Of a stretch of DNA of 61,684 nt, positions 1-61,684 are shown piece by piece. Origin of the DNA: a virus (Duplodnaviria; Caudoviricetes); the IMG/VR virus record IMGVR_UViG_3300044698_000167, positions 1 to 61,684 of that record. One strand, 5' to 3'. Within the stretch, counting starts at the first letter, position 1, and each line of letters begins with the position of its first letter. The position numbers and the translations under genes were made by a program. Under the pieces are notes generated by a model, which saw only the letters and a program-made list of their open reading frames with translations, was not told the origin of the DNA and made no database searches.

Positions 1-15
1 CGCGCACCGAAGCCG
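1..15. repeat. 15-bp terminal direct repeat (left copy); contig circularises
   Basis: cgcgcaccgaagccg at 1-15 equals 61670-61684. Confidence 0.95.
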
Positions 16-440
16 ACGTCGCAGGTCTGCTCCGTACCGCTGAGATCACGGATGCTGCCCTGGCAGGGACTTTCGGACCGCAGTGGCGGGAGATCGTCAC
101 TCTGGTCCGCCAGGTGTCTTCGCTCACCCCAGGTCAGGCAGACATGCTGTCTTCGGAATGGGACGCAATCAGGGGCGCAGCCCGGGGCGCAGTCCTGGAC
201 GCAGCCAGGGGCGCAGCCTGGGACGCAGCCCGGGACGCAGCCTGGTATGCAGCCTGGGACGCAGCCCGGGACGCAGCCTGGGACGCAGTCCGGGGAACAG
301 TCCGGTATGCAGTCTGGGGCTCAGCCCGGGACGCAGCCCGGGCACTGGCGGTTAGGGACTTGGTCAGCTCTGAGCACTTCGCCGTGCTGTACGGACCGTG
401 GGCTTCAGTTTTCGGGAAGCCTGCCCCCTGCGAGCTGTAG
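1..440 (+). CDS. 3' part of junction-spanning phage protein with AAWDAA repeats (starts at 61468)
   Basis: Frame continues without a stop from GTG 61468 through the overlap into the 114..440 frame; 12-bp gggacgcagcc(c/t) repeats at ~160-345 encode [11 protein letters not shown]. Confidence 0.85.
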
Positions 441-451
441 CCTGCACAACC

Positions 452-488
452 CGAAGCGCCCCGAGGGACAGTTCCTCGGGGCGCTTCG
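452..488 (+). terminator. Intrinsic terminator-like hairpin
   Basis: 15-bp perfect arms cgaagcgccccgagg / cctcggggcgcttcg just after the stop at 440. Confidence 0.7.
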
Positions 489-820
489 CTGTCCGGCTGT
501 CCTGTCCTGCTGTCCCCGGACAGGACAGCCGGACAGGACAGCCGGACAGGACAGCCGGACGGGACAGGACAGCGGGACAGGACAGCCGGACAGGACAGCC
601 GGACAGGACAGCGGGACAGGACAGCGGGACAGGACAGCGGGACAGGACAGCCGGACAGGACAGCCGGACAGGGCAGCCGGACAGGACAGCGGGACAGGGC
701 AGCCGGACAGGACAGCCGGACAGGGCAACGGGACAGGGCAACGGGACAGGGCAACGGGACAGGACAGCCGGACAGGGCAGCCGGACATCTGTCCCGTCCC
801 GTTGCCCTGTCCGGCTGTCC
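489..820. repeat. Non-coding array of ~20 13-bp units (GGACAGGACAGCC and variants) with inverted copies on both flanks; candidate clt/TraB-recognition locus
   Basis: Direct units at ~516-787, inverted ctgtcc units at 489-515 and 789-820; immediately upstream of the spd/tra operon. Confidence 0.9.
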
Positions 821-860
821 TGTGGTTTACTTAATTCAAGGACACGGCAGACGGAGGAAG
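820..860 (+). promoter_or_regulatory. Recurrent AT-rich element ctgtggtttacttaattc plus gacggagga RBS
   Basis: 18 bp identical to 26390-26407; related copies precede several other genes. Confidence 0.7.
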
Positions 861-861
861 C

Positions 862-1887
862 GTGATGAAACACCGCACCGAAGAGCGGACCCGCATGGTG
901 CCCGAGACACGCGGCAGCAAGACCCACATGGTCCCCGAGACGTACACAGTCCGGGTTCCCGTGGCTCCCCTGGACTGGGACGCCATCGCGCTGAGGGCGG
1001 TACTCACTGCGGCGTCCCTCGCAGTGGCAGGAGCGGTCACCTGGTCCACGGTCGCCATCGGAGACCTGCTGTCCGGCGTGGCGCCCGCGTGGACCGCCTA
1101 CCTGGTAGCCGGCGTTTTCGACCTGGCCTGGATCACCTGCATGGTCCTGGAATGGCTGAGCCGGTACGACCGTGACCGGGCGGGGCTGCCGATCGTCTGC
1201 GGCTGGCTGGCGCTCGCCCTGTCCGTGACGCTGATCGTGATCCACGGCGGGTACACCGGAGCCTGGTCCCGGGAGTCCTGGATTCTCGGCGCCTGCGGCG
1301 GGGCCGTCTCCGTCCTGGCGAAGGGCATGTGGACTGTGGTCATGCGGCACTCAGCTGTGGAGATGGACCCGGCGTCCAGCGCGTGGCTCACCGCAGAGCG
1401 CCGGGAGATGAACGCTCGCCTGGCCACCGTGTCCGCCCGGCGCCAGCTGGCGCGTACCCAGTCCCGGACACAGGCAGAGGTGCTGGCCCTGTCAGCCGGG
1501 CAGCCGGACACCTGGACATCTGAGGTCATCCCGGACAGGACAGCCGGACAGGACAGCCGGACAGGACAGCCGGACAGGACAGCCGGACAGGACAGCCGGA
1601 CAGGACAGCCGGACAGGACAGCGGGACAGGACAGTCCCGCTGTCCTGGACAAGGGACAGGACAGGACAGGCGCCCCCATGTCCCTTGTCCAGGGCAACTC
1701 GGCGTTGGACCTGTCCGGGCGTCTGTCCCAGCGGGCTTTCGTCCGGGGCCTGCTGTCCGCCGACCCGTCCCTGTCCGACGCCGACCTGTCCGCCGCTGTC
1801 CGGTCCGAGTACGGACAGGACACGAAAGCGGACAGTATCCGCAAGGCGATCCAGCGGGCGCGGGGCGACCTGTCCCAGCCCGCGTAA
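862..1887 (+). CDS. SpdB-like plasmid spreading membrane protein (~4 TM, coiled coil, C-terminal HTH-like domain)
   Basis: Four hydrophobic segments with AYLVAGVFDLAW; RBS ggagg; first gene of the operon containing TraB; internal 13-bp repeats. Confidence 0.75.
   Translation: MMKHRTEERTRMVPETRGSKTHMVPETYTVRVPVAPLDWDAIALRAVLTAASLAVAGAVTWSTVAIGDLLSGVAPAWTAYLVAGVFDLAWITCMVLEWLSRYDRDRAGLPIVCGWLALALSVTLIVIHGGYTGAWSRESWILGACGGAVSVLAKGMWTVVMRHSAVEMDPASSAWLTAERREMNARLATVSARRQLARTQSRTQAEVLALSAGQPDTWTSEVIPDRTAGQDSRTGQPDRTAGQDSRTGQPDRTAGQDSPAVLDKGQDRTGAPMSLVQGNSALDLSGRLSQRAFVRGLLSADPSLSDADLSAAVRSEYGQDTKADSIRKAIQRARGDLSQPA
1531..1634 (+). repeat. Eight tandem 13-bp ccggacaggacag units inside the SpdB-like gene
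   Basis: Read directly; many inverted ctgtcc copies follow to ~1875. Confidence 0.9.
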
Positions 1888-1982
1888 CCACAGCGCGTCC
1901 CCGGGACTGCCCGGCACCCGCATCGCGGCGGAGGCGCGCACGCAGGGCCACGACACAGACACAGACAGAGGAAGGCGGAGAG

Positions 1983-2273
1983 ATGGACGGCATTCCCTAC
2001 GGGTGGATCGCCTGGGCCGCACTGAACACTGCGGCAGGTCATCCACCCGGGTACGAGAGCGCTGCGGCCGGGGCGGTCCGGGTGGCTGCCGACACCCGGG
2101 CGATGGTGGATCTGGATGCCGTGTACGGCCCGTACACGGCGGTTCTCGGGCCTGCTCTGGCCACAGTCTCCGGGCATGCGGGCAGTGGCCACAGTGCCCT
2201 TCCCGCCGCAGTCTCCGTGGCCCTGGCTGTCCTTGCCAGGTCGGCGGCCACCCGGAGGGGGACAGCGCCGTGA
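1983..2273 (+). CDS. Hypothetical protein in the transfer operon
   Basis: RBS ggag; GTGA overlap with the next ORF. Confidence 0.55.
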   Translation: MDGIPYGWIAWAALNTAAGHPPGYESAAAGAVRVAADTRAMVDLDAVYGPYTAVLGPALATVSGHAGSGHSALPAAVSVALAVLARSAATRRGTAP

Positions 2274-2413
2274 TCCCTTCGTTTGCATGGCCTCTGATCG
2301 CAGCCGCGGCGCTCATCCGGCTGAGCGGGATCCGCCCGGTGGGCGGCCTGTGGCTTCCCACAGCCGTCTTCTGTTTCGGCGTGCTGTCCGGCTTCCTGAC
2401 CGCGATGAACTGA
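2270..2413 (+). CDS. Small membrane protein (47 aa), Spd-like
   Basis: VIPSFAWPLIAAAAL...FCFGVLSGFLTAMN; hydrophobic; coupled start. Confidence 0.55.
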   Translation: MIPSFAWPLIAAAALIRLSGIRPVGGLWLPTAVFCFGVLSGFLTAMN

Positions 2414-2433
2414 GGAATGAGGAAGGAGAGGAC

Positions 2434-2940
2434 ATGGATATCTGGACCACGAACACGCTGTCTCTCGGGGGCCTGACCACGGGCCTGGGGATACTCACCT
2501 GGGTGGGTTACCGCTGGTGGTTCACGCAGCGGAAGAACTGGAAAGCGCTGGTCTTCCCCTTCGTCCCGCTGATGTGTTACGGAATGCTGCTGATCCTCAG
2601 CGCCGGAGGAGTCCTCGGGGGCGCGGCAGGGGTGACCCTGTGGGGAAGCAACCTGGTCGGGGACGTGACCCTGGAGTACGGGGCTGGCGGCGGTACCCCC
2701 GAGGTCACCCGCCCCGTGAGCCTGGTACTCACCAACGGAGGCCACATGATGGTCGTCCTCATGACGATCGCGCTCATCGCCACATGGGTTTTCAAGCGGA
2801 GCATCCGCCGGATCGACATCGTCCTGCCGATCGTCTGCGGGGTCAGCCTGGGCCTGTCCTCGGGCATCGCAGGGGTGGCCGCACAGGTACTGGGTCCGGC
2901 TGTCGACACCTCGGGCGGCATGCTGGCCGGCGTTCTTTGA
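2434..2940 (+). CDS. Multi-TM membrane protein, Spd-like
   Basis: RBS aaggag; several TM segments; lies between the SpdB-like gene and traB. Confidence 0.7.
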   Translation: MDIWTTNTLSLGGLTTGLGILTWVGYRWWFTQRKNWKALVFPFVPLMCYGMLLILSAGGVLGGAAGVTLWGSNLVGDVTLEYGAGGGTPEVTRPVSLVLTNGGHMMVVLMTIALIATWVFKRSIRRIDIVLPIVCGVSLGLSSGIAGVAAQVLGPAVDTSGGMLAGVL

Positions 2941-3049
2941 CATCCGTTCGTCCGACCCCGGAGGACCTCTCCGGGGCCGCAGTGCAGGGTCTGACCGGGC
3001 TGGACGCAGAGAACGAACGAACGAACGAACGACACTGATGGAGGAAGAG

Positions 3050-4759
3050 ATGGAGTACAGCACGTTCACGGTGCAGGCCCGGCAACCCGCACAGGAGTAC
3101 CGGCCATCGGAGGGGATCAGCACGGGCGGTGTGCTCACGCTGGCGGCCATCGCGGCCATCGCCGTCCTGGTGAAGCGGTCCGGTCGCAGCCGTCCTCGGC
3201 AGCAGAGCCAGGAGCCGACTGCACCCCGGCCGCAGGCCCCGGGCGAGCTGCCCAGCGTGAGCATGGAGGAGCTGCGCGGCGATGCCCCGGTTGCACCCCG
3301 GCCACAGTCCGCGCCGGGGAAGCCCGGCCTTCTCAGCGAAAAGGGAAAGGCTTTGCTCCTCGCCCCTGCTGCTAAAGCGCAGGCGCACCATCTGGATATC
3401 CCTCCCGGGCTTGCGGCCCGGCTCCAGACCGGGCCGTGGGGGGCAATGTGCAGGGCGAGGAAGCTGACCGGGCTGAAACGCGGGGAGCTGGAGAAGACGC
3501 CGTACGGCGTGGCGGTCCATGTGGAATTCGGGGGATCCCTGGACTTCGCCGCGGTACAGAGGTCGGTGGACCAGCTGGAGACCGGGCTGGACGTGGTGTC
3601 CGGCACGGTCCGGCTGCGCCGGGGGAGGTCCGCCGGACGGGGGGTCCTGGACGTGCGGATCAGGGACCCCCTCGCTGACGGGGTTCCGTGGGAGGCCCCC
3701 TCCGGTCCGGTCCGGCTGTCCTGTCCGCTGCGGCTGGCGGTGACGCCGTTCGGGGACACACTGGGGCTGGACGTGAAGCAGCGCGTAGGGGTCTTCGGCA
3801 CGTCCGGGTCGGGCAAATCGTGCGTGCAGCGGCTGATCGGCGCGCACGTGGCACAGGCCGCTGACGCGCAGCTGGAGATCTGGGACCTGAAGTTCGGGGT
3901 GGAGTCGCAGCACTACCAGGGCAAGGCGCACCGCGTGACCACGGCCGCGGACGCGGTGTCCCGGCTGGAGGAGCTGCTGGGCACCGAGTACCCCCGGCGC
4001 GCGGCGAAGCTGCGGGAGCGCGGGGTATCGCAGTGGACCGAGACGCCGTGGGACCCGGCCAGAGTGATCATCATCGATGAGGGCAACGCGCTGGTCAGGG
4101 AGCTCGACACGCAGCAGCTGGCGCGGTTGTTCACCGCTGTGGAGCAGGGCCGGGCGCTGGGGGTCTACTGGGTATGGGCCACGCAGTACCCCAAGGCGGC
4201 ATCGCTGCCGACTGAGATCCGCTCCCAGCTGAACGCGACTGTGTGCCTGAAGCTGCGTACGGACACAGAAGCAAGAGTCGTCTTCGGAGACGACGTGGCA
4301 GAGGGCTGGGCACCGCATGACCTGCTCGGTCCGGGGTGGCTGCTGCTGAAGGACGACGCGCACGCCGACCCCGTGGACGCGAAGGCCGTCTGGCTGTCCG
4401 TGGACAGCTTCCGGGCTGTCCCGGCGTCTGTCCTGGACAGGACGGCCGGACAGGACGGCCGGACAGGACGGCCGGACAGGACAGCCGGACAGGACAGCCG
4501 GACAGGACAGCCGGACAGGACAGCCGGACAGGACAGCCGGACAGGACAGCCGGACAGGACAGCGTCGACCGTGTCCCTGGATATCTGGACTGTCCTGGCC
4601 CTGTCCGACGGCAGTCTGCCCCTGTCCGAGATCGCGCGCCGGTCCGAGCGGTCGAAGTCAGCGGTTCACGCCGCGCTGGGGAAGATGGCGGCCGAAGGCT
4701 CCGTCACCCGGGACGGGGACGGCTACCGGCTGAAGTTGACCGGAACGGACTGCGGCTGA
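3050..4759 (+). CDS. traB: TraB-type FtsK/SpoIIIE DNA translocase (conjugative transfer protein)
   Basis: N-terminal TM; Walker A GTSGSGKS; Walker B VIIIDE; EQGRALG..ATQYP motif; C-terminal winged HTH (LSEIARRSERSKSAVHAAL); alternative start 3038. Confidence 0.85.
   Translation: MEYSTFTVQARQPAQEYRPSEGISTGGVLTLAAIAAIAVLVKRSGRSRPRQQSQEPTAPRPQAPGELPSVSMEELRGDAPVAPRPQSAPGKPGLLSEKGKALLLAPAAKAQAHHLDIPPGLAARLQTGPWGAMCRARKLTGLKRGELEKTPYGVAVHVEFGGSLDFAAVQRSVDQLETGLDVVSGTVRLRRGRSAGRGVLDVRIRDPLADGVPWEAPSGPVRLSCPLRLAVTPFGDTLGLDVKQRVGVFGTSGSGKSCVQRLIGAHVAQAADAQLEIWDLKFGVESQHYQGKAHRVTTAADAVSRLEELLGTEYPRRAAKLRERGVSQWTETPWDPARVIIIDEGNALVRELDTQQLARLFTAVEQGRALGVYWVWATQYPKAASLPTEIRSQLNATVCLKLRTDTEARVVFGDDVAEGWAPHDLLGPGWLLLKDDAHADPVDAKAVWLSVDSFRAVPASVLDRTAGQDGRTGRPDRTAGQDSRTGQPDRTAGQDSRTGQPDRTASTVSLDIWTVLALSDGSLPLSEIARRSERSKSAVHAALGKMAAEGSVTRDGDGYRLKLTGTDCG
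4435..4563 (+). repeat. About ten 13-bp units inside traB, in the linker before the wHTH
   Basis: ggacaggac(a/g)gcc tandem; inverted ctgtcc copies on the flanks. Confidence 0.9.
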
Positions 4760-4843
4760 CGGGTTGCGGGACAGGGGGACCCGTAGTTTGATTAAATCCG
4801 GAAGGACGGGGACGGCCCGTCCGCCGACAGACCCGGAGGAACG

Positions 4844-5062
4844 ATGACCAGCTCTGCCAATGTCTCCGCCGCGCTGCGTGAAGAGATCGCCGCGCACCAC
4901 CGGTTGGCCGCCGCCCTCTACGCAGATGCCGCCCGCGAAGCCGGAGACAACGGCGACGACGCGCGTGCCGCCGACTACGCCGACCGCGCCGCGCAGGAGC
5001 GTATCCGGGCAGCCGGACTGAGCAGTCAGGCCAACGAGCTCACCGACGGAGGCCAGCGATGA
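4844..5062 (+). CDS. Hypothetical protein
   Basis: AT-rich element plus ggaggaacgATG. Confidence 0.7.
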   Translation: MTSSANVSAALREEIAAHHRLAAALYADAAREAGDNGDDARAADYADRAAQERIRAAGLSSQANELTDGGQR

Positions 5063-5214
5063 CCCAGCAGCCCGAGCCCATCGAGCCCACAACCCTCGAC
5101 CAATGCCGCGCCGACTACGAGTCCGCAGCAGAAACCCGGACCCGCCTCGACCAGCAGTGGGCCGACGAGAGGGACCAGCTCTGGGACCAGCCCACAGGAG
5201 ACAGCAATGACTGA
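5059..5214 (+). CDS. Small hypothetical protein
   Basis: ATGA overlap; RBS ggagg; open frame MTQQPEPIE... Confidence 0.55.
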   Translation: MTQQPEPIEPTTLDQCRADYESAAETRTRLDQQWADERDQLWDQPTGDSND

Positions 5215-5452
5215 CCAGCAGCCCACCGACGAAGAGCGCGCCAAGGCCGCACCCCGGGTCTCCGCGCACGAAGCCGACTACACCGCCCGCACCCCGCACA
5301 ATCCCCTGGCCGCACCCCGGGTCGGGTCCCAGGCCGCACCCCGGGTCGGGTCCCACGGCGTCACCATCGACACCTACGCCGAAGCCCGCCGCCAAGCGCA
5401 GGACCACCAAGACGACGGCAACCTGTGGGCTGATGGAAGGGGCGGTCGATGA
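5207..5452 (+). CDS. Hypothetical protein with AAPRVGS repeat
   Basis: RBS aggag; 24-bp tandem repeat at ~5308-5355. Confidence 0.6.
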   Translation: MTDQQPTDEERAKAAPRVSAHEADYTARTPHNPLAAPRVGSQAAPRVGSHGVTIDTYAEARRQAQDHQDDGNLWADGRGGR

Positions 5453-5637
5453 GCCGACACCCCAGCCTCGGCGAACCCGGCCGCAACCACATCCCGCCCA
5501 CCACCGACGCCGAGCGCGTACAAGGCCAGATCGAACGCGGCGAGGTCCGCGCCGACGCCGACGCCGCCCGCGAGATCGCCGCACGCATCGAAGCCGAAGG
5601 CGGCTTCTGGGAGCCACGCGAAGGCGGCACCCAGTGA
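5449..5637 (+). CDS. Hypothetical protein
   Basis: ATGA-coupled; high GC3. Confidence 0.55.
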   Translation: MSRHPSLGEPGRNHIPPTTDAERVQGQIERGEVRADADAAREIAARIEAEGGFWEPREGGTQ

Positions 5638-5731
5638 ACGGCTGGTCGGCGCCGGCCTTCGCAGCCGAAGAGCAGCACCGCGCCGACGGCATGGCCGCCC
5701 TCGCCGTCGACAACACCCAGGAGCCCCAGCG

Positions 5732-5938
5732 ATGACCCACCGTATTCCGCTCGACGACCTGACCAGCGACCAGCTCGACCAGCTGTACGACCGGCTGGAG
5801 TTCACCGAGGCCACGCTCGCCCGCATGCGTGACCGGGCCGAGGTCGCCACCGTCCGCGCCGCCCGTGCCGAGGCCGAGCTGGACCGGCTGCGGGAGGACC
5901 TCACCTTCACTTGCTCCACTTGTGGGACCGAATCATGA
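5732..5938 (+). CDS. Hypothetical coiled-coil protein
   Basis: RIPLDDLTSDQLDQLYDRL; RBS aggag. Confidence 0.6.
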   Translation: MTHRIPLDDLTSDQLDQLYDRLEFTEATLARMRDRAEVATVRAARAEAELDRLREDLTFTCSTCGTES

Positions 5939-6053
5939 CCGCCCGGCCGATGCTCCCCGCGCATACCGTGCGCTGCCCCTGGTGCCACCCGCTGCCCGAG
6001 GACGGCGAGACCGGGCCGGTCCAACCGCCCGCTGGCACAACAGGTGACGGACG

Positions 6054-6263
6054 GTGATCGCGTTCGCCGGGTACGTGATGCTGGCGCTGGGCGTCGCCGT
6101 GGCGATGTGCGGCTGGCATCTCCTGCCCGCGCCCGCCTCCATCCGCCGCGAAGCCGCACACGGCCGCCAGACGGCCCGCGGGACACTGACCCGGACGCCC
6201 GTGCCAACCGGCCCCCGCAGGGCGCCACACGGCCACACAGCCACCGAGACGAGGCACCCTTGA
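6054..6263 (+). CDS. Small membrane protein
   Basis: N-terminal TM; coupled to neighbours. Confidence 0.45.
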   Translation: MIAFAGYVMLALGVAVAMCGWHLLPAPASIRREAAHGRQTARGTLTRTPVPTGPRRAPHGHTATETRHP

Positions 6264-6406
6264 GCGCACGATGGCTCGCCCTCCTCATCCCCGTCGCCTA
6301 CGCGGTGAGCATCCTCGCCGTCTACGCGGCCTACTCGGCCAGCACCCTCATCATCTCCGCGGTCGCACTCGCACGCCGCATCCGCAACCGAAAGACACCC
6401 CGATGA
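6260..6406 (+). CDS. Small membrane protein
   Basis: TTGA overlap; hydrophobic LSARWLALLIPVAYAVSIL. Confidence 0.45.
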   Translation: MSARWLALLIPVAYAVSILAVYAAYSASTLIISAVALARRIRNRKTPR

Positions 6407-6717
6407 CCCTCGGCGAACTCATCAACGCCCTCGAAGACCATGATCCCGCCAAGATCGTGCCGACCGGCTTCAACAGCCCGCACTCCTACCGCGGCTGCTA
6501 TGAGGATCTTGCCTTCGAGCCCGCCGCCAACGCCACCGTCGGCGACATGCTCGCCGACGCGCGGGCCGCCCTCGGCACCACCTACGAAGGCTGGAAAGGC
6601 GGGCAGTTCACGATGCGCGACTACACCGACTGCTGGCTGTCGCAGAAGGGCGATGCATCCGGAGAGTCCATCGGCCCGACACTTCTGCGCCTCATGCTCG
6701 CCGAAGGAGCACAGTGA
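6403..6717 (+). CDS. Conserved phage hypothetical protein
   Basis: MTLGELINALE...PHSYRGCYEDLAFEP...YEGWKGG. Confidence 0.7.
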   Translation: MTLGELINALEDHDPAKIVPTGFNSPHSYRGCYEDLAFEPAANATVGDMLADARAALGTTYEGWKGGQFTMRDYTDCWLSQKGDASGESIGPTLLRLMLAEGAQ

Positions 6718-6863
6718 AGATCTTCCGCTACACCAACTCCGACGGCGACTCCATCGAGGTCAGCATCCGCGTCCACCGCCGCATCCCCCTCGACCGCGTC
6801 GAAGAACTCATCGCCGGGATCCGCGACATCATCCGCCAGGCAACCAAGGAGGATCAGCGATGA
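6714..6863 (+). CDS. Small hypothetical protein
   Basis: RBS aaggag; GTGA/ATGA overlaps. Confidence 0.5.
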   Translation: MKIFRYTNSDGDSIEVSIRVHRRIPLDRVEELIAGIRDIIRQATKEDQR

Positions 6864-7087
6864 CCGGGATCCGTCCCGGGCAGGTGTACCGCGCCTGCGA
6901 CCCCCGCGACGAAGGGCGTCGTATCCGCATCGTGTCGTACCAGCCAGGCAGCACCCGCGCCCACGTCGTCGACGCCGTCACCGGTAAACGACCGCGCCAG
7001 ATCTACGTGACCAGCCTCCACACCGCACCGACCACAGCCACCGGCCAGCCCCGCCGCACCGGATACGCACTGGAGACCGACCGATGA
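6860..7087 (+). CDS. Hypothetical protein
   Basis: RBS aaggagg; IRPGQVYRACDPR...RRTGYAL. Confidence 0.65.
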   Translation: MTGIRPGQVYRACDPRDEGRRIRIVSYQPGSTRAHVVDAVTGKRPRQIYVTSLHTAPTTATGQPRRTGYALETDR

Positions 7088-7119
7088 CCGACACCGCACC
7101 TACCACGGAGAAGTGACCT

Positions 7120-7377
7120 ATGGCCGTGATCTACCGATACGAAATCCCCGTGGATGATGCCTGGCACGAGCACCAGCTCTCCGGAGCCGTGCTCCATGTC
7201 GCCAGCCGCAGCCGGGACACCGTCGAGCTCTGGGCGCTCAGCTCCGGCGGACCAGCCATCGCCAGGACCTTCTGTGTTTTCGGCACCGGCGAGCCTCTCC
7301 CGAGTGGACGGGTCAAGCACGTCGGCACAGCGCTGGCCCCTGGCGGCCGGCTGGTGTGGCACCTGATGGAGCGTTGA
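7120..7377 (+). CDS. Conserved phage hypothetical protein
   Basis: IYRYEIP...VFGTGEP...HVGT...LVWHL. Confidence 0.7.
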   Translation: MAVIYRYEIPVDDAWHEHQLSGAVLHVASRSRDTVELWALSSGGPAIARTFCVFGTGEPLPSGRVKHVGTALAPGGRLVWHLMER

Positions 7378-7380
7378 CCC

Positions 7381-7728
7381 GTGACCGATGACCCCGCCGC
7401 CCTGCTACGCGCCGCAGCAGAGAAGCTGCGCAGCCTCGTCACCTTCCTCGGCGACAACAGGGGCCCCTGGTATGTCGGCACCCCGCCGAGCGGCTACCCG
7501 CAATCGATCAGCAACAAGGGCGTGCCCTACTGCGTCGCCGACACCCACGAGGACCCGTCGATCCCGGTCTTCACGATCGCCCCGTACATCGCGACCATGC
7601 ACCCCGGCGTCGGGCGCGCCCTCGCCGACTGGCTGGACGCCGCGGCCTCCGACGCCGAGACGATCGGCCCCGACCCACACGCCCTCACGATCGCCCGCCA
7701 AATCCTCGTCCAGGAGACCACCCCATGA
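7381..7728 (+). CDS. Hypothetical protein
   Basis: YIATMHPGVGRALADWLD; high GC3. Confidence 0.65.
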   Translation: MTDDPAALLRAAAEKLRSLVTFLGDNRGPWYVGTPPSGYPQSISNKGVPYCVADTHEDPSIPVFTIAPYIATMHPGVGRALADWLDAAASDAETIGPDPHALTIARQILVQETTP

Positions 7729-8231
7729 CCGACGACAGACTCGTAGCCCTCAACGAAGCACTGGCCGAGCGCGACCAGGCGTACCGCGAACGCGCCCACC
7801 TGGTCGCCCTGCTGGCCGCGATGACCGACGGCGCCGTCATCGCCCCCGCACCCGACGTCGACGAGCCAGGCTGGCAGATCGCCTACCTCACGCTCGGCGG
7901 CTGGCAGTGCTCCTGGCACATCGCACCCGCCGACGCCGGCCTCTTCGCCCACGTCGAACACGTGGCCACGGACCACCCGCGAGCACAGTGGGACGGCCAC
8001 ACGACCGACGTGAAATACCGGCGTATCCGCACCCACACCACGGTCATCGCCGTGCGCGCCGCCGCCGCCGCCCGGCTCACCCTGACCGACGCCCGCACCC
8101 TCATCGCGCCACGCCTCACCCAGCCACTCGCCTACCTGCTGGACGATGCGGCAGACGGAGACGATCAGGAAGGCGGCCTCGCCGTGGACGGCGACGGGAA
8201 CGGCAACGACCGCCCCACACAGGAGAAATGA
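7725..8231 (+). CDS. WDGHT-motif phage protein
   Basis: AYRERAHLVALL...QCSWHI...WDGHTTDVKYRRI. Confidence 0.7.
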   Translation: MTDDRLVALNEALAERDQAYRERAHLVALLAAMTDGAVIAPAPDVDEPGWQIAYLTLGGWQCSWHIAPADAGLFAHVEHVATDHPRAQWDGHTTDVKYRRIRTHTTVIAVRAAAAARLTLTDARTLIAPRLTQPLAYLLDDAADGDDQEGGLAVDGDGNGNDRPTQEK

Positions 8232-8233
8232 TC

Positions 8234-8599
8234 ATGGGGCTTGATTTCAGCCACGGCGACGCGCACTGGCCCTACGGCGGCTTCATGCGCTTCCGCAACG
8301 CACTCGCCGCCTACGAGGGTATCCACCTGACCGACATGGAGGGCTTCCACCGCTACAGGGAACCGGACCACCCGATGCGGTCCTGGGACACCGTCACCAC
8401 CCCACTCAAGCCGCTACTGGACCACTCCGACTGCGACGGTGAGCTGACCCCCGAGGAATGCCGCCAGGTCGCCCCCCGCCTGCGGGAGGTCATCGACGCC
8501 ATCTGGCCGCAGGACGGTCACGAACGCCAGGCGGGTCTCCGCCTCGCTGAGGCCATGGACGCCGCCGCCGCAGCCGGTGAACCGCTGGAGTTCATGTGA
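8234..8599 (+). CDS. Conserved phage hypothetical protein
   Basis: MGLDFSH...LLDHSDCDGELTPEEC; RBS aggag. Confidence 0.7.
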   Translation: MGLDFSHGDAHWPYGGFMRFRNALAAYEGIHLTDMEGFHRYREPDHPMRSWDTVTTPLKPLLDHSDCDGELTPEECRQVAPRLREVIDAIWPQDGHERQAGLRLAEAMDAAAAAGEPLEFM

Positions 8600-8829
8600 T
8601 GGCCGCAGCCATTCTCGCCGCGGCTGCCGCTGCCGCCGTCCTCGCGTGGGCGGTACAGGCCCGGCTCCTCACCCTCCGCAGCGCCTACAAGCCACGCCGA
8701 TGGCACGCCGCCTTCGGCACAGACCCCGGCGCGCTGTGGCTGCGATGCGGCGGCGCCTGCGCACACCTCACCACCCGTCACGACCCCGCCGGGACCGCCG
8801 CCGCCGCCCACCCCCAGCACATGACCTAA
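8599..8829 (+). CDS. Hypothetical membrane-anchored protein
   Basis: Coupled start; N-terminal hydrophobic stretch. Confidence 0.45.
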   Translation: MAAAILAAAAAAAVLAWAVQARLLTLRSAYKPRRWHAAFGTDPGALWLRCGGACAHLTTRHDPAGTAAAAHPQHMT

Positions 8830-8855
8830 AGGAACACAGACGAGAGGAAGAGATC

Positions 8856-9068
8856 ATGGCGCTGTTCGGATTGTTCGGGAGTACGGCGAGCCTGGTCGGC
8901 CAGTACGACGGACGGGAGTCCGCCACTGCGCGGAACCGGCGCAAGGCGGAATCGAAGGCTGCGGCCGGTCGGCCGGGCCGTCTGGCCGGGCACCGGTCCC
9001 GGGGTATCCGCCGGGCTGCTGACCAGGGGCAGGCATGGGAGGAAGCAGACCGCAAGCGGATCGGCTGA
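8856..9068 (+). CDS. Small basic hypothetical protein
   Basis: RBS gagg; MALFGLFG... Confidence 0.55.
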   Translation: MALFGLFGSTASLVGQYDGRESATARNRRKAESKAAAGRPGRLAGHRSRGIRRAADQGQAWEEADRKRIG

Positions 9069-9119
9069 TCCACCGATCTTCGTCGTACATGCGGCGCAGG
9101 AACGCCACCAGCTCCGCGC

Positions 9120-9620
9120 TCACCGCTGCACCTCCGGGTCGATCAAGTCGGCGCAGCTCGCCGGGATGGTGGCCGCGTCCCACCAATCCCAGGCTGCGCC
9201 CTCACCAGATGCGAGGACGCTACGCAGTCGCTCGGCGAGCTCGTGGGCGTGTTCTCGTAGCAATCTCGCGGTGTTCACGTCGCCGACCAGCCGCACCAGG
9301 GTCGGCTCCAGACCATCTCTCAGCATGTCTCGCCCGATCTCCAACGCCACCGCGGCGCGCAGGTCGCGGATGGTGCGTACGAACTGCTCGGTAGTGTGCG
9401 TGGCCAGATGCTCGCGCAGCGCCTGCTCGGCCTGTCTGACCTCCCGTTGCAGGACCTGCCTGGTGACAGAGCTGATCGCCTCAGACAAGCTCTGGGCGTC
9501 TGTGGATGGGGTGATCCCGGCTGTGATCGGGGGGACCGCTGGTGGCCGATCGTAGTGCCATCCGCATTCGAGGGGGCACAGGTAGCGGAGAGTGCCCGGC
9601 GCCGGGCGGGACGCGCTCAC
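9120..9620 (-). CDS. Hypothetical protein (AHELA...ADLIDP family)
   Basis: CPLECGW; C-terminal motif shared with 9617..9868 and 46325..46523. Confidence 0.65.
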   Translation of the reverse strand: MSASRPAPGTLRYLCPLECGWHYDRPPAVPPITAGITPSTDAQSLSEAISSVTRQVLQREVRQAEQALREHLATHTTEQFVRTIRDLRAAVALEIGRDMLRDGLEPTLVRLVGDVNTARLLREHAHELAERLRSVLASGEGAAWDWWDAATIPASCADLIDPEVQR

Positions 9621-9868
9621 GGGTCCTCCGCTCGGGGGTCGATCAGATCCGCTGCGTCACAAGCGCTCATGTCCGGAACCCATGCCCATGTCCGGTCGGC
9701 GTACCTGATCCGCCCAGCCAGGGCATGGGCATAGTCCTCGATCAGCTTCGCGGCCTCGTCACCGCTGTGCCCGTACATGGCTGCGGCCAGCAGATCCTTG
9801 CGCGCTTCCAGATCCGGGCGCCCGGGGCGTTCCTTGAAGCTGCCCCGTGGCTCCGACTTCCGGCTCAT
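9617..9868 (-). CDS. Hypothetical protein (AHALA...ADLIDP family)
   Basis: RBS aaggag; ATGA overlap. Confidence 0.6.
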   Translation of the reverse strand: MSRKSEPRGSFKERPGRPDLEARKDLLAAAMYGHSGDEAAKLIEDYAHALAGRIRYADRTWAWVPDMSACDAADLIDPRAEDP

Positions 9869-10173
9869 GTACTCGTCTCCTTGCTGTTCCGCGGGCGGCC
9901 GGTCAGGTACGCCGCTTGGTTTTCCGGGACGCTCAGCCACGCCAGGCACGCCGGGCACAACCACTGCGACGTCGTCCGGGTCTGATGCCACCCCGCCGTG
10001 TCAGCGGCACGCTGGGCTGCCTGCACCGTAGGCCAGTTCCCGGCCCGCTCGGCCGTCGGCGCGGCGATCAGGTCTTCGGCCGGTAGATCCGTGCCGGGCG
10101 TGTAGGTGTCGGGCAGGGCCAGCCATTCGCGGCCGGGCCCGTCGCAGTGGACGCGGTACACGGGATGGATCAT
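9865..10173 (-). CDS. Hypothetical zinc-binding protein
   Basis: HCDGP...GW...WLCPAC. Confidence 0.6.
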   Translation of the reverse strand: MIHPVYRVHCDGPGREWLALPDTYTPGTDLPAEDLIAAPTAERAGNWPTVQAAQRAADTAGWHQTRTTSQWLCPACLAWLSVPENQAAYLTGRPRNSKETST

Positions 10174-10400
10174 GCGGACCCCTCACGCTTCTTCTTGTCG
10201 GCAAGCACGAGCTGCCGGATGTGTTCTCGGGTGTAGCCAGTGGCTCGCGTGATGTCGACCTGACGGACGCCATCGGCGATGTCTTCGAGGATTGCTGCGT
10301 AGACCTGTTGACGGGCCTTGTCTTCGGCGCCCTTGGCCTTCTGATGCGCGGTGACGGCCTTCTTGAGGCGGTCTGAAGGTTCCTTACTCACGGCTCCCAT
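10170..10400 (-). CDS. Small HTH DNA-binding protein
   Basis: GVRQVDITRATGYTREHIRQL helix-turn-helix; divergent from the WYL gene. Confidence 0.7.
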   Translation of the reverse strand: MGAVSKEPSDRLKKAVTAHQKAKGAEDKARQQVYAAILEDIADGVRQVDITRATGYTREHIRQLVLADKKKREGSA

Positions 10401-10412
10401 CTTGGCACATGA

Positions 10413-10457
10413 GCTATGCCCAGTCCACTTGACACGCCAAGCCGGTGGGCATAGCGT
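10413..10457 (+). promoter_or_regulatory. Housekeeping-sigma promoter overlapped by a 10-bp inverted repeat (operator)
   Basis: TTGACA 10429-10434, 17 nt, TAGCGT 10452-10457; gctatgccca 10413-10422 / tgggcatagc 10446-10455. Confidence 0.7.
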
Positions 10458-10493
10458 GGTTTGCGTAAGGAAGAGCGCACCTAGGAGGCAGCG

Positions 10494-10958
10494 ATGAGGA
10501 TCACCGCAAAGCAGACCACCACCCGCACCCTCACCGACCTCTACCGCGCCCTCGACCGCAGCCAGCCCGTCACGATCACCTACCTGAAAGAGGAGACCCG
10601 CGAGGTCTTCGCCGTGAACAGCAAAGGCACCGCCGTCCGCCGCACCATCCGCACCGGCCGGCTCATCGAGACGATCCGCACGATCGAGACGATCGAGATC
10701 ACCACCACCAAGGCCGGAGCCATCATCATCCGCGCCATGGACCGCCAGTCCGGCGAAGCCCGCACCTTTCGGGCAGATCGCATCAAGGCGTATACGCGGC
10801 ATACCGGCGCCACCTACCAGGTCGAGCGCACCACCGACGACACCACCTCGACCGCGGCCACCACCACCCCGCTGATCCCGCGGAGCACCGCGCAGGTCAT
10901 CGCCCGCGAGCTGGGCCGCGACTACCTGCCGACCCACCGCTACGCACCCGCCGCCTGA
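10494..10958 (+). CDS. Stand-alone WYL-domain protein
   Basis: ALDRSQPVTITY...RTIE...IRAMDRQSGEARTFRADRI matches the WYL signature. Confidence 0.75.
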   Translation: MRITAKQTTTRTLTDLYRALDRSQPVTITYLKEETREVFAVNSKGTAVRRTIRTGRLIETIRTIETIEITTTKAGAIIIRAMDRQSGEARTFRADRIKAYTRHTGATYQVERTTDDTTSTAATTTPLIPRSTAQVIARELGRDYLPTHRYAPAA

Positions 10959-10972
10959 GAAGGAGCCCCGCC

Positions 10973-11185
10973 ATGCTCAACCCGATGACCCGCTGGGAGC
11001 CCGGCACCCCCGTCCGCTACCACGGCTCCATCACCAACCTGCACGGCGCCTACACCGCACACCCCTGCACCTGCCTGCGCTGCACCGACAACCACGACCT
11101 GCCCGGTGTGCGCTTCGCCCTGAAGGACACCAGCGGCAACACCGCCGTGGCCTGCGTACGCCCCCGCTCCGTCACCCCCGCCTGA
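10973..11185 (+). CDS. Hypothetical protein
   Basis: RBS aaggag; CTCLRC. Confidence 0.6.
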   Translation: MLNPMTRWEPGTPVRYHGSITNLHGAYTAHPCTCLRCTDNHDLPGVRFALKDTSGNTAVACVRPRSVTPA

Positions 11186-11196
11186 AGGAGAACCCC

Positions 11197-11496
11197 ATGG
11201 ACACCACCCCCACCCAGCCCATGACCGCCGAGCGCCTCGCCACTATCGAAACCGCCGCGAACAGCCCCGCCGGACTCTCCGACCAGGACATCCGAGACCT
11301 CCTCGCCGAGACCAGGCGCGCCCGCGCCGCAGCCGACGAGCAGCACACGGAGGCCGACTACTGGTGTGAGGGCTACCGCCTCGCCAAGGGCCTCAGCTAC
11401 GGCGAGATCGGCGCCGTCATCGCCGTCCGCGACGCATCCAAGGCCCACTCCCGGCTCTGCCGGTTCCCGCACGAGGCATGCGACTGCGATGCCTGA
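11197..11496 (+). CDS. Hypothetical protein
   Basis: RBS aaggag; high GC3. Confidence 0.6.
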   Translation: MDTTPTQPMTAERLATIETAANSPAGLSDQDIRDLLAETRRARAAADEQHTEADYWCEGYRLAKGLSYGEIGAVIAVRDASKAHSRLCRFPHEACDCDA

Positions 11497-11595
11497 CACC
11501 GCGCACGCCCGGCACATCGCCTTCCACGACCCGGCCGCGGCACGAAGGCCGGGCCCTGTGGTTTAATCAATGTAAGATCGACCGACGGAGGAACG

Positions 11596-11769
11596 ATGGA
11601 ACAGACCCACCAGATCCGCAGCGACGACATGAACGTAGTTCTGACACAGGCCCCGGATGGCGGCCTGGTCATGGCCTTGCAGCAAGACGGGCGGTCCCGC
11701 CCCATGGTCATGTGGATCACCGCAGACCAGAGGGCCGGGCTGCTCGCGTGGCTGGGGCAGGTCAGCTGA
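11596..11769 (+). CDS. Small hypothetical protein
   Basis: Preceded by tgtggtttaatcaat and gacggaggaacgATG. Confidence 0.6.
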   Translation: MEQTHQIRSDDMNVVLTQAPDGGLVMALQQDGRSRPMVMWITADQRAGLLAWLGQVS

Positions 11770-11957
11770 TGCCCGACATCCGCTTGAAGATCACCGTCCA
11801 CGGTGAGGACCAGATCACCGTCGACGCCGACGCGTGGAAGGCCGCGCAGGAGGCCGGTGAGGAGGCCGAGTTCCTCGGCGGCTGCGACGTGCGGCGTAAG
11901 GCCGCGTACACGGTCACCGAACTGGACGCGGACGACACGACGGAGGACCGGACATGA
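11769..11957 (+). CDS. Small hypothetical protein
   Basis: TGATG coupling; MPDIRLKITV. Confidence 0.55.
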   Translation: MPDIRLKITVHGEDQITVDADAWKAAQEAGEEAEFLGGCDVRRKAAYTVTELDADDTTEDRT

Positions 11958-12142
11958 CCGACGGCTTCGAAAGAGCACTCCGGCGCGAGCTCAAGGCAGC
12001 CGAAGCAGACCTCCACGAGACGCTGAACAGTTCCGACAGCCCGGCCTACGAGCCTGCTGACCTGGCACGCATCGCCGACAGCGCCGTCCTCGATGCTCAC
12101 CTCCGCGCCAGCGAGGGGGCCGGTCTGGGACCGGCCGACTGA
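11954..12142 (+). CDS. Small hypothetical protein
   Basis: RBS ggagg; ATGA overlap. Confidence 0.55.
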   Translation: MTDGFERALRRELKAAEADLHETLNSSDSPAYEPADLARIADSAVLDAHLRASEGAGLGPAD

Positions 12143-12567
12143 TGGACCTGGTCAGCCGGGAGACGCCCAGCTTGGCCGGTCTCCTGTTCCCCAGGCGCCC
12201 GCTCTGGCAGGACCGGGCTGCGTGCACCGGGAGCAACGACCCGGTGTTCTTCCCCGATGGTGAGTCACCGGAAACGGCTGCCGACGCGGAAGAGCTGTAC
12301 TGCCGGAAGTGCCGGGTCAGGGTCGAGTGCCTGGGGTCCGCCCTGAGGAACCGGGACCATGGCGTGTGGGCCGGGACCACCACAGACCAGCGCAGGATGC
12401 TGATCCGGGCCAGGAGCCGGGTCAAGTGCCCGGGGTGCAGGTGCAGCAAGTTGATCTCTGTGGACGTCTACGATCTCTGCACCGCGTGTGGCATGTCGTG
12501 GCGGACCGGACGCAAGACCAGGGAGCAGCACGATGAAGCCGACGGAGGAACCGGTGTATGTAACTGA
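12142..12567 (+). CDS. WhiB-family Fe-S transcription regulator with C-terminal Zn ribbon
   Basis: WQDRAAC...FFP...CRKCRVRVECL...GVWAG; then CPGC...CTACG. Confidence 0.9.
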   Translation: MDLVSRETPSLAGLLFPRRPLWQDRAACTGSNDPVFFPDGESPETAADAEELYCRKCRVRVECLGSALRNRDHGVWAGTTTDQRRMLIRARSRVKCPGCRCSKLISVDVYDLCTACGMSWRTGRKTREQHDEADGGTGVCN

Positions 12568-12976
12568 GCAGCTGGGTGAAGACGAAGATGACGGAACGAT
12601 GCCTGAAAACGTACGCGCTCTGGGGGAGGCGGTTATCGGTCACCGGATCGTCAGCGTGGAGAAGGGGGTTCAGGTCCCCGGCCAGTACTGCTGCATCACC
12701 CAGGGGGCGGTCATCACCCTGGACACGGGCCGGAAAGTCCAGTTCGCCGACACAGACGACTGCTGCGCCTATACGGAGCTGAAGACCTTCCTGCTCCACG
12801 CCGACCGGATCGACCACGTGATCACGGGGGTGGGAACCACAGGGGGATACTCCGAGTGGCACATTTACGCCGACATGGGTGACGTACTGGAGCTCTCCGT
12901 TGGCTGGTCCTGCGGCAATCCTTTCTATTACGGATACGGGTTCCACATCACTGTGCTTGACCCGGCTCAGTCCTAG
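12533..12976 (+). CDS. Conserved actinophage hypothetical protein
   Basis: VIGHRIVSVE...DDCCAYTEL...NPFYYGYGF; alternative GTG start at 12554 after gacggaggaa. Confidence 0.7.
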   Translation: MKPTEEPVYVTEQLGEDEDDGTMPENVRALGEAVIGHRIVSVEKGVQVPGQYCCITQGAVITLDTGRKVQFADTDDCCAYTELKTFLLHADRIDHVITGVGTTGGYSEWHIYADMGDVLELSVGWSCGNPFYYGYGFHITVLDPAQS

Positions 12977-14052
12977 ACCACGGACACCGGAGCAGCCCTG
13001 TCCCCCCGTTGGAGGGACAGGGCTTTCCCCCATGCCTCCCACCACCGGTGCGAGTGGTCGTCCAGCCGCTGCGTCGCAGCAACGGCCCTGCCCGCCTCAC
13101 TCAGCTCCAGGCGCAGGGGCTCCGACTCCCGAAGGCGCTTCAGCTCCCGGTACCAGGTGCGCGGCCTGTCTGCCAGAATCCCTGCGCCCAGCCTGTGCAG
13201 CCGGGCGTACTCAGCCCGGGGGGAAGCCACCCACGGGACACCCGCGGCACACATCTCCAGCGGCTTGAGGCGGCTCTTCGATCTATTGAATTTGGTGTCC
13301 GCCAGGGGGGCGATCCCCACCCCGATGTCAGCCACCGCGCGCGGCCATTGACCGATCGGGACGGGGAATCCCGGCGGGTCCGCGGACAGGCCGAAGGCCG
13401 ACCCTGCTCCGGACGGGTCGCCCCGGATGATGAACTCCGCCCCCTCGGACACCAGCCGGGCCACAGCCCCGCCCACCGTGTCCGGATCATTGGGGTGGGA
13501 GTGGTACGCAGCAGGCCAGCCGAGGACGTCCGAGTCGGTGTGCGGAATGTCGTCATATGCGGCGGGCAAGTAGTTGTCCAGGACGACCCCCCTCCCGTGC
13601 GACGCGTACACGGGGAGCAGTGCGGCGGTGGACACGGTGACCAGGGTGGCTTCCCTGCACGCTGCGGACAGGTTCCGCCAGGAGTTCATGGACACGGTCC
13701 CGCCGGGCAGTCTCCGCCCCTCGCTGCGGGGGTGCAGCCCGGCCCACGCCGGATTGGACGGGTGGATGGACGTCAGGTCATCGTCGACGTCCACGACCAC
13801 GGCCACGCCCTGCCGACGCAGGACGGAGACCGCCTGGGCCAGACGGCTGTGGGTGACCCGCTGGAAAACCACCACGTCCGCATCTGTCTCGACCCGAACG
13901 ACCTCCTCGTCTTTCATGTGGACGCGGACGCTGCGGTCCCCCGCCCGTATCACGGTCACGTCGTGACCGGCCCGTTGCAGCGACTCGCCCGGCCAGATCA
14001 TCCGGAACGATCCACACCCCCATGAATCCGCCGGGTACAGTACAACCTTCAC
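12973..14052 (-). CDS. Glycosyltransferase (GT-B/GT4-like)
   Basis: GCGSFRM...VVVFQR...VDVDDD...DIGVGIAPLADTKFNRSKSRLKPLE...GVPWVAS. Confidence 0.85.
   Translation of the reverse strand: MKVVLYPADSWGCGSFRMIWPGESLQRAGHDVTVIRAGDRSVRVHMKDEEVVRVETDADVVVFQRVTHSRLAQAVSVLRRQGVAVVVDVDDDLTSIHPSNPAWAGLHPRSEGRRLPGGTVSMNSWRNLSAACREATLVTVSTAALLPVYASHGRGVVLDNYLPAAYDDIPHTDSDVLGWPAAYHSHPNDPDTVGGAVARLVSEGAEFIIRGDPSGAGSAFGLSADPPGFPVPIGQWPRAVADIGVGIAPLADTKFNRSKSRLKPLEMCAAGVPWVASPRAEYARLHRLGAGILADRPRTWYRELKRLRESEPLRLELSEAGRAVAATQRLDDHSHRWWEAWGKALSLQRGDRAAPVSVV
12994..13026 (+). terminator. Terminator at the convergence of operons
   Basis: agccctgtccc / gggacagggct followed by tt. Confidence 0.55.
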
Positions 14053-14285
14053 GAATCGGATGCCTTGCGGACCCGTGCCCGGGACGCGGGCTGCTCCAGC
14101 GTGGCCAGCTGCTGCTCCAGCGCAGACACCTTCGTGACCAGCCTGTGCAGCTCTGCGTGCAGCTCGTCCAGACGGCCGCTCCAGTCCGGCCCCTCCCTGA
14201 CATCGCCCGGTGTCAGCTCTACCGCCCCCAGCACGCGGCCTACTTCTTCACGCACCAGGTACACGATCCGGTCATCGATCGCCAT
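14049..14285 (-). CDS. Hypothetical coiled-coil protein
   Basis: RBS ggag; MAIDDRIVYLVREEV. Confidence 0.6.
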   Translation of the reverse strand: MAIDDRIVYLVREEVGRVLGAVELTPGDVREGPDWSGRLDELHAELHRLVTKVSALEQQLATLEQPASRARVRKASDS

Positions 14286-14329
14286 GATCTTCTCTCCACT
14301 CTGTGGGGTCAGCAGGATAGGTACGCATG

Positions 14330-15079
14330 TCAGGTTCCGATCTTCTTGCGGAGGGCCGCGATCTGCGTGCTGAGGACCACGCTGGCTTTCTCGACCGCGG
14401 TCAGCAGCTCCTTCACCGTCGGCCCCGCCGGAGCAGGGGCTGGTGCGGGCGGTGTGAGTGTCCATCCGGCGGCGTGCTTGAGCCGCTCGGCGACCCGGCG
14501 GCGCACATCGCCCATCGAGATGCCCGGCCCGCGGGGGTCGATCTTCCCCGGCTGCCACTCCGCATGCCCGATGACGGAGGTGTCCCCGCCGGTGCCCCAG
14601 TGGTGCGCGCGCAGTACCGCGGCCGATGCGCGGACGATCGCCTCCACCTGCACGGCAGGCCAGGGGTCTTTGCCGTCTCCGAGGTTGACGCACTCGAAGC
14701 CGTAGAAGCGGGCGTTGCCGTCGGTGTTGGCTTCGTTGTCCGCGGGCAGCGGGTCCTCGGCGATGACGGCGCGCAGTACGTCGTCGTCGCCCAGTCCGGC
14801 GTGGTTGGTGCGGCCGTAGCCGATGAGGTGCACGGTGCCGGTCTTGTCGATGACGCCGTGGCACAGCGGGCCGGGCAGGCTGGTGTAGCCGTCGCGGCAG
14901 ATCCGCACACTGGTGGCGGTTCCGGTGGTGACGGTGTGGTGGATCATCACCCCGTGGACCGGGCCCCACGAGCCCTTGTGATTCCGGTTGTGGGTGCGCC
15001 AGTCGCCGACCTCGACGACACGCACCCCCTCGGCACGCAGCGCGGCCAGGAATACGGACGCAGTGAGCGGAGTAGCCAT
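14330..15079 (-). CDS. Endolysin, N-acetylmuramoyl-L-alanine amidase
   Basis: GVMIHHT...LPGPLCH...RTNHAG...YGFEC...VIGHAEWQPGKIDP. Confidence 0.92.
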   Translation of the reverse strand: MATPLTASVFLAALRAEGVRVVEVGDWRTHNRNHKGSWGPVHGVMIHHTVTTGTATSVRICRDGYTSLPGPLCHGVIDKTGTVHLIGYGRTNHAGLGDDDVLRAVIAEDPLPADNEANTDGNARFYGFECVNLGDGKDPWPAVQVEAIVRASAAVLRAHHWGTGGDTSVIGHAEWQPGKIDPRGPGISMGDVRRRVAERLKHAAGWTLTPPAPAPAPAGPTVKELLTAVEKASVVLSTQIAALRKKIGT

Positions 15080-15348
15080 CAGACACGCTCCCAGTCATCT
15101 GCGAGCGCGTCGGTCTGGCTGATGACCCACGGGACGAAATCGTCGTCTACCGTTTTCATCATCAGATAGGGCCGGAAGCGGCACACGGTCCCCTGGGGGA
15201 TGCCCGTCGCATCCGCGGTGTTGGCATTGATCGGGATGCCGTCGGGGTAGCCACGCTGGTGGACGACGAACATGCCCCTGCCATTCCAGCCTGTGCGGGT
15301 GACGCGGTGACCGTTCTTGAGCGCATGCAGCGCATCGCCGAAATCCAC
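15079..15348 (-). CDS. DUF2829 / Tad2-like anti-Thoeris sponge protein
   Basis: MDFGDALHALKNGHRVTRTGWNGRGMFV...PW..SQTDALADDW. Confidence 0.85.
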   Translation of the reverse strand: MDFGDALHALKNGHRVTRTGWNGRGMFVVHQRGYPDGIPINANTADATGIPQGTVCRFRPYLMMKTVDDDFVPWVISQTDALADDWERV

Positions 15349-15372
15349 GGCGGCTCCTTCAATCAGTGTGTA

Positions 15373-15909
15373 TCAGGCCACTTGGTAGAGCGTCAGGCGG
15401 GGCCCAGCGATGGCTTGCACGGTAGCTGTGGCCTGGAAAACGGTAGTGGTTATCACGTTGGTGGACAGCAGGTTCGGTAGCAGGGCACTTACCACCAGCA
15501 GCGGAGATGCAGGGGCATCCCCCAGGTGCCGGACAGACGCGAAGTCATTTCCGTCAACCCGGATCAGTGCGCGTATGTCTGCTGTGACATCGGGCAGCTT
15601 GGCAAGGAAATGGGCGAAGTAGGTCCCGTCCGTGGTGACGCTGAACGCGTCCGGGGACGTAGCGAGATCAGCGATGTCGTCGTTGTCGTAGTTCACGGTG
15701 GAATAGACCATAGCTGTTTCTATGCTCGGGCTGATCACATTGTCTGCGGCCTCCCCGACGACCACCATAAGGGGCGGTGGGGAGACGATGGCAAGGAGGC
15801 TCGTAATATCCGTGTCAACAGCTTCCGCCAGGTCCTGCATCGCCTGGGGGAAGTCAGCGGGGTCGGTCGGATCCGGGTACGGGTAATTGCGGTTCGCTGT
15901 GGTTCCCAT
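15373..15909 (-). CDS. Minor tail protein
   Basis: TANRNYPYP N-terminus; paralog of neighbouring tail genes. Confidence 0.7.
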   Translation of the reverse strand: MGTTANRNYPYPDPTDPADFPQAMQDLAEAVDTDITSLLAIVSPPPLMVVVGEAADNVISPSIETAMVYSTVNYDNDDIADLATSPDAFSVTTDGTYFAHFLAKLPDVTADIRALIRVDGNDFASVRHLGDAPASPLLVVSALLPNLLSTNVITTTVFQATATVQAIAGPRLTLYQVA

Positions 15910-15919
15910 GACGCTCCGT

Positions 15920-16492
15920 TCAGAATTTCTGTACCCGGAATGCCTGGGCCTGCCGGGTGAGCAAATTCAGCGCTGCGGTCGAGTTCTGATACGCCTGGAA
16001 CGTCATGAACTGACCGGCCACATAGGCAGGGACCACGGCTGTGATGAACGGTGTCGCGAGTACAGACACCGTGCCGAGCTGGGCGTTACGGGCCACGACG
16101 CCCAGGGAAGAATGCGTGAATGTGACCTGCCGGACCCCGCCACCGGACGCTGTGGCCCCGAACGAGACACGCAGGGCCACCAGGTAGATGCCCGTGCTGG
16201 TAAAAGTGATCCGATCAGTGGTGATCGTGTTATCTACCATGGCGTCGTTGTCGAATTCCTCAGACCCGGCAGGCCACGTGATCGTAGTGTCCGTCACATT
16301 CGCAATTGACTGCGCCGTGGACGTGGCCATCCGGCAAGCAGGCTTCGCAGCCCCGATCGCCTGGTCGTCATACAGGGTCTGGACAGCTGTGTCTGCCGAA
16401 TCGGCCAGGTCCAGTACGGCGTCAGCGATATCCGCCGGATCGCTCAGTACCTGGTAAACCAGACTCCAAGGGGCGCCCGTATTCGCCGTCAT
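15920..16492 (-). CDS. Minor tail protein
   Basis: beta-rich C1q/TNF-like pattern (EFDNDAM...ITFTSTGIYLV). Confidence 0.7.
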   Translation of the reverse strand: MTANTGAPWSLVYQVLSDPADIADAVLDLADSADTAVQTLYDDQAIGAAKPACRMATSTAQSIANVTDTTITWPAGSEEFDNDAMVDNTITTDRITFTSTGIYLVALRVSFGATASGGGVRQVTFTHSSLGVVARNAQLGTVSVLATPFITAVVPAYVAGQFMTFQAYQNSTAALNLLTRQAQAFRVQKF

Positions 16493-17223
16493 GCGATCCG
16501 CCTCGCGATAATAAAGTCCCATTGCAGCCCGACCCCGGACGCCAGCACAGACCGCAGGCCCACCCTGCCGAACAGCGCAGCGCCTGCGGGGACCGTGGCC
16601 GTACCGGAGACGGACGTGTACGGGGGTGGCTCCGCGACGTTGGTCACGGTCGCGGCCACCACGTCGTCCACGGTGGTGGGCATGAGGTCCGTGTTGTTCG
16701 CGAACGTCAACAGGCGCAAGGTCACGTCACCCGTCGCTGCGCCCACCCCGCCCGCGAATGCACTCAGCGCATACTGCTGCCCGGGTTCGAGTCCGAACGG
16801 GGAGGAGTAGATCACCGTGGTCCGGGCTGACGCGTCCGGCGCGATCTCAAGGACGATGCTGCCCTGCGGGACACCCGCCGCCTCCAGTGTCTGTACCGAC
16901 GCGGTGCCCACTTCGTCGTACAGGAACCAGTCGGTGGGGGTACCGGGCATCTCACCGTCCGCTTCAAAGCCCGGGTTCAGAACCAGGTTAGGGCCGACAC
17001 CCGCCTGTTTGCCGAGCACCACCCAGGAGGCGTCCTGGTTCCCCACTACCACGAGGTCACCGACCACGGGCGCGTAGGAGTCCAGGTAGGCGGCCGTGAT
17101 GGTGGTCCCGCCGACGATGACGTCCAGCGTGGTGGAGGACACCGACGCCACGGTCCCGGTACGGATCTGACCGGGGCGGACCGTCGTAGTGAGCAGCGCC
17201 TGGGCCATCGTGGTGCGGGGCAT
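16489..17223 (-). CDS. Minor tail protein with carbohydrate-binding-like domain
   Basis: YLDSYAPVVGDLV; NLVLNPGFE. Confidence 0.75.
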   Translation of the reverse strand: MPRTTMAQALLTTTVRPGQIRTGTVASVSSTTLDVIVGGTTITAAYLDSYAPVVGDLVVVGNQDASWVVLGKQAGVGPNLVLNPGFEADGEMPGTPTDWFLYDEVGTASVQTLEAAGVPQGSIVLEIAPDASARTTVIYSSPFGLEPGQQYALSAFAGGVGAATGDVTLRLLTFANNTDLMPTTVDDVVAATVTNVAEPPPYTSVSGTATVPAGAALFGRVGLRSVLASGVGLQWDFIIARRIA

Positions 17224-17774
17224 CAGAACTCCACCATCCTGGTCACAGAGAGCCAAGCGTTATCGAAGTCGGACGGGCTGGTGCCGGAGTAGTAGGGGCG
17301 CATACCGAAGGCTGTCACGGTGTCGGCCCGCACGGTGACGCTGCTGGCTGTCATCCGCCCGAAAGAGGTGACCGGCGGGGATGTGCCCTGCAAGTGGAAG
17401 CCGCTTCCGTTGCCCGTGAATTGCAGGGCGAGGGACTGGACATTGGTGAGCAGCACGGAGTGTGCGAAACCGGTGAGAAGGAAGACACCCGTCGTATCGG
17501 GGGTGATGGTCGAGTCAGTGGCCCAGCCCTGGTTGTCGTACTCCACCGTGTCAAAGGAGAACGCCGACCCGCTGGCGATTGACACCGCGGCAGTGACCCG
17601 CAGGATCGTGGTGGGAAGCTGGTAGGCGCTGGTGATCAGTGCACTGACTGTGTCGAAATCAGCGTCCATCGCTTCGGCCAGCGACCGGGTCTGCACGGGT
17701 GCGTCCGCATCGTCCTTGACCAGCGGCGGGGAACACTGCGGGTAGGGATAACTACGGTTATCGGTCAGGTTCAT
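17223..17774 (-). CDS. Minor tail protein
   Basis: MNLTDNRSYPYP; FDTVEYDN. Confidence 0.7.
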   Translation of the reverse strand: MNLTDNRSYPYPQCSPPLVKDDADAPVQTRSLAEAMDADFDTVSALITSAYQLPTTILRVTAAVSIASGSAFSFDTVEYDNQGWATDSTITPDTTGVFLLTGFAHSVLLTNVQSLALQFTGNGSGFHLQGTSPPVTSFGRMTASSVTVRADTVTAFGMRPYYSGTSPSDFDNAWLSVTRMVEF

Positions 17775-18886
17775 TCGTCGGTTCCTCCCGAGATCGTGAC
17801 CGGCGGGGCCGTGGCCGACCGGGTGCCCAGGGTCATCAGCCCGCCCGTGGTCAGCGGGTAGGTGATCGAGTCGATGACCTGATCCGCGCTCTGCCCCCGG
17901 TAGGAGAGCGTGACCGTGTCCCCCGGCTCCAGCGTGGCATCCGGGACCATCGACACAGACCACTGCTCCGTGAGGGCGGAGGACGCGGCCAGCTGCTGCA
18001 CCGCGAGCTGCTGGGCGGCAGCAGAGGACAACGGAGTCTGGATCTTGATGACCTGCGAGACGCGCCCGTACGTGTCCCCGAACCTGGTCGGGCTGGAGGC
18101 GTCCAGGTTACGGGCCGTGACGCGGATCGGGTCGGTGCCGTCGATCCTCTCGGACACCACGGTCACAGAGTTGGTGACCCCGTCGCGGGTCAAGGTGCGG
18201 GCCGCGGTCTCAGCCAGCCCGCCCGGCCCGTCTGTGATCACCGAGACGACGGACCCCAGCGCGTACGGGTAGCGGCGCACCACGAAGTCCCCGTCACCGA
18301 GCTGGTACCAGCGGCCCTGGAGGACTTCCGCCAGATCGTCCAGAGCCTGGCCCCTGTCCTCATCCCAGGTCAGTGCGGGGGCGTCCTGATCCGTCACGTC
18401 GTCGGTCCCGAAGGTCGCCTCAGGGACCGCAGCCAGGATCAGGCGCCGTATCTCCTCCAGGACTGTGGCCCCGCCGGTTGTGTTCTCCGGTGCTTCGAAG
18501 CGGTACCCCAGCACGTCTGCGGCCCGGTCGTCAGCCCGGATGGTCACGGTGCCGTCTGCCGTCCGCTGCGGCTCGTACACCCGCCCCCTGAAGACGGGGA
18601 AGACCTCCCACAGTCCGTCGGGGTACTGGATACCGGTGCTGATCTGGATCACGCTGGAATACGGGGACAGGATGCTGTCCACGTCCCCGGGGAAGTCGTC
18701 GTCGGAGAACGTCAGGCTGGCCGACCGGGTCACCCGGGATGTCAGGGACGCCCGGACGCTGCCGTCGCTGAAGGTCAGGTCGCTGGCATCGGCTACCTGG
18801 ACCCCGTCCTGGTACACCTGCATGGTGGTGTAGCGCTTGTGCGGGTAGGGCAGCGTGAGCCGGTACGTGTCCGTGGAAGTGAGCAT
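17771..18886 (-). CDS. Minor tail (hub/Tal-like) protein
   Basis: Position and size; PDATLEPGDTV. Confidence 0.75.
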   Translation of the reverse strand: MLTSTDTYRLTLPYPHKRYTTMQVYQDGVQVADASDLTFSDGSVRASLTSRVTRSASLTFSDDDFPGDVDSILSPYSSVIQISTGIQYPDGLWEVFPVFRGRVYEPQRTADGTVTIRADDRAADVLGYRFEAPENTTGGATVLEEIRRLILAAVPEATFGTDDVTDQDAPALTWDEDRGQALDDLAEVLQGRWYQLGDGDFVVRRYPYALGSVVSVITDGPGGLAETAARTLTRDGVTNSVTVVSERIDGTDPIRVTARNLDASSPTRFGDTYGRVSQVIKIQTPLSSAAAQQLAVQQLAASSALTEQWSVSMVPDATLEPGDTVTLSYRGQSADQVIDSITYPLTTGGLMTLGTRSATAPPVTISGGTDE

Positions 18887-20460
18887 CAGGCAGGCTCCAC
18901 CAGCATCCACGCAATGGTGGATGTGTCCGTGCCAGAACTGGACTGGATGTGGAAGCTGACACCCGCCGACCGGGTGTCGACCCGGACGAACCCCGGGGTA
19001 CCGCCGTCCACCTGGCTGGTGAGAAAGATCCGGCTGGCCGCGGTCACCGCCGTAGTGGACACGGTCGCCGCGCCACCAACCAGCGCGGTCGCACCCATCT
19101 TGGCGTTGGACCCCTCCGCGACCCGCAGGCCGCTGCCGATGGCGTTCACGATCAGGTTCCCGCCAGCGGTGAAGCTGGCCGGCGTCGAGTCGACCGTGAC
19201 CCACGACCCGCCGATGCGCATGTACAGCTCACCGGCCGTAGTGTTCAGGGCCAGCGTCCCGTTCAGCGGGGTGCGGGTGAAGCTCGCATCGGCCGGTACG
19301 CCTGCCACTTGCTTGATCGGGGAATGACCCTCGTACCGGATCGGCACCGTTCCTGCGGACTGCGCTCCGGCAGATCCGGTGCTGTTGGTGATGTTGAAGT
19401 CAGCGGTGGACGACGCTTCGTAGAAGACGTGCGCGCCCGTGGGTGCCGTCGTGTAGTTGCCAATGACGTTGCGCAATATCGCGACGGAGTTGGCCCCGGA
19501 GAATAGGTCAATGCCGGAATTGACCGTGGCGACCGCGCCGTTGGCAAGCAGGACGTTTTCCAGGCTGCTGTCCTGCGCTGACCAGGTGATGATGTTCTGC
19601 GCTGTGGCGTAGCCGGAGAAGAAGTCTCCCGCGTAGCAGTACAGGCCGTTGACATAGATTGCGACGCAGTCAGCAGATGCGAGAAGATGCGATCCTCCGC
19701 GGAGATTGCTGGTCTCCATCTTGCAGTCTGTGACGTAGATGCCGTTCGGGTTGTTGGTGTTGCTGGTGCCCGCAGAGATCCGCAGTGCTCCGTTGGTGAA
19801 GTTCTCCCAGCGGCACCCGAGGAACACGATCTGGTTGACAGTATCGGCAGAGAATCCGAAGCCTGCGGCAGCTGCGCTGTTGCGCAGATTTATCATGGGG
19901 GTGGTGGAATTCGCTGCACCCGTCACAGTCTCAAACGTGCAGTTGATGAACCGGGAGTCCCAGAACTCGGCAGTGTCTACCATGACATCGTTGTTGCTGG
20001 TCAGGTGCACATTCTGGAAGAGGAGGTTGTTCGCGTAGTACAGCTGCAACAGGTTCCCGGTCAGGCTGTTGCCGTTGAGAGTCATGTCCTGGATACCCGC
20101 GTACTTCACATGCGTGGCACCCGTGGCATCCGTCGACGGGCCGGACAGGGAGATCAGGACACCGTTCGCGCTCTTGGTGATGGTAGTGGCCTCCCGGCCC
20201 GCCCCGGTCAGGCGCACGTCCGCGGGCACGGTCAGGGATGACACCAGGTACGTGCCCCGGGGGAAGTACACGACTCCTCCGCCGACCGCTTCCACCGCGT
20301 CGATGGCTGCCTGCACCGCGACCGTGTCGTTGCTCACCCCGTTGCCCGTCGCGCCGTACGCGGCATCCGTGACATTGGTGGCCAGGTCGCCGATCTGGGA
20401 CAGCGCCGCGTTCGCGTCAGAACCCCACGGGTCCTGACCGATCGTAGGAACAGTGATCAT
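18886..20460 (-). CDS. Tail spike/fibre with pectate-lyase-like beta helix
   Basis: YGATGNGVSNDTVAVQAAIDA...GGGVVYFPRGTY. Confidence 0.8.
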   Translation of the reverse strand: MITVPTIGQDPWGSDANAALSQIGDLATNVTDAAYGATGNGVSNDTVAVQAAIDAVEAVGGGVVYFPRGTYLVSSLTVPADVRLTGAGREATTITKSANGVLISLSGPSTDATGATHVKYAGIQDMTLNGNSLTGNLLQLYYANNLLFQNVHLTSNNDVMVDTAEFWDSRFINCTFETVTGAANSTTPMINLRNSAAAAGFGFSADTVNQIVFLGCRWENFTNGALRISAGTSNTNNPNGIYVTDCKMETSNLRGGSHLLASADCVAIYVNGLYCYAGDFFSGYATAQNIITWSAQDSSLENVLLANGAVATVNSGIDLFSGANSVAILRNVIGNYTTAPTGAHVFYEASSTADFNITNSTGSAGAQSAGTVPIRYEGHSPIKQVAGVPADASFTRTPLNGTLALNTTAGELYMRIGGSWVTVDSTPASFTAGGNLIVNAIGSGLRVAEGSNAKMGATALVGGAATVSTTAVTAASRIFLTSQVDGGTPGFVRVDTRSAGVSFHIQSSSGTDTSTIAWMLVEPA

Positions 20461-20462
20461 GT

Positions 20463-21392
20463 CTAACCTCCATCTCCGTAGGGCCCGGAACCATATGGAC
20501 CGAAGCCGTATCCGTCAGTCGGGAGCGGGACCGGCGTCGCCGTGCAGTCGACAACCCCGAGCCAGGTCAAGCCGGTATTGGCCAGGTCCTGGCTGGTCTC
20601 GTAGCGCTCCTCGACCAGGCACCAGTTGGCGCACGCGGTCCCCTGCGCCGGGGCCGCGGGCGCGGGCCGGTCCACCTGGACCAGGGGTACATCCCACCGC
20701 CGGTAAGGAAGCCGCTGGTCAGACGACCCCGTGTAGACCTCGGTCAGCTCGCCGGGCTGCCAGTACGCGTCGGGCCAGCCGAACAGCGGCTGTATCTGGA
20801 GCAGCAGCGGACCGCCCGCGGTGAACAGGTCGTAGACGCTGTCAATCGCGTCCAGGGTGCGGGTCAGGAACGTGATGCTGGAGACGATGCCCTTGCGGCG
20901 AGCCCAGATGTCAGCGGGCAGCTCCCGGTCCAGAACGGGGATCAGGTTGGCGTCCGACGCCCGGCCCTTGCTCCCCAGCCGCAGCAGGGAGACCGGGTCC
21001 GCCAGGTCGGCGCAGGGCCCTCCGAGCTCCCCGCACAGGTCCACCCGGACGTTCGCCCACGGGCGGCCGGGGTCCTTGAGCCAGTTGTAGCCCCCGGATG
21101 TGATCGTGACCGGTCCGCCGGTGACGACGTTCGACGACGGATCCAGCCCTACTACGTCCTCGAAGGCACGGTAGGTGACGGCCGTGTCCAGCGGGGCTTC
21201 GCTGTCGGTCAGGAAGTAGTCCAGGGTCACGGGGAAGGTGGCGAAGCGGTACCCGCCCCGCACGATGTGCTCCGTGGCGTCGGGGTGGATGCGCACCACG
21301 GTGACCTGGTTCTCCACCAGGAACGAGTCAAACTGTATGTACAGCTCGATGTTCGCGAGCGCGTCGTTCGCGGTCGCGGTCAGAGTCGCCAT
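20463..21392 (-). CDS. Minor tail (distal tail-like) protein
   Basis: Directly after the TMP; DSEAPLDTAVTYRA...WLKDPGRP. Confidence 0.75.
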   Translation of the reverse strand: MATLTATANDALANIELYIQFDSFLVENQVTVVRIHPDATEHIVRGGYRFATFPVTLDYFLTDSEAPLDTAVTYRAFEDVVGLDPSSNVVTGGPVTITSGGYNWLKDPGRPWANVRVDLCGELGGPCADLADPVSLLRLGSKGRASDANLIPVLDRELPADIWARRKGIVSSITFLTRTLDAIDSVYDLFTAGGPLLLQIQPLFGWPDAYWQPGELTEVYTGSSDQRLPYRRWDVPLVQVDRPAPAAPAQGTACANWCLVEERYETSQDLANTGLTWLGVVDCTATPVPLPTDGYGFGPYGSGPYGDGG

Positions 21393-24013
21393 TACCGCCT
21401 CACCCCCTGGAGCTGGAGCCGTGCGGCTGCGTCGCCTGCCTGGTCGATCATGACCCGGACCCGGTCTGTGAGGACACGGCCGTCGATCATCACCACCACC
21501 CTCGGTGCCGCGGCTGCGGCCACGTTCACGGTCGGGGCGGCCTGTCCACGGGCTTCGGATGACACGGTGGACACCATCGAGGACACGTCCGGGACAGCCG
21601 ACAAGGACAGGTCCGCTGCCGCCATCTGAAGGGCCGGGATGCCCCTGGACAGCCCCAGCACCATTCCCGCGGCCGTGTCTCCGCCTATCTCCATGAAAAC
21701 TTTGCTCGGGGAGGAGATGCCAAGCGCGGACTTGGCAGCGCCGATGGCGGAGGACACGGCCTCCTTGGCTGCTGACGCGAGGGACCCGGCCTTGTCACGG
21801 ATGCCGCTGATCATGCTTGCGATCAGCTGCCGTCCCGTGCTCACCAGCCAGGACGCGGCACCGGACACAGCTCCCTGCACGCGGCCCTTCAGACCCCGGA
21901 CCGCGGTGACCATCCGGCTGATGGCGCTGGAGACGGCCTGCCGCGCAGCGTTGAACTTGGATACGAAGAAACCGAGGACGGCTGAGAGTGCCGAGGACAC
22001 CGTGCTGCGGACCGAGGACAAGGCACTGGACACCGTGCTGCGGACCGAGGACAAGGCACTGGACACACGGGAGCTGACCGCCGTGAACACGCGGGAAACC
22101 GTCTCGCGCACCCGGTTGAACACCGCGGAGAAGTGGGTCCCGACCCCGGAGACCAGGCGTTTTGCCGCGTTCCAGGCCCCGGTGAAGTCCCCCCGGATCA
22201 AGGCAACGATCACATTGATCGCAGGGACGACGATGTTCTTGATCACGGACGCCAGGTTCTTGGCCATGATCACGGCCAGCCGGACCACTATGCCGATGAC
22301 CGGCTGGATCACCGGGAGGAGGCTGGTCAGCGCCCCGATCAGCTGCTCCCCGATCACGGTGATCAGCGGGCCGAGCGCGGTCAGCAGCTGGCCGACTGCC
22401 ACCCCGAGGATGGCGAAGACCGGGGTGAGCTGGACCAGCAGACCGGACAGTACGGGAAGGATGGCGGCCGTCAGCTGCGTCAGCGTGTCCAGCAGCGGGG
22501 TGATGATCGCAGGAAGCGCCGCAATGACCGGTGCCAGGACTGCGGTGAGGATCTGCCCGACTTGCGCGATGAGGGGGGATGCCTGGGCGAAGATCATTGC
22601 CACCGCGTCCAGGAGCGGCACCAGCGGCGGCAGCAGGGACGCGATCAGGTTGCCGATGACGGGGAGCAGCGGGGAGAAAGCCTTGACCACGCCTCCGACT
22701 GTGACCGCGGCAGCCGCCAGCACAGGCCCCAGCGCCGCGATGACGGGCCGCAACCCGGCTCCCAGATCTGCGATCAGGACCTGCACCGGACCCGCCAGCG
22801 CGGTGATCACCGGGCCGACGGCCGCCAGGGCACTGCCCAGCAGCGGGGCCGCAGTGGTGGCCAGGACACCCATGGTCTGCACCAGGGCCTGAATGGCCTC
22901 CCGGAAACCGGCCGTCGCAGTGACATCCTCCAGTACCTGCGTGATCTCCGTGAGCACCGCGAACGTTCCCGTACCCGCGGTGCTGGCCGCGGCCAGGACG
23001 TTGCGCAAGGTCCCGAAGACGTTGCCGATGATCCCGCCCAGATCCTTCAGCAGGCCGACGGCTTGATTGACCGATGCTTCCAGCGCCCCGGACTGGAACG
23101 CATCGGACAGCCGCTCAGAGATCTTGGTAGCAGCCCCGGCCGCTGCTCCGGTGAGCCTGTCGAACGCGGGGGCTCCCGCGGCAGCGAGCTGGCCGAGCGC
23201 GGTGACCGCCCGGCCGGGGATATCTGACAAGTTCTTCAGGCCCGCGTTAGCCCCGGCCATGGCCGTGCCCAGCGTGCCTTCCTTGGCGAGCTGCGAGGCA
23301 GCTGCCGCGGTACCCAGCGCCATGCCGTTGAGGGTTGTGGCGGTGTCCTTGAGGTTCGTCTGGAGGACTGGCAGCACTGACGTGGACAGGGACGTCAGGG
23401 ACTTGGAGAACCCGGTGAAGAGCTCCTGCTGAATGCCCTGCTGGAACTTGGCGAAGGAAGGGGCCAGTTCCCGGACCGTGACAGCGAATGCGCGGGCGGA
23501 AGGTGCCAGTTTCTCCAGCGATTCCTTGAACTTCTTGGTGCCCTCTTCCGAGGTGTCGAAAGCAGCGCTGACCGCGTCCCCGACACCGATCATGCCGAGT
23601 TTCACGACCGCGGAAGCCTGCTGGACCGCCAGCAGGCCCGTGGCCGCAGCCGCGCCTGCCGGGGCGATGTTCTGTACCGCGGCCACGATCCCGGCCACCA
23701 GGGGCAGTGCCGAGCCCGCGGCTGCGCCCACCGCGCCGACTGCCAGGCCGGCCCGCCCGAGGACGGATCCGACGGTCCCGGCCACCTGGCCCAGGCTCCG
23801 CAGGGAGATCCCGAACCGGTCGCCCCCGCCTGCGGCCCGGGTCAGGGACCGGTTGATCAGGTCGCCCTCAGAGACGAACCGCCCGCGCAGGTCTCTGATC
23901 CGCCCGTCCGCGTCCCGGCTGAACCTTTGCAGGGCCCGGAGCGCCGGATCGGTGTTCATGGTCACCGTGATGACGGCATTGCCGATCAGGCCGTCTCCGG
24001 CGGGTGTGCTCAC
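21392..24013 (-). CDS. Tape measure protein
   Basis: 873 aa, Ala/Gly/Leu-rich with 11-residue periodicity; LGISSPSKVF. Confidence 0.92.
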   Translation of the reverse strand: MSTPAGDGLIGNAVITVTMNTDPALRALQRFSRDADGRIRDLRGRFVSEGDLINRSLTRAAGGGDRFGISLRSLGQVAGTVGSVLGRAGLAVGAVGAAAGSALPLVAGIVAAVQNIAPAGAAAATGLLAVQQASAVVKLGMIGVGDAVSAAFDTSEEGTKKFKESLEKLAPSARAFAVTVRELAPSFAKFQQGIQQELFTGFSKSLTSLSTSVLPVLQTNLKDTATTLNGMALGTAAAASQLAKEGTLGTAMAGANAGLKNLSDIPGRAVTALGQLAAAGAPAFDRLTGAAAGAATKISERLSDAFQSGALEASVNQAVGLLKDLGGIIGNVFGTLRNVLAAASTAGTGTFAVLTEITQVLEDVTATAGFREAIQALVQTMGVLATTAAPLLGSALAAVGPVITALAGPVQVLIADLGAGLRPVIAALGPVLAAAAVTVGGVVKAFSPLLPVIGNLIASLLPPLVPLLDAVAMIFAQASPLIAQVGQILTAVLAPVIAALPAIITPLLDTLTQLTAAILPVLSGLLVQLTPVFAILGVAVGQLLTALGPLITVIGEQLIGALTSLLPVIQPVIGIVVRLAVIMAKNLASVIKNIVVPAINVIVALIRGDFTGAWNAAKRLVSGVGTHFSAVFNRVRETVSRVFTAVSSRVSSALSSVRSTVSSALSSVRSTVSSALSAVLGFFVSKFNAARQAVSSAISRMVTAVRGLKGRVQGAVSGAASWLVSTGRQLIASMISGIRDKAGSLASAAKEAVSSAIGAAKSALGISSPSKVFMEIGGDTAAGMVLGLSRGIPALQMAAADLSLSAVPDVSSMVSTVSSEARGQAAPTVNVAAAAAPRVVVMIDGRVLTDRVRVMIDQAGDAAARLQLQGVRR

Positions 24014-24357
24014 AGGACCACCCCCATCGACTTCAGGAAGCTGCCGCTGGCGTCCTCGGCGCCGTACCACCAGTGCGGTGCGCGCGGGTCGCGAGGGGCC
24101 ACCTGGACAGGTTCACGGCCGGGCACGGTCCAGCCAGCCACGGACAGCACCGCGTCCAGTGACTTGCGCGCGTCCTCGGCACTCTGGCCCTTCCGGACCC
24201 GCGTCCGCTGCGTCATCTCCGCGTAGACCAGGTTCAGGAACCGGCTCGCGGGGAGGTCGGCGAAGCCGGTTCCGGCTGCGGCGCTGCGTCCATCGAGCTC
24301 GTGCCAGATCCCGGGCCTGGTGACCCACTGGCAGAGGGCGAGAACGGCTGTGTAGGG
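24010..24357 (-). CDS. Tail assembly chaperone, frameshifted (GT) extension
   Basis: -1 frame overlapping the TAC, entered at CGC CCT AC (RP|YTAVL); ends at the TMP start. Confidence 0.65.
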   Translation of the reverse strand, partial: PYTAVLALCQWVTRPGIWHELDGRSAAAGTGFADLPASRFLNLVYAEMTQRTRVRKGQSAEDARKSLDAVLSVAGWTVPGREPVQVAPRDPRAPHWWYGAEDASGSFLKSMGVVL

Positions 24358-24659
24358 CGTAGCCCGTAGCACTCCACCAGCCAGAGGAGGACCTCGCTGG
24401 CCTGGTCCAGTTCGATGGGCTGTTCCAGGTCGGCGAACCGTTTGGCGAACAGAGCGCTGGACTCGGGGAGCAGGACCATCGACAGCGCGTCTGTGATGAT
24501 GCGCAGCTTGTCCCCGGTGGCTGCCTCAGCCGCGTCGGAGAACCGCAGGGCGAACTCGGTCAGGGTCTGGCCGGGGAGCGCGGGCGCGGCCTCGAACGTG
24601 TCCGGGCCGATGGTGAACACGACGCGCTCGCGTACGCGGGTGAAGTCCTTCACGGTCAT
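24234..24659 (-). CDS. Tail assembly chaperone
   Basis: Upstream of the TMP; WLVECYGLRPT followed by an S/P-rich tail. Confidence 0.8.
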   Translation of the reverse strand: MTVKDFTRVRERVVFTIGPDTFEAAPALPGQTLTEFALRFSDAAEAATGDKLRIITDALSMVLLPESSALFAKRFADLEQPIELDQASEVLLWLVECYGLRPTQPFSPSASGSPGPGSGTSSMDAAPQPEPASPTSPRAGS

Positions 24660-24766
24660 GATCCCCACCGTAGGGGACTGGATCCCATGATCGTTCCGGA
24701 GCGGTACGCGTCACGGTGCGTGAGAGTGTGGGCAACGGACCCGGGTGTGGGGTGTGGGCAACGGGG

Positions 24767-24808
24767 GCCGGAAAGTTATCCACAAGACCCTGTGGATAAC
24801 TTTCCGGC
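24767..24808. promoter_or_regulatory. Two perfect DnaA boxes in an 18-bp inverted repeat
   Basis: TTATCCACA 24776-24784 and TGTGGATAA 24791-24799. Confidence 0.85.
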
Positions 24809-24844
24809 GTAAGCCTCTTAGGGGGGCAGACCGGACACGGAACA

Positions 24845-25002
24845 GGTGTGGTCGGTGTGGGGAGTGTGGGGAACAGACCCGTTACAACCATACGTCTGGC
24901 TTAGTGAGTCAAATGATCATGGTCTGTGTGGGGGTGTTCAGTGACCGAGCCATATGGGTTCCCAGGCCGGGGCCCACACTTTCCACACCGCCCACACTCT
25001 GC
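24845..25002. repeat. Origin-like element, copy A (GTGTGG iterons flanking an AT-richer core)
   Basis: Inverted homolog of 50735-50888; 30 bp identical plus four conserved blocks. Confidence 0.8.
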
Positions 25003-25044
25003 TTCCCGGTAAGACTCCTGGGACCGGTCACTCAGCGTGACTGT

Positions 25045-25437
25045 CTACAGGGCCTGCCGCAGAGCTTCGATCATGAAATTGTTCGGCTTCGTCCCCGGGT
25101 GGTGGACGATCTTCGCGTAGATGATGCGGCCGTTGACCGTGAACCGGAGCACCCCTCCCGGCCGCCTGGGTCTGATGATGTGCTTCGCGGTCCCGTTGAC
25201 CACGTAGATGCTGGCCGGATGCGTGGACGTGATCACCCCTACCGGCCCATCTGCGCGGTAGTCGACCCGGGTCCTGATGCCTGAGCCCATGCTGCCCGGT
25301 GCAAGGCGCTCAGCGGCTGCCTGGACGCGTCCCGCGCGCCGTTGCAGGTTCCTGTCCACCAGACCCCCGGGAAGGCGCAGGAGACGCGCTATACGGCCAT
25401 GGTCCAGCCGGAACGAGGTGCTCACGTTGAAGGACAC
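25045..25437 (-). CDS. HK97 gp10-like neck/tail-completion protein
   Basis: YVVNGTAKHIIRPR...VHHPGTKPNNFM. Confidence 0.8.
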   Translation of the reverse strand: MSFNVSTSFRLDHGRIARLLRLPGGLVDRNLQRRAGRVQAAAERLAPGSMGSGIRTRVDYRADGPVGVITSTHPASIYVVNGTAKHIIRPRRPGGVLRFTVNGRIIYAKIVHHPGTKPNNFMIEALRQAL

Positions 25438-25535
25438 GTGTCCATTGTCCCGCCAAGGGCCTGCTGTACCTGCCGGAGACCGGGCTGGAGGTGCCGCCCC
25501 CTCGTGAACGAGGGGGTCCTACGGGGCCCCTCTCG

Positions 25536-26051
25536 TCAGTTCCGGAGCAGCGCTACCAGGAACCGGAGCTCGTTGCCGACGCACCCGCCGGACGGGCCCT
25601 GTGCCACCAGGGGGTTGATGAAGAAGTCGATGATCTCCCGGTCCGGCTGCGCCCGCATCGCGCACAGGGTCACGGTGACCGACTGGAGCAGCTCGTGGGC
25701 GTCGGTCAGGATCTCCTGAGCGGATGCGTCCAGCGCGGCGGTCGTGGGCGCGAGATCATCCCCCTCCGGGTTGGGGGCGCAGCGGATGAGCTGGACCACG
25801 AACTCACCCACATCCCAGGCCGCGTCACACGCACCCGCACCGATCTGCGTGGTGAGCTGCGCGGGGAAGGTGTCGGAGAGATACACCCGGGCCACGGAGA
25901 CGGCCAGCAGACCGCAGTCACAGGCGTCCCACGCGATGGCCCCGGGGACGACACAGGACCGGTCGGGCAGCGTGGTCAGGTCCGCCATGACCGCGGCCCG
26001 GACCGTCTCCGCCACGGTGTACCACTTGAGGGACCCGGTGATGAGCGGCAT
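25536..26051 (-). CDS. Tail terminator-like protein
   Basis: AWDACDCGLLAV...RCAP...GPSGGCVG; position. Confidence 0.7.
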   Translation of the reverse strand: MPLITGSLKWYTVAETVRAAVMADLTTLPDRSCVVPGAIAWDACDCGLLAVSVARVYLSDTFPAQLTTQIGAGACDAAWDVGEFVVQLIRCAPNPEGDDLAPTTAALDASAQEILTDAHELLQSVTVTLCAMRAQPDREIIDFFINPLVAQGPSGGCVGNELRFLVALLRN

Positions 26052-26144
26052 GGGGCCAGGCTAGTCCGTCGGCTTGAGGCCCCGCCCCGCCCGGCCTAAG
26101 CTTTTCTTAATTCAGACAGACAGAGACACAACGACGGAGGAATC

Positions 26145-26369
26145 ATGATCATCACGGTCAACGTGGCTGTGCTGCTGGCGGTCATCGTGTACCTGCGGGT
26201 CCGGCGTGCGGTCGCGCCCCGGACCCGGGCGGATCAGTGGGTGACCGTGGCGCTCGTCCTGTCCCTGGGCCTGCTCCTGTACCCGACGGACACGGGCCGG
26301 TTCCTGTCCCGGATTCTCGGGGCCTTCCTGGGGTCCCTCGGACAGGCCCTGTCTGCTGTCGCGCTCTAG
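26145..26369 (+). CDS. Small 2-TM membrane protein, antisense to the structural operon
   Basis: AT-rich element and gacggaggaatcATG; two hydrophobic helices. Confidence 0.75.
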   Translation: MIITVNVAVLLAVIVYLRVRRAVAPRTRADQWVTVALVLSLGLLLYPTDTGRFLSRILGAFLGSLGQALSAVAL

Positions 26370-26389
26370 GTGCTGCGCTTGAGCGTGGT

Positions 26390-26464
26390 CTGTGGTTTAC
26401 TTAATTCCGAGCGGAACTGTTCAAGAACGACTGCCCGCCAGGATAAAACCCCAGGTGAAAGAGA
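26390..26464 (+). promoter_or_regulatory. Promoter element and leader of the CRISPR mini-array
   Basis: ctgtggtttacttaattc identical to 820-837; A-rich end ataaaaccccaggtgaaagaga. Confidence 0.65.
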
Positions 26465-26608
26465 CTGCTCCCCGCGCACGCGGGGATGATCCCGGGCGCT
26501 GCGCATGTGCCTGGGCTGGGTCGGCCCTGCTCCCCGCGCACGCGGGGATGATCCGCAGGCCCTTGCGGACCCGGTCGGTGAGGTCGGCTGCTCCCCGCGC
26601 ACGCGGGG
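26465..26608 (+). CRISPR. Type I-E mini-array: 2 full 29-bp repeats, a 21-bp terminal repeat, 2 spacers; no cas genes
   Basis: ctgctccccgcgcacgcggggatgatcc(c/g) at 26465-26493 and 26527-26555; truncated copy at 26588-26608; spacers 26494-26526 (33 bp) and 26556-26587 (32 bp); CCCCGC/GCGGGG hairpin. Confidence 0.95.
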
Positions 26609-26674
26609 GTGTACAACGTGGACCGCCCTACGTGCCCGCTCTGCGGACCGTGGGGCGGTCCACGTTGTACACCC
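26607..26674. terminator. 22-bp perfect inverted repeat closing the mini-array
   Basis: gggtgtacaacgtggaccgccc 26607-26628 / gggcggtccacgttgtacaccc 26653-26674. Confidence 0.65.
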
Positions 26675-27464
26675 GGGACCGCTGTCTCAAGCCGTACGGA
26701 TTCCACGTGGACAGGAAGATGTCGACCAGGTACAACCCCGTGCGCCCCTCGCGGAAAAGAGCCCCCACATCCGGGTAGCTGATCGTCACGCCCTGGCGCA
26801 CCAGCTGCTGCAAGCCGGTCGGCAGCTTGCAGTCCCCGCCCTGTGCGGCGCGGATGATCTCGCAGGCCAGCGCCCCCACGGCCAGTTCTGCTCCGGCGGG
26901 CAGCGCCTCCCCGTACGCAGCCGTCACCGACCACGTGTCTGCCTCTGTGTCGTCCTTGTTCAGGTCGTTGCACCGGGGCCAGACGCCCCCGTCTGTGCGC
27001 ACCACGAGCCGGTTGTTGTCCAGCCGGTACGAGCCGGTCACCATCGGCGTGCCGTCGATCTTGATTTCAATGATCTCGTACACGGGTGCGGGCAGCACGA
27101 ACTCGCTGACCTGCGTACACGAGCAGGTACCCGGGCAGGACTCGCAGACCAGGTTGAACCACAGGCCGCCGATCAGCGCAGGCTGCGGGTAGTAACTCGA
27201 CTGCCAGGACGGGCCGAAGTCGTCGTACATCCGGCCCGAGTAGCAGTCCCTCCGGCACGGGCGCAGCGTCACATTGCACAGCCCGAACCGCATCCCCGTC
27301 ATCGCCCACAGGACCTCGGTCGCAGTGGACACCGCCAGGCCCGTGAGGGTCGGGCTGACCGCGGAGATGTCGCAGGTCCACTCAACGGGCCAGTCGGAGC
27401 ACGGGCCTGTGAGACCGCCGGTACCAGAGAGAACCGCCTGCTCGGTCGGGTTGATGACGGGCAC
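26628..27464 (-). CDS. Head-to-tail adaptor
   Basis: LWAMTGMRFGLC..TLRPC...RQGVT...TGLYLVDIFL..WNP. Confidence 0.8.
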   Translation of the reverse strand: MPVINPTEQAVLSGTGGLTGPCSDWPVEWTCDISAVSPTLTGLAVSTATEVLWAMTGMRFGLCNVTLRPCRRDCYSGRMYDDFGPSWQSSYYPQPALIGGLWFNLVCESCPGTCSCTQVSEFVLPAPVYEIIEIKIDGTPMVTGSYRLDNNRLVVRTDGGVWPRCNDLNKDDTEADTWSVTAAYGEALPAGAELAVGALACEIIRAAQGGDCKLPTGLQQLVRQGVTISYPDVGALFREGRTGLYLVDIFLSTWNPYGLRQRSRVYNVDRPTVRRAGT

Positions 27465-27473
27465 GGCGCCCCC

Positions 27474-28481
27474 TTACGCGACTGTGTTGTCGATGATGTC
27501 ACCGCGGGCTGCGAGCGCGGTGAGCAGAGACGCAAGGGCCGCGTTGCCGCCCCGGCTGCCGGTGATGGTCGCCTGCCCCACCGGGCCAGATCCGTGGAAG
27601 CCGACTGTGTCCGTCACCCCGTCCAGCGTGTGGACCCGGGCGCCGAACGCGCTCGCATTGAACTGCGTTTCCGCAGTCACGTGCAGGAGCGGAGTCCCGG
27701 ACTCCAGGCGGAGGTAGTTGTTCTGTACGCCCGTGAAGTCCCCGCCTGGAAAGGTGCTGATGAACCAGTCAGCCCCGCCGGACTCGGTGTCCAGCGCTCC
27801 GCCCCCGCGCCTGAAGCGGTACGCCTTGCCCGTGCCCTGGATGACGAAGTCACCATCGGTCGCCAGGGTGTCGGCCACCGGGCGGTACAGATTCGTATCC
27901 GGGGCGACGACGCCGCCCCCGAATTCGATGGTGCCACCCGCCCGGAGGATGATCCTCCGGGCCGTGTCCGTGTCGACACGTACCGAGATGACCGGGTCTG
28001 TAGTGGCCGTTCCGATACCGACCAAGATGTCGTGGACGTGCACGTGCCCGTTCAGGTCGACGGAGCCTGCGATGACGACGGAGCCGTCGTCGGCGATGGT
28101 CACGGTGGAGTCTGTGAGCACCAGCCCGGTGACGTCGTCGAAGCGGGCGACCGCATTGTCTGTGACCGCCCCGGCCCCGCTGATCTTCGAGGCCAGCGCC
28201 GTGGTCAGGTCCGCCTGCGTCACTGGCTGAGCCGCTGCGCCTACCGCGATCTCGAATGCTTCAGTGTCGATGTGAACCCAGTACTCCCCCTCCTCAGCCC
28301 AGAAGGTGAGGACACCGGCCGCACTGGTGGTGGCCGGGTTTGCCAGGGGGATCGTTCCGGCCGCGTCAGCCCACAGCGTGGCGAGGGTGTTCACGGCATG
28401 CTCGAACACCCTCGCGGGGATGCTGGCCGCGAGGGTCCCCGAGGGGAACCAGTAGGTGTCGGTGTACTGGGCTAGTGCCAT
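27474..28481 (-). CDS. Putative virion fibre/decoration protein
   Basis: Within the structural operon; ANPATTSAAGVLTFWAEEG; TDNAVARFD; DTNLYR. Confidence 0.6.
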   Translation of the reverse strand: MALAQYTDTYWFPSGTLAASIPARVFEHAVNTLATLWADAAGTIPLANPATTSAAGVLTFWAEEGEYWVHIDTEAFEIAVGAAAQPVTQADLTTALASKISGAGAVTDNAVARFDDVTGLVLTDSTVTIADDGSVVIAGSVDLNGHVHVHDILVGIGTATTDPVISVRVDTDTARRIILRAGGTIEFGGGVVAPDTNLYRPVADTLATDGDFVIQGTGKAYRFRRGGGALDTESGGADWFISTFPGGDFTGVQNNYLRLESGTPLLHVTAETQFNASAFGARVHTLDGVTDTVGFHGSGPVGQATITGSRGGNAALASLLTALAARGDIIDNTVA

Positions 28482-28487
28482 GGGGTC

Positions 28488-29159
28488 TCAGGCGAGCGTG
28501 GTCGTGTCGCAGGCAGCCGTGGGCGGTGTCGCTGTGGTCACGTTCCACACCCAGTGCTCATCGGTCAGCACCGACTCACCCGCCGGGAGCCAGGTAGCGC
28601 CGACCTGCGTGTCCCAGGTGGGTGCCGCGCCCCGGGTCTCGGAGATGAACTGGAGCGTGGACCGCCCGAGCTCGATCGTGTAGCTGCCGAGCTGGACCGC
28701 GCCGACGTTCGGCCAGGCGTTGTAGATGTACCGCTGGTTTCCCGACGCGTCACACGCCCCGGACCCGGCGACTTCCTGCCAGACCTCCATGGAGAATCTG
28801 TTGACCGGGGTCCCCTCCGCCACAGCGAAGCCGGTACCGGTGACCGGGTCACCTGCCCCGAGAGTGCGCGCGTCAATGACATAGGAGGCGAGTAGCACGT
28901 TGATCTCGCACCAGTCCACGGTGAGCTGCATACGCTTCAGCGTGGGGTCGTCTTTCTGGTTCACGCACGCGGTTCCGGACGCGTTGCGCTCGAAGAATTC
29001 TTCACCGTCTTCGTACTGCGGCTCCATCTCGACCTGGATGAAGCCTCCGCTGGTGGCGACCAGACCGGGGGTTCCGGTCACGGGGACGCCGCAGGAGTCC
29101 AGCGCCACGATCCGCAGGACTGTGCCCTTGATCGGTGTCGCACACGTAGAGGTAGCCAT
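28488..29159 (-). CDS. Major tail protein
   Basis: LRIVALDSCG...YEDGEEFFERNASG; cluster B-like synteny. Confidence 0.75.
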   Translation of the reverse strand: MATSTCATPIKGTVLRIVALDSCGVPVTGTPGLVATSGGFIQVEMEPQYEDGEEFFERNASGTACVNQKDDPTLKRMQLTVDWCEINVLLASYVIDARTLGAGDPVTGTGFAVAEGTPVNRFSMEVWQEVAGSGACDASGNQRYIYNAWPNVGAVQLGSYTIELGRSTLQFISETRGAAPTWDTQVGATWLPAGESVLTDEHWVWNVTTATPPTAACDTTTLA

Positions 29160-29168
29160 GCCCGCTCC

Positions 29169-30050
29169 TTACGCGGTAGGTACGCCGATGTCGATCAGGG
29201 CAGCGATCAGGCAGCACGAGTAGCCGATCACGTACGTGCGTTCGGCGATCATCTGCACGGTGTTCTCAGCGCGGTCGAAGCTGTCCCGGACCTGGGTTGC
29301 GAACACGTCACCCCTGTAGGCGAATACCGGTCCGGTCGCGTAGATCCAGGACGTCCCCGCCGCAGGCGCAGCCCCGGCCGGGGACGTGCCCGGGTAGTCC
29401 CCGCTGACCACGACCAGGTTCCCGGACATGGTGCGCAGTCGGCCGTCCACCTCCTGCACCAGCAGGGATGCGGTGAACGTGGGCAGCGCGAACCGGGGGA
29501 TGTGGATGACGCCTTCCCCGCCGTAGCACTGGTCCAGCTCGTGCTCCAGCTCACCCAGTCCCACGGCCACGTCTACGCCTGTGATCGCGATCGTGGCTGC
29601 GGACTGGAGCACGATGCCGCTGCTGTCCAGGACCCCGGCACCGGATGCCAGGTGGGGCAGCACGATGCCTGGCTGGCCTCCGGCCGTCCCGGTCCAGAAA
29701 GCAGCTTCGACCTGCGAGTGTTCCACCCGGTCCAGGGAGTCTTCCGCCACCGTGGCTGCGTCCGCCAGACCGACCGGGGAGCAGTCGAACTCTGCGAAGG
29801 CCGTGAACGCTGTAGCTCCCCGGAACTCCTGGACGACGTTGTCAGCCTTGGCGGGCGGGGCCGGGGGAGAGCCGGTCCCGGTGACCGTGATGCATTCGTC
29901 GTAGGTGGTGTCCCCGGCGGGGCACCGGTCGATCCAGGTGACGCCCTGCTGCCAGTGGTCGGGGGGCGCAGGCTTCTGCGCTGCGTCCCACAGCCCGTAC
30001 GGCAGGGGGGTGAACACAGGTGGATCGGCGATCGGACGCGCGCCGGCCAT
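29169..30050 (-). CDS. Second capsid protein (pentamer-like)
   Basis: Follows the MCP; HWQQGV...WIYATGPV...N...AERTYVIG. Confidence 0.7.
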   Translation of the reverse strand: MAGARPIADPPVFTPLPYGLWDAAQKPAPPDHWQQGVTWIDRCPAGDTTYDECITVTGTGSPPAPPAKADNVVQEFRGATAFTAFAEFDCSPVGLADAATVAEDSLDRVEHSQVEAAFWTGTAGGQPGIVLPHLASGAGVLDSSGIVLQSAATIAITGVDVAVGLGELEHELDQCYGGEGVIHIPRFALPTFTASLLVQEVDGRLRTMSGNLVVVSGDYPGTSPAGAAPAAGTSWIYATGPVFAYRGDVFATQVRDSFDRAENTVQMIAERTYVIGYSCCLIAALIDIGVPTA

Positions 30051-30083
30051 CAGCGCTCACCTCCCTCCGGGTCAGAGAACGGA

Positions 30084-31901
30084 TCAGAGGTTCGGGAAGG
30101 CTTCCAGGCTGGTGCCGGGAACGACCGTGGCTGTCGTGGTCGCACCCATCACGGAGAACGTGATCCGGTACTGCCGCGACTCGTGACCTACTGCGGCGAT
30201 CAAGTGGCACTCCTCCGACCAGGCCGCCGTGTAGTCGTTCTCCGCGTTCAGGACAGAGTCGCGGATGACGCCCAGGTCCAGGGTCATGCCCTGGCCGTGC
30301 AGGAACGTGCCCGCAGCGAAGATCATCACATCGGCCGTGGTCGGCCAAGCGGTCATCGGGGTCGCGTTGCCGAACTGCCCGGCGCCGCGCACCTGCCAGT
30401 CGTTCACCCACTGGACCCTGAGGTTCCGGTCTGTGAAGAACGCGGTGATCTGGGCGTCCGCCACAGACAGCAGGTCGATACCGGTCCGCCACGCCAGGTC
30501 GGCCCGGATTACATTGCGCAGCCAGTACGGGGCCACCACTTCGAGGATGTCATCTGTGCACATGCCGTAGCGGGCGCGGTAGTCGGTAGCACCCAGGTCG
30601 ATGCCTCCGAGCACCTGCTGGAACACCGGCTTTGCCGTCGCGGCCGTACCGCCCGCGGCGAACTCGCCTGTGGAGATCACAGCCGAGGACGCGGCGACCA
30701 TGAGCGCAATGAGCCTGGCGTTGATGGCACGCTCGTGCGCCCGCATCAGGAGCTGGAGCGTGTTCTGCGTGGCTTCGGGGTACGCGTCGTTGGTCAGGTT
30801 GCCCGCGGTCAGGCAGATGCCGTAGCACTCCAGCCGCGCTTCATCGAAGGTGGGGCAGGGGACCCTCATGCACGGCTTGTTGGGGGAGCCTGTGACGGTG
30901 GCTTCGTCGTCGCCCTCGGTCCACAGCCACGGGATGGATTCGTTGGAGACTGTGACCGCGAACCCGCCGAACGCGGTCGAGCCGATAGCGGTCGCGAGGG
31001 AGGGCGAGACCGGGAACTGGATTCCGCCCCGGGTGATGCCGACCGTCGGCAGGTCGATGAGACCATCCGAGCAGGCGATGTTGAAGAAGTCGTAGCGGAT
31101 CTCGGACGGGGCGCACCAGCCGCCGCCCGCCACGAGGGACTCTTTCACCTCGGGCCGGGTGAGGTGGTTGATCAGCTCGCCGACCTGGGCGAAGGACGTC
31201 CGGTCATCCACCGTGTGCTCAAAGGCGTTCTTCACCGTGGCCACGATGTGGCCCTGCTCGGTGGAGCCGGTCCGGCTGACCGGGATCGCCTTGGCCTTCT
31301 TCGCGAACGCGGCCCCGAGAGAATCCATCGTGGCCAGCTCGGTGCCGTGGGAGACGCCGGGGATGTCGATGGACGCAGTGACCGCGAGACGCGGGGTGGT
31401 GACCGGTACGGCAGGGGCGAGACGGGCTGTCTCGGACAGTGAAGCGGTAGCGCGGCGGGTCATCGCGCCCAGGTCCATGCCGCCGCGCCGGTCGGACATC
31501 ATCGTGGCGAGCGCGGCGGTGACGCCCTGTGCGGTCGCCTTCGCGATGGCTTCGGCGTCGACGGCTGCTGCGACCGGCTCTGCCGTCACAGGCTCCGATG
31601 CGCCGTGCACGCGGGTGGCGATGGCCGCCATCTGGTCGGCCGCCTTGACCCGGGCCTGCTCCGCCAGGCGCTGCTCCCGGACTGTGCGGACTTCGAGTTC
31701 CGCGCCGATCCGGTCCAGGTCGTCAGCCAGGCGGGTGGCGTAGGCGATGCGCTGGGACACCGCTTCCGGGGAGACTTCCACGCTGTCCTGGCCGTGGATG
31801 CGGTCGAACTCGGCCGTCCCCTTGGCCTGGAGTTCCGCCAGTTCGGCGTCACTGACCAGTGTCAGATCCGGCGGGGCGGAGAACAGTTCATCACGGGCCA
31901 T
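30084..31901 (-). CDS. Major capsid (hexamer) protein with N-terminal scaffold region
   Basis: LVAGGGWCAPSEIRYD...DLPT...RGGI...LDLGVIRDSVLNAENDY. Confidence 0.88.
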   Translation of the reverse strand: MARDELFSAPPDLTLVSDAELAELQAKGTAEFDRIHGQDSVEVSPEAVSQRIAYATRLADDLDRIGAELEVRTVREQRLAEQARVKAADQMAAIATRVHGASEPVTAEPVAAAVDAEAIAKATAQGVTAALATMMSDRRGGMDLGAMTRRATASLSETARLAPAVPVTTPRLAVTASIDIPGVSHGTELATMDSLGAAFAKKAKAIPVSRTGSTEQGHIVATVKNAFEHTVDDRTSFAQVGELINHLTRPEVKESLVAGGGWCAPSEIRYDFFNIACSDGLIDLPTVGITRGGIQFPVSPSLATAIGSTAFGGFAVTVSNESIPWLWTEGDDEATVTGSPNKPCMRVPCPTFDEARLECYGICLTAGNLTNDAYPEATQNTLQLLMRAHERAINARLIALMVAASSAVISTGEFAAGGTAATAKPVFQQVLGGIDLGATDYRARYGMCTDDILEVVAPYWLRNVIRADLAWRTGIDLLSVADAQITAFFTDRNLRVQWVNDWQVRGAGQFGNATPMTAWPTTADVMIFAAGTFLHGQGMTLDLGVIRDSVLNAENDYTAAWSEECHLIAAVGHESRQYRITFSVMGATTTATVVPGTSLEAFPNL

Positions 31902-32030
31902 GTTCAGACTCCCCTGTGACCGAATCGGACTAGTCCGAAAGGACTACTCAGAGTCAAGTTAGCACCTGGCACGGGAGGGCGGCAAAGATCAATATCATTG
32001 ATCGATCCGGTAAAACTAAAGGTCGGGGAA

Positions 32031-32072
32031 ACACACCAGCCCCCGGGACCCAGGAACCGGGGGCTGGTGTGT
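32031..32072 (-). terminator. Intrinsic terminator
   Basis: 16-bp arms acacaccagcccccgg / ccgggggctggtgtgt; T run on the minus strand. Confidence 0.7.
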
Positions 32073-32084
32073 GACTGGGCATGA

Positions 32085-32141
32085 CTACGCCGGGGGAGGG
32101 GGCACCAGAGGCTTTGTCTTCCGCTTGCCGCATGCGCACAT
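32085..32141 (-). CDS. Tiny Cys/basic peptide MCACGKRKTKPLVPPPPA
   Basis: RBS ggagg; directly after the protease gene. Confidence 0.35.
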   Translation of the reverse strand: MCACGKRKTKPLVPPPPA

Positions 32142-32149
32142 GAGAGCCG

Positions 32150-35100
32150 TCACCTCCCCTCGTGGACGCGGGTGTGCAGGTCATCCAAGATCACCCGGTA
32201 CGCCCTCTTCAGGTCCATGGCCTCAGGGTGCCAGACCGGAGCGGACACCCCTGCCGCGACGAGCGCCATCGGCTGGCCTCCGGCTACCCGGGCCCGGGTA
32301 CGGGTGTCGCCTTGCAGGAATCCGGCCACGTTCACCCCGAGCAGTGCGACCAGGCGCAGCTTCCCGCCGACGTTGCGCCAGTCCCCCGACACCCTGCCCG
32401 CGGCCCGCAGGGCGAACACCGCCTCCGGGTCTGCGCCGGGGCGGATCTGACCGGCCAGCCAGATCCCGTGCTTGTCATTGCCTACGGCCACATCGGCGAT
32501 AGCAGTCCCGGTGTTGTCGTAGTGGTCGGCGGCCGGGCGTGCCTTCATGTACAGCGACGCGTGCCCGGTACCGATCGTGATCTGCCCGACCGCAGCCCGG
32601 GACCCGTCTGAGCAGACCACTTCGCCGGTCATGTAGTGGTCGTGGACATCCTCGCGCGGCGCGGTGACGCACTCCCCGTCGTACCCGATGTGGCATGCAT
32701 TCCACGGGGCCACGTGTCCGTACAGGTAGCCGTCGTCTGTGGCCACCACCCCGGTGTACCCGGCCAGCCCCGGGTCTGCGAACCGGGACGGGTGCGGCCT
32801 GCGGTCGGTGAGGGAGACAGACGCGGTGACCGGGCGCAGCCGGAAAGGTTCCGGTTCCATCCCGGCGTCCCGCAGGTGCGCGGCCACGTGGTCGTACACG
32901 CCCCGCCGGTCGGCGTCAGGGATCACGGTGCCGCCCCGGGCTCCGTGCAATGCGCCGATGGTGGCGGAGCACGCCTTCAGATTCGCAGGCCCTGCCGACC
33001 CGTCGTCGCTGATCTCATGGTGGAGGAACTTGGCGGCTGTCTTCGGCAGCTGCCCGTCCTCCACTGCGGCGTCATCGAACCAGCCGTACGCGGCACGTAC
33101 CTGGTCCACCGTGAGCGGGGACGGCAGACGCTTCTCGTTGACCCCGGCATCCCAGTCAGCGTCTGATGTCGCGGTGTCGTGAGCACCCACGGCGCCGAAC
33201 TGGTACGGGACCCCGCCGGCCACGAGTCCCCCGGCCTCATCGGTCAGGGCTATGTACGCCTCAGCGAACGCGGGGATGTCAACGAGCGTCGCAGCACGGA
33301 TGCGGCCCGCATGAAAGATCATCTTCTCCGGGGGCGGTCCGCCGAACAGCAGCGCCAGCGGATCGTCTTCGTCCGCCTCACCGCCGCCCTCGGGCCAGAC
33401 CAGCTCCACATCAGCGTCGCTGATCGAATCGGCGTCGATGGACACACCCCGCAGGAACTGGCCCTTGATCAGGTCGTAGACGCGCTGCCCGTCCGGCTCC
33501 CCCAGATTCAGTACGCCCTTGCCCATGATCTTTCCTTCGTCACGCCAGATCTCGTCGATCCGGCCGACGTTCACCGCCACGGTGTGCGGCTCCCCGCCGT
33601 GGGAGTCCTCCTTGTTCCAGCGCAGCGGGACCGGGAGATCAGCCCAGGTCAGCGCACCGGAAGCGAACTCGCGCCCGTCCCCGGTGACGATCCCCTCCAC
33701 CGCCAGGGGGCCGGTCCACGGAGCGGTCTGTGCTGCTTCCACAGCAACCGGGTCCGTAAGATCACCAGCCATCATGGCGCGGTAGTGGTCAGCGTCCTTC
33801 ATCCGCTTCCGGTCCTGGGCCGCGTAGTCCACGGAGACGTCACCGGTGCCGTCGCCCTCCGCCGCGTACAGCGCAGCGACCTGGTCTTCGGCTTCACCGC
33901 GCGTGGCGAAGCAGCCCTCCACCGACCCGTCCTGCTCCTTCACCACGGCGAACGGCTCATCACTGCCGCACTCCCCGTGGTCCTCGACCACCGTCCAAGG
34001 CATACCCGTTCCCTCCGCTGCGGTTACGGCGGCCGAAGCGGTCGCGCCGGATTGATCACTCCACACGGTCACGATCGTCCCCCGGCACCGTGAGCCGCCT
34101 AGGCAGTCCCGGTACCCGCCGGACGAGTACGCCACGAAGGACGCGGCCAGCGTCGGGTACTCAGTCCCGTCCACCTTGCGACAGGGGAGACACGAGTTAC
34201 GATCTAGGACTTCTGAGGCGAAATAGCGCCCGGGCGGGGCCACGGCGAGCACGGTCCTGCGCCCCTCGCTCTGCGCCTGCGTCACCGCGCCGCCCACAGC
34301 GTCCCGCGGCCCGGCATCGGTCAGCCCCGCCAGGTGTTCTTCCACACCTGCGGTGACCAGATCAGGTGTCGTCCCCCGGCCGAACAGCCGCAGCGCGGCG
34401 CGCACCGCGCTGGTGACCAGCGAGGTGGACATGAGCCGGGCGGTCACCCGGGCCACCGAGTCCAGCAGGTCCCTGCCTATGGCTGCGGTCAGCGAGTCGG
34501 CCGACGCGGCAAGGGACCACTCCGGGACCGTGACCCCCTGCGCTTCGGCTTCCGCCTGCTGATCCTCCGCGGCTGCCTGCGCTGCTTCCAGCAGGTGCGG
34601 AAGCAGCACCTCGTAGACCGCTTCGTCGTCCACCGCGACCGAGTCCAGGGCGGTCAGGTCGTCCGCCTTCGCAGCGGCGGATACCTGGGCCACGATCTCT
34701 TCCTGCTGCCGGGCCCGCACCGGTTCCAGGGCGGCCAGCACAGCGTCCACCGTGTCGGCCCACGCGTCCTGCATCCGGGCGAAGTCGGTGTGCGCAGCCA
34801 GCTCCACCGGGGTCAGGTCCCGGCGCAGCGGGGCAGCCGCAGCGGTCAGCGCCCCGGACAGCGGGATGTCTGTGTACTCCCCGCCGAAGGCTACCCGCAC
34901 CCGGTCGAACTCCACCGGACCCAGCCTGCGTTGCAGTTCCTTGGCCAGGGACAGGTCACCGGTGTATGCCACACAGATATGCGGTGCCCACGGGGTGTGC
35001 TGCTTAGGCAGCTCCGGGTCGTTATGGCCGTCCTCCAGAGCACGGATCACCGGTCCCCGGACCTGCTCCAGTGACATGCCGTCATCGGACCGGTCTTCCG

Positions 35101-35512
35101 CCGGAACGTCCCCGACCCCGAGCACCCAGCAGGGATCGTCACCGTTGCCGTTCCAGTGGTTGACCCCGAAGACGACCCCCTTCACCGTGCCCGGGCCGTC
35201 GGCGGTGACGAAGTCCATGACCCTGTTGGTGATCGACACGCGGTCGTCCTGGCTGAATGCACCCATGTCGCAGCCGAGGAAGAACAGTGTGACGTGCAGT
35301 TCGTCGGCCGTCTCCCCGCCTGGGAGCTTCAGCCGCTCCGCGTCGGCGGCCGTCGGCATGAGCGCGACCATCCCGCAGCCGGGATGGTCTCCGTCCGCCA
35401 GTTCCACGACCCGGTGCCCGTGGGCGTGCTGCACATGTCGGCCCCGCAGGTGGAACGCCGCAGCGCTGACCAGGGCCCTGTCTCCCTCGCGGTACACCCC
35501 GTGCGCGGCCAT
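32150..35512 (-). CDS. 2H-phosphoesterase + MuF-like + capsid maturation protease fusion
   Basis: LHVTL...PHICVAY (2H); LDRNSCLPC...CLGGSRCRG (MuF); EGIVTGDGR...GVSID...ATLVDIPAF (protease); TAATG overlap with the portal. Confidence 0.8.
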   Translation of the reverse strand: MAAHGVYREGDRALVSAAAFHLRGRHVQHAHGHRVVELADGDHPGCGMVALMPTAADAERLKLPGGETADELHVTLFFLGCDMGAFSQDDRVSITNRVMDFVTADGPGTVKGVVFGVNHWNGNGDDPCWVLGVGDVPAEDRSDDGMSLEQVRGPVIRALEDGHNDPELPKQHTPWAPHICVAYTGDLSLAKELQRRLGPVEFDRVRVAFGGEYTDIPLSGALTAAAAPLRRDLTPVELAAHTDFARMQDAWADTVDAVLAALEPVRARQQEEIVAQVSAAAKADDLTALDSVAVDDEAVYEVLLPHLLEAAQAAAEDQQAEAEAQGVTVPEWSLAASADSLTAAIGRDLLDSVARVTARLMSTSLVTSAVRAALRLFGRGTTPDLVTAGVEEHLAGLTDAGPRDAVGGAVTQAQSEGRRTVLAVAPPGRYFASEVLDRNSCLPCRKVDGTEYPTLAASFVAYSSGGYRDCLGGSRCRGTIVTVWSDQSGATASAAVTAAEGTGMPWTVVEDHGECGSDEPFAVVKEQDGSVEGCFATRGEAEDQVAALYAAEGDGTGDVSVDYAAQDRKRMKDADHYRAMMAGDLTDPVAVEAAQTAPWTGPLAVEGIVTGDGREFASGALTWADLPVPLRWNKEDSHGGEPHTVAVNVGRIDEIWRDEGKIMGKGVLNLGEPDGQRVYDLIKGQFLRGVSIDADSISDADVELVWPEGGGEADEDDPLALLFGGPPPEKMIFHAGRIRAATLVDIPAFAEAYIALTDEAGGLVAGGVPYQFGAVGAHDTATSDADWDAGVNEKRLPSPLTVDQVRAAYGWFDDAAVEDGQLPKTAAKFLHHEISDDGSAGPANLKACSATIGALHGARGGTVIPDADRRGVYDHVAAHLRDAGMEPEPFRLRPVTASVSLTDRRPHPSRFADPGLAGYTGVVATDDGYLYGHVAPWNACHIGYDGECVTAPREDVHDHYMTGEVVCSDGSRAAVGQITIGTGHASLYMKARPAADHYDNTGTAIADVAVGNDKHGIWLAGQIRPGADPEAVFALRAAGRVSGDWRNVGGKLRLVALLGVNVAGFLQGDTRTRARVAGGQPMALVAAGVSAPVWHPEAMDLKRAYRVILDDLHTRVHEGR

Positions 35513-37278
35513 TACCGGACACTCCGGGTGACCCGGTAGTCCCGCACGTCCCGGTGCGGGGTCATGCCGCCGACCCGCAAGTGCCCGAAGGCGTTCAGCG
35601 TGCACTCGTACAGACCCGCAGTGCCCGGGTGCGCAGTCCGCTTCAGCTTCAGGGCGGCCTGCATGTACGGGCACGAGTAGGTGTGCCCGTCGCAGGCTTC
35701 GGGGTGCAGCAGCTCCCACCGGTCGGCCAGGGCGAACCGGACCGCATGCGGAGCCTGCGCCTGCCGGATCAGCCTGTCCGTACGCAGGGCAGCAGCCGCG
35801 GTCCCGTCATCGGGTCCGGGCGCCTCGCCCCCGGACGGGGGTCCGTTCTCCGTGGACGCGGGAAGATCCTCCTGCGCCGCTTCAGCGACACCGGGCGCCT
35901 GAGCAGACACGGGAATGACCGGCGCCAGGTCTTCGCCGATGAGCTGGGACAGGGCCGACGCAGCTCCAGAGGGGAGCGTCTTGATGATGACCTTCAGCCC
36001 CTGGTCCTTGAGGTCATCATCCGTGGGCTTGTCCGCTTCGGCGAAGCCGGCCTCCCGGCGCAGCGCCTCGCCGGACAGTTCCAGCCTGTCGTAGAGCCGG
36101 ACCGCGTCATCGGACTTGTCGGGGCGCATAGCCAGCTCGGACATGTCGTACCAGACCACGAACCGGGACACGTCCTCTTCCCCGGACGCGGCTAGACGCG
36201 GCTGGAGGTAACCCGTGGTGATCGCGTTCGCGATCAGTTCGGCGTCAGGGGCGATGGTCGTCTTCAACGCCCCCTCCTCGATTGCCCATTGCCCCCAGTG
36301 GTTGACCTCCCCCATACCGAGCAGGACTTCCGCGGGGATGTTGACCTGCGTGGCCAGGCGCTTGATCGCGCTGTCCCGCTTTTCGATGATCTTTTCGTCG
36401 ATCTTCAGTGTGAAATCAAGGTGCTTGACCTTGTCGACCCACTCACCCGGTACCCGGACGGGGATCGGGATCACCGCCGATGCGGTGCCCGGCTCCCGGA
36501 TCGCGGTAGCGGCCAGTTCGATCCACTCAGCCATGAACGGATCGTTCGCTTCGGCGAACTCCTCGCGCACCGGGAACATGACCTCATCTGGAAACAACAC
36601 CACGCCTGCCGACGCCAAGCGGGACAGGTACTGCGCCAGGATGTGCCGGTTGACCAGCTCCAGTTCCCGCATGGTGGACCTGGCCGACCGGGCAGAAGAG
36701 TCCGCCTGGTGGTACCAGCGCTTGTGCGGGCGGTGAATCCGGACCACGACCCCGTCGACCAGAGGGCGCCAGCTGTCCCCGTTGACTGCCGTTTCGTCTT
36801 TGACCTCGTACCGGCCGTGCCGGGCCCGGACCTCATCGATGGACCGCACGGTCCACTTCTCAGCCCCGTCCCGCATCTCTCCGACCAGGTACCCCTCGCC
36901 CGGGACCGCGAGCTGCACGGCCAGGCTGGCCATGATCTGCGTCTGGCCCGATACGCCACCCGCGAGGGTGTCCATGATCTCGACCGCGCGCCCGCCTTCG
37001 ACCCGGACCGGTTCGTCCTGGCCGGGGACCAGCTCGGCTGCGAACAGCCTGACACGGGACTGCATGGCGGACAGCCACGTGATCGAATAGTTGAACTCAC
37101 CCAGCGTGTCGTAATACCGCCAGACCTCGTCCTGCCACGTCTCCGTGGTGCGCAGCAAGGTCGACTGCGGGGACGCGACCGGCGTAGCGGCCGATGTCAG
37201 CGCCCGTTCGTACGCCGCGGACAGTGCCTCGCGCGGGACAGATGGCCGCTTCCCCAGGCCGAACGTCCACCACGACAT
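35512..37278 (-). CDS. Portal protein
   Basis: WQDEVWRYYD...SRLASAG...RLA....PAEVLLG....NHW; after TerL. Confidence 0.88.
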   Translation of the reverse strand: MSWWTFGLGKRPSVPREALSAAYERALTSAATPVASPQSTLLRTTETWQDEVWRYYDTLGEFNYSITWLSAMQSRVRLFAAELVPGQDEPVRVEGGRAVEIMDTLAGGVSGQTQIMASLAVQLAVPGEGYLVGEMRDGAEKWTVRSIDEVRARHGRYEVKDETAVNGDSWRPLVDGVVVRIHRPHKRWYHQADSSARSARSTMRELELVNRHILAQYLSRLASAGVVLFPDEVMFPVREEFAEANDPFMAEWIELAATAIREPGTASAVIPIPVRVPGEWVDKVKHLDFTLKIDEKIIEKRDSAIKRLATQVNIPAEVLLGMGEVNHWGQWAIEEGALKTTIAPDAELIANAITTGYLQPRLAASGEEDVSRFVVWYDMSELAMRPDKSDDAVRLYDRLELSGEALRREAGFAEADKPTDDDLKDQGLKVIIKTLPSGAASALSQLIGEDLAPVIPVSAQAPGVAEAAQEDLPASTENGPPSGGEAPGPDDGTAAAALRTDRLIRQAQAPHAVRFALADRWELLHPEACDGHTYSCPYMQAALKLKRTAHPGTAGLYECTLNAFGHLRVGGMTPHRDVRDYRVTRSVR

Positions 37279-37339
37279 ACGACCTCCAGATCAGTTCCTG
37301 TACGTAACTGTAGCCACAGGCCGGGGGACGGACGCCGCC

Positions 37340-37738
37340 TCACCAGTCGCGCTGTGCCAGCAACGCTCCCAGCGCCCAAGCAGACAGCCAGTACAGAACC
37401 GGTACCGGGAGCCCGGCCGCGGCCCACGTTCCGGCCACAGTCGCTGCGGAGATCCATCCCGACACGCACCAGGGACAGCCCATCAGCTCGGCAAAGAAGA
37501 GCGGGACCCACCCCTTGCGTGCCAGGTACCTGTGCGGCTCTCCGTCGATCTGCTGAATAGCCGGGGCCGAGGACGGGTCGCTCCTGTGGTCCGCCCTCTC
37601 TGCCAGTGTCAGCGGGCGCCACCCGCCCACGACCCGGTCGCGCAGCCACAGCACCGGGGGGAAGTCGAAGTCCACGATCAGCTTGGTCAGGATGAATGTC
37701 GACAGCGACAGAGAAGCCAGCAGGAACCAGGGGCTCAA
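37340..37738 (-). CDS. DUF1360-like membrane protein
   Basis: LTKLIVDFD...ELMGCPWCVSGW. Confidence 0.7.
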   Translation of the reverse strand: MSPWFLLASLSLSTFILTKLIVDFDFPPVLWLRDRVVGGWRPLTLAERADHRSDPSSAPAIQQIDGEPHRYLARKGWVPLFFAELMGCPWCVSGWISAATVAGTWAAAGLPVPVLYWLSAWALGALLAQRDW

Positions 37739-38028
37739 GAGCTTGTCTCTGTCTCCGGTGTCTCCCGCACGGACTGCGCCCGGTTCCGGGGGTACACGGG
37801 CTGCCGGGCGAACCCGAGCAGCCAGCCCCAGCGCCGACCCGCGTGCTGTTCGAGGAGTCGGCCCATGGCGTGGTAGGCAGCTCCGAAGGCCAGGACCAGG
37901 AGTGCCTCAAGCGTCGCGGCGTCGATGTCCAGCCCGTACGCCGCGGCCCGTGCCACGCCGAAGCCGACCAGGTACGGGACGAAGGTGCGCCACAGGGACA
38001 GCAGCATGGTGTATCGGGTATCACTCAC
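37735..38028 (-). CDS. Holin-like membrane protein
   Basis: SLWRTFVP...YHAMGRLLE...GWLLG...PVY; 2 TM. Confidence 0.6.
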   Translation of the reverse strand: MSDTRYTMLLSLWRTFVPYLVGFGVARAAAYGLDIDAATLEALLVLAFGAAYHAMGRLLEQHAGRRWGWLLGFARQPVYPRNRAQSVRETPETETSS

Positions 38029-38056
38029 GGGTTCCTCTTCCGGTTCGGCTGGACGA

Positions 38057-39424
38057 TCACCGTACCCGCTGTCCGCCGATGTTCTGTCCGGCCGCAGCCC
38101 CGCCGAACGCGCCGACCCCGGAGCCCCCGGCCCGAACTAGTTTCATATGCCATGCAGTCCATACCGCGCTGTCGACACGGTCCGGTGACCAGCCGATCTC
38201 CGGGTGCCAGACGCACATCTGCGACTCCAGTTCCGGGAACACCCCCGCGTGGTGCCAGCGGCCCTGCGCCGTGAGCGCACTTACAGGCTGCGCCCGCACC
38301 GCCTTGCCCCGGGTCGCGGTGACGGTACGGATCGGGATGCTGACCCCGAGGGCGTCCGCCGCGGTGCGCAGCGTGGCCAAGGCCATGGCCCCTCCGTAGT
38401 TGATCTCCACCGCCATGTCATCGGCTTCCCAGTCGATCGCGGCCTGTACCGCGCGTCGGCCCCAGCCGTCCGGGGGAAGATGACAGGTCCGGTCATCGAG
38501 CACGTACCCATGGGCCTGCGGGCGCCCCCCGTCCCCTGGGATCACGAGCCCGGACTTCCCCGCCACCACGATGCCCTGTTCCCCGGCACCGCCGGATGGG
38601 TCCACGCCCACCGTGATCCGCACCAGGTCCGGGACCGCGTCCGGCTTCACCCGGGCCGCGTCGATCATCGCCCGGGTCCACAAGGCGTTCTCGTCCTCTT
38701 CGAGGATGTGACCGAGCAGCTCCTGCGACCCGAGCTGTGTCCCGGCGTAGGTCTCCTCCAGCGCGTCCTTGATCGACTGCGGCAGATGCGGGTTGTCGTA
38801 GGTGGTGACGCCCGAGGTCAGCACCACGTTCCGGACCAGTCCCCCAGCGAGCTTCTTGATCAGCGGCTTCGGCTTCGGTGTCGTGGACCCGACCCAGTGC
38901 GGCCGTGGACCGGCGCGCAAGCCGAACCGCATATGGTCCCAGCAGTCGTCCAGATGGCGCCACGCCGCGATCTCCTCGGCCCAGACCGCGCACCTGTTCG
39001 ATCCAGCACGCAGCCGTTCCACGTCATCGGGGGTGTGCGCGCCGAACAGCTTCGCCTCAGCGCCGTTCGACCACTTCACCGACAGGCCGCCCGGGCCGTT
39101 CACCAGGCGCGCCGTGGGGTCGTGCGCCTTGATCCCGGACGGACCGTTGACGCACGACGTGACCGCGTCGCCAAGGGTGGGGCCGATGATGCCGACCCAG
39201 TGCGGGACCGGACCCGGCAGGCAGGGCGGACCGTTGACATGCTGGGTGATGTAGTTCGCGCACGCGTCCGTCTTGCCAGCTCCACGGCCTGCCAGTAGCA
39301 GCCACCCGTACCAGTCACCGGGGGGAGGAATCTGGTGTGGCAGCGGACTCCACTCCGGGGACGCGAACCGGGCAGCCAGGGCTGCGGCTGCCGCTCGCCC
39401 CACTGCTGCCCGGTCACTGGTCAC
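38057..39424 (-). CDS. terL: Terminase large subunit
   Basis: LAGRGAGKT Walker A; WAEE; TTP; VGVDP nuclease motif; SPDRVDS. Confidence 0.93.
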   Translation of the reverse strand: MTSDRAAVGRAAAAALAARFASPEWSPLPHQIPPPGDWYGWLLLAGRGAGKTDACANYITQHVNGPPCLPGPVPHWVGIIGPTLGDAVTSCVNGPSGIKAHDPTARLVNGPGGLSVKWSNGAEAKLFGAHTPDDVERLRAGSNRCAVWAEEIAAWRHLDDCWDHMRFGLRAGPRPHWVGSTTPKPKPLIKKLAGGLVRNVVLTSGVTTYDNPHLPQSIKDALEETYAGTQLGSQELLGHILEEDENALWTRAMIDAARVKPDAVPDLVRITVGVDPSGGAGEQGIVVAGKSGLVIPGDGGRPQAHGYVLDDRTCHLPPDGWGRRAVQAAIDWEADDMAVEINYGGAMALATLRTAADALGVSIPIRTVTATRGKAVRAQPVSALTAQGRWHHAGVFPELESQMCVWHPEIGWSPDRVDSAVWTAWHMKLVRAGGSGVGAFGGAAAGQNIGGQRVR

Positions 39425-39504
39425 GGGATTGAGTGTGCCGTGCTCAGCGGCGTTGTTCTGCCCGGCGCAGCTAGTCTGCGTCCGCCTTGGCCCGGTTCAG
39501 CTGA

Positions 39505-40077
39505 TCACCAGCGGTCACCCCGCCCAGACGTGTTCTCCCCATGCCAGTTCCACACCCACGTACGGCGGTTCAGGTGGTGGAAGTCGGCGCCTGCCTCGAC
39601 CAGCTTCAGCCAGCAACCCCAGTCATCACACGGATTGTCCGGCGGACCCTTGGGCTGGAACCCGCCAGCGGCACGGATCAGCGCGGTGCGCGCGAGCACG
39701 GTGGTGGGGATGTAGTTGCGCACGTGTAGTTCGTCGGGGTCGAACGGGCGCCCCTTCGCCGCGAGGGGGTCCCAACCACCCGGCACGATGAACCACGGGT
39801 AGATCACGTCCGCCCCTGATTCGTCGGCCGCCTCCAGCAGAGCGCCGACGTGCTCTGGAAGCCACTCGTCATCGTCGTCCAGGAAGGCAGCCCATTCGGT
39901 CTGGACTGCGGCCAGCGCCCGGTTGCGAGTGGCTGCCGCGCCTTCATGGTCGTGGTCGACAGCCACGCTGATGGCGTCGACGGGCCGGGTCTGGTGGATC
40001 ACGCTACGAAGAGCGCGCTCAAGGTAGTACTCACGGGGCGGGATGGTGGGGATGACTGCTGTCACACCGTGACGCAT
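39505..40077 (-). CDS. Glycosyltransferase family 2
   Basis: VIPT...GAAATRNRAL...AFLDDDD...DDW. Confidence 0.85.
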   Translation of the reverse strand: MRHGVTAVIPTIPPREYYLERALRSVIHQTRPVDAISVAVDHDHEGAAATRNRALAAVQTEWAAFLDDDDEWLPEHVGALLEAADESGADVIYPWFIVPGGWDPLAAKGRPFDPDELHVRNYIPTTVLARTALIRAAGGFQPKGPPDNPCDDWGCWLKLVEAGADFHHLNRRTWVWNWHGENTSGRGDRW

Positions 40078-40256
40078 CACGCAGCCCCCCGCTCTTCGAT
40101 CCGCACCAGCGACTCAGACTTGATTGAAAACACAGGCCGCGTCCCGACCCGGAAGACGATCAGGTCGCCATCCCGTGCGTACCCATCAGCGGTCAAGTGC
40201 TGAATCCGCGTGTCCCGCTTGTCTGCGGGTGGGGTGTAGTACACCGCGTAGTTCAT
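40077..40256 (-). CDS. Small hypothetical protein
   Basis: ggcggaggaacgATG with upstream AT-rich element. Confidence 0.55.
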   Translation of the reverse strand: MNYAVYYTPPADKRDTRIQHLTADGYARDGDLIVFRVGTRPVFSIKSESLVRIEERGAA

Positions 40257-40361
40257 CGTTCCTCCGCCGCTCAGTCGTTTAGCTAAAGCGTACCAGCGGC
40301 GCCCGGCGCAGCTAGTCTGGCGCTGGACCTGTACCAGCTCGCGGACGGCAGGTGAGGCGAG

Positions 40362-40583
40362 ATGTGGACCGACGTGGTGTGGGGTGCCCTGACCGCAGGC
40401 ATGGTGCTATTGCTGGGGACGGGGGCGGTGCTGGAAGTGCGGGCACTGCTCTCGCGGCGGCAGGGCGACACGTACTCGGAGTGGCTGCGCCCACAGGCGA
40501 AGCGGCACCCGGGACTGCTCCTCGCCGTTGTGGGTGTGCTGCTGGGCCTGCTGGCCTGGCTGCCGGAACACATCCTGGGCTGA
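40362..40583 (+). CDS. Small 2-TM membrane protein
   Basis: Two hydrophobic helices around GDTYSEWLR. Confidence 0.6.
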   Translation: MWTDVVWGALTAGMVLLLGTGAVLEVRALLSRRQGDTYSEWLRPQAKRHPGLLLAVVGVLLGLLAWLPEHILG

Positions 40584-40616
40584 CGCCCGGGATGGACGAG
40601 AAAGAAGAGGTTCCAG

Positions 40617-40817
40617 ATGAAGAAGACCTTCGCGGTGCTCGGGCTCATGACGATGGCGCTGGCGGGCACCGCTGGCGTGGCTGTGGCGGACCAGGCTGCG
40701 CCCGGCGAGTGGACCTGCCAGACCCCCTCGGGCAATGAAGTCCAGGGCGAGTGCAACGGCGCGGCGCTGGTAGTCGTCAACCCGGGCGGCCAGGTTCCTC
40801 CCGGCCAGAACAAGTAA
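40617..40817 (+). CDS. Small secreted peptide
   Basis: Sec signal MKKTFAVLGLMTMALAGTAGVAVA; two Cys. Confidence 0.65.
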   Translation: MKKTFAVLGLMTMALAGTAGVAVADQAAPGEWTCQTPSGNEVQGECNGAALVVVNPGGQVPPGQNK

Positions 40818-41027
40818 CACAGCGCTGCTGCGCCCCCGGTCGTGGCCACTGACGGGAGCCCATGCGGCTGCCTCGCCCTGCCCGCGGTCATCGGCTTCCT
40901 CGCCTTGATCGCGGTGCTGTTCGGGTCCGCCGCGCTGTGGGACCTGTACGGTGTCTGAACCAGCTGACCCCCGCTGCCGGTACCAGCCCTGGACAGGTCG
41001 AGACCGGCAGCGGGGGTCAGCTGGCGT

Positions 41028-41645
41028 TCAACGGCGCTTCTGCCGCACCCGCTTCCGGGCCGCGTACCCGGTCAACTGCTGCTGCGCCCCGGCGTCCCCG
41101 TGCCCCGGCCGCCCGCTGCTATTCGCGCCATGATGGTTCCAGGTCCATGAACGGCGGGGCAGGTGGACGATCTGCGCCCCGGCCGCAACGCATCTCTTGG
41201 TGAACCGGAAGTCCTCCCCGTACACGCCCTCGAACCCCACCTGACGGGCGAGACCGGTACGGACCAGGATCGTGATCGTGGTCGAATGCGGGGCGTCATC
41301 GTCCCACGGCTTGCCGAAGAAAGCCGGGAACGGATCGTGGCCGCCGACCACCCGGAACCAGGGGTAGACGTAGTCCGCCCCCGTGTCCCCGGCGCAGCGG
41401 ACCAGATGCTCTATGTGGTCCGGGTCCATCTCGTCGTCGGAGTCGAGGAACGCGGTCCACTCCGTCTCCACCATGGAGATCCCGCACTGCCGCGTCACCG
41501 CCGCCCCCATGCCGTGCACGTCCCGGGCGAGGATCAGCTGCGTGGGGTGCGTCTGCGCCCGGACCGAGGACGCAGCCCGGTCCAGCATCCCGTTCCGCTC
41601 CCGTGCCGGATGGAAGGGCACGACGCAGGTGACCCCGGGTCTCAA
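41028..41645 (-). CDS. Glycosyltransferase family 2
   Basis: WTAFLDSDD...GED; paralog of 39505..40077. Confidence 0.85.
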   Translation of the reverse strand: MRPGVTCVVPFHPARERNGMLDRAASSVRAQTHPTQLILARDVHGMGAAVTRQCGISMVETEWTAFLDSDDEMDPDHIEHLVRCAGDTGADYVYPWFRVVGGHDPFPAFFGKPWDDDAPHSTTITILVRTGLARQVGFEGVYGEDFRFTKRCVAAGAQIVHLPRRSWTWNHHGANSSGRPGHGDAGAQQQLTGYAARKRVRQKRR

Positions 41646-42079
41646 CGCGGCGTACCCCTCCACAGGATTTCGTTGTCCCCTTGAATCAGCAGCTCCCGCG
41701 TGGACCAGGGGCGGATGCCGTAGTCCGCGTTCGCGGCGAACGAACCGTCAAAGTAGTGGAAGCTGGCCAGGCACCAGAACGAGACATGCGTCGGGTCGGC
41801 GAAGGCGTGCCACGTCCCCGACAGGGCGTTCGGCACCCGGACCTCGAACACTGCTCCCGGGCGCAGCACGCGGTGCGCCTCGTTCATCACGTCGATGCGC
41901 GGCTGCCCGGCAGGGATGTGCTCCATCACGTGGCTGGCCCGGATCGCGTCCACGCTGCGGTCCGCAGTCGGCCAGGGCACGTCCTGCGCGTACCGGCGCC
42001 ACGAGCCTTCCCCGTTGCGGAAGTCCAGGTTCGTCCAGCCCGGCTGGACCAGGTGGCCGCCACCTATCTCGATCTTCAA
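41642..42079 (-). CDS. Class I SAM-dependent methyltransferase
   Basis: IEIGGG...ASHVMEHI...HRVLRPG...DPTH. Confidence 0.85.
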   Translation of the reverse strand: MKIEIGGGHLVQPGWTNLDFRNGEGSWRRYAQDVPWPTADRSVDAIRASHVMEHIPAGQPRIDVMNEAHRVLRPGAVFEVRVPNALSGTWHAFADPTHVSFWCLASFHYFDGSFAANADYGIRPWSTRELLIQGDNEILWRGTPR

Positions 42080-42741
42080 TGGTTCGCACTCCCCTCGTAC
42101 CGCACCCAGTCGTTCGCGAAGTGCGTCCCCGGGAACGATGCCGGGCGCAGCCCTGCGGCACGCAATGCCACGGGCTCCGACACCTGGTCCTGGAACGTGT
42201 GCTTGTCAATCAGGTAGTTCCAGTGGTTCTCGAACACGCTGACCCGGTCATCATCATGCCGCCGGGCGATCACACCCGTGGCCCATAGGCCCCAGTTCTC
42301 CGGGTGACGCTCCTCGCGAGCGGCCTTCACCTGTGCGGCGAAGTCCTCCCCCGTGTATTTGACCCGGTCAACGGATGCCTCAGCCTCCGTGTACACGCAG
42401 TCCCGCCACGGGTGGACGAACTGAGCGATCGGGTCGGCCAGCGCCAGAGCCTCCGTGACGAAACCGGGGGACGTGACCCGGAACGAGGCGTCCACCCACA
42501 CGGAGCGGTCCGCGTCCGTGAACTCCCACGGGAACAGCTTCGGCACTTTGGCAGCCCTGTTCGGATGCGTCCCCGGGCGCGGCAGGTGGACCACCCGCCA
42601 GCCCAGCGCCCCGTTCCTGATCGACGCGTCATCTGTGACCAGCACCCAGTCCACTTCGGCGCCGTTCTGCGGCAGGACGGGCTTCAGCGTGTCGTACCCG
42701 CCGTAGATCGCCGACACTACGGCTGCCTGCGGGCGGGTCAA
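42076..42741 (-). CDS. DUF616-like glycosyltransferase
   Basis: SAIYGGYD...K.PKL...SVWVDAS...HPWRDCVYTEA...DQVS. Confidence 0.8.
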   Translation of the reverse strand: MTRPQAAVVSAIYGGYDTLKPVLPQNGAEVDWVLVTDDASIRNGALGWRVVHLPRPGTHPNRAAKVPKLFPWEFTDADRSVWVDASFRVTSPGFVTEALALADPIAQFVHPWRDCVYTEAEASVDRVKYTGEDFAAQVKAAREERHPENWGLWATGVIARRHDDDRVSVFENHWNYLIDKHTFQDQVSEPVALRAAGLRPASFPGTHFANDWVRYEGSANH

Positions 42742-43412
42742 CGGTGCGCCTCGTACTGCACCCAGTCGTTCGCGAAGTGCGTCCCCGGCAGAGCCAACGG
42801 ACGCAGCCCGGCCAGGCGCAGCGCGCACGGCTGCGAGATCTGGTCCCGGTGCGACCACATGCCCACCGACTGCGACCAGAGATCACCCAGGCGCCTCACA
42901 GCTTCCGTGTGCCGACGCACGATGACGCCCGTCGCCCACAGACCCCAGTGCACCGGGTGTCCGCCGCGCCGGTATGCCTCGGTCTGCTGCTGCACGGTCT
43001 CCGCATCGTCCATGCCCAGCGCCAGGACAGTCTTCGCTTCGTCGTACAGGCAGTCGCGGTCCGGGTGCCTGAACTGGGCGATGTCCTGGGCCGGGAGGTG
43101 GTCGATGAGGTGATCCGTCATCTGCGCCACAGCCCATTGCGACGTCACCCGGAACGAGGCGTCCAGCCACACAGACATGCCCGCGTCTGTGTACTCCCAC
43201 GGGCGCAGCTTGGGGAGCTTGGCCGCACGGCGCCGGGACATCTCCCGCTTCGGGTCGAAGACCACGCGCCAGCCGCTGGCCAGCTCCGGGTCCGGTTCAC
43301 GGTCTGTGACCAGCACCCACTCCGTGAACGGGCGCGTCTGGGTGACCACCGGTTTCAGCGTGTCGTACTCGCCGTAGACCGATGTGATCACGGCGATCTG
43401 GGGGTGGTTCAC
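42738..43412 (-). CDS. DUF616-like glycosyltransferase (tandem paralog)
   Basis: TSVYGEYD...SVWLDAS...HPDRDCLYDEA...RDQIS. Confidence 0.8.
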   Translation of the reverse strand: MNHPQIAVITSVYGEYDTLKPVVTQTRPFTEWVLVTDREPDPELASGWRVVFDPKREMSRRRAAKLPKLRPWEYTDAGMSVWLDASFRVTSQWAVAQMTDHLIDHLPAQDIAQFRHPDRDCLYDEAKTVLALGMDDAETVQQQTEAYRRGGHPVHWGLWATGVIVRRHTEAVRRLGDLWSQSVGMWSHRDQISQPCALRLAGLRPLALPGTHFANDWVQYEAHR

Positions 43413-44215
43413 CGGTACCACCGGACCGTCTCCGCTACCCGGCTCCAGTCCAGTGCCGGGCGCCAGTCCAACCGGTCCCAGCCCTCCCCCTCGGCAGCGA
43501 TGCGCACCGGAACCTCGCCGGGGCGCATGGGCAGGTACTCGATACCGGCTCTGCTCCCGGTGATCTCCAGTACCTCCCCCGCCAGCTGGTTCACCGTGAC
43601 GGGGATACCGGTCCCGGCATCGAACACCGCATCGTCCCCGTGGGCTGTGGCCTCGACCAGCATCCGGCCCACGTCATCGGCGTGCACCAGGTCGATGGTC
43701 TGTTCCCCGTCGCCCCACACAGGGATGGGCCTCCCCGCCCACGCCTCTGTGGCGAAGGTGGGGAGGATCTTCTGCGGGTGGCCGGGGCCGTGCGCCTGGT
43801 GCGGACCGTAGGCGTTGAACGCCCTGACGTGACTCACAGGCACGTCGTACGCCAGGTGCCACGCTGTGGCCAGTCGCTGGGCGCAGATCTTCGTCGCGGT
43901 GTACACGCTCGGGAACACGTGCGGCATGGTGATGCCCACGTAGCGGACGCTGTAGTCCCGGCACCATTCAAGGATGCGGAGCGTGCCCTTGACGTTCACA
44001 TCCACGGCCGCTTCCGCGTCATCGAACAGCTCCGCCGTGCCGAGCATCCCGGCCAGGTGGACCACTGCGTCAGCGTCCACCAGAGCGGACAGGTTACCGA
44101 GGACATCGTTCCCGTCGTGGCGGTCGAAGGACCACACGTCGTGGCCAGCATTCTCCGCTGCCAGCACCGCGGCCCGGCCTATGAAGCCCTGACCGCCAGT
44201 GATCGCTATGCGCAT
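43409..44215 (-). CDS. NAD-dependent epimerase/dehydratase
   Basis: TGGQGFIG; YTATK; FNAYGP. Confidence 0.9.
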   Translation of the reverse strand: MRIAITGGQGFIGRAAVLAAENAGHDVWSFDRHDGNDVLGNLSALVDADAVVHLAGMLGTAELFDDAEAAVDVNVKGTLRILEWCRDYSVRYVGITMPHVFPSVYTATKICAQRLATAWHLAYDVPVSHVRAFNAYGPHQAHGPGHPQKILPTFATEAWAGRPIPVWGDGEQTIDLVHADDVGRMLVEATAHGDDAVFDAGTGIPVTVNQLAGEVLEITGSRAGIEYLPMRPGEVPVRIAAEGEGWDRLDWRPALDWSRVAETVRWYR

Positions 44216-44232
44216 GCGCTGCTGCTCCTTCT

Positions 44233-44877
44233 TCACCATGCCGGCCGACCCCACTTCTTCACGAACAAATTCATGTCGCGGCCGGCCTGTTCGTTCAGTC
44301 CCTGGTTCGCCACGGTGTACCCGTTGGGGTACAGGTGCGTGTGCTCGACCCCGGGAACGATGACGCTGCCGCCGCTGGCACGGGCGGTGTAATCGATCGC
44401 ATTGTCGCCGCACCACCACACCAGTTCCTCATCCGCGCGCAGGCCCCCCTCGCCCCGCAGGGCGAAGCACCAGCCCGTGATCCTGTCCGGGCCCGGTTCC
44501 GTGAGCAGCCGCATCGCCCGGCCGCAGAACGCCAGCTGCGCCCCGTCGTACCGGCGCAACCCGTCGGTGAGGACCTTGACCGAGCCGGGGTGCATGACCG
44601 TGTCATCGTTCAAGATCAGGGTGTTCCACCCGGGGGCGCCGCTGGATCCGGCCAGGGACGCCACCGCGTCCAGCCCGGTGTTCCACCAGCGGGAGATGTT
44701 CCGGTCCGCTCCCGCGTCCCGCACGACGGCCACGGAGTCGGCGTCCAGCCCGGTGTACCCGCCGTTGACCACCAGGACGATCCCGTCCACCTGGCCCCGC
44801 ACAGCGGCAAGGCAGTCGTGCAGGCACGGGCGCCCCTCGGAGGGGATCACGGCGTACGTGGGGATGCGGCCGGTCAA
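44233..44877 (-). CDS. Glycosyltransferase (GT-A)
   Basis: NISRWWNTG...ILNDD...GWCF...WWCGDN. Confidence 0.8.
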   Translation of the reverse strand: MTGRIPTYAVIPSEGRPCLHDCLAAVRGQVDGIVLVVNGGYTGLDADSVAVVRDAGADRNISRWWNTGLDAVASLAGSSGAPGWNTLILNDDTVMHPGSVKVLTDGLRRYDGAQLAFCGRAMRLLTEPGPDRITGWCFALRGEGGLRADEELVWWCGDNAIDYTARASGGSVIVPGVEHTHLYPNGYTVANQGLNEQAGRDMNLFVKKWGRPAW

Positions 44878-45875
44878 GACAGCCACGCAGGGTTCGCCAC
44901 GTACCAGCTGACGATGTCTGCCAGGGATTCTTCCAGCGGCCACGTGGGCTTCCACCCGGCCGCCTCCAGCTTGGAGCCGTCCAGGGAGTAGCGCAGGTCA
45001 TGCCCCGGTCTGCTGGCATGGAAGCTGACCAGCTCGTAGTGCAGCGGCTTGCCGAGGATGCCCGCGATGGCCTGCGCCATCCACAGGTTGGACTGCTCGG
45101 TCCCGACGATGTGGAAGCGGGACGGCTCCGTCCAGCCCGGGTACATCTGGGGGGTGTGCTTGTTGGCGATGAAGTCCCACGCGTCGGCGAACTCCCGGGC
45201 GTCGATCCAGTTCCGGGACCCGGGAACGCCCTCCGGCGACGCGTGGATCTGCACGGTCTCGCCCGCTAGCACCTTGCGGATCACCGTGGGGACGAACTTC
45301 TCGCCATCCTGCATCGGGGAGACCAAGTTCATGCAATTGGTGATCACCACAGGCACCCCGAAGGTGCGCCAGTAGCTGAACGCGATCGCCTCCTGCGCCG
45401 CCTTGCTCGCCGCGTACGGGTTCGAGGGGGCGATGGTCTCCCACTCCCGGTGCCTGTGGTCCCCGTACGCGGGGCCGTAGACCTCATCCGTGGACATGTG
45501 AAGGACCATGCGGGGCTTCACCCGCCGGGCGTAGTCCAAGACGTTGGTCATGAGGTCCACGTTGTTGCGGATGAACGGGCCCGGGTAGGCGATGGACCGG
45601 TCCACGTGGGATTCGCTGGCTACGCTCATGATGATGTCCACCGGACCGATCATGGCTTCGGTCACGGTGTCGATGGGTGCGGTCAGGTCGAGCATGACCG
45701 TGGTCACGCGGGACAGGCCGTCCGGCACAGAATCGATGGCAGCCGCGATCCGGGGCGGCACGCCCTTGTGGCGGAACGTCACCGGACACGTCACCGTGTC
45801 GTCTGTGTTGATCAAAAGGTGGCGCAGCACATGGCTGCCCACGAAGCCTGCCGCCCCTGACAACCAGACACGCAT
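44874..45875 (-). CDS. dTDP-glucose 4,6-dehydratase-like (RmlB family)
   Basis: GAAGFVG; ESHVDRSI; STDEVYG; PSNPYAASK; RPGHDLRY. Confidence 0.9.
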   Translation of the reverse strand: MRVWLSGAAGFVGSHVLRHLLINTDDTVTCPVTFRHKGVPPRIAAAIDSVPDGLSRVTTVMLDLTAPIDTVTEAMIGPVDIIMSVASESHVDRSIAYPGPFIRNNVDLMTNVLDYARRVKPRMVLHMSTDEVYGPAYGDHRHREWETIAPSNPYAASKAAQEAIAFSYWRTFGVPVVITNCMNLVSPMQDGEKFVPTVIRKVLAGETVQIHASPEGVPGSRNWIDAREFADAWDFIANKHTPQMYPGWTEPSRFHIVGTEQSNLWMAQAIAGILGKPLHYELVSFHASRPGHDLRYSLDGSKLEAAGWKPTWPLEESLADIVSWYVANPAWLS

Positions 45876-46060
45876 CAGTACACCCCCGGAGCGGTGAATG
45901 CCTCGTGCGCCGCGCGCAGCAGGGCGAACAGCCGGACCGTCTCCGGGGCCGGGTTATCCGCCGACCACGTGGTCACGATCCGGTCCACGTCCGCCGGACT
46001 GAACAGGATCGTGACCTGCTTCAGCCCCGGCTCTGTAAACAAGCTGTCAATATCGGGCAT
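45875..46060 (-). CDS. Small hypothetical protein
   Basis: RBS ggagg; coupled to the dehydratase. Confidence 0.55.
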   Translation of the reverse strand: MPDIDSLFTEPGLKQVTILFSPADVDRIVTTWSADNPAPETVRLFALLRAAHEAFTAPGVY

Positions 46061-46105
46061 CTGTTCCTCCCTCAGTTGTCCCGCGCAGCGTATCCACAAC
46101 GGGCA

Positions 46106-46138
46106 AAGCCCCCGTGCCGTACTGGGGCACGGGGGCTT
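46106..46138 (-). terminator. Intrinsic terminator
   Basis: aagcccccgtgcc / ggcacgggggctt. Confidence 0.65.
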
Positions 46139-46159
46139 GAAGGTCATACAGCGGGCGGG

Positions 46160-46291
46160 TCATTGCTCATCGGGGCTCTCCTCCTTGGGCCGGGTCCATC
46201 CTCCGGTGCTGGCCGCGTACTGGCGTGAGTGCTGCGGCTCGTCCTCGGCGCGCTGCTCGTCGCGGATGGGCATGTCCCTGGGAAGTGGCAC
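46160..46291 (-). CDS. Small hypothetical protein
   Basis: RBS aggag; VPLPRDMPIRDEQ... Confidence 0.4.
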   Translation of the reverse strand: MPLPRDMPIRDEQRAEDEPQHSRQYAASTGGWTRPKEESPDEQ

Positions 46292-46324
46292 GGTGCTGCT
46301 CCTGTCTGGGGCGGGACTGATCGC

Positions 46325-46523
46325 TCACGCGGTCGGCCCCGTCAAAGGATCGATGAGGTCGGCGCAGCTCGCCGGGATGGTGGCCGCGTCCCGTACGGAT
46401 CTGATCCGCGAGCTCGTGCGCGAAGTTGTCAATGACCCGATCCACTGCCTCACACTCGCCCCGGGCGAAGCTCCGGTTGCACGAGCCGCGCATAGTCTCG
46501 TGCAGTTCCTCACGTGCGCTCAT
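46325..46523 (-). pseudogene. Frameshifted AHELA...ADLIDP family gene
   Basis: AHELADQIR and DAATIPASCADLIDP lie in different frames; 35 bp identical to 9147-9181. Confidence 0.55.
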
Positions 46524-46558
46524 CGTTCCTCCGTCGGTTGTCGTCCGTCCAGTTTACC

Positions 46559-47107
46559 TTATTCAGCGGACAGGAGCCGCTCCTGCGCAGCACCCAGTGC
46601 CCGCATCCTGTCCTCCTGCGGAAGCCCCAGCACGTCCAGCGCAGCAGTCAGCGCATCCGCCACCAGACCCCCCTCCATATCCAGGCGGCGCCCCAGGGAC
46701 TCCATCACCCCGGCGTCCACAGCCGCCTTCGCCAGTCGGCCCGCGGTCAGCCGCTCAGAGCGGGACTCCTTCAACCACGGCTTCATCGACGCCGGCGGGT
46801 CCAGCGGGTCACCCCCGTCGGCGATGTGCTTGCGCAGCGCCTCCTCAAGGACCAGGTCCACGTACCCGGCCCGGGACATCGACACGCTGACCAGCTTCAG
46901 CAGCGCGTCAGTGGGGCTCGTCCCCTCGCTCTTCGCCAGCTCCATGGCCTGCTCCCACGCCCTCTCCGACTGCGGCCAGGACCCCCCGTGCACCTCGCAG
47001 TGACCGTGGCCGAAATGCCCGGTCCCCTTGCCCGCAGGATGCGTACACGCAGAGCCGCCCCGGGTCCGTCCAGGACACCGGGGCGAATCGTACTTTCTCT
47101 TTGTCAT
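46559..47107 (-). CDS. Putative terminase small subunit
   Basis: RCPGRTRGGSAC...GHCEVHGG N-terminus and helical C-terminus; upstream of TerL on the same strand. Confidence 0.55.
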   Translation of the reverse strand: MTKRKYDSPRCPGRTRGGSACTHPAGKGTGHFGHGHCEVHGGSWPQSERAWEQAMELAKSEGTSPTDALLKLVSVSMSRAGYVDLVLEEALRKHIADGGDPLDPPASMKPWLKESRSERLTAGRLAKAAVDAGVMESLGRRLDMEGGLVADALTAALDVLGLPQEDRMRALGAAQERLLSAE

Positions 47108-47223
47108 CGCAGGTCAGGGTCTCGCGCGTTACCGGCTACGTTCCGACAGCCGGGCCAGCGCAACCCCCAGCGACGCGCCGACGGCACCGCTCGCCAGACC
47201 TGCGTAGAAGATCAGCCACATGC

Positions 47224-47757
47224 TCATGCACCCTCACCTTCCCTCTGTGCCACGTCCGGCCACGCCACGCTGTCCAGGGACGCACGCTGCGCCTGCGGAA
47301 GTGTGACGACCGGAAGCCCCAGATGATCCATCCCCATGGCCAGCAGCCACCAGGCGTCGCACTGATTGTCGTCGGCGAACTCCCGCCCGGCACGCTTGTA
47401 CGCGGCCATTCCCATGGCCATCTTGTCAGCGCCTTTCTTCCCGGTGGCGTAGACCTTCAGCGTGGACGGGTTCACCACCGCGTACGGCACCCCGAGGTCC
47501 AGCAAGGCCGTGCGCACCGCGCCGTGAACCATGTGGATCGCCTTGATCGCCGGACCCTTCAGCCCCGGGGGCGCCTCCTCCACCACAGCCAGGTCCACGC
47601 CGTTCAGCCCGGCCGCGCCCACGACAGCGTTCCGGATCACGGCCAGCCGTCCGTCCCCGCCCTTCGCGTCCGTCGTGACAGTCCGCGCGTGGCCGTCCGG
47701 AAGACAGATCCCGGTAGCGGTCATCGACAGGTCCAGCCCCAGCACCTTCAGCGTCAT
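47224..47757 (-). CDS. RuvC-like Holliday junction resolvase
   Basis: VLGLDLSMTATG...VVEE...PSTLKVYATGKKGADK...DDNQCDA. Confidence 0.88.
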   Translation of the reverse strand: MTLKVLGLDLSMTATGICLPDGHARTVTTDAKGGDGRLAVIRNAVVGAAGLNGVDLAVVEEAPPGLKGPAIKAIHMVHGAVRTALLDLGVPYAVVNPSTLKVYATGKKGADKMAMGMAAYKRAGREFADDNQCDAWWLLAMGMDHLGLPVVTLPQAQRASLDSVAWPDVAQREGEGA

Positions 47758-47984
47758 GCTTCCTCCGTCATCAGATCCGACACTTCCTGCATCCCGTCCA
47801 GGGACGATGCCACCTGGACCAGTCCCAGGGCTGCCTTCGCGAGGCTTCGCGCCTCCTCCGTCCACGGCCCCGGGCGGGTGCCCACGGCCTGGCTGAAAGA
47901 GGCCGCTTCATCTTGCAGCCGGGCAGCGTCACGGGCCAGCCGACGGGACTGCCGGTTGATCCACCGCTCGGCTGCTGTGGCCAC
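47754..47984 (-). CDS. Hypothetical protein
   Basis: ATGA-coupled to RuvC. Confidence 0.5.
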   Translation of the reverse strand: MATAAERWINRQSRRLARDAARLQDEAASFSQAVGTRPGPWTEEARSLAKAALGLVQVASSLDGMQEVSDLMTEEA

Positions 47985-48104
47985 GGGTCAGCCCACCCGC
48001 TCCGCAGCGATAGCGAGGTACACCACGAGGACCGCTACCATCGACGCCCCCGCGATACACCGCACCGCCTCACGCTGCCTGCGTACCTGTCGGTCCACGG
48101 GGGA

Positions 48105-48299
48105 TCAGCCGATCCGGGTAACGGACCTGCGGCCCCGCCGCGCGAGCAGGTAGACCGGGGTCCACAGGCCCATCGTGCAGACCATCATCACGAAGTGGAA
48201 CGTCCCCGCGATCCAGCCCATGGGCCGGTACGTGACCGAGTAGCGGGGCGGCAGGGCTGCGGTGGTCTTGTCCCACCGGGCGTACTGGTCCTGGCTCAT
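48105..48299 (-). CDS. Small membrane protein
   Basis: gacggaggacgcATG; HFVMMVCTMGLWTPVY. Confidence 0.6.
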   Translation of the reverse strand: MSQDQYARWDKTTAALPPRYSVTYRPMGWIAGTFHFVMMVCTMGLWTPVYLLARRGRRSVTRIG

Positions 48300-48340
48300 G
48301 CGTCCTCCGTCTGTGCTGGTTTTGTTAAAGCGTATCAGTA

Positions 48341-50191
48341 TCACCTGCCCAGGTAGCACGCAGCCCAGTCGGCCCCGGGTGCGGACACGTCGGCGAGGAT
48401 CGGCACACCCCTGAACTCGAACGTCATCGCGTCCTTCAGCCCCTGCGTCACCTCATCCACCCGGTCCACGGGCACGTCGACGATCACCTCATCGTGGACC
48501 ACAGCCCTGAACATGGACATGACCCCGGGAATCCGCTCAGCCATCCGGAGCAGCCCCGTGGTCATGATGTCCCGGGCGCAGCCCTGGCCAGCGAGCGCAG
48601 GCGCCTGCGTCCAGGCGCGCTCCGGATCGCAGCGCATCTTCCGGCCGAAGCCGTTGTCGATCAGCTGGCCTGCCGCGCCCTGCGCCCGCACCGCGTCCCG
48701 CCAGGCGCACAGCAGCGGGAACCGCTCGGTCATCGACCGGTCGAACCGCTGGACCTCCTCCAGCGGGATGCCCGTGGACTCCGAGATGGCCCGGACGGAG
48801 CGGCCGTAGTTCCACCCGTGGCCGATCGGCTTCGCATCCTCGCGCCGGGCCGCATCCCCGAAGACCTGAAGCGCGATCTCTGTGTGCGCGTCCTTGCCCG
48901 GCCCGAACAGGTCCAGATACGCGGGGTCCTGCGACAGGGCGGCCAGTGCGCGCATGTCCACCTGCGCGAAGTCGGCCGCGATCAGGACGTGGCCTTCGTC
49001 GGGGAGGAACACCGCGCGCTGGACCACCTTGCCGCCCCGCTTGCCCAGGTTGGTGATGGACGGGCGGGTCATGGCCCAGCGGCCCGACGCCTGGTCTTCG
49101 CCGATGCCCCCGTGCACCCGTCCGTCCCGGGCGAACCGGGCGATCTCCGCATACTTGGCGCTGGCCCCGGTCACCTCCCCGACCAGCTCGCAGATGCGCC
49201 TGACCCCCGGCAGGTGGCCGTACGCGCGCAGCATGCCGGGGGTCTTCTTCGCATCGCGCCCCCTGCCGACGAAGTAGAACCCCTCCCCCAGAGCGTCTGA
49301 GGACGTCGCCAGCGTCCCCGTAGCGGTCTTCGGGTAGTGCGGGGCGCCTGCCGCCTGAAAGGCGCTCACGAGGGCAGCCCTGCCCTCGGTGGTGGCAAGC
49401 GGGGCCAGCACCGGTTCGTCCGTCGTGGTCTTCGCCGCGCCGCGCCCCCGGCTCACGGCCTTGGTGAGCGGGACCCCGTACTCACTGCCGAGGACCTCCA
49501 GCGCAGCCCGGCGCCGGGTCTCCTCCTGCGCCACGCGCTGCGCCAGCAGGGGCTCGTCCACCCGCCAGCCGCTCAGCGTCATCCGGTTCTGGATCGCCGC
49601 AACCTTCATCTCCCGCCGGGCGTAGTCGTCCAGGTTCCCGGCCAGCGCCCCGTAGACGGCACGCGTCGCCTCCAGGTCGCCGTGCAGGTACGCGATGTAC
49701 CGGGGATCGTCCACGGGGATCAGCGCGTAGCCGAACGCCACGCGCTGCGCACGGGTCAGCTTGGCGCCCGTCACCGGGTCTGTGAGCGGGGCGAACTGGA
49801 GAGCCAGCGCCTTCAGGTCATCGCTCTTGCCCGCCACGCCGCAGCGCTGCGCCACCGCGTCCAGGGAGTAGTACCCCGGCCGCATGCCCTTGGCGGAGGG
49901 CGGGTCGGCGAGACGGGCCAGGACCGCGGTGTCCACGGTCTTGGCCGCGAGCGCGTCGTAGTCGGCGCCGCAGTGGCGTGCCAGGGCGGGCAGGTCGAAG
50001 CGGAACACGTTGTGCCCCACGATCATCTTCGCCCGGGTCAGGAAGTCCAGCAGCGCAGCCGGGTCCGGCGTGGTCCCGGCCGGTCCGTCGGCCGCGGCAC
50101 CGCACAGCCGGACGAACGGGCCCGCGTGGCCCCAGGTGTACAGGAGCTCGGCCGACGCACCCTCGATGTCGAAGTATCCGATGTCTGCCAC
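48341..50191 (-). CDS. DNA polymerase, family A, with 3'-5' exonuclease
   Basis: FDIE; GHNVFRFD; ADFAQVDMR (motif A); REDAKPIGHGWNYG (B); VHDE (C). Confidence 0.93.
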   Translation of the reverse strand: MADIGYFDIEGASAELLYTWGHAGPFVRLCGAAADGPAGTTPDPAALLDFLTRAKMIVGHNVFRFDLPALARHCGADYDALAAKTVDTAVLARLADPPSAKGMRPGYYSLDAVAQRCGVAGKSDDLKALALQFAPLTDPVTGAKLTRAQRVAFGYALIPVDDPRYIAYLHGDLEATRAVYGALAGNLDDYARREMKVAAIQNRMTLSGWRVDEPLLAQRVAQEETRRRAALEVLGSEYGVPLTKAVSRGRGAAKTTTDEPVLAPLATTEGRAALVSAFQAAGAPHYPKTATGTLATSSDALGEGFYFVGRGRDAKKTPGMLRAYGHLPGVRRICELVGEVTGASAKYAEIARFARDGRVHGGIGEDQASGRWAMTRPSITNLGKRGGKVVQRAVFLPDEGHVLIAADFAQVDMRALAALSQDPAYLDLFGPGKDAHTEIALQVFGDAARREDAKPIGHGWNYGRSVRAISESTGIPLEEVQRFDRSMTERFPLLCAWRDAVRAQGAAGQLIDNGFGRKMRCDPERAWTQAPALAGQGCARDIMTTGLLRMAERIPGVMSMFRAVVHDEVIVDVPVDRVDEVTQGLKDAMTFEFRGVPILADVSAPGADWAACYLGR

Positions 50192-50194
50192 GGT

Positions 50195-50500
50195 TCACGC
50201 CCCGGCGCGCTGCGCTGAACGCTTCAGCACCCACGCCACGTTCTCAGGCCGGTTGTCGTACATGCTGCCGCTGAGGTTCTTGCACCAGTGGTCCGGAGAC
50301 GGGCGGGGGCCGTGGAACGCGGTGCAGACCACTTCGCCCACAGGGACGGACTTCCGACCGTCTGCGGCGCCCCGCGAACAGGGGACGAACAGGGAGTTAC
50401 GGCGCCGCGACCGTTTCAGCGGCTGTCCGGAGGGGCCGTGGACTGTGCCGTCATCCGACACGGTCAGGCCGGGGAACCCGGGTGCGGGACGTGGGTTCAC
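50195..50500 (-). CDS. Degenerate NUMOD4/HNH-like protein
   Basis: PGFPGLTVSDDG...VCTAFHGPRP...DNRPENVAW; the expected His residues are absent. Confidence 0.6.
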   Translation of the reverse strand: MNPRPAPGFPGLTVSDDGTVHGPSGQPLKRSRRRNSLFVPCSRGAADGRKSVPVGEVVCTAFHGPRPSPDHWCKNLSGSMYDNRPENVAWVLKRSAQRAGA

Positions 50501-50631
50501 CGGCCCAGCTCCTTCAGGACCAACTGCCGGATCAGTCCGGCCACGGTGACATCGCGGGCTGCGGCCAGCAGCCGCAGCCCGCGTCGCTCTTCCGGAGCCA
50601 GGTAGGTACTCACTCGCACGTGTTCAGCCAT
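50497..50631 (-). CDS. Ribbon-helix-helix (CopG-like) protein, 44 aa
   Basis: VRVSTYL..EE...LRLLAAARDVTVAGLIR; GTGA overlap. Confidence 0.6.
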   Translation of the reverse strand: MAEHVRVSTYLAPEERRGLRLLAAARDVTVAGLIRQLVLKELGR

Positions 50632-50654
50632 AGGCCAATGGTACCACTTGCCGG

Positions 50655-53048
50655 TTAGTCCCGGTAGAAGTCGAACCCTCCCGGGTCGTCCGTCACTCTG
50701 GGTGACACAGGGCCGGGGGCGGCCTCCGGAGTGGGCAGAGTGTGGGCGGTGTGGAAAGTGTGGGGGTCTCCCAGGGAACCCATATGCCTCGCTGAATCAA
50801 CGCCACTCTCTTCAAGATCATTAACTTTTGAGTCGCGTACGTATGGTTTATACAGTCCGTTCCCCACACTCGGCACACCGCCCACACCCTCCTTTACCTT
50901 AATCGTGTCCGAGTCCGTACCAGTATCCGTCTCAGTGTCCGCTTTGTCGGTGTGGGAATCGGTGTTCGAAAGCTTGTTCGGTGTGAGTTCTACCGGTGTG
51001 GGTTCACACCCCGGTGTGACATTGAGACCCACGTTCTTGTTCTCGTGCCGGAGCCTCACTTCCCCCACCCCGCTCACGCTCCGCAACCGCTCGATGAACT
51101 TGCGGGCGGACATAGAACCGGACGAATCCTCGTCTTTCGCCCACGCCTTGAACAGCTCGTGCAAAGTGGACTTCTTCGTCCCCCGGTCCGGTCCCACGAG
51201 CCTCCCCGCGGCATCCGGGTGCACCGTGCACTTCTCGCTGACCCACAGCGCCACCCTGTCCGAGCGGGTCTCGAACTCCCGCATCACGCGGGAGTCAGTC
51301 GGCAGGTACCCGCCGCGCCCCGCGTACCGCTGCCACGCAGCCACCCACCGGACCAAGATCCCCGGCAGCTCCTCCCGGACCATCCGGTCTTCGATGCCGG
51401 GGTCCTCCCTGCCTGTGAAGGAGTACGGGAACTCGAACGGCTTGACCCTGTTCGCGTACGCCCGGGACGCCTCGCTCACAGTCGGCAGCTCGTTCGCGCT
51501 GAAGGCGAACAGCGCCTGGTTGGTGAAGGTGAACTCCTTCCCGTACTTGCGGTTGGCGTGGATCATGTCTTCGCCCGTCAGCATCTTGAACACGCTCATG
51601 TCCGCGACGTGCTTGGCCGACAGGTCCGCGGCCACGTTGAGCATCCGCTGGTACAGGTTGGCCGCGGCGAACCTGTCGTCGGACAGCTGGTGCAGTGTGA
51701 CCGCGGAAGTGTTCTCCGCCCCCGCGACCCTGCCCATGAGGCGCAGGTACGTGGACTTCCCCGAGTGGCTGGGCCCGAACAGGAACACCGCCTTGCCCGG
51801 CGTGGCGGACGGGTCCAGCATCAGCGACGCAGACTCCTCCAGGTCCTCCAGCTGGTCCGGGATCACTGACGCAGCCCAGTCCAGGTATCCGGGGCACACC
51901 GCGTCGGCGTCCCACGCCACCGGGATCTGCGTGACCGACAGGAAGGCCGGGTCGTGCGGGAGCAGCTCGCCGGTGCGCAGGTCAAGCATCCCGTTGCGGC
52001 AGTTGAGCACGGGCGCGTCCATCCGCTCCGGCAGCCTGGTCCCGCTCTCTGCCAACCGGCCGATCAGCACTTCCTCGATCGTGGTCCGCCAGTTCGGCCG
52101 GTACTCCTCGCCCAGCTTGCTCTGGACCACAGCGAACAGCTGCTCGCGCCCCCGGTCGATGATGTACCGCCCGTCCCGGTACAGCGCCACCATGGACCCG
52201 TGGGCGAGCGCAGCAGGCTGTCCCTCCAGCACGGCAGACGCAGCCGTCTGCGCCAGCAGCGACCCTTTCTCGTTGAACAGGACCGCCGCGTTCCCGGACT
52301 TCTTCCGGGCAGGCGCACGGCCAACCGACTTCTTCGCCTGTTCGGCGATGCGGCGCAGGTACGGTGTCCGCTTGGCTGCGTCCCGGCGCCCCAGGACGTC
52401 GTCCAGTCCCTCCTTCGCACGCGCCCCGGCCAGCCGCGCGAACACCACGGACCCGGCGCCCTCGGCGTCCAGCGCCTCCTTCAGCCCGGTGGCCGCTTCC
52501 CACACGTCCCGGTTGGTGGTCACGTCCGCGTCGAACAGGCAGACGATGCGCCGGTCCTCGGCCCAGGACAGGTCTGTGCCGGACCAGTTCCGGCACCCGG
52601 GCACCGCGACCACGCCCCAGCCCTCGGGGGCCCACACAGCGGCAGCCAGTCCCTGCTTGGTGCCTTCCACGAACAGGACCGGCTCGCCCTCTCCCGCACG
52701 GCGCAGATGCCCGAGGAACGTACCGCTGCCACCGGGCTGGACGTACTTGTGCAGTTCCCCGTCCGCGTCCTTCGCAGGCACGTCGGGGCGGAACTGGATC
52801 ACGGTCCTGTCCAGATCCCGCCATTCGAAGAGCATGCCGGGGCTCTTGACCCACTTGCGGTGGATCTCCGGCGGCACGTGGTCGGGGTGGCGTACCGCCT
52901 TCACCCCGTACCGCAGTGCGTCCGCCAGCGGGATGGCGCCTTCGTCCAGCAGCCGCAGGGACTCAGGAGTGAACTCGTTCCCCAGTGCGTCCAGTACGCG
53001 GTCCTGTGCCCCGTCCACGTGGCCGTTGGCTTCGATAACATGTGTCAT
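50655..53048 (-). CDS. Primase (TOPRIM) - SF3/D5-like helicase, P4 alpha-like
   Basis: FVEGTKQ; FDAD; GLDD; NCRNGMLDL; GPSHSGKST; FSANELP. Confidence 0.9.
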   Translation of the reverse strand: MTHVIEANGHVDGAQDRVLDALGNEFTPESLRLLDEGAIPLADALRYGVKAVRHPDHVPPEIHRKWVKSPGMLFEWRDLDRTVIQFRPDVPAKDADGELHKYVQPGGSGTFLGHLRRAGEGEPVLFVEGTKQGLAAAVWAPEGWGVVAVPGCRNWSGTDLSWAEDRRIVCLFDADVTTNRDVWEAATGLKEALDAEGAGSVVFARLAGARAKEGLDDVLGRRDAAKRTPYLRRIAEQAKKSVGRAPARKKSGNAAVLFNEKGSLLAQTAASAVLEGQPAALAHGSMVALYRDGRYIIDRGREQLFAVVQSKLGEEYRPNWRTTIEEVLIGRLAESGTRLPERMDAPVLNCRNGMLDLRTGELLPHDPAFLSVTQIPVAWDADAVCPGYLDWAASVIPDQLEDLEESASLMLDPSATPGKAVFLFGPSHSGKSTYLRLMGRVAGAENTSAVTLHQLSDDRFAAANLYQRMLNVAADLSAKHVADMSVFKMLTGEDMIHANRKYGKEFTFTNQALFAFSANELPTVSEASRAYANRVKPFEFPYSFTGREDPGIEDRMVREELPGILVRWVAAWQRYAGRGGYLPTDSRVMREFETRSDRVALWVSEKCTVHPDAAGRLVGPDRGTKKSTLHELFKAWAKDEDSSGSMSARKFIERLRSVSGVGEVRLRHENKNVGLNVTPGCEPTPVELTPNKLSNTDSHTDKADTETDTGTDSDTIKVKEGVGGVPSVGNGLYKPYVRDSKVNDLEESGVDSARHMGSLGDPHTFHTAHTLPTPEAAPGPVSPRVTDDPGGFDFYRD
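50735..50888. repeat. Origin-like element, copy B, inside the 3' end of the primase gene
   Basis: Inverted homolog of 24845-25002. Confidence 0.8.
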
Positions 53049-53143
53049 TGGCGACTCACTCTCGCTCGTGCCCCCGGGGCCGGCCCACGGTCGCCGGGGG
53101 TTTCTCTTTCCAGGGGAGTTCAGCGTACGGATCAGGAGTCCCC

Positions 53144-53596
53144 TCAGCCGCACTCCCCGAACTCGAACCGCGCGCTGCGCGCCGCGGTCAGTGCCGCTGC
53201 CACCCGGGGTGCCGGGCCCGGCGTCCACCGGGTGACCACGTCCACCGCCGTGCCGTCCTGCACGGCGAATGCACGGGCGGCCAGGGACGGTCCCGTCCGG
53301 GGGATGTCCCCGGTCAGCACCAGCGTGACGTACCCGTGGGCTTTGGCCTCTACCGCGAACTCACGGACCTTGGCCAGGTCCTGCCCCGACGGCTGCGCCC
53401 CCTTGATCTCAAGGAAGATCTTCAGCTCGGGCAGGTGGAAGTCGGGCAGGTACCGTGCTCCGGAGGGCAGCGTGTACCCCTGCTGTTCGTACGCCCACGC
53501 GATGCCGAGGTGGTCGAGGAAGACGGCTGTGCGGGCCTCGGTCCTCGACCGGAAGCGGCACCCCGCGTAGCGGGTCTGGATCGGTTGGATGGTCAC
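53144..53596 (-). CDS. PD-(D/E)XK nuclease-like protein
   Basis: TRYAGCRFRSRTEAR...YE...YLPDF...EIKG. Confidence 0.8.
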   Translation of the reverse strand: MTIQPIQTRYAGCRFRSRTEARTAVFLDHLGIAWAYEQQGYTLPSGARYLPDFHLPELKIFLEIKGAQPSGQDLAKVREFAVEAKAHGYVTLVLTGDIPRTGPSLAARAFAVQDGTAVDVVTRWTPGPAPRVAAALTAARSARFEFGECG

Positions 53597-53835
53597 GTGA
53601 AGCACTCCGGGTCATCGGCGTCCGTGCAGTAGCAGGTCCGGCTGCCCTGGTCGCTGCCGTTGTCCGGGAACAGGCAGCGCTCAAGCAGGCAGACGTGCCC
53701 CAGCTCCCACGGGTGCCCCTCCAACAGGTCGCATCCGTGGGAGAGGAAGCAGACGGGACACTCGTCCAGGCCGTGTCCGCCCCAGGCGTCGGCCCCTCCG
53801 GCTGGGTAATCGCCTTGTCCGTCGGGGTTGCTCAC
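53593..53835 (-). CDS. Cys-rich hypothetical protein
   Basis: RBS aagga; GTGA overlap. Confidence 0.45.
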   Translation of the reverse strand: MSNPDGQGDYPAGGADAWGGHGLDECPVCFLSHGCDLLEGHPWELGHVCLLERCLFPDNGSDQGSRTCYCTDADDPECFT

Positions 53836-53854
53836 GATGCGGTCCTTTCCTGGT

Positions 53855-54040
53855 TCATGGCCTGTACGTCTCGTTCCACAGGTTCCGGTAGTCCTCCGGG
53901 CTCATCTGGCCGTTAGCTACCGCGCGGCGGTCCATCCTCCGTGCTGCTGCCTCTACCTCCTTCAGATCGCTGCTCTCCAGATAGATGCGAAGGTCGTAGA
54001 GGTCGTGGTCTGTGATTCCCCCGGGGTACCGGAACCTCAC
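53855..54040 (-). CDS. Small hypothetical protein
   Basis: GTGA coupling. Confidence 0.5.
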   Translation of the reverse strand: MRFRYPGGITDHDLYDLRIYLESSDLKEVEAAARRMDRRAVANGQMSPEDYRNLWNETYRP

Positions 54041-54252
54041 GACGCGACCCGTTCCTGGTTCACAGCCGCGTCCGCTCCGGGCACCGTGGCCCGGTCCAGT
54101 TCGTCAGCGTCGATCCGTACGCGGCTGCGTCCGTGCACCAGGTGCCGGGTCAGGGTTCCGTCCGCCAGCCACCGGGCCACGGTGCGCAGGTGCACGTCGG
54201 CTCTGTCTGCTGCCTGGTGGCGTGTCAGCCAGGTCTTCGTCTGTGTCTCCAT
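54037..54252 (-). CDS. MerR/excisionase-like HTH DNA-binding protein
   Basis: WLTRHQAADRADVHLRTVARWLADGTL...VRIDADELD. Confidence 0.8.
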   Translation of the reverse strand: METQTKTWLTRHQAADRADVHLRTVARWLADGTLTRHLVHGRSRVRIDADELDRATVPGADAAVNQERVAS

Positions 54253-54282
54253 GCCCGGGAACATAGCACCAATTGCCACCTG

Positions 54283-54313
54283 TTGACACTCATCGCCACC
54301 CCCGTGATATAGT
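54283..54313 (+). promoter_or_regulatory. Promoter in the divergent intergenic region
   Basis: TTGACA 54283-54288 and extended -10 TGa-TATAGT 54305-54313 (19-nt spacer). Confidence 0.55.
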
Positions 54314-54347
54314 TCAATCAGCAGCACAGACCGATGGCGGAGGACCG

Positions 54348-54770
54348 ATGACCAAGACCGAAGAGACCTACGCAGCCTGGCTGAACATCTTGGGCAGCGG
54401 GACCGTGCAGCCCCCGGCTGTGGCGCAGGACCTGCACGCGATGCACGACATGGCCCGGAGCACCTCTGCGGCCGAGCACCTGGCATCCGCGTACATGGAC
54501 GTGCTGCTGGCGCTGATCCCCCAGACCGGACCCGAGCAGGCCGCGGAGGCGGCCTGGGGGCTGGTGGCCGCAGCCCGCGCGCAGCACGTCCGCTACACCC
54601 CCGGGCTGCCGTTGGTGATCGACGGGGTGGACTGCTCCCCGGAGCACGTCCGCCTGCTGGAGGGCTACCGGGAGGACTACCGGCGCAGCGCTCTGGGCAT
54701 GGACACGGCCCCGCACTGGGTCGGCTGCCTGTGCAGCCAGACGTGCCGGGACCGGGGTGCGAGCGCATGA
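54348..54770 (+). CDS. Hypothetical protein
   Basis: RBS ggagg; high GC3. Confidence 0.65.
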   Translation: MTKTEETYAAWLNILGSGTVQPPAVAQDLHAMHDMARSTSAAEHLASAYMDVLLALIPQTGPEQAAEAAWGLVAAARAQHVRYTPGLPLVIDGVDCSPEHVRLLEGYREDYRRSALGMDTAPHWVGCLCSQTCRDRGASA

Positions 54771-54949
54771 GCGCTGCGCCGGTCCTTGCCTACCGGGTCC
54801 CGTACGGCGCGTACAAGCTCTGGCTGTGCCTGCGGTGCGCGAAGCCGTACCCGGAGGGCCCGGACAAGGAACCCGCAACCAGGCGCTGTTCGCCTTCAGC
54901 GCGAACGAGCTGCCAAAGAAAGATCCAGGGAAAGGCCGGGGAATCATGA
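54767..54949 (+). CDS. Small hypothetical protein containing a 39-bp copy of helicase sequence
   Basis: ATGA overlaps at both ends; CLRC. Confidence 0.45.
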   Translation: MSAAPVLAYRVPYGAYKLWLCLRCAKPYPEGPDKEPATRRCSPSARTSCQRKIQGKAGES

Positions 54950-55212
54950 GCAGTGACATACGCAGGGCCGCTGAATTCGCGGAGAAGCTGGCCGACGCGG
55001 GACACGACGCGTGGTCGATCGTGCAGGAACTGACGTACGCGGCGGACGCTGAGGAGTTCGGCTGGACGGGCGCGAGGCACTTCGGTACCGACGTCGGCCC
55101 GGTCCCGATGTCGGGAGAGGATGAGATCCGGTGGCGGATCGAAGTACTGATCGACGCGGACCGCAAGAAGACCGTGGCCAAGGAAGCGCTGTCGGAGGCA
55201 CTCGATGGCTGA
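54946..55212 (+). CDS. Hypothetical protein
   Basis: Coupled; high GC3. Confidence 0.6.
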   Translation: MSSDIRRAAEFAEKLADAGHDAWSIVQELTYAADAEEFGWTGARHFGTDVGPVPMSGEDEIRWRIEVLIDADRKKTVAKEALSEALDG

Positions 55213-56863
55213 CCATCTGGTTCTCAGGCCCTACCAGAGGGAGGCCATCGACGCGGTGACCGCTGCGTGGGCGGACGGGATCAGGCGCCCGGCGGTGGTC
55301 ATGGCGACCGGCCTAGGGAAAACGATCTTGTTCTCTGTGCTTGCGTCGGAGTTCATCGCGCGTACCGGGAAGCGTGTCCTGATCCTGGTTCACCGGGACG
55401 AGCTGGCCACGCAGGCGATGGACAAGGTGCACGGTGCCGCACCGCACCTGTCTGTGGGCAAGGTCAAGGCGCAGGACAACGACGTGCACGCTGATGTGGT
55501 GGTGGCGTCTGTGCAGACGCTGAGCCGTCCGTCCCGGCTCTCCCAGCTGCTGGAAGCGCAGGAGGCCGCCGGGCCCATCGGTCTGGTGATCCAAGACGAA
55601 GTCCACCACGGGGCGGCCCCTAGCTTCCGGAGCATCTACGACGCGTTCGGGTGCGGGGCAAAGGACGGAGCGCTGTTCCTCGGGGTGACCGCGACGCTGG
55701 CCCGGGGCGACGGGACCGGGCTGGGTTCCGTGGTCGACGACGTGGTGTACGAGAAGTCCATCGCGTGGGGGATCAGCAGGAAGTTCCTGTCCCCGGTGCG
55801 CGGGATCGCGGTGCGCACGCCCGGGCTGGACCTGTCCGGTGTGCGCACCTCCCGGGGCGACTACCAGGCTGAGGACCTGGGCCGTGCACTGGAGTCGTCC
55901 GGGGCCCTGGACATCCTGACGAAGGCGTACACCGAGCATGCGGCGGACCGGCCCGGGATCGTGTTCCTGCCCACGGTGGAGACCGCCCGGCACGCAGCGG
56001 ACAGCCTGACTGGAGCAGGCATCAGCACCGCGGTCGTCTCCGGGGCCACGCCCCGGGAAGAGCGCATCCGGATCTTCGAGGACTACCGGACCGGACGCGT
56101 GCAGGTGCTCAGCAATTGCATGGTCTTGACCGAGGGCTTCGACGCCCCGCACACCTCGTGCATCGTGGTGGCCCGGCCCACGCAGTCGAACCCGCTGTAT
56201 ATCCAGCTGGTAGGGCGCGGCACCCGTACGTACCCGGGGAAGACCGACTGCCTGGTCCTGGACGTGGTGGGCGCGGGCGCGTCGAACAAGCTGTGCACCC
56301 TGGTCGACCTGGAACCGGGGCTGTTCCCTGAGGCGGTCCCGTGCATTGAGTGCGACCGCATCCCGTGCCGCTGCCCGTGCGCAGGGTGCGGCGGCCCCCG
56401 CCCGTGCAGGGTGTGCGCAGGCGGGAGCGAGCTGGCCGCGGAGCGCGGGAAGACCGAGGAGACGGACCTGTTCGCGGGGTCCTCCCAGTCGTGGCTCACC
56501 ACCAGGGGCGGGCTCATGTTCGTCCCCGCCGGGGAGAGCGAGGTGCTGCTGTGGCCGTCGGAGAAGCCGGGGATGTGGGACGTGGCGCATGCGCCGAAGA
56601 CGGGCAAGTGGAGGCGGTTGCACGAGGCGATGCCGCTGGGTTCGGCGATGGCCTGGGCAGAGACGGATGCTGACGAGCTGGCCCCGTTCAATGTCAGGCG
56701 GACGGCCGCGTGGCGGAGGAAGAAGCCGAGTGAGGCGCAGCTGGCGTTCGCCCGGCAGCTGCGGGTGGTCCTGCCCGCCGATGTGCGCAGCGGTGATCTG
56801 GGTGACCTGATCTCCGTGGCGCTTGCGAGCAGGAAGCTGGACCGGTATCTGCCCCGTGTGTGA
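55205..56863 (+). CDS. SF2 DEAD/H-box helicase with Cys-rich insert
   Basis: LRPYQ; ATGLGKT; DEVHH; TAT; LTEGFD; QLVGRGTR. Confidence 0.92.
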   Translation: MADHLVLRPYQREAIDAVTAAWADGIRRPAVVMATGLGKTILFSVLASEFIARTGKRVLILVHRDELATQAMDKVHGAAPHLSVGKVKAQDNDVHADVVVASVQTLSRPSRLSQLLEAQEAAGPIGLVIQDEVHHGAAPSFRSIYDAFGCGAKDGALFLGVTATLARGDGTGLGSVVDDVVYEKSIAWGISRKFLSPVRGIAVRTPGLDLSGVRTSRGDYQAEDLGRALESSGALDILTKAYTEHAADRPGIVFLPTVETARHAADSLTGAGISTAVVSGATPREERIRIFEDYRTGRVQVLSNCMVLTEGFDAPHTSCIVVARPTQSNPLYIQLVGRGTRTYPGKTDCLVLDVVGAGASNKLCTLVDLEPGLFPEAVPCIECDRIPCRCPCAGCGGPRPCRVCAGGSELAAERGKTEETDLFAGSSQSWLTTRGGLMFVPAGESEVLLWPSEKPGMWDVAHAPKTGKWRRLHEAMPLGSAMAWAETDADELAPFNVRRTAAWRRKKPSEAQLAFARQLRVVLPADVRSGDLGDLISVALASRKLDRYLPRV

Positions 56864-56897
56864 TTTAATGAATCCAGGAACGACGGACGGAGGAACG

Positions 56898-57134
56898 ATG
56901 AACGAACCGTGTGAGAAGTGCGCCACCTGGGTCTGCGACGGGTGCGGGTGGAAGAAGACCCGGGCAGACCTCCGCGTGGGGCACGGATGTACCAGGTGCG
57001 GAGGCGTCGGGGGGACGTTCCGTGACAAGACCCACCGGGGCCCGTTCAGTTGCCCCGGGCTGACGGTGCACGAGCGGGACGCGATCCTGGTCAAGATGCG
57101 CGAGCTGCGAAGGAACCTGGCGGAGGAACGATGA
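56898..57134 (+). CDS. Cys-rich hypothetical protein
   Basis: AT-rich element and gacggaggaacgATG; CxxC x3. Confidence 0.6.
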   Translation: MNEPCEKCATWVCDGCGWKKTRADLRVGHGCTRCGGVGGTFRDKTHRGPFSCPGLTVHERDAILVKMRELRRNLAEER

Positions 57135-57277
57135 AACAAAAGCAGGGAACGTGCCGGGTGTGCGGGACGAAGCAGGATGTGATCCAGGGGCCGAACGGCC
57201 CCTGGATCGGACACCACCAGGTCCGATGGCCGACGTGGTGCAAGGGGAGCAAGAAGTCTCCGATGGAGGAACAATGA
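57131..57277 (+). CDS. Small Zn-ribbon protein
   Basis: ggaggaacgATG; CRVC...HH...CKGS. Confidence 0.55.
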   Translation: MKQKQGTCRVCGTKQDVIQGPNGPWIGHHQVRWPTWCKGSKKSPMEEQ

Positions 57278-57546
57278 GCGAGCAGCAGCCGGTCCCGGCA
57301 GAGAAGTTGCCCGGCAACTTCCGGGAACTCCCGGATGAACCGGTCAACCCCTCCGTCCCGAAGCGCACCGCGCAGTGCTGGGCGGACGAGATCCGGTCCG
57401 TGATCAGGCAGGCGGAAGAAGACGGGTACGCAGTATGGGCTGATACAACGCCCCCGCCCCCGTTCAATCACCGGACCTGGCTGAAGGTCGGGACGATGGA
57501 CGGCCCGGAGGACGCGGACCCGGTCGCATGGGAGGCAGGCCAGTGA
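57274..57546 (+). CDS. Hypothetical protein
   Basis: RBS ggagg; ATGA overlap. Confidence 0.55.
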   Translation: MSEQQPVPAEKLPGNFRELPDEPVNPSVPKRTAQCWADEIRSVIRQAEEDGYAVWADTTPPPPFNHRTWLKVGTMDGPEDADPVAWEAGQ

Positions 57547-59081
57547 ACGAACGCATCCTGCGACACGCGTGCCGGGCGTGCGACCGTACCGATCTCAGCC
57601 TCACGGCCAATGGACGCGTCCGCTCCCACGCTGCCGACGGCAGGCGCCCCGGCCCGGGTAACCCGAACTGCCCCGGGGGATCGGACCTGCCCCGGGGTAC
57701 CTACGCGGGCAGCCGTGGACTTGACGAGTCGGATTCCGCGTACGAGACCCGTGTCACTGCGTCCGGCGGACCGAACCCGCACCGGGTCCCGCTGCCCGAC
57801 CACACGCACCGGTTCGAGTGGGGTGACGATGACAACGGGCACAGCGGGGCGTTCTGCACCGTGTGCGGGTCACCTGAGCCCGACCCGCAGGCGGCGCACC
57901 CGCACGTGACAACCATGGACAGGGCTGTGGTCACCGGGTCCGGCGGGCTGGGCCCGTGGCGCGCCCCGCTGCCGACCGGCGGCCTGCCGCATGACACACC
58001 GACGGAGGAACCGAAGCCCGTGACGGCCAAGACAGCAGACGCGTTCGAGTCGGCCCCGGCCGCGAAGCCGGAACCGAAGCGCGACCGCTACGGAAGGTAC
58101 ATGCTCCCGCACCCGGTGACCGGGAAGCGGCAGGCATGGACCCGCGCCACGACCATGGCCAAATCGATCAGCGATACTTTCGCGCTGTCCCAGTGGTCCC
58201 AGCGCATGGCGCTGAAGGGCGCGGCGATGCGTCCCGACCTGGTGGCCATGGCGTCCACGCTGGATGTGAAGCGGGACAAGGACAGGCTCAACGGCTTGGT
58301 AGACCAGGCCAAGGACGCGGCCGGCCAGAAAGTATCCGCGAACCTCGGCACCGCGGTGCATGCTTTCACAGAATCCGTGGACGGGGGCGGAGCCCTGGAC
58401 GATGTGCCTACCGCGCACCGCCCGGACGTGTCCGCGTATCTGGCCGCGATGGCGGAAGCCGGGCTGCACGCGGTGCCGCACCTGATCGAGCGCATCACGG
58501 TCATCCCGCAGTTCGATGTGGCCGGGACATTCGACCGGATCCTCTGCACCAAAGACGGACAATACGTCACAGGGGATGTCAAAACTGGCAGGACGTTGGA
58601 ATACGGCTGGCAGGAGATCGCCATTCAACTCGCGTTGTACGCGCACGGGGTGAACACCTCGGGTGTGTACGACCTGAACGCTGACGTCTGGGAGGCAGCG
58701 CCGCAGGTCCGTACCGACTACGGCATCGTGATGCACCTGCCGGTAGGGACGAGCACGTGCACCCTGTACCGGGTCGACCTGACGCAGGGCTGGGCTGCTG
58801 CCACGCTGTGCGCGTCCGTACGGGACTGGAGGAAGACCCGGAACCTGGCACAGCCGTACGCGGTAGCTGAGGCGGACAGCAGTCCGTACCCGGTGGCCGC
58901 GGCTGTCCCTGTCCGTCCGCCCACCTGGGACGAGCGTTTCGCCGCGGTGTCTTCCCGGGGTGAAGCGGCGGCGCTGTACACGGAGGCGGCCGGTCAGTTC
59001 GGTTCCCGGTCCACTGAGCTGCACAGGCTGGTGAAGCTGGCACAGGACACGCTTGCATCACTGGAGGAGCGCGCCGGTTGA
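57543..59081 (+). CDS. RecB/PD-(D/E)XK recombination exonuclease with N-terminal Zn-ribbon extension
   Basis: RDRYGRY...TRATT...GTAVH...AGTFDRI...DVKTG...QLALYA. Confidence 0.85.
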   Translation: MNERILRHACRACDRTDLSLTANGRVRSHAADGRRPGPGNPNCPGGSDLPRGTYAGSRGLDESDSAYETRVTASGGPNPHRVPLPDHTHRFEWGDDDNGHSGAFCTVCGSPEPDPQAAHPHVTTMDRAVVTGSGGLGPWRAPLPTGGLPHDTPTEEPKPVTAKTADAFESAPAAKPEPKRDRYGRYMLPHPVTGKRQAWTRATTMAKSISDTFALSQWSQRMALKGAAMRPDLVAMASTLDVKRDKDRLNGLVDQAKDAAGQKVSANLGTAVHAFTESVDGGGALDDVPTAHRPDVSAYLAAMAEAGLHAVPHLIERITVIPQFDVAGTFDRILCTKDGQYVTGDVKTGRTLEYGWQEIAIQLALYAHGVNTSGVYDLNADVWEAAPQVRTDYGIVMHLPVGTSTCTLYRVDLTQGWAAATLCASVRDWRKTRNLAQPYAVAEADSSPYPVAAAVPVRPPTWDERFAAVSSRGEAAALYTEAAGQFGSRSTELHRLVKLAQDTLASLEERAG

Positions 59082-59180
59082 CATCCGGCCCGTGATTTAG
59101 GAAAATGAACGTGCGCGATCAGGGCACGCCCTGACCGTAGGGGCCCGGCTTCCAGCGGGTGCGGTATCAGGCTGGGAGAG

Positions 59181-59220
59181 CGGTACCGGGTCATACGCCT
59201 TGACCTATGACCCGGTACCG
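59181..59220. other. 15-bp perfect inverted repeat upstream of the tRNA-like gene
   Basis: cggtaccgggtcata / tatgacccggtaccg. Confidence 0.7.
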
Positions 59221-59241
59221 CGTACTACGCAGCAGCAGCAA

Positions 59242-59315
59242 GGGTGCGTGGTGTAATCGGGAGCTTCCCTCTGGTCGACAGAGGCACGGTGCGGGTTCGA
59301 ATCCCTCCGCATCCA
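59242..59315 (+). tRNA. Atypical tRNA or tRNA-like gene (nominal anticodon UCG, no U33)
   Basis: Acceptor GGGTGCG/CGCATCC; T loop GGTTCGAATCC; anticodon stem CCTCT/AGAGG with loop GGTCGAC; weak D stem; no encoded CCA. Confidence 0.7.
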
Positions 59316-59378
59316 CGGGGCGTATCCCCCGACAGAGACCGTCAGAGACAGATCAGCAGAACGAGAAAGAGGCAGAGC

Positions 59379-59861
59379 ATGAGCAGGGACCCGTTCTCCA
59401 GCGCCAGCAGCTTCGACAAGATCTCGGACCATTTCGGCCGACTCCTCCTGATCACCCCGGTGGAGCACGTCTTCGGAATCAAGACCGAGTACTCAACCCC
59501 GGAGAAGCCCACCACAGACGCGATCGACGCAGAGGTGGTGGTCCTCGATGGCCCCGACGCGGGTACCGGGTTCGAGTCCATGAGGATCTTCCAGGGACCG
59601 ATCATCTCCACCCTCAAGCGGGCCGCGAAGTTCAATGACGCGAACCCCGGCGGCGACCCGGCGACAGGCCGCCCCAAAATGATCCTCGGGCGTCTGGGCA
59701 GGGGTGAGGACAAGACGGGCAAGTTGACCCCGAACCTGTACGGCACGGCGGCAGACAAGCGTCCGTGGATTCTCCTGGCGCCCGCTGAGGCGGACAAGCA
59801 GCTTGCCCGTGACTACCTGGCCAAGGCCCCGGCTGAGCCTGCCAACCCGTTCGAGATGTAG
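59379..59861 (+). CDS. Conserved phage protein, possibly ssDNA-binding
   Basis: GRLLLITP...DAIDAEVVVLDG...LGRLG...PW; ends NPFEM; follows the exonuclease. Confidence 0.6.
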   Translation: MSRDPFSSASSFDKISDHFGRLLLITPVEHVFGIKTEYSTPEKPTTDAIDAEVVVLDGPDAGTGFESMRIFQGPIISTLKRAAKFNDANPGGDPATGRPKMILGRLGRGEDKTGKLTPNLYGTAADKRPWILLAPAEADKQLARDYLAKAPAEPANPFEM

Positions 59862-59880
59862 GACCTGATCACCCGCAGAC

Positions 59881-59920
59881 CAGCCCCTGTTCCGGATGAC
59901 GTGAGCCGGAACAGGGGCTG
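59881..59920 (+). terminator. Terminator-like hairpin
   Basis: cagcccctgttccgg / ccggaacaggggctg. Confidence 0.65.
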
Positions 59921-59969
59921 ATCCATGTGACGGTACCGTAAGTATAGGAACGAGACGACGGAGGAGACT

Positions 59970-60419
59970 ATGCCGATGACCAGTGCCCTGCCGGATGCCG
60001 GGGACGTGGGCCGCGACGGAGTGTGGGACCTGCCTACCGCAGAAGACCCGGTGACGGGGCGGTTCCTGGGGATGTCCTCCTCCTGGCGGGGGATGCACAA
60101 CCGGGGCACTGTCCACGAAGGCGGGTTCGCAGCCCCGAGGGGCGGGCCGTGCAGCGCGTGCCGCTGGTCGGTGTTCCGGGTCTTCAAGGAGGACAGCGGG
60201 TGGTACGCGATCCACCACACCGGGGTGTCTGTGGTGCCCGGGGAGACGATGCGGTTCCGGCACGAGCGGGTGCGCACCGCGTACGAGGTGGTGGAGTCGA
60301 TGACCACCCGCCGCGACCGGGCAGCGTTCCTGACAGTGGCCGCGGCCAGGGTACTGGCCCAGTGCGCGGCGTATGACGTGCCGCTGCGGGACGCGTATGA
60401 GAACCGTGCGGTGAGCTGA
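59970..60419 (+). CDS. Hypothetical protein
   Basis: gacggagg RBS; CSACRW. Confidence 0.7.
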   Translation: MPMTSALPDAGDVGRDGVWDLPTAEDPVTGRFLGMSSSWRGMHNRGTVHEGGFAAPRGGPCSACRWSVFRVFKEDSGWYAIHHTGVSVVPGETMRFRHERVRTAYEVVESMTTRRDRAAFLTVAAARVLAQCAAYDVPLRDAYENRAVS

Positions 60420-60466
60420 CCGCTGTGGTTTAATTAAATGAAAGCTCAGCGGCAGACGGAGGAATA

Positions 60467-61075
60467 GTGGACGTGCGGAATATCCCGGCAGCTCTGGCAC
60501 GCACTGTGGCGGAGCGGGAACACTACATGCACCGCAAACCCGTGGTGTCCTTCGCCTTCGGGCTGTTCGACGGAGACGACCTGGCGGGGATCTGCACACT
60601 GGGAACCCCTGCCAGCCGTCATCTCCAATCGGGTGCCTGCCCCTCGGACCCGTCCAGGGTCTTCGAGCTGAACAGGTTGTGGGTGCACGACCGGATGCCG
60701 GGGAATACCGAGTCGTGGTTCATCTCCAGGGTGCTCAAGCAGCTCCCGCCGCTGATCGCGGTGTCCTACGCAGACACGGTGCAGGGGCATATGGGCTACG
60801 TGTACCGGGCCTGTAACTTCCGGTACGCAGGGTGGACTGACATGGAGCGGAAGACCCCGAGATATGACTACCTGCCGGAGGACCCGGGGACGCACACACG
60901 GGACGCGTTCCGCAACGGGTACACGAGCCGGGTCAGGCGCCGCCCGAAGGTGCGGTACTGGACCGTGACCGGGAACCGGGCAGAGAGAAAGCATCTGCTC
61001 AGGCTGTCTGGCTGGCAGTCCCTGGACTGGAAGAAACTCCCGCCACCGGTAGAGCACGTGCATCACAGGCTGTAA
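60467..61075 (+). CDS. Mom-like DNA modification protein (GNAT fold)
   Basis: HYMHR...FGLF...ELNRLW...NTESWFISR...SYAD..QGHMGYVYRACNF. Confidence 0.8.
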   Translation: MDVRNIPAALARTVAEREHYMHRKPVVSFAFGLFDGDDLAGICTLGTPASRHLQSGACPSDPSRVFELNRLWVHDRMPGNTESWFISRVLKQLPPLIAVSYADTVQGHMGYVYRACNFRYAGWTDMERKTPRYDYLPEDPGTHTRDAFRNGYTSRVRRRPKVRYWTVTGNRAERKHLLRLSGWQSLDWKKLPPPVEHVHHRL

Positions 61076-61111
61076 TCGGTTAAGCTAAATCAACCGGCGA
61101 AGGGAGACATC

Positions 61112-61369
61112 ATGCCGCAGGAAACCACAGTGGCGCGGAAGCGCGGTCGGCCGCGTCCGTCGGAGACGAAGCAGCGGGACGCAGCGATCCTCACCCTGCT
61201 CCGGTCGGGCCCCCGGACCCGGAACCAGATCTGCAAGGAGACCGGGCTGGCCACGTCGATCGTGTACCTGTCCCTGGACAGGCTGCGAAGAGCAGACCTG
61301 GTGAAGCTGTGCCAGGGACCGGTAGCGGAACGTCTGTGGTCCACGGACGTGGACGGCCCGTGCCCGTGA
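61112..61369 (+). CDS. Winged-HTH DNA-binding protein
   Basis: RGRPRP...ILTLLRSGPRTRNQICKETGL...VYLSLDRLR. Confidence 0.75.
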   Translation: MPQETTVARKRGRPRPSETKQRDAAILTLLRSGPRTRNQICKETGLATSIVYLSLDRLRRADLVKLCQGPVAERLWSTDVDGPCP

Positions 61370-61371
61370 CC

Positions 61372-61406
61372 GACGAAACCCCCGGTGGACAGCCGGGGGT
61401 TTCGTC
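61372..61406 (+). terminator. Intrinsic terminator
   Basis: gacgaaacccccgg / ccgggggtttcgtc followed by tt. Confidence 0.75.
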
Positions 61407-61467
61407 TTGTGCGCTCGGCCAGTCTCTGATTAAATTAATTCAAGGACACCGACAGACGGAGGAACCC

Positions 61468-61684
61468 GTGAACGTATTGACACAGCGGCTGCGCCTTGCC
61501 GCTGATTACCTCGGCGAGCACGGCTGGGCCCAGGGAGCAGAGCTGGATGACGGCCGTGTCTGCCTGACCGGTGCGATCCGTTACTGCGCTCCGCAGACAG
61601 GGGATGAGTACGTGATCCGCGCCGTACTGCGCAGCCGGGGTACAGCTGAGTCCTGGAACGACACGGAGACGCGCACCGAAGCCG
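61468..61684 (+). CDS. 5' part of junction-spanning protein (213 aa in total)
   Basis: gacggaggaacccGTG; HGWAQG...VCLTGAI...WND..RT; continues into 1..440. Confidence 0.85.
   Translation, partial: MNVLTQRLRLAADYLGEHGWAQGAELDDGRVCLTGAIRYCAPQTGDEYVIRAVLRSRGTAESWNDTETRTEA
61670..61684. repeat. 15-bp terminal direct repeat (right copy)
   Basis: Identical to 1-15. Confidence 0.95.

What the first reader, a model, noticed from the sequence alone, without database searches (positions are those of the whole stretch)
26390..26608. Cas-less type I-E CRISPR mini-array trimmed to the minimum needed for two crRNAs
Seen: two 29-bp repeats differing only at the last base; spacers gggcgctgcgcatgtgcctgggctgggtcggcc and caggcccttgcggacccggtcggtgaggtcgg; a third repeat that stops at nt 21; a leader-like segment with the phage promoter element; no cas genes in the genome. 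Established: Cas6e cuts at the 3' base of the hairpin leaving an 8-nt handle, so the 21-nt remnant is exactly what crRNA 2 needs. The last I-E repeat base derives from the protospacer/PAM. Phage mini-arrays can target competing elements. Both spacers have an all-GC3 reading frame (ALRMCLGWVG or PTQPRHMRSA; DLTDRVRKGL), suggesting actinobacterial coding targets. Inference: the element loads host Cascade to attack rival phages or plasmids, repress host genes, or act as an RNA decoy, co-regulated with its conjugation genes.
Basis: partly seen in the sequence, partly recalled or inferred. Interest (0 to 1): 0.9.

Follow-up and report, generated by a model that had tools for sequence, protein, structure and literature searches.

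The report
Phage-borne cas-less CRISPR mini-array
An uncultured phage of Streptomyces-like bacteria carries a tiny two-guide CRISPR array, copied with part of its leader from a host array and wired to a phage promoter; it probably borrows the host's CRISPR proteins, a known kind of phage trick whose targets here remain unknown.

Summary
Window 26465-26608 holds two complete 29-nt type I-E repeats, canonical 33- and 32-nt spacers, and a third repeat that stops right after its hairpin.

New here:
- The 57 nt upstream (26408-26464) are homologous to genuine actinobacterial I-E CRISPR leaders (nhmmer E=2.9e-4, the only significant hit in 61.7 kb).
- That leader remnant is fused to a recurrent phage promoter-like 18-mer.
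- The unit ends in a 26-bp hairpin whose outer arm is an inverted copy of the neighbouring gene's end.
- The whole 576-bp block (a 74-aa membrane ORF plus the array) is an insertion between two structural genes. These genes abut in 12 of 15 related phages, and none of the 15 has the repeat.
- No Cas6e, Cas7e or Cse1 is encoded.

No protospacer was found in any phage, plasmid, metagenome or genome collection searched, nor in 30 Streptomyces cse1 loci.

Best reading (0.45): a captured leader-proximal array end that makes two crRNAs for the host's Cascade, aimed at rival elements. Rivals are a crRNA competitor, a recent neutral capture, and a cas-silencing regulator.

This is a new member of a known kind. 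The scan has already noted similar I-E mimic arrays in at least 7 other genomes.

The parts
26096..26113 (+). Weaker copy of the phage start-associated (promoter-like) element, upstream of the 74-aa ORF
   Evidence: CTAAGCTTTTCTTAATTC, followed by GACGGAGGAA and ATG, aligned with the copies at 820 and 26390.
26145..26369 (+). 74-aa small membrane-type protein gene, co-inserted with the array
   Evidence: GC3 is 0.91. It has 28 homologues, including Streptomyces hypothetical proteins at 45-51% identity in alignment A2. There is no Pfam or PHROG hit. It is absent from 15 related phage loci.
26372..26389 (+). Small hairpin with a T-rich tail between the ORF and the array unit (weak terminator-like site)
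   Evidence: Terminator-like scan, (1 found; shuffles average 0.4).
26390..26407 (+). Phage promoter-like 18-mer CTGTGGTTTACTTAATTC driving the array
   Evidence: Identical copy at 820-837 and a 3-mismatch copy at 60423; expected 0.01. I read related + strand sites in the stretches beginning at 4766, 11536, 56836 and 61409, where an SD and a start codon follow; a ninth stretch, beginning at 61056, showed no clear copy. This is the only copy I read with no SD and start codon after it. Promoter activity is inferred.
26408..26464 (+). Remnant of a host-type type I-E CRISPR leader (repeat-proximal part)
   Evidence: A profile of 72 host leaders with no repeat included hits 26411-26460 at E=2.9e-4; the next best hit in the window has E=1. 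The best pairwise scores are to Streptomyces and Embleya leaders: 17-12 against a mean of 5.5 (sd 3.5) over 192 leaders. Conserved blocks are visible by eye.
26465..26493 (+). Repeat 1 (29 nt, complete)
   Evidence: The 24-mer is shared with at least 120 actinobacterial genome stretches.
26494..26526 (+). Spacer 1 (33 nt)
   Evidence: 62-nt units make up 68 of 1586 host units. One codon phase is G/C at 11 of 11 positions. No target was found.
26527..26555 (+). Repeat 2 (29 nt, complete; last base G)
26556..26587 (+). Spacer 2 (32 nt)
   Evidence: Phase G/C counts of 11/11, 5/11 and 8/10 fit minus-sense coding DNA of a high-GC organism. No target was found.
26588..26608 (+). Repeat 3, truncated after the hairpin (21 nt exact; next base G instead of A)
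   Evidence: G at that position occurs in 48 of 1586 host repeats.
26607..26674 (.). 26-bp-arm inverted repeat (bidirectional terminator-like hairpin). The right arm and loop are the coding 3' end of the adaptor gene; the left arm is an inverted copy of it.
   Evidence: Inverted repeat I1 is 96% complementary and forms in the fold. The right-arm sequence is conserved in relatives L135, L127 and L141; the left arm is absent there.
26628..27464 (-). Head-tail adaptor gene (right flank of the insertion)
   Evidence: phrog_783, E=8e-66; 15 IMG/VR relatives.
25536..26051 (-). Structural-module gene of unknown function (left flank of the insertion)
   Evidence: phrog_810, E=1e-15. Its homologue abuts the adaptor gene in 12 of 15 relatives.

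Best explanation
The element is a viral CRISPR mini-array. About 200 bp from the leader-proximal end of an actinobacterial type I-E array (roughly 26408-26608) was captured by the phage. The captured piece holds the repeat-proximal leader, repeat 1, spacer 1, repeat 2, spacer 2 and the hairpin half of repeat 3. It now lies downstream of a phage promoter-like element and upstream of a strong hairpin, inside a 576-bp accessory ('moron') insertion in the virion-gene module.

Proposed mechanism (inferred):
- The phage promoter makes a short pre-crRNA.
- The host's Cas6e binds the three repeat hairpins and cuts at their 3' bases. This gives a 62-nt and a 61-nt crRNA, each with an 8-nt 5' handle and a 21-nt 3' hairpin.
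- Host Cascade and Cas3 then use these guides against other mobile elements (rival phages, plasmids or integrative elements) that carry the matching coding sequences.
- The carrier phage thereby gains a form of superinfection exclusion without encoding any Cas protein.

Shown: the anatomy, the host-array origin, the insertion, the absence of cas genes, and the absence of self-targeting. Inferred: transcription, processing, loading and the target class.
For: 1. The repeats are genuine and intact. There are 3 copies of the 21-mer against 0.04 expected. The same 24-mer occurs in at least 120 actinobacterial genome stretches with a 61-nt period. In one of these genomes the arrays lie about 3.2 kb from a Cse1 gene.
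2. Spacer lengths are canonical (33 and 32 nt). They are not the 17-24 nt of regulatory viral mimics. Each spacer has an all-G/C codon phase, as expected of spacers taken from high-GC coding DNA.
3. A host-type leader remnant sits directly upstream in the right orientation, so the piece came from a working array end.
4. A dedicated copy of a recurrent phage + strand start-associated element lies upstream, identical to the copy at 820-837. A 26-bp hairpin lies downstream.
5. The phage has no Cas6e, Cas7e or Cse1 and no self-match of either spacer at up to 3 mismatches.
6. Potential hosts with I-E are common: 48 of 121 sampled Streptomyces genomes have Cse1.
7. Group-level host hints point to Streptomyces. 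Capsid homologues are named from two Streptomyces strains. Adaptor homologues occur in 14 of 301 Streptomyces genomes. ORF74 homologues occur in Streptomyces species.
8. This kind of element and this function are established for other viruses (passages read in PMC11656645, and PMC6858448).
9. The same 3-kb stretch is held without any difference in three sediment runs, which may include the source sample.
Against: - No protospacer was found anywhere. In cultured phages the best matches have E of 0.02-0.3 and in plasmids E of 0.02-0.9. There were no exact matches in IMG/VR or in JGI metagenome contigs.
- Whole-record BLAST of 18 viral contigs, including the 15 relatives, gave nothing longer than 17 nt in the spacer parts.
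- At up to 3 mismatches, S1 and S2 each matched 0 of 301 Streptomyces genomes, and S2 matched 0 of 251 genomes of the family of a Paractinoplanes genome.
- Published viral mini-arrays mostly target relatives of the carrier. That is not seen here.
- None of the 15 relatives has the array, so there is no conservation to argue for selection.
- The host is not identified. None of 1586 host spacers matches the phage over 24 nt or more.
- The base after the third hairpin is G, as in only 3% of host repeats, so 3' processing of crRNA 2 is uncertain.
- There are no RNA data.
Confidence: 0.45

Rival explanations
1. Competitor or decoy RNA (anti-CRISPR by dilution). The array is expressed to flood host Cas6e and Cascade with harmless guides, so fewer complexes carry host crRNAs against this phage. 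What the spacers match would not matter.
For: - A canonical non-targeting crRNA reduced interference much as the solitary-repeat Racr did (passage on Extended Data Fig. 4e,f of PMC10651486).
- The array has its own copy of a phage promoter-like element and no detectable target in any collection searched.
- Other phage contigs with the same repeat carry forms that look anti-CRISPR: a solitary repeat in L005 and short-spacer arrays in L004 and L006. The L004 guide matches cas7e codons.
Against: - Solitary repeats or short pseudo-spacers are the described forms. Two exact-length spacers with coding-type periodicity and a retained leader are not needed for a decoy.
- Only two units are present.
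- No acr gene was recognised nearby, although small ORFs were not searched against any Acr library.
Confidence: 0.22
2. Recent, selectively neutral capture. A fragment of a host array was picked up by illegitimate recombination into a known insertion hot spot and has simply not decayed yet.
For: - It is present in this phage only: 0 of 15 relatives have it.
- Both ends look like recombination junctions. On the left, the leader homology begins right after the phage 18-mer, where host leaders read ...GATTC and the phage reads ...AATTC. On the right, the repeat's GGGG runs into an inverted duplication.
- The adaptor/phrog_810 junction carries unrelated inserts in 3 of 15 relatives.
- No target was found.
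Against: - The captured piece lies exactly between a promoter-like element and a terminator-like hairpin, in the sense orientation.
- It keeps precisely what two crRNAs need.
- Repeats 1 and 2 are undamaged.
- The identical sequence is held in runs dated 2020 and 2025, though these may be one site or the source sample.
Confidence: 0.23
3. Regulatory guide array (Cracr-like). The guides steer host Cascade to cas or other defence promoters or genes by partial complementarity and silence them.
For: - Viral I-E Cracr arrays with two or three spacers exist, including ones predicted to act on Actinomycetota (sections 7 and 8 of bioRxiv 10.1101/2024.10.29.618823).
- A contig sharing this repeat (L004) has a 21-nt guide matching the conserved NLNRDDT codons at the 5' end of cas7e.
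- Earlier notes of this scan report cas-directed guides in Streptomyces phages (unchecked).
Against: - The spacers are 33 and 32 nt, not 17-24 nt, and the repeats are canonical, not degenerate.
- The best ungapped matches to 30 Streptomyces cse1 loci (132,828 nt) are 24/33 and 24/32. Shuffled spacers reach these values in 6 of 60 and 3 of 60 trials.
- The one 24/33 hit falls in cas7e of a single locus, but the homologous site in 37 cas7e genes averages 12.9/33.
- The true host's cas locus could not be examined.
Confidence: 0.1

Closest known systems
Virus-borne mini-CRISPR arrays of the archaeal viruses SPV1 and SPV2 (Medvedeva et al. 2019, PMC6858448; passages read)
   Same: One or two spacers, no viral cas genes, repeats like those of host arrays, and a host-like leader in front. 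This led those authors to propose that host adaptation proteins can add spacers.
   Different: Those are archaeal type I systems with documented reciprocal targeting of the sister virus. Here the virus is a bacteriophage with type I-E repeats, only the repeat-proximal 50-57 nt of leader remain, the leader is fused to a phage promoter-like element, and no target is known.
[quoted passage not shown]
   Same: A cas-less array of one or two spacers in a tailed-phage genome, with repeats matching host arrays. The proposed role is inter-virus competition.
   Different: The 2019 discussion states that those phage mini-arrays lack leader regions; this one keeps a recognisable leader remnant. Most published spacers hit related viruses; these do not hit any of 15 relatives. 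I did not read the survey itself.
Cracr arrays, e.g. the Salmonella prophage CracrIE array (bioRxiv 10.1101/2024.10.29.618823; sections 7 and 8 and passages read)
   Same: A phage-borne type I-E repeat-spacer array of two or three units without cas genes, processed by host Cas6e. The last repeat is imperfect.
   Different: Cracr pseudo-spacers are short (24 and 21 nt in CracrIE) and match the casA promoter. Here the spacers are full length and no cas-locus match was found.
Racr RNA anti-CRISPRs (solitary repeat units; PMC10651486, passages read)
   Same: A CRISPR-repeat mimic behind a phage promoter, with no cas genes. Competition for Cas6 and Cas7 is a possible effect.
   Different: A Racr is a single repeat unit without a canonical spacer. 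This is a true repeat-spacer-repeat-spacer-repeat array.

Membership tests
Type I-E CRISPR array | 29-nt partly palindromic repeat of the kind found beside I-E cas genes | tested here: met
   The 24-mer is identical in at least 120 actinobacterial genome stretches. In genome G021 the arrays with this repeat lie at C19:8576-16481, about 3.2 kb from a Cse1 gene at C19:19725-21158 (E=1e-111).
Type I-E CRISPR array | Spacers of about 32 nt, giving a repeat period of about 61 nt | tested here: met
   The periods here are 62 and 61 nt. Among host units, 1472 of 1586 are 61 nt and 68 of 1586 are 62 nt.
Type I-E CRISPR array | Leader upstream of the first repeat | tested here: met
   A profile of 72 host leaders hits 26411-26460 at E=2.9e-4. 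Only the repeat-proximal 50-57 nt are present.
Type I-E CRISPR array | Adjacent cas operon | tested here: not met
   There is no Cas6e, Cas7e or Cse1 in the record, so the array is cas-less.
Viral CRISPR mini-array | One or two spacers in a virus genome that lacks cas genes | tested here: met
   There are two spacers. Phage genes are present: TerL, portal, capsid, tape measure and DNA polymerase. No cas genes were found.
Viral CRISPR mini-array | Repeats identical to those of the host's own CRISPR system | tested here: inconclusive
   The repeat is identical to natural arrays; the 28-mer is dominant in two Actinoplanes-group genomes (27 and 5 copies). The actual host is unknown. The leader, ORF74 and capsid relatives point to Streptomyces.
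Viral CRISPR mini-array | Spacers match other mobile elements, typically relatives of the carrier | tested here: not met
   No credible protospacer was found in any search. The exact-match scans would miss targets with even one mismatch.
Cracr array | Short pseudo-spacers (about 17-24 nt) | tested here: not met
   The spacers are 33 and 32 nt.
Cracr array | Pseudo-spacer complementary to a cas or creT promoter of the host | tested here: inconclusive
   There was no match above shuffled controls in 30 Streptomyces cse1 loci with 1.5-kb flanks. The host's own locus is not available.
Racr (solitary repeat unit) | A single repeat-like unit without a canonical spacer, behind a promoter | tested here: not met
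   There are three repeat units with two canonical spacers.
Any of the above | RNA made and processed by host Cas6e and loaded into Cascade | not testable with these tools
   No listed run holding the stretch is on record as RNA.

The most novel reading that the evidence does not exclude
Because the array keeps the conserved repeat-proximal leader and an intact first repeat, the host's Cas1-Cas2 could insert new spacers into the phage copy. A phage with no cas genes would then own a heritable, updatable immune memory that it carries from host to host and expresses from its own promoter. The atypical 33-nt first spacer might be such an in-phage acquisition.
Probability: 0.12. Interest if true: 0.7.

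Novelty: new member of a known kind. Interest (0 to 1): 0.36.

Why it matters
Cas-less arrays on viruses show how mobile elements turn host immunity to their own use. This example is useful because its origin can be read directly. It has a host leader remnant, two canonical spacers and a repeat cut at a recombination junction, all placed between a phage promoter-like element and a new terminator in an insertion hot spot.

It extends the leader-bearing form, described for archaeal viruses, to a tailed phage of high-GC actinomycetes. It also offers a compact test case for three questions: whether such arrays guide interference, whether they merely compete for Cas proteins, and whether they can be extended in trans by host Cas1-Cas2. 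It does not reveal a new principle.

Tried and rejected
Spacer targets (all negative):
- The window itself at up to 3 mismatches.
- Cultured phages by blastn. S1 hit 40 records, best E 0.3; S2 hit 87 records, best E 0.02. All are partial matches at chance level.
- PLSDB plasmids. S1 hit 18 records, best E 0.9; S2 hit 160 records, best 28/32 at E 0.02.
- IMG/VR, exact match, and JGI metagenome contigs, exact match.
- Whole records of 18 viral contigs.
- 301 Streptomyces genomes for each spacer, and 251 genomes of the family of a Paractinoplanes genome for S2 only.
- All fetched loci at nucleotide level; six-frame peptide search covered the loci fetched up, not L152-L193.

Host link: 1586 spacers from 120 host stretches were compared with the window. 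None matched over 24 nt or more.

cas-locus targeting: tested on 30 cse1 loci. The apparent S1 hit in cas7e of L175 was rejected after comparison with 37 cas7e genes.

Other dead ends:
- Repeat-like hits in relatives' records (L145, L146) are coding-sequence chance matches. The third weak hit, L147, was not examined.
- A 6-mismatch hit in L135, 3.7 kb from the adaptor gene, lacks the hairpin.
- Rfam gave no family at gathering score over the whole window or at E<=1 over 26300-26750.
- The global RNA fold pairs repeat 1 with repeat 3 and says nothing about co-transcriptional hairpins. Only the terminator hairpin is informative.
- The sigma-70 consensus scan found no promoter in 25900-26800.
- ORF74 homologues in two IMG/VR contigs have no repeats nearby.
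- 12 Streptomyces prophage adaptor loci have no repeats.
- Sequencing runs: no RNA holder is listed. Laid contigs show no form lacking or altering the array. The extra depth at 26414-26615 comes from other I-E repeat contigs in the same samples.

Supplementary tables of the Racr and Cracr papers, which may list actinophage candidates, were not seen.
Full report
What the window is. The 61,684-nt window is a whole IMG/VR virus record, classed as linear with a CheckV completeness estimate of 71%. Its ends overlap by 15 nt, which suggests a complete circular assembly. It encodes:
- a large terminase, a family A DNA polymerase and a D5-type primase-helicase;
- an 892-aa protein with coiled-coil-type Pfam hits, which I take to be the tape measure from its size and its place in the tail module, and a weak FtsK/SpoIIIE-HTH protein;
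- portal, major head, major tail and head-tail adaptor proteins;
- an amidase, a tailspike-like lyase, sugar enzymes and a Mom-like protein.
G+C is 65-71%. Cultured phages share less than 36% capsid identity.

The observation. The 21-mer CTGCTCCCCGCGCACGCGGGG occurs three times, at 26465, 26527 and 26588, against 0.04 expected by chance. Spacing is 62 and 61 nt.
- Repeats 1 and 2 are complete 29-mers that differ only at the last base.
- The spacers are 33 and 32 nt.
- The third repeat is exact for 21 nt, i.e. through the hairpin. It then reads G where the others read A.
In 1586 repeat-spacer units from 120 actinobacterial genome stretches that share the repeat, 93% have a 61-nt period and 4% a 62-nt period. 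The last repeat base varies (C 1354, G 115, T 95, A 22). The base after the hairpin is G in 3%. The array is therefore a normal type I-E array in miniature. The last-base difference is ordinary variation at the position that, from what I recall of E. coli I-E adaptation, comes in with the spacer.
The type assignment rests on association. In one Streptomyces genome the arrays with this repeat lie about 3 kb from a Cse1 gene. The window has no Cas6e, Cas7e or Cse1 in any frame.

Origin of the piece. The 80 nt before repeat 1 line up with host leaders. The conserved host blocks ...GAAAGTGCTCAGAACGG......GGTAAAC... and ...CAGGTCA... appear in the window as GAACTGTTCAAGAACGA, GGATAAAAC and CAGGTGA.
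- Pairwise, the best-scoring of 192 leaders are from Streptomyces and Embleya, with scores of 17-12 against a mean of 5.5 and sd of 3.5.
- A profile built from 72 of the 195 leaders I had extracted was used. I picked arrays of at least 5 repeats whose leader has the conserved motif near its end, and no repeat sequence was included. The profile finds one significant hit in the whole window, 26411-26460 (E=2.9e-4), directly upstream of repeat 1 and in the right orientation. The next best hit has E=1.
The array was therefore copied from the leader-proximal end of a real host array.

Left boundary. It abuts the 18-mer CTGTGGTTTACTTAATTC (26390-26407). This is identical to 820-837 and related to + strand sites in the stretches beginning at 4766, 11536, 26077, 56836, 60404 and 61409. 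At those sites GACGGAGGAA and a start codon follow 15-45 nt later. A ninth stretch that I read, beginning at 61056, shows no clear copy. The array's copy is the only one I read with no start codon after it. Promoter activity is an inference from position and recurrence. A sigma-70 consensus scan finds nothing here.

Right boundary. It is a 26-bp-arm inverted repeat (26607-26632 and 26649-26674). The right arm and the loop encode the conserved C-terminus of the head-tail adaptor, and the same sequence is present in relatives L135, L127 and L141. The left arm is an inverted copy found only here. Repeat 3 ends where this duplication starts. Its 'trimming' is therefore a recombination junction that happens to leave the hairpin intact.

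An insertion, not an ancestral feature. The adaptor protein has 15 relatives in IMG/VR.
- By tblastn coordinates, the adaptor gene and the next structural gene abut within about 20 nt in 12 of 15. The other 3 of 15 have unrelated inserts of about 140, 550-610 and 1180 nt.
- The window has 576 nt there (26052-26627), holding a 74-aa membrane-type ORF and the array.
- None of the 15 loci has the ORF or a repeat. Whole-record BLAST of those 15 contigs finds no repeat; of three weak partial hits I examined two, both in coding DNA.
- ORF74 belongs to a small conserved family with members in several Streptomyces species. Two viral contigs that carry it have no repeats, so the ORF and the array are not a fixed pair.

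Host. The host is not identified.
- The leader is most like Streptomyces and Embleya leaders.
- Named capsid homologues come from two Streptomyces strains at 61-63% identity.
- Adaptor homologues (36-46% identity) occur in 14 of 301 sampled Streptomyces genomes, none with repeats nearby in the 12 loci fetched.
- Cse1 is present in 48 of 121 sampled Streptomyces genomes.
- None of 1586 host spacers matches the phage.

Targets. Every search was negative. Tried and rejected lists each search with its numbers.
- Each spacer has one codon phase that is all G/C (11 of 11). For S2 the other phases are 5/11 and 8/10, the pattern of high-GC coding DNA. With spacer G+C near 0.77 this is only modest evidence, roughly 0.03 for both spacers by my estimate.
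- The spacers do not match 30 Streptomyces cse1 loci above shuffled controls.
- A 24/33 hit in one cas7e gene is not reproduced at the homologous site of 37 cas7e genes (mean 12.9).

How it most likely works. Three points come from established type I-E biology, which I recall and did not test here: Cas6e binds the repeat hairpin and cuts at its 3' base; the 8-nt remainder becomes the 5' handle of the next crRNA; and Cascade holds a 32-nt guide. On that basis the transcript from the 18-mer to the hairpin would yield crRNA 1 (8 + 33 + 21 = 62 nt) and crRNA 2 (8 + 32 + 21 = 61 nt).
- The published role of such viral mini-arrays is exclusion of competing elements through the host's effector. I give this reading 0.45.
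- A canonical non-targeting crRNA can also blunt host interference by competition. With no target in hand, that reading gets 0.22.
- Recent neutral capture gets 0.23, because no relative shares the array.
- A Cracr-type regulator gets 0.10. Cracr pseudo-spacers are 17-24 nt and match cas promoters, and neither holds here.

Comparison with what is known. Viral mini-arrays with one or two spacers and host-like repeats are established, as are solitary-repeat Racrs and short-spacer Cracr arrays. Leader-bearing mini-arrays are described for archaeal viruses. The same paper states that the phage mini-arrays known in 2019 lack leaders. Two full-text searches listed no title on mini-arrays in Streptomyces phages or actinophages; I judged by titles and abstract starts only. 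I could not see the supplementary tables of the Racr and Cracr papers, and the Cracr study reports Actinomycetota among its predicted targets. Earlier agents of this scan described I-E mimic arrays in Streptomyces-type phages in at least 7 other genomes. The present case is therefore one more member, notable for canonical spacers and a readable capture history.

Population data. Three sediment metagenome runs hold a roughly 9.06-kb unitig identical over 25000-28000. A fourth holds low-depth identical fragments. These may include the source sample and are not independent. No contig joins across the insert or alters the array.

Verdict. This is a new member of a known kind, of moderate interest.

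Noticed in passing
L004:640-760 (- strand; IMGVR_UViG_3300027711_000006): Two I-E-type repeats are separated by a 21-nt spacer and followed by a terminator hairpin. The spacer reads LNREDTN. It matches the conserved NLNRDDT codons at the 5' end of cas7e at 13-18 of 21 positions at 33 LNR[DE]D-coding sites in the fetched host loci, nearly all of them cas7e starts (best 18/21; 0 of 40 shuffles reach this). This looks like a cas7e-directed Cracr-type guide.
   Followed up: partly
L006:4010-4260 (- strand) and L023 (Streptosporangiaceae MAG): Five heterogeneous I-E repeats are spaced 49-50 nt apart, giving 20-21-nt spacers. The same arrangement is in a viral contig and in a MAG. One spacer's best hit is 17/21 in a cse1-flanking locus, and no shuffle reaches it (0 of 40). 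Targets were not worked out.
   Followed up: partly
L005:8040-8110 (- strand): A single I-E repeat sits behind an AT-richer stretch and is directly followed by a GC-rich hairpin. This is a solitary repeat unit of the Racr type.
   Followed up: no
window sites at about 820, 4784, 11556, 26096, 26390, 56857, 60423 and 61428 (+ strand): A recurrent AT-rich element (consensus roughly CTGTGGTTTAMTTAAT) lies 15-45 nt upstream of GACGGAGGAA plus a start codon. It precedes the putative transfer operon, ORF74, the array and the Mom-like gene. It is probably the phage's promoter for its + strand, non-structural genes.
   Followed up: partly
window 26052-26627; L128:4838-6017; L139:4754-5364: The junction between the head-tail adaptor gene and the next structural gene is an insertion hot spot. 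L128 carries about 1.18 kb that looks AT-richer (by eye), with three small opposite-strand ORFs and a 63-nt direct repeat. L139 carries about 0.6 kb.
   Followed up: partly
window 26607-26674: The terminator-like hairpin is built from the adaptor gene's own last codons plus an inverted duplicate of them. A strong hairpin therefore now sits inside the - strand virion operon between two formerly abutting genes. How late transcription passes it is unclear.
   Followed up: partly
window 1-15 and 61670-61684: The record's two ends are identical over 15 nt, consistent with a circular or circularly permuted complete genome, although IMG/VR classes it as linear with 71% completeness.
   Followed up: yes
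L152, L154, L155, L157, L166, L167, L177 (Streptomyces cse1 loci): Seven of the listed Cse1 matches lie in open frames of 1452-1680 aa, the size expected of a Cas3-Cse1 fusion.
   Followed up: no
window 26145-26369: ORF74 belongs to a conserved family of 69-74-aa proteins that look like two-pass membrane proteins (by eye). It has 28 homologues, several in Streptomyces chromosomes, and no known function. It may be a superinfection-exclusion or other accessory ('moron') gene.
   Followed up: partly
window 60467-61075: A Mom-family protein gene (PF25680, E=9e-30) lies behind a copy of the same promoter-like element. It is a likely DNA-modification counter-defence gene, expressed together with the array.
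   Followed up: no
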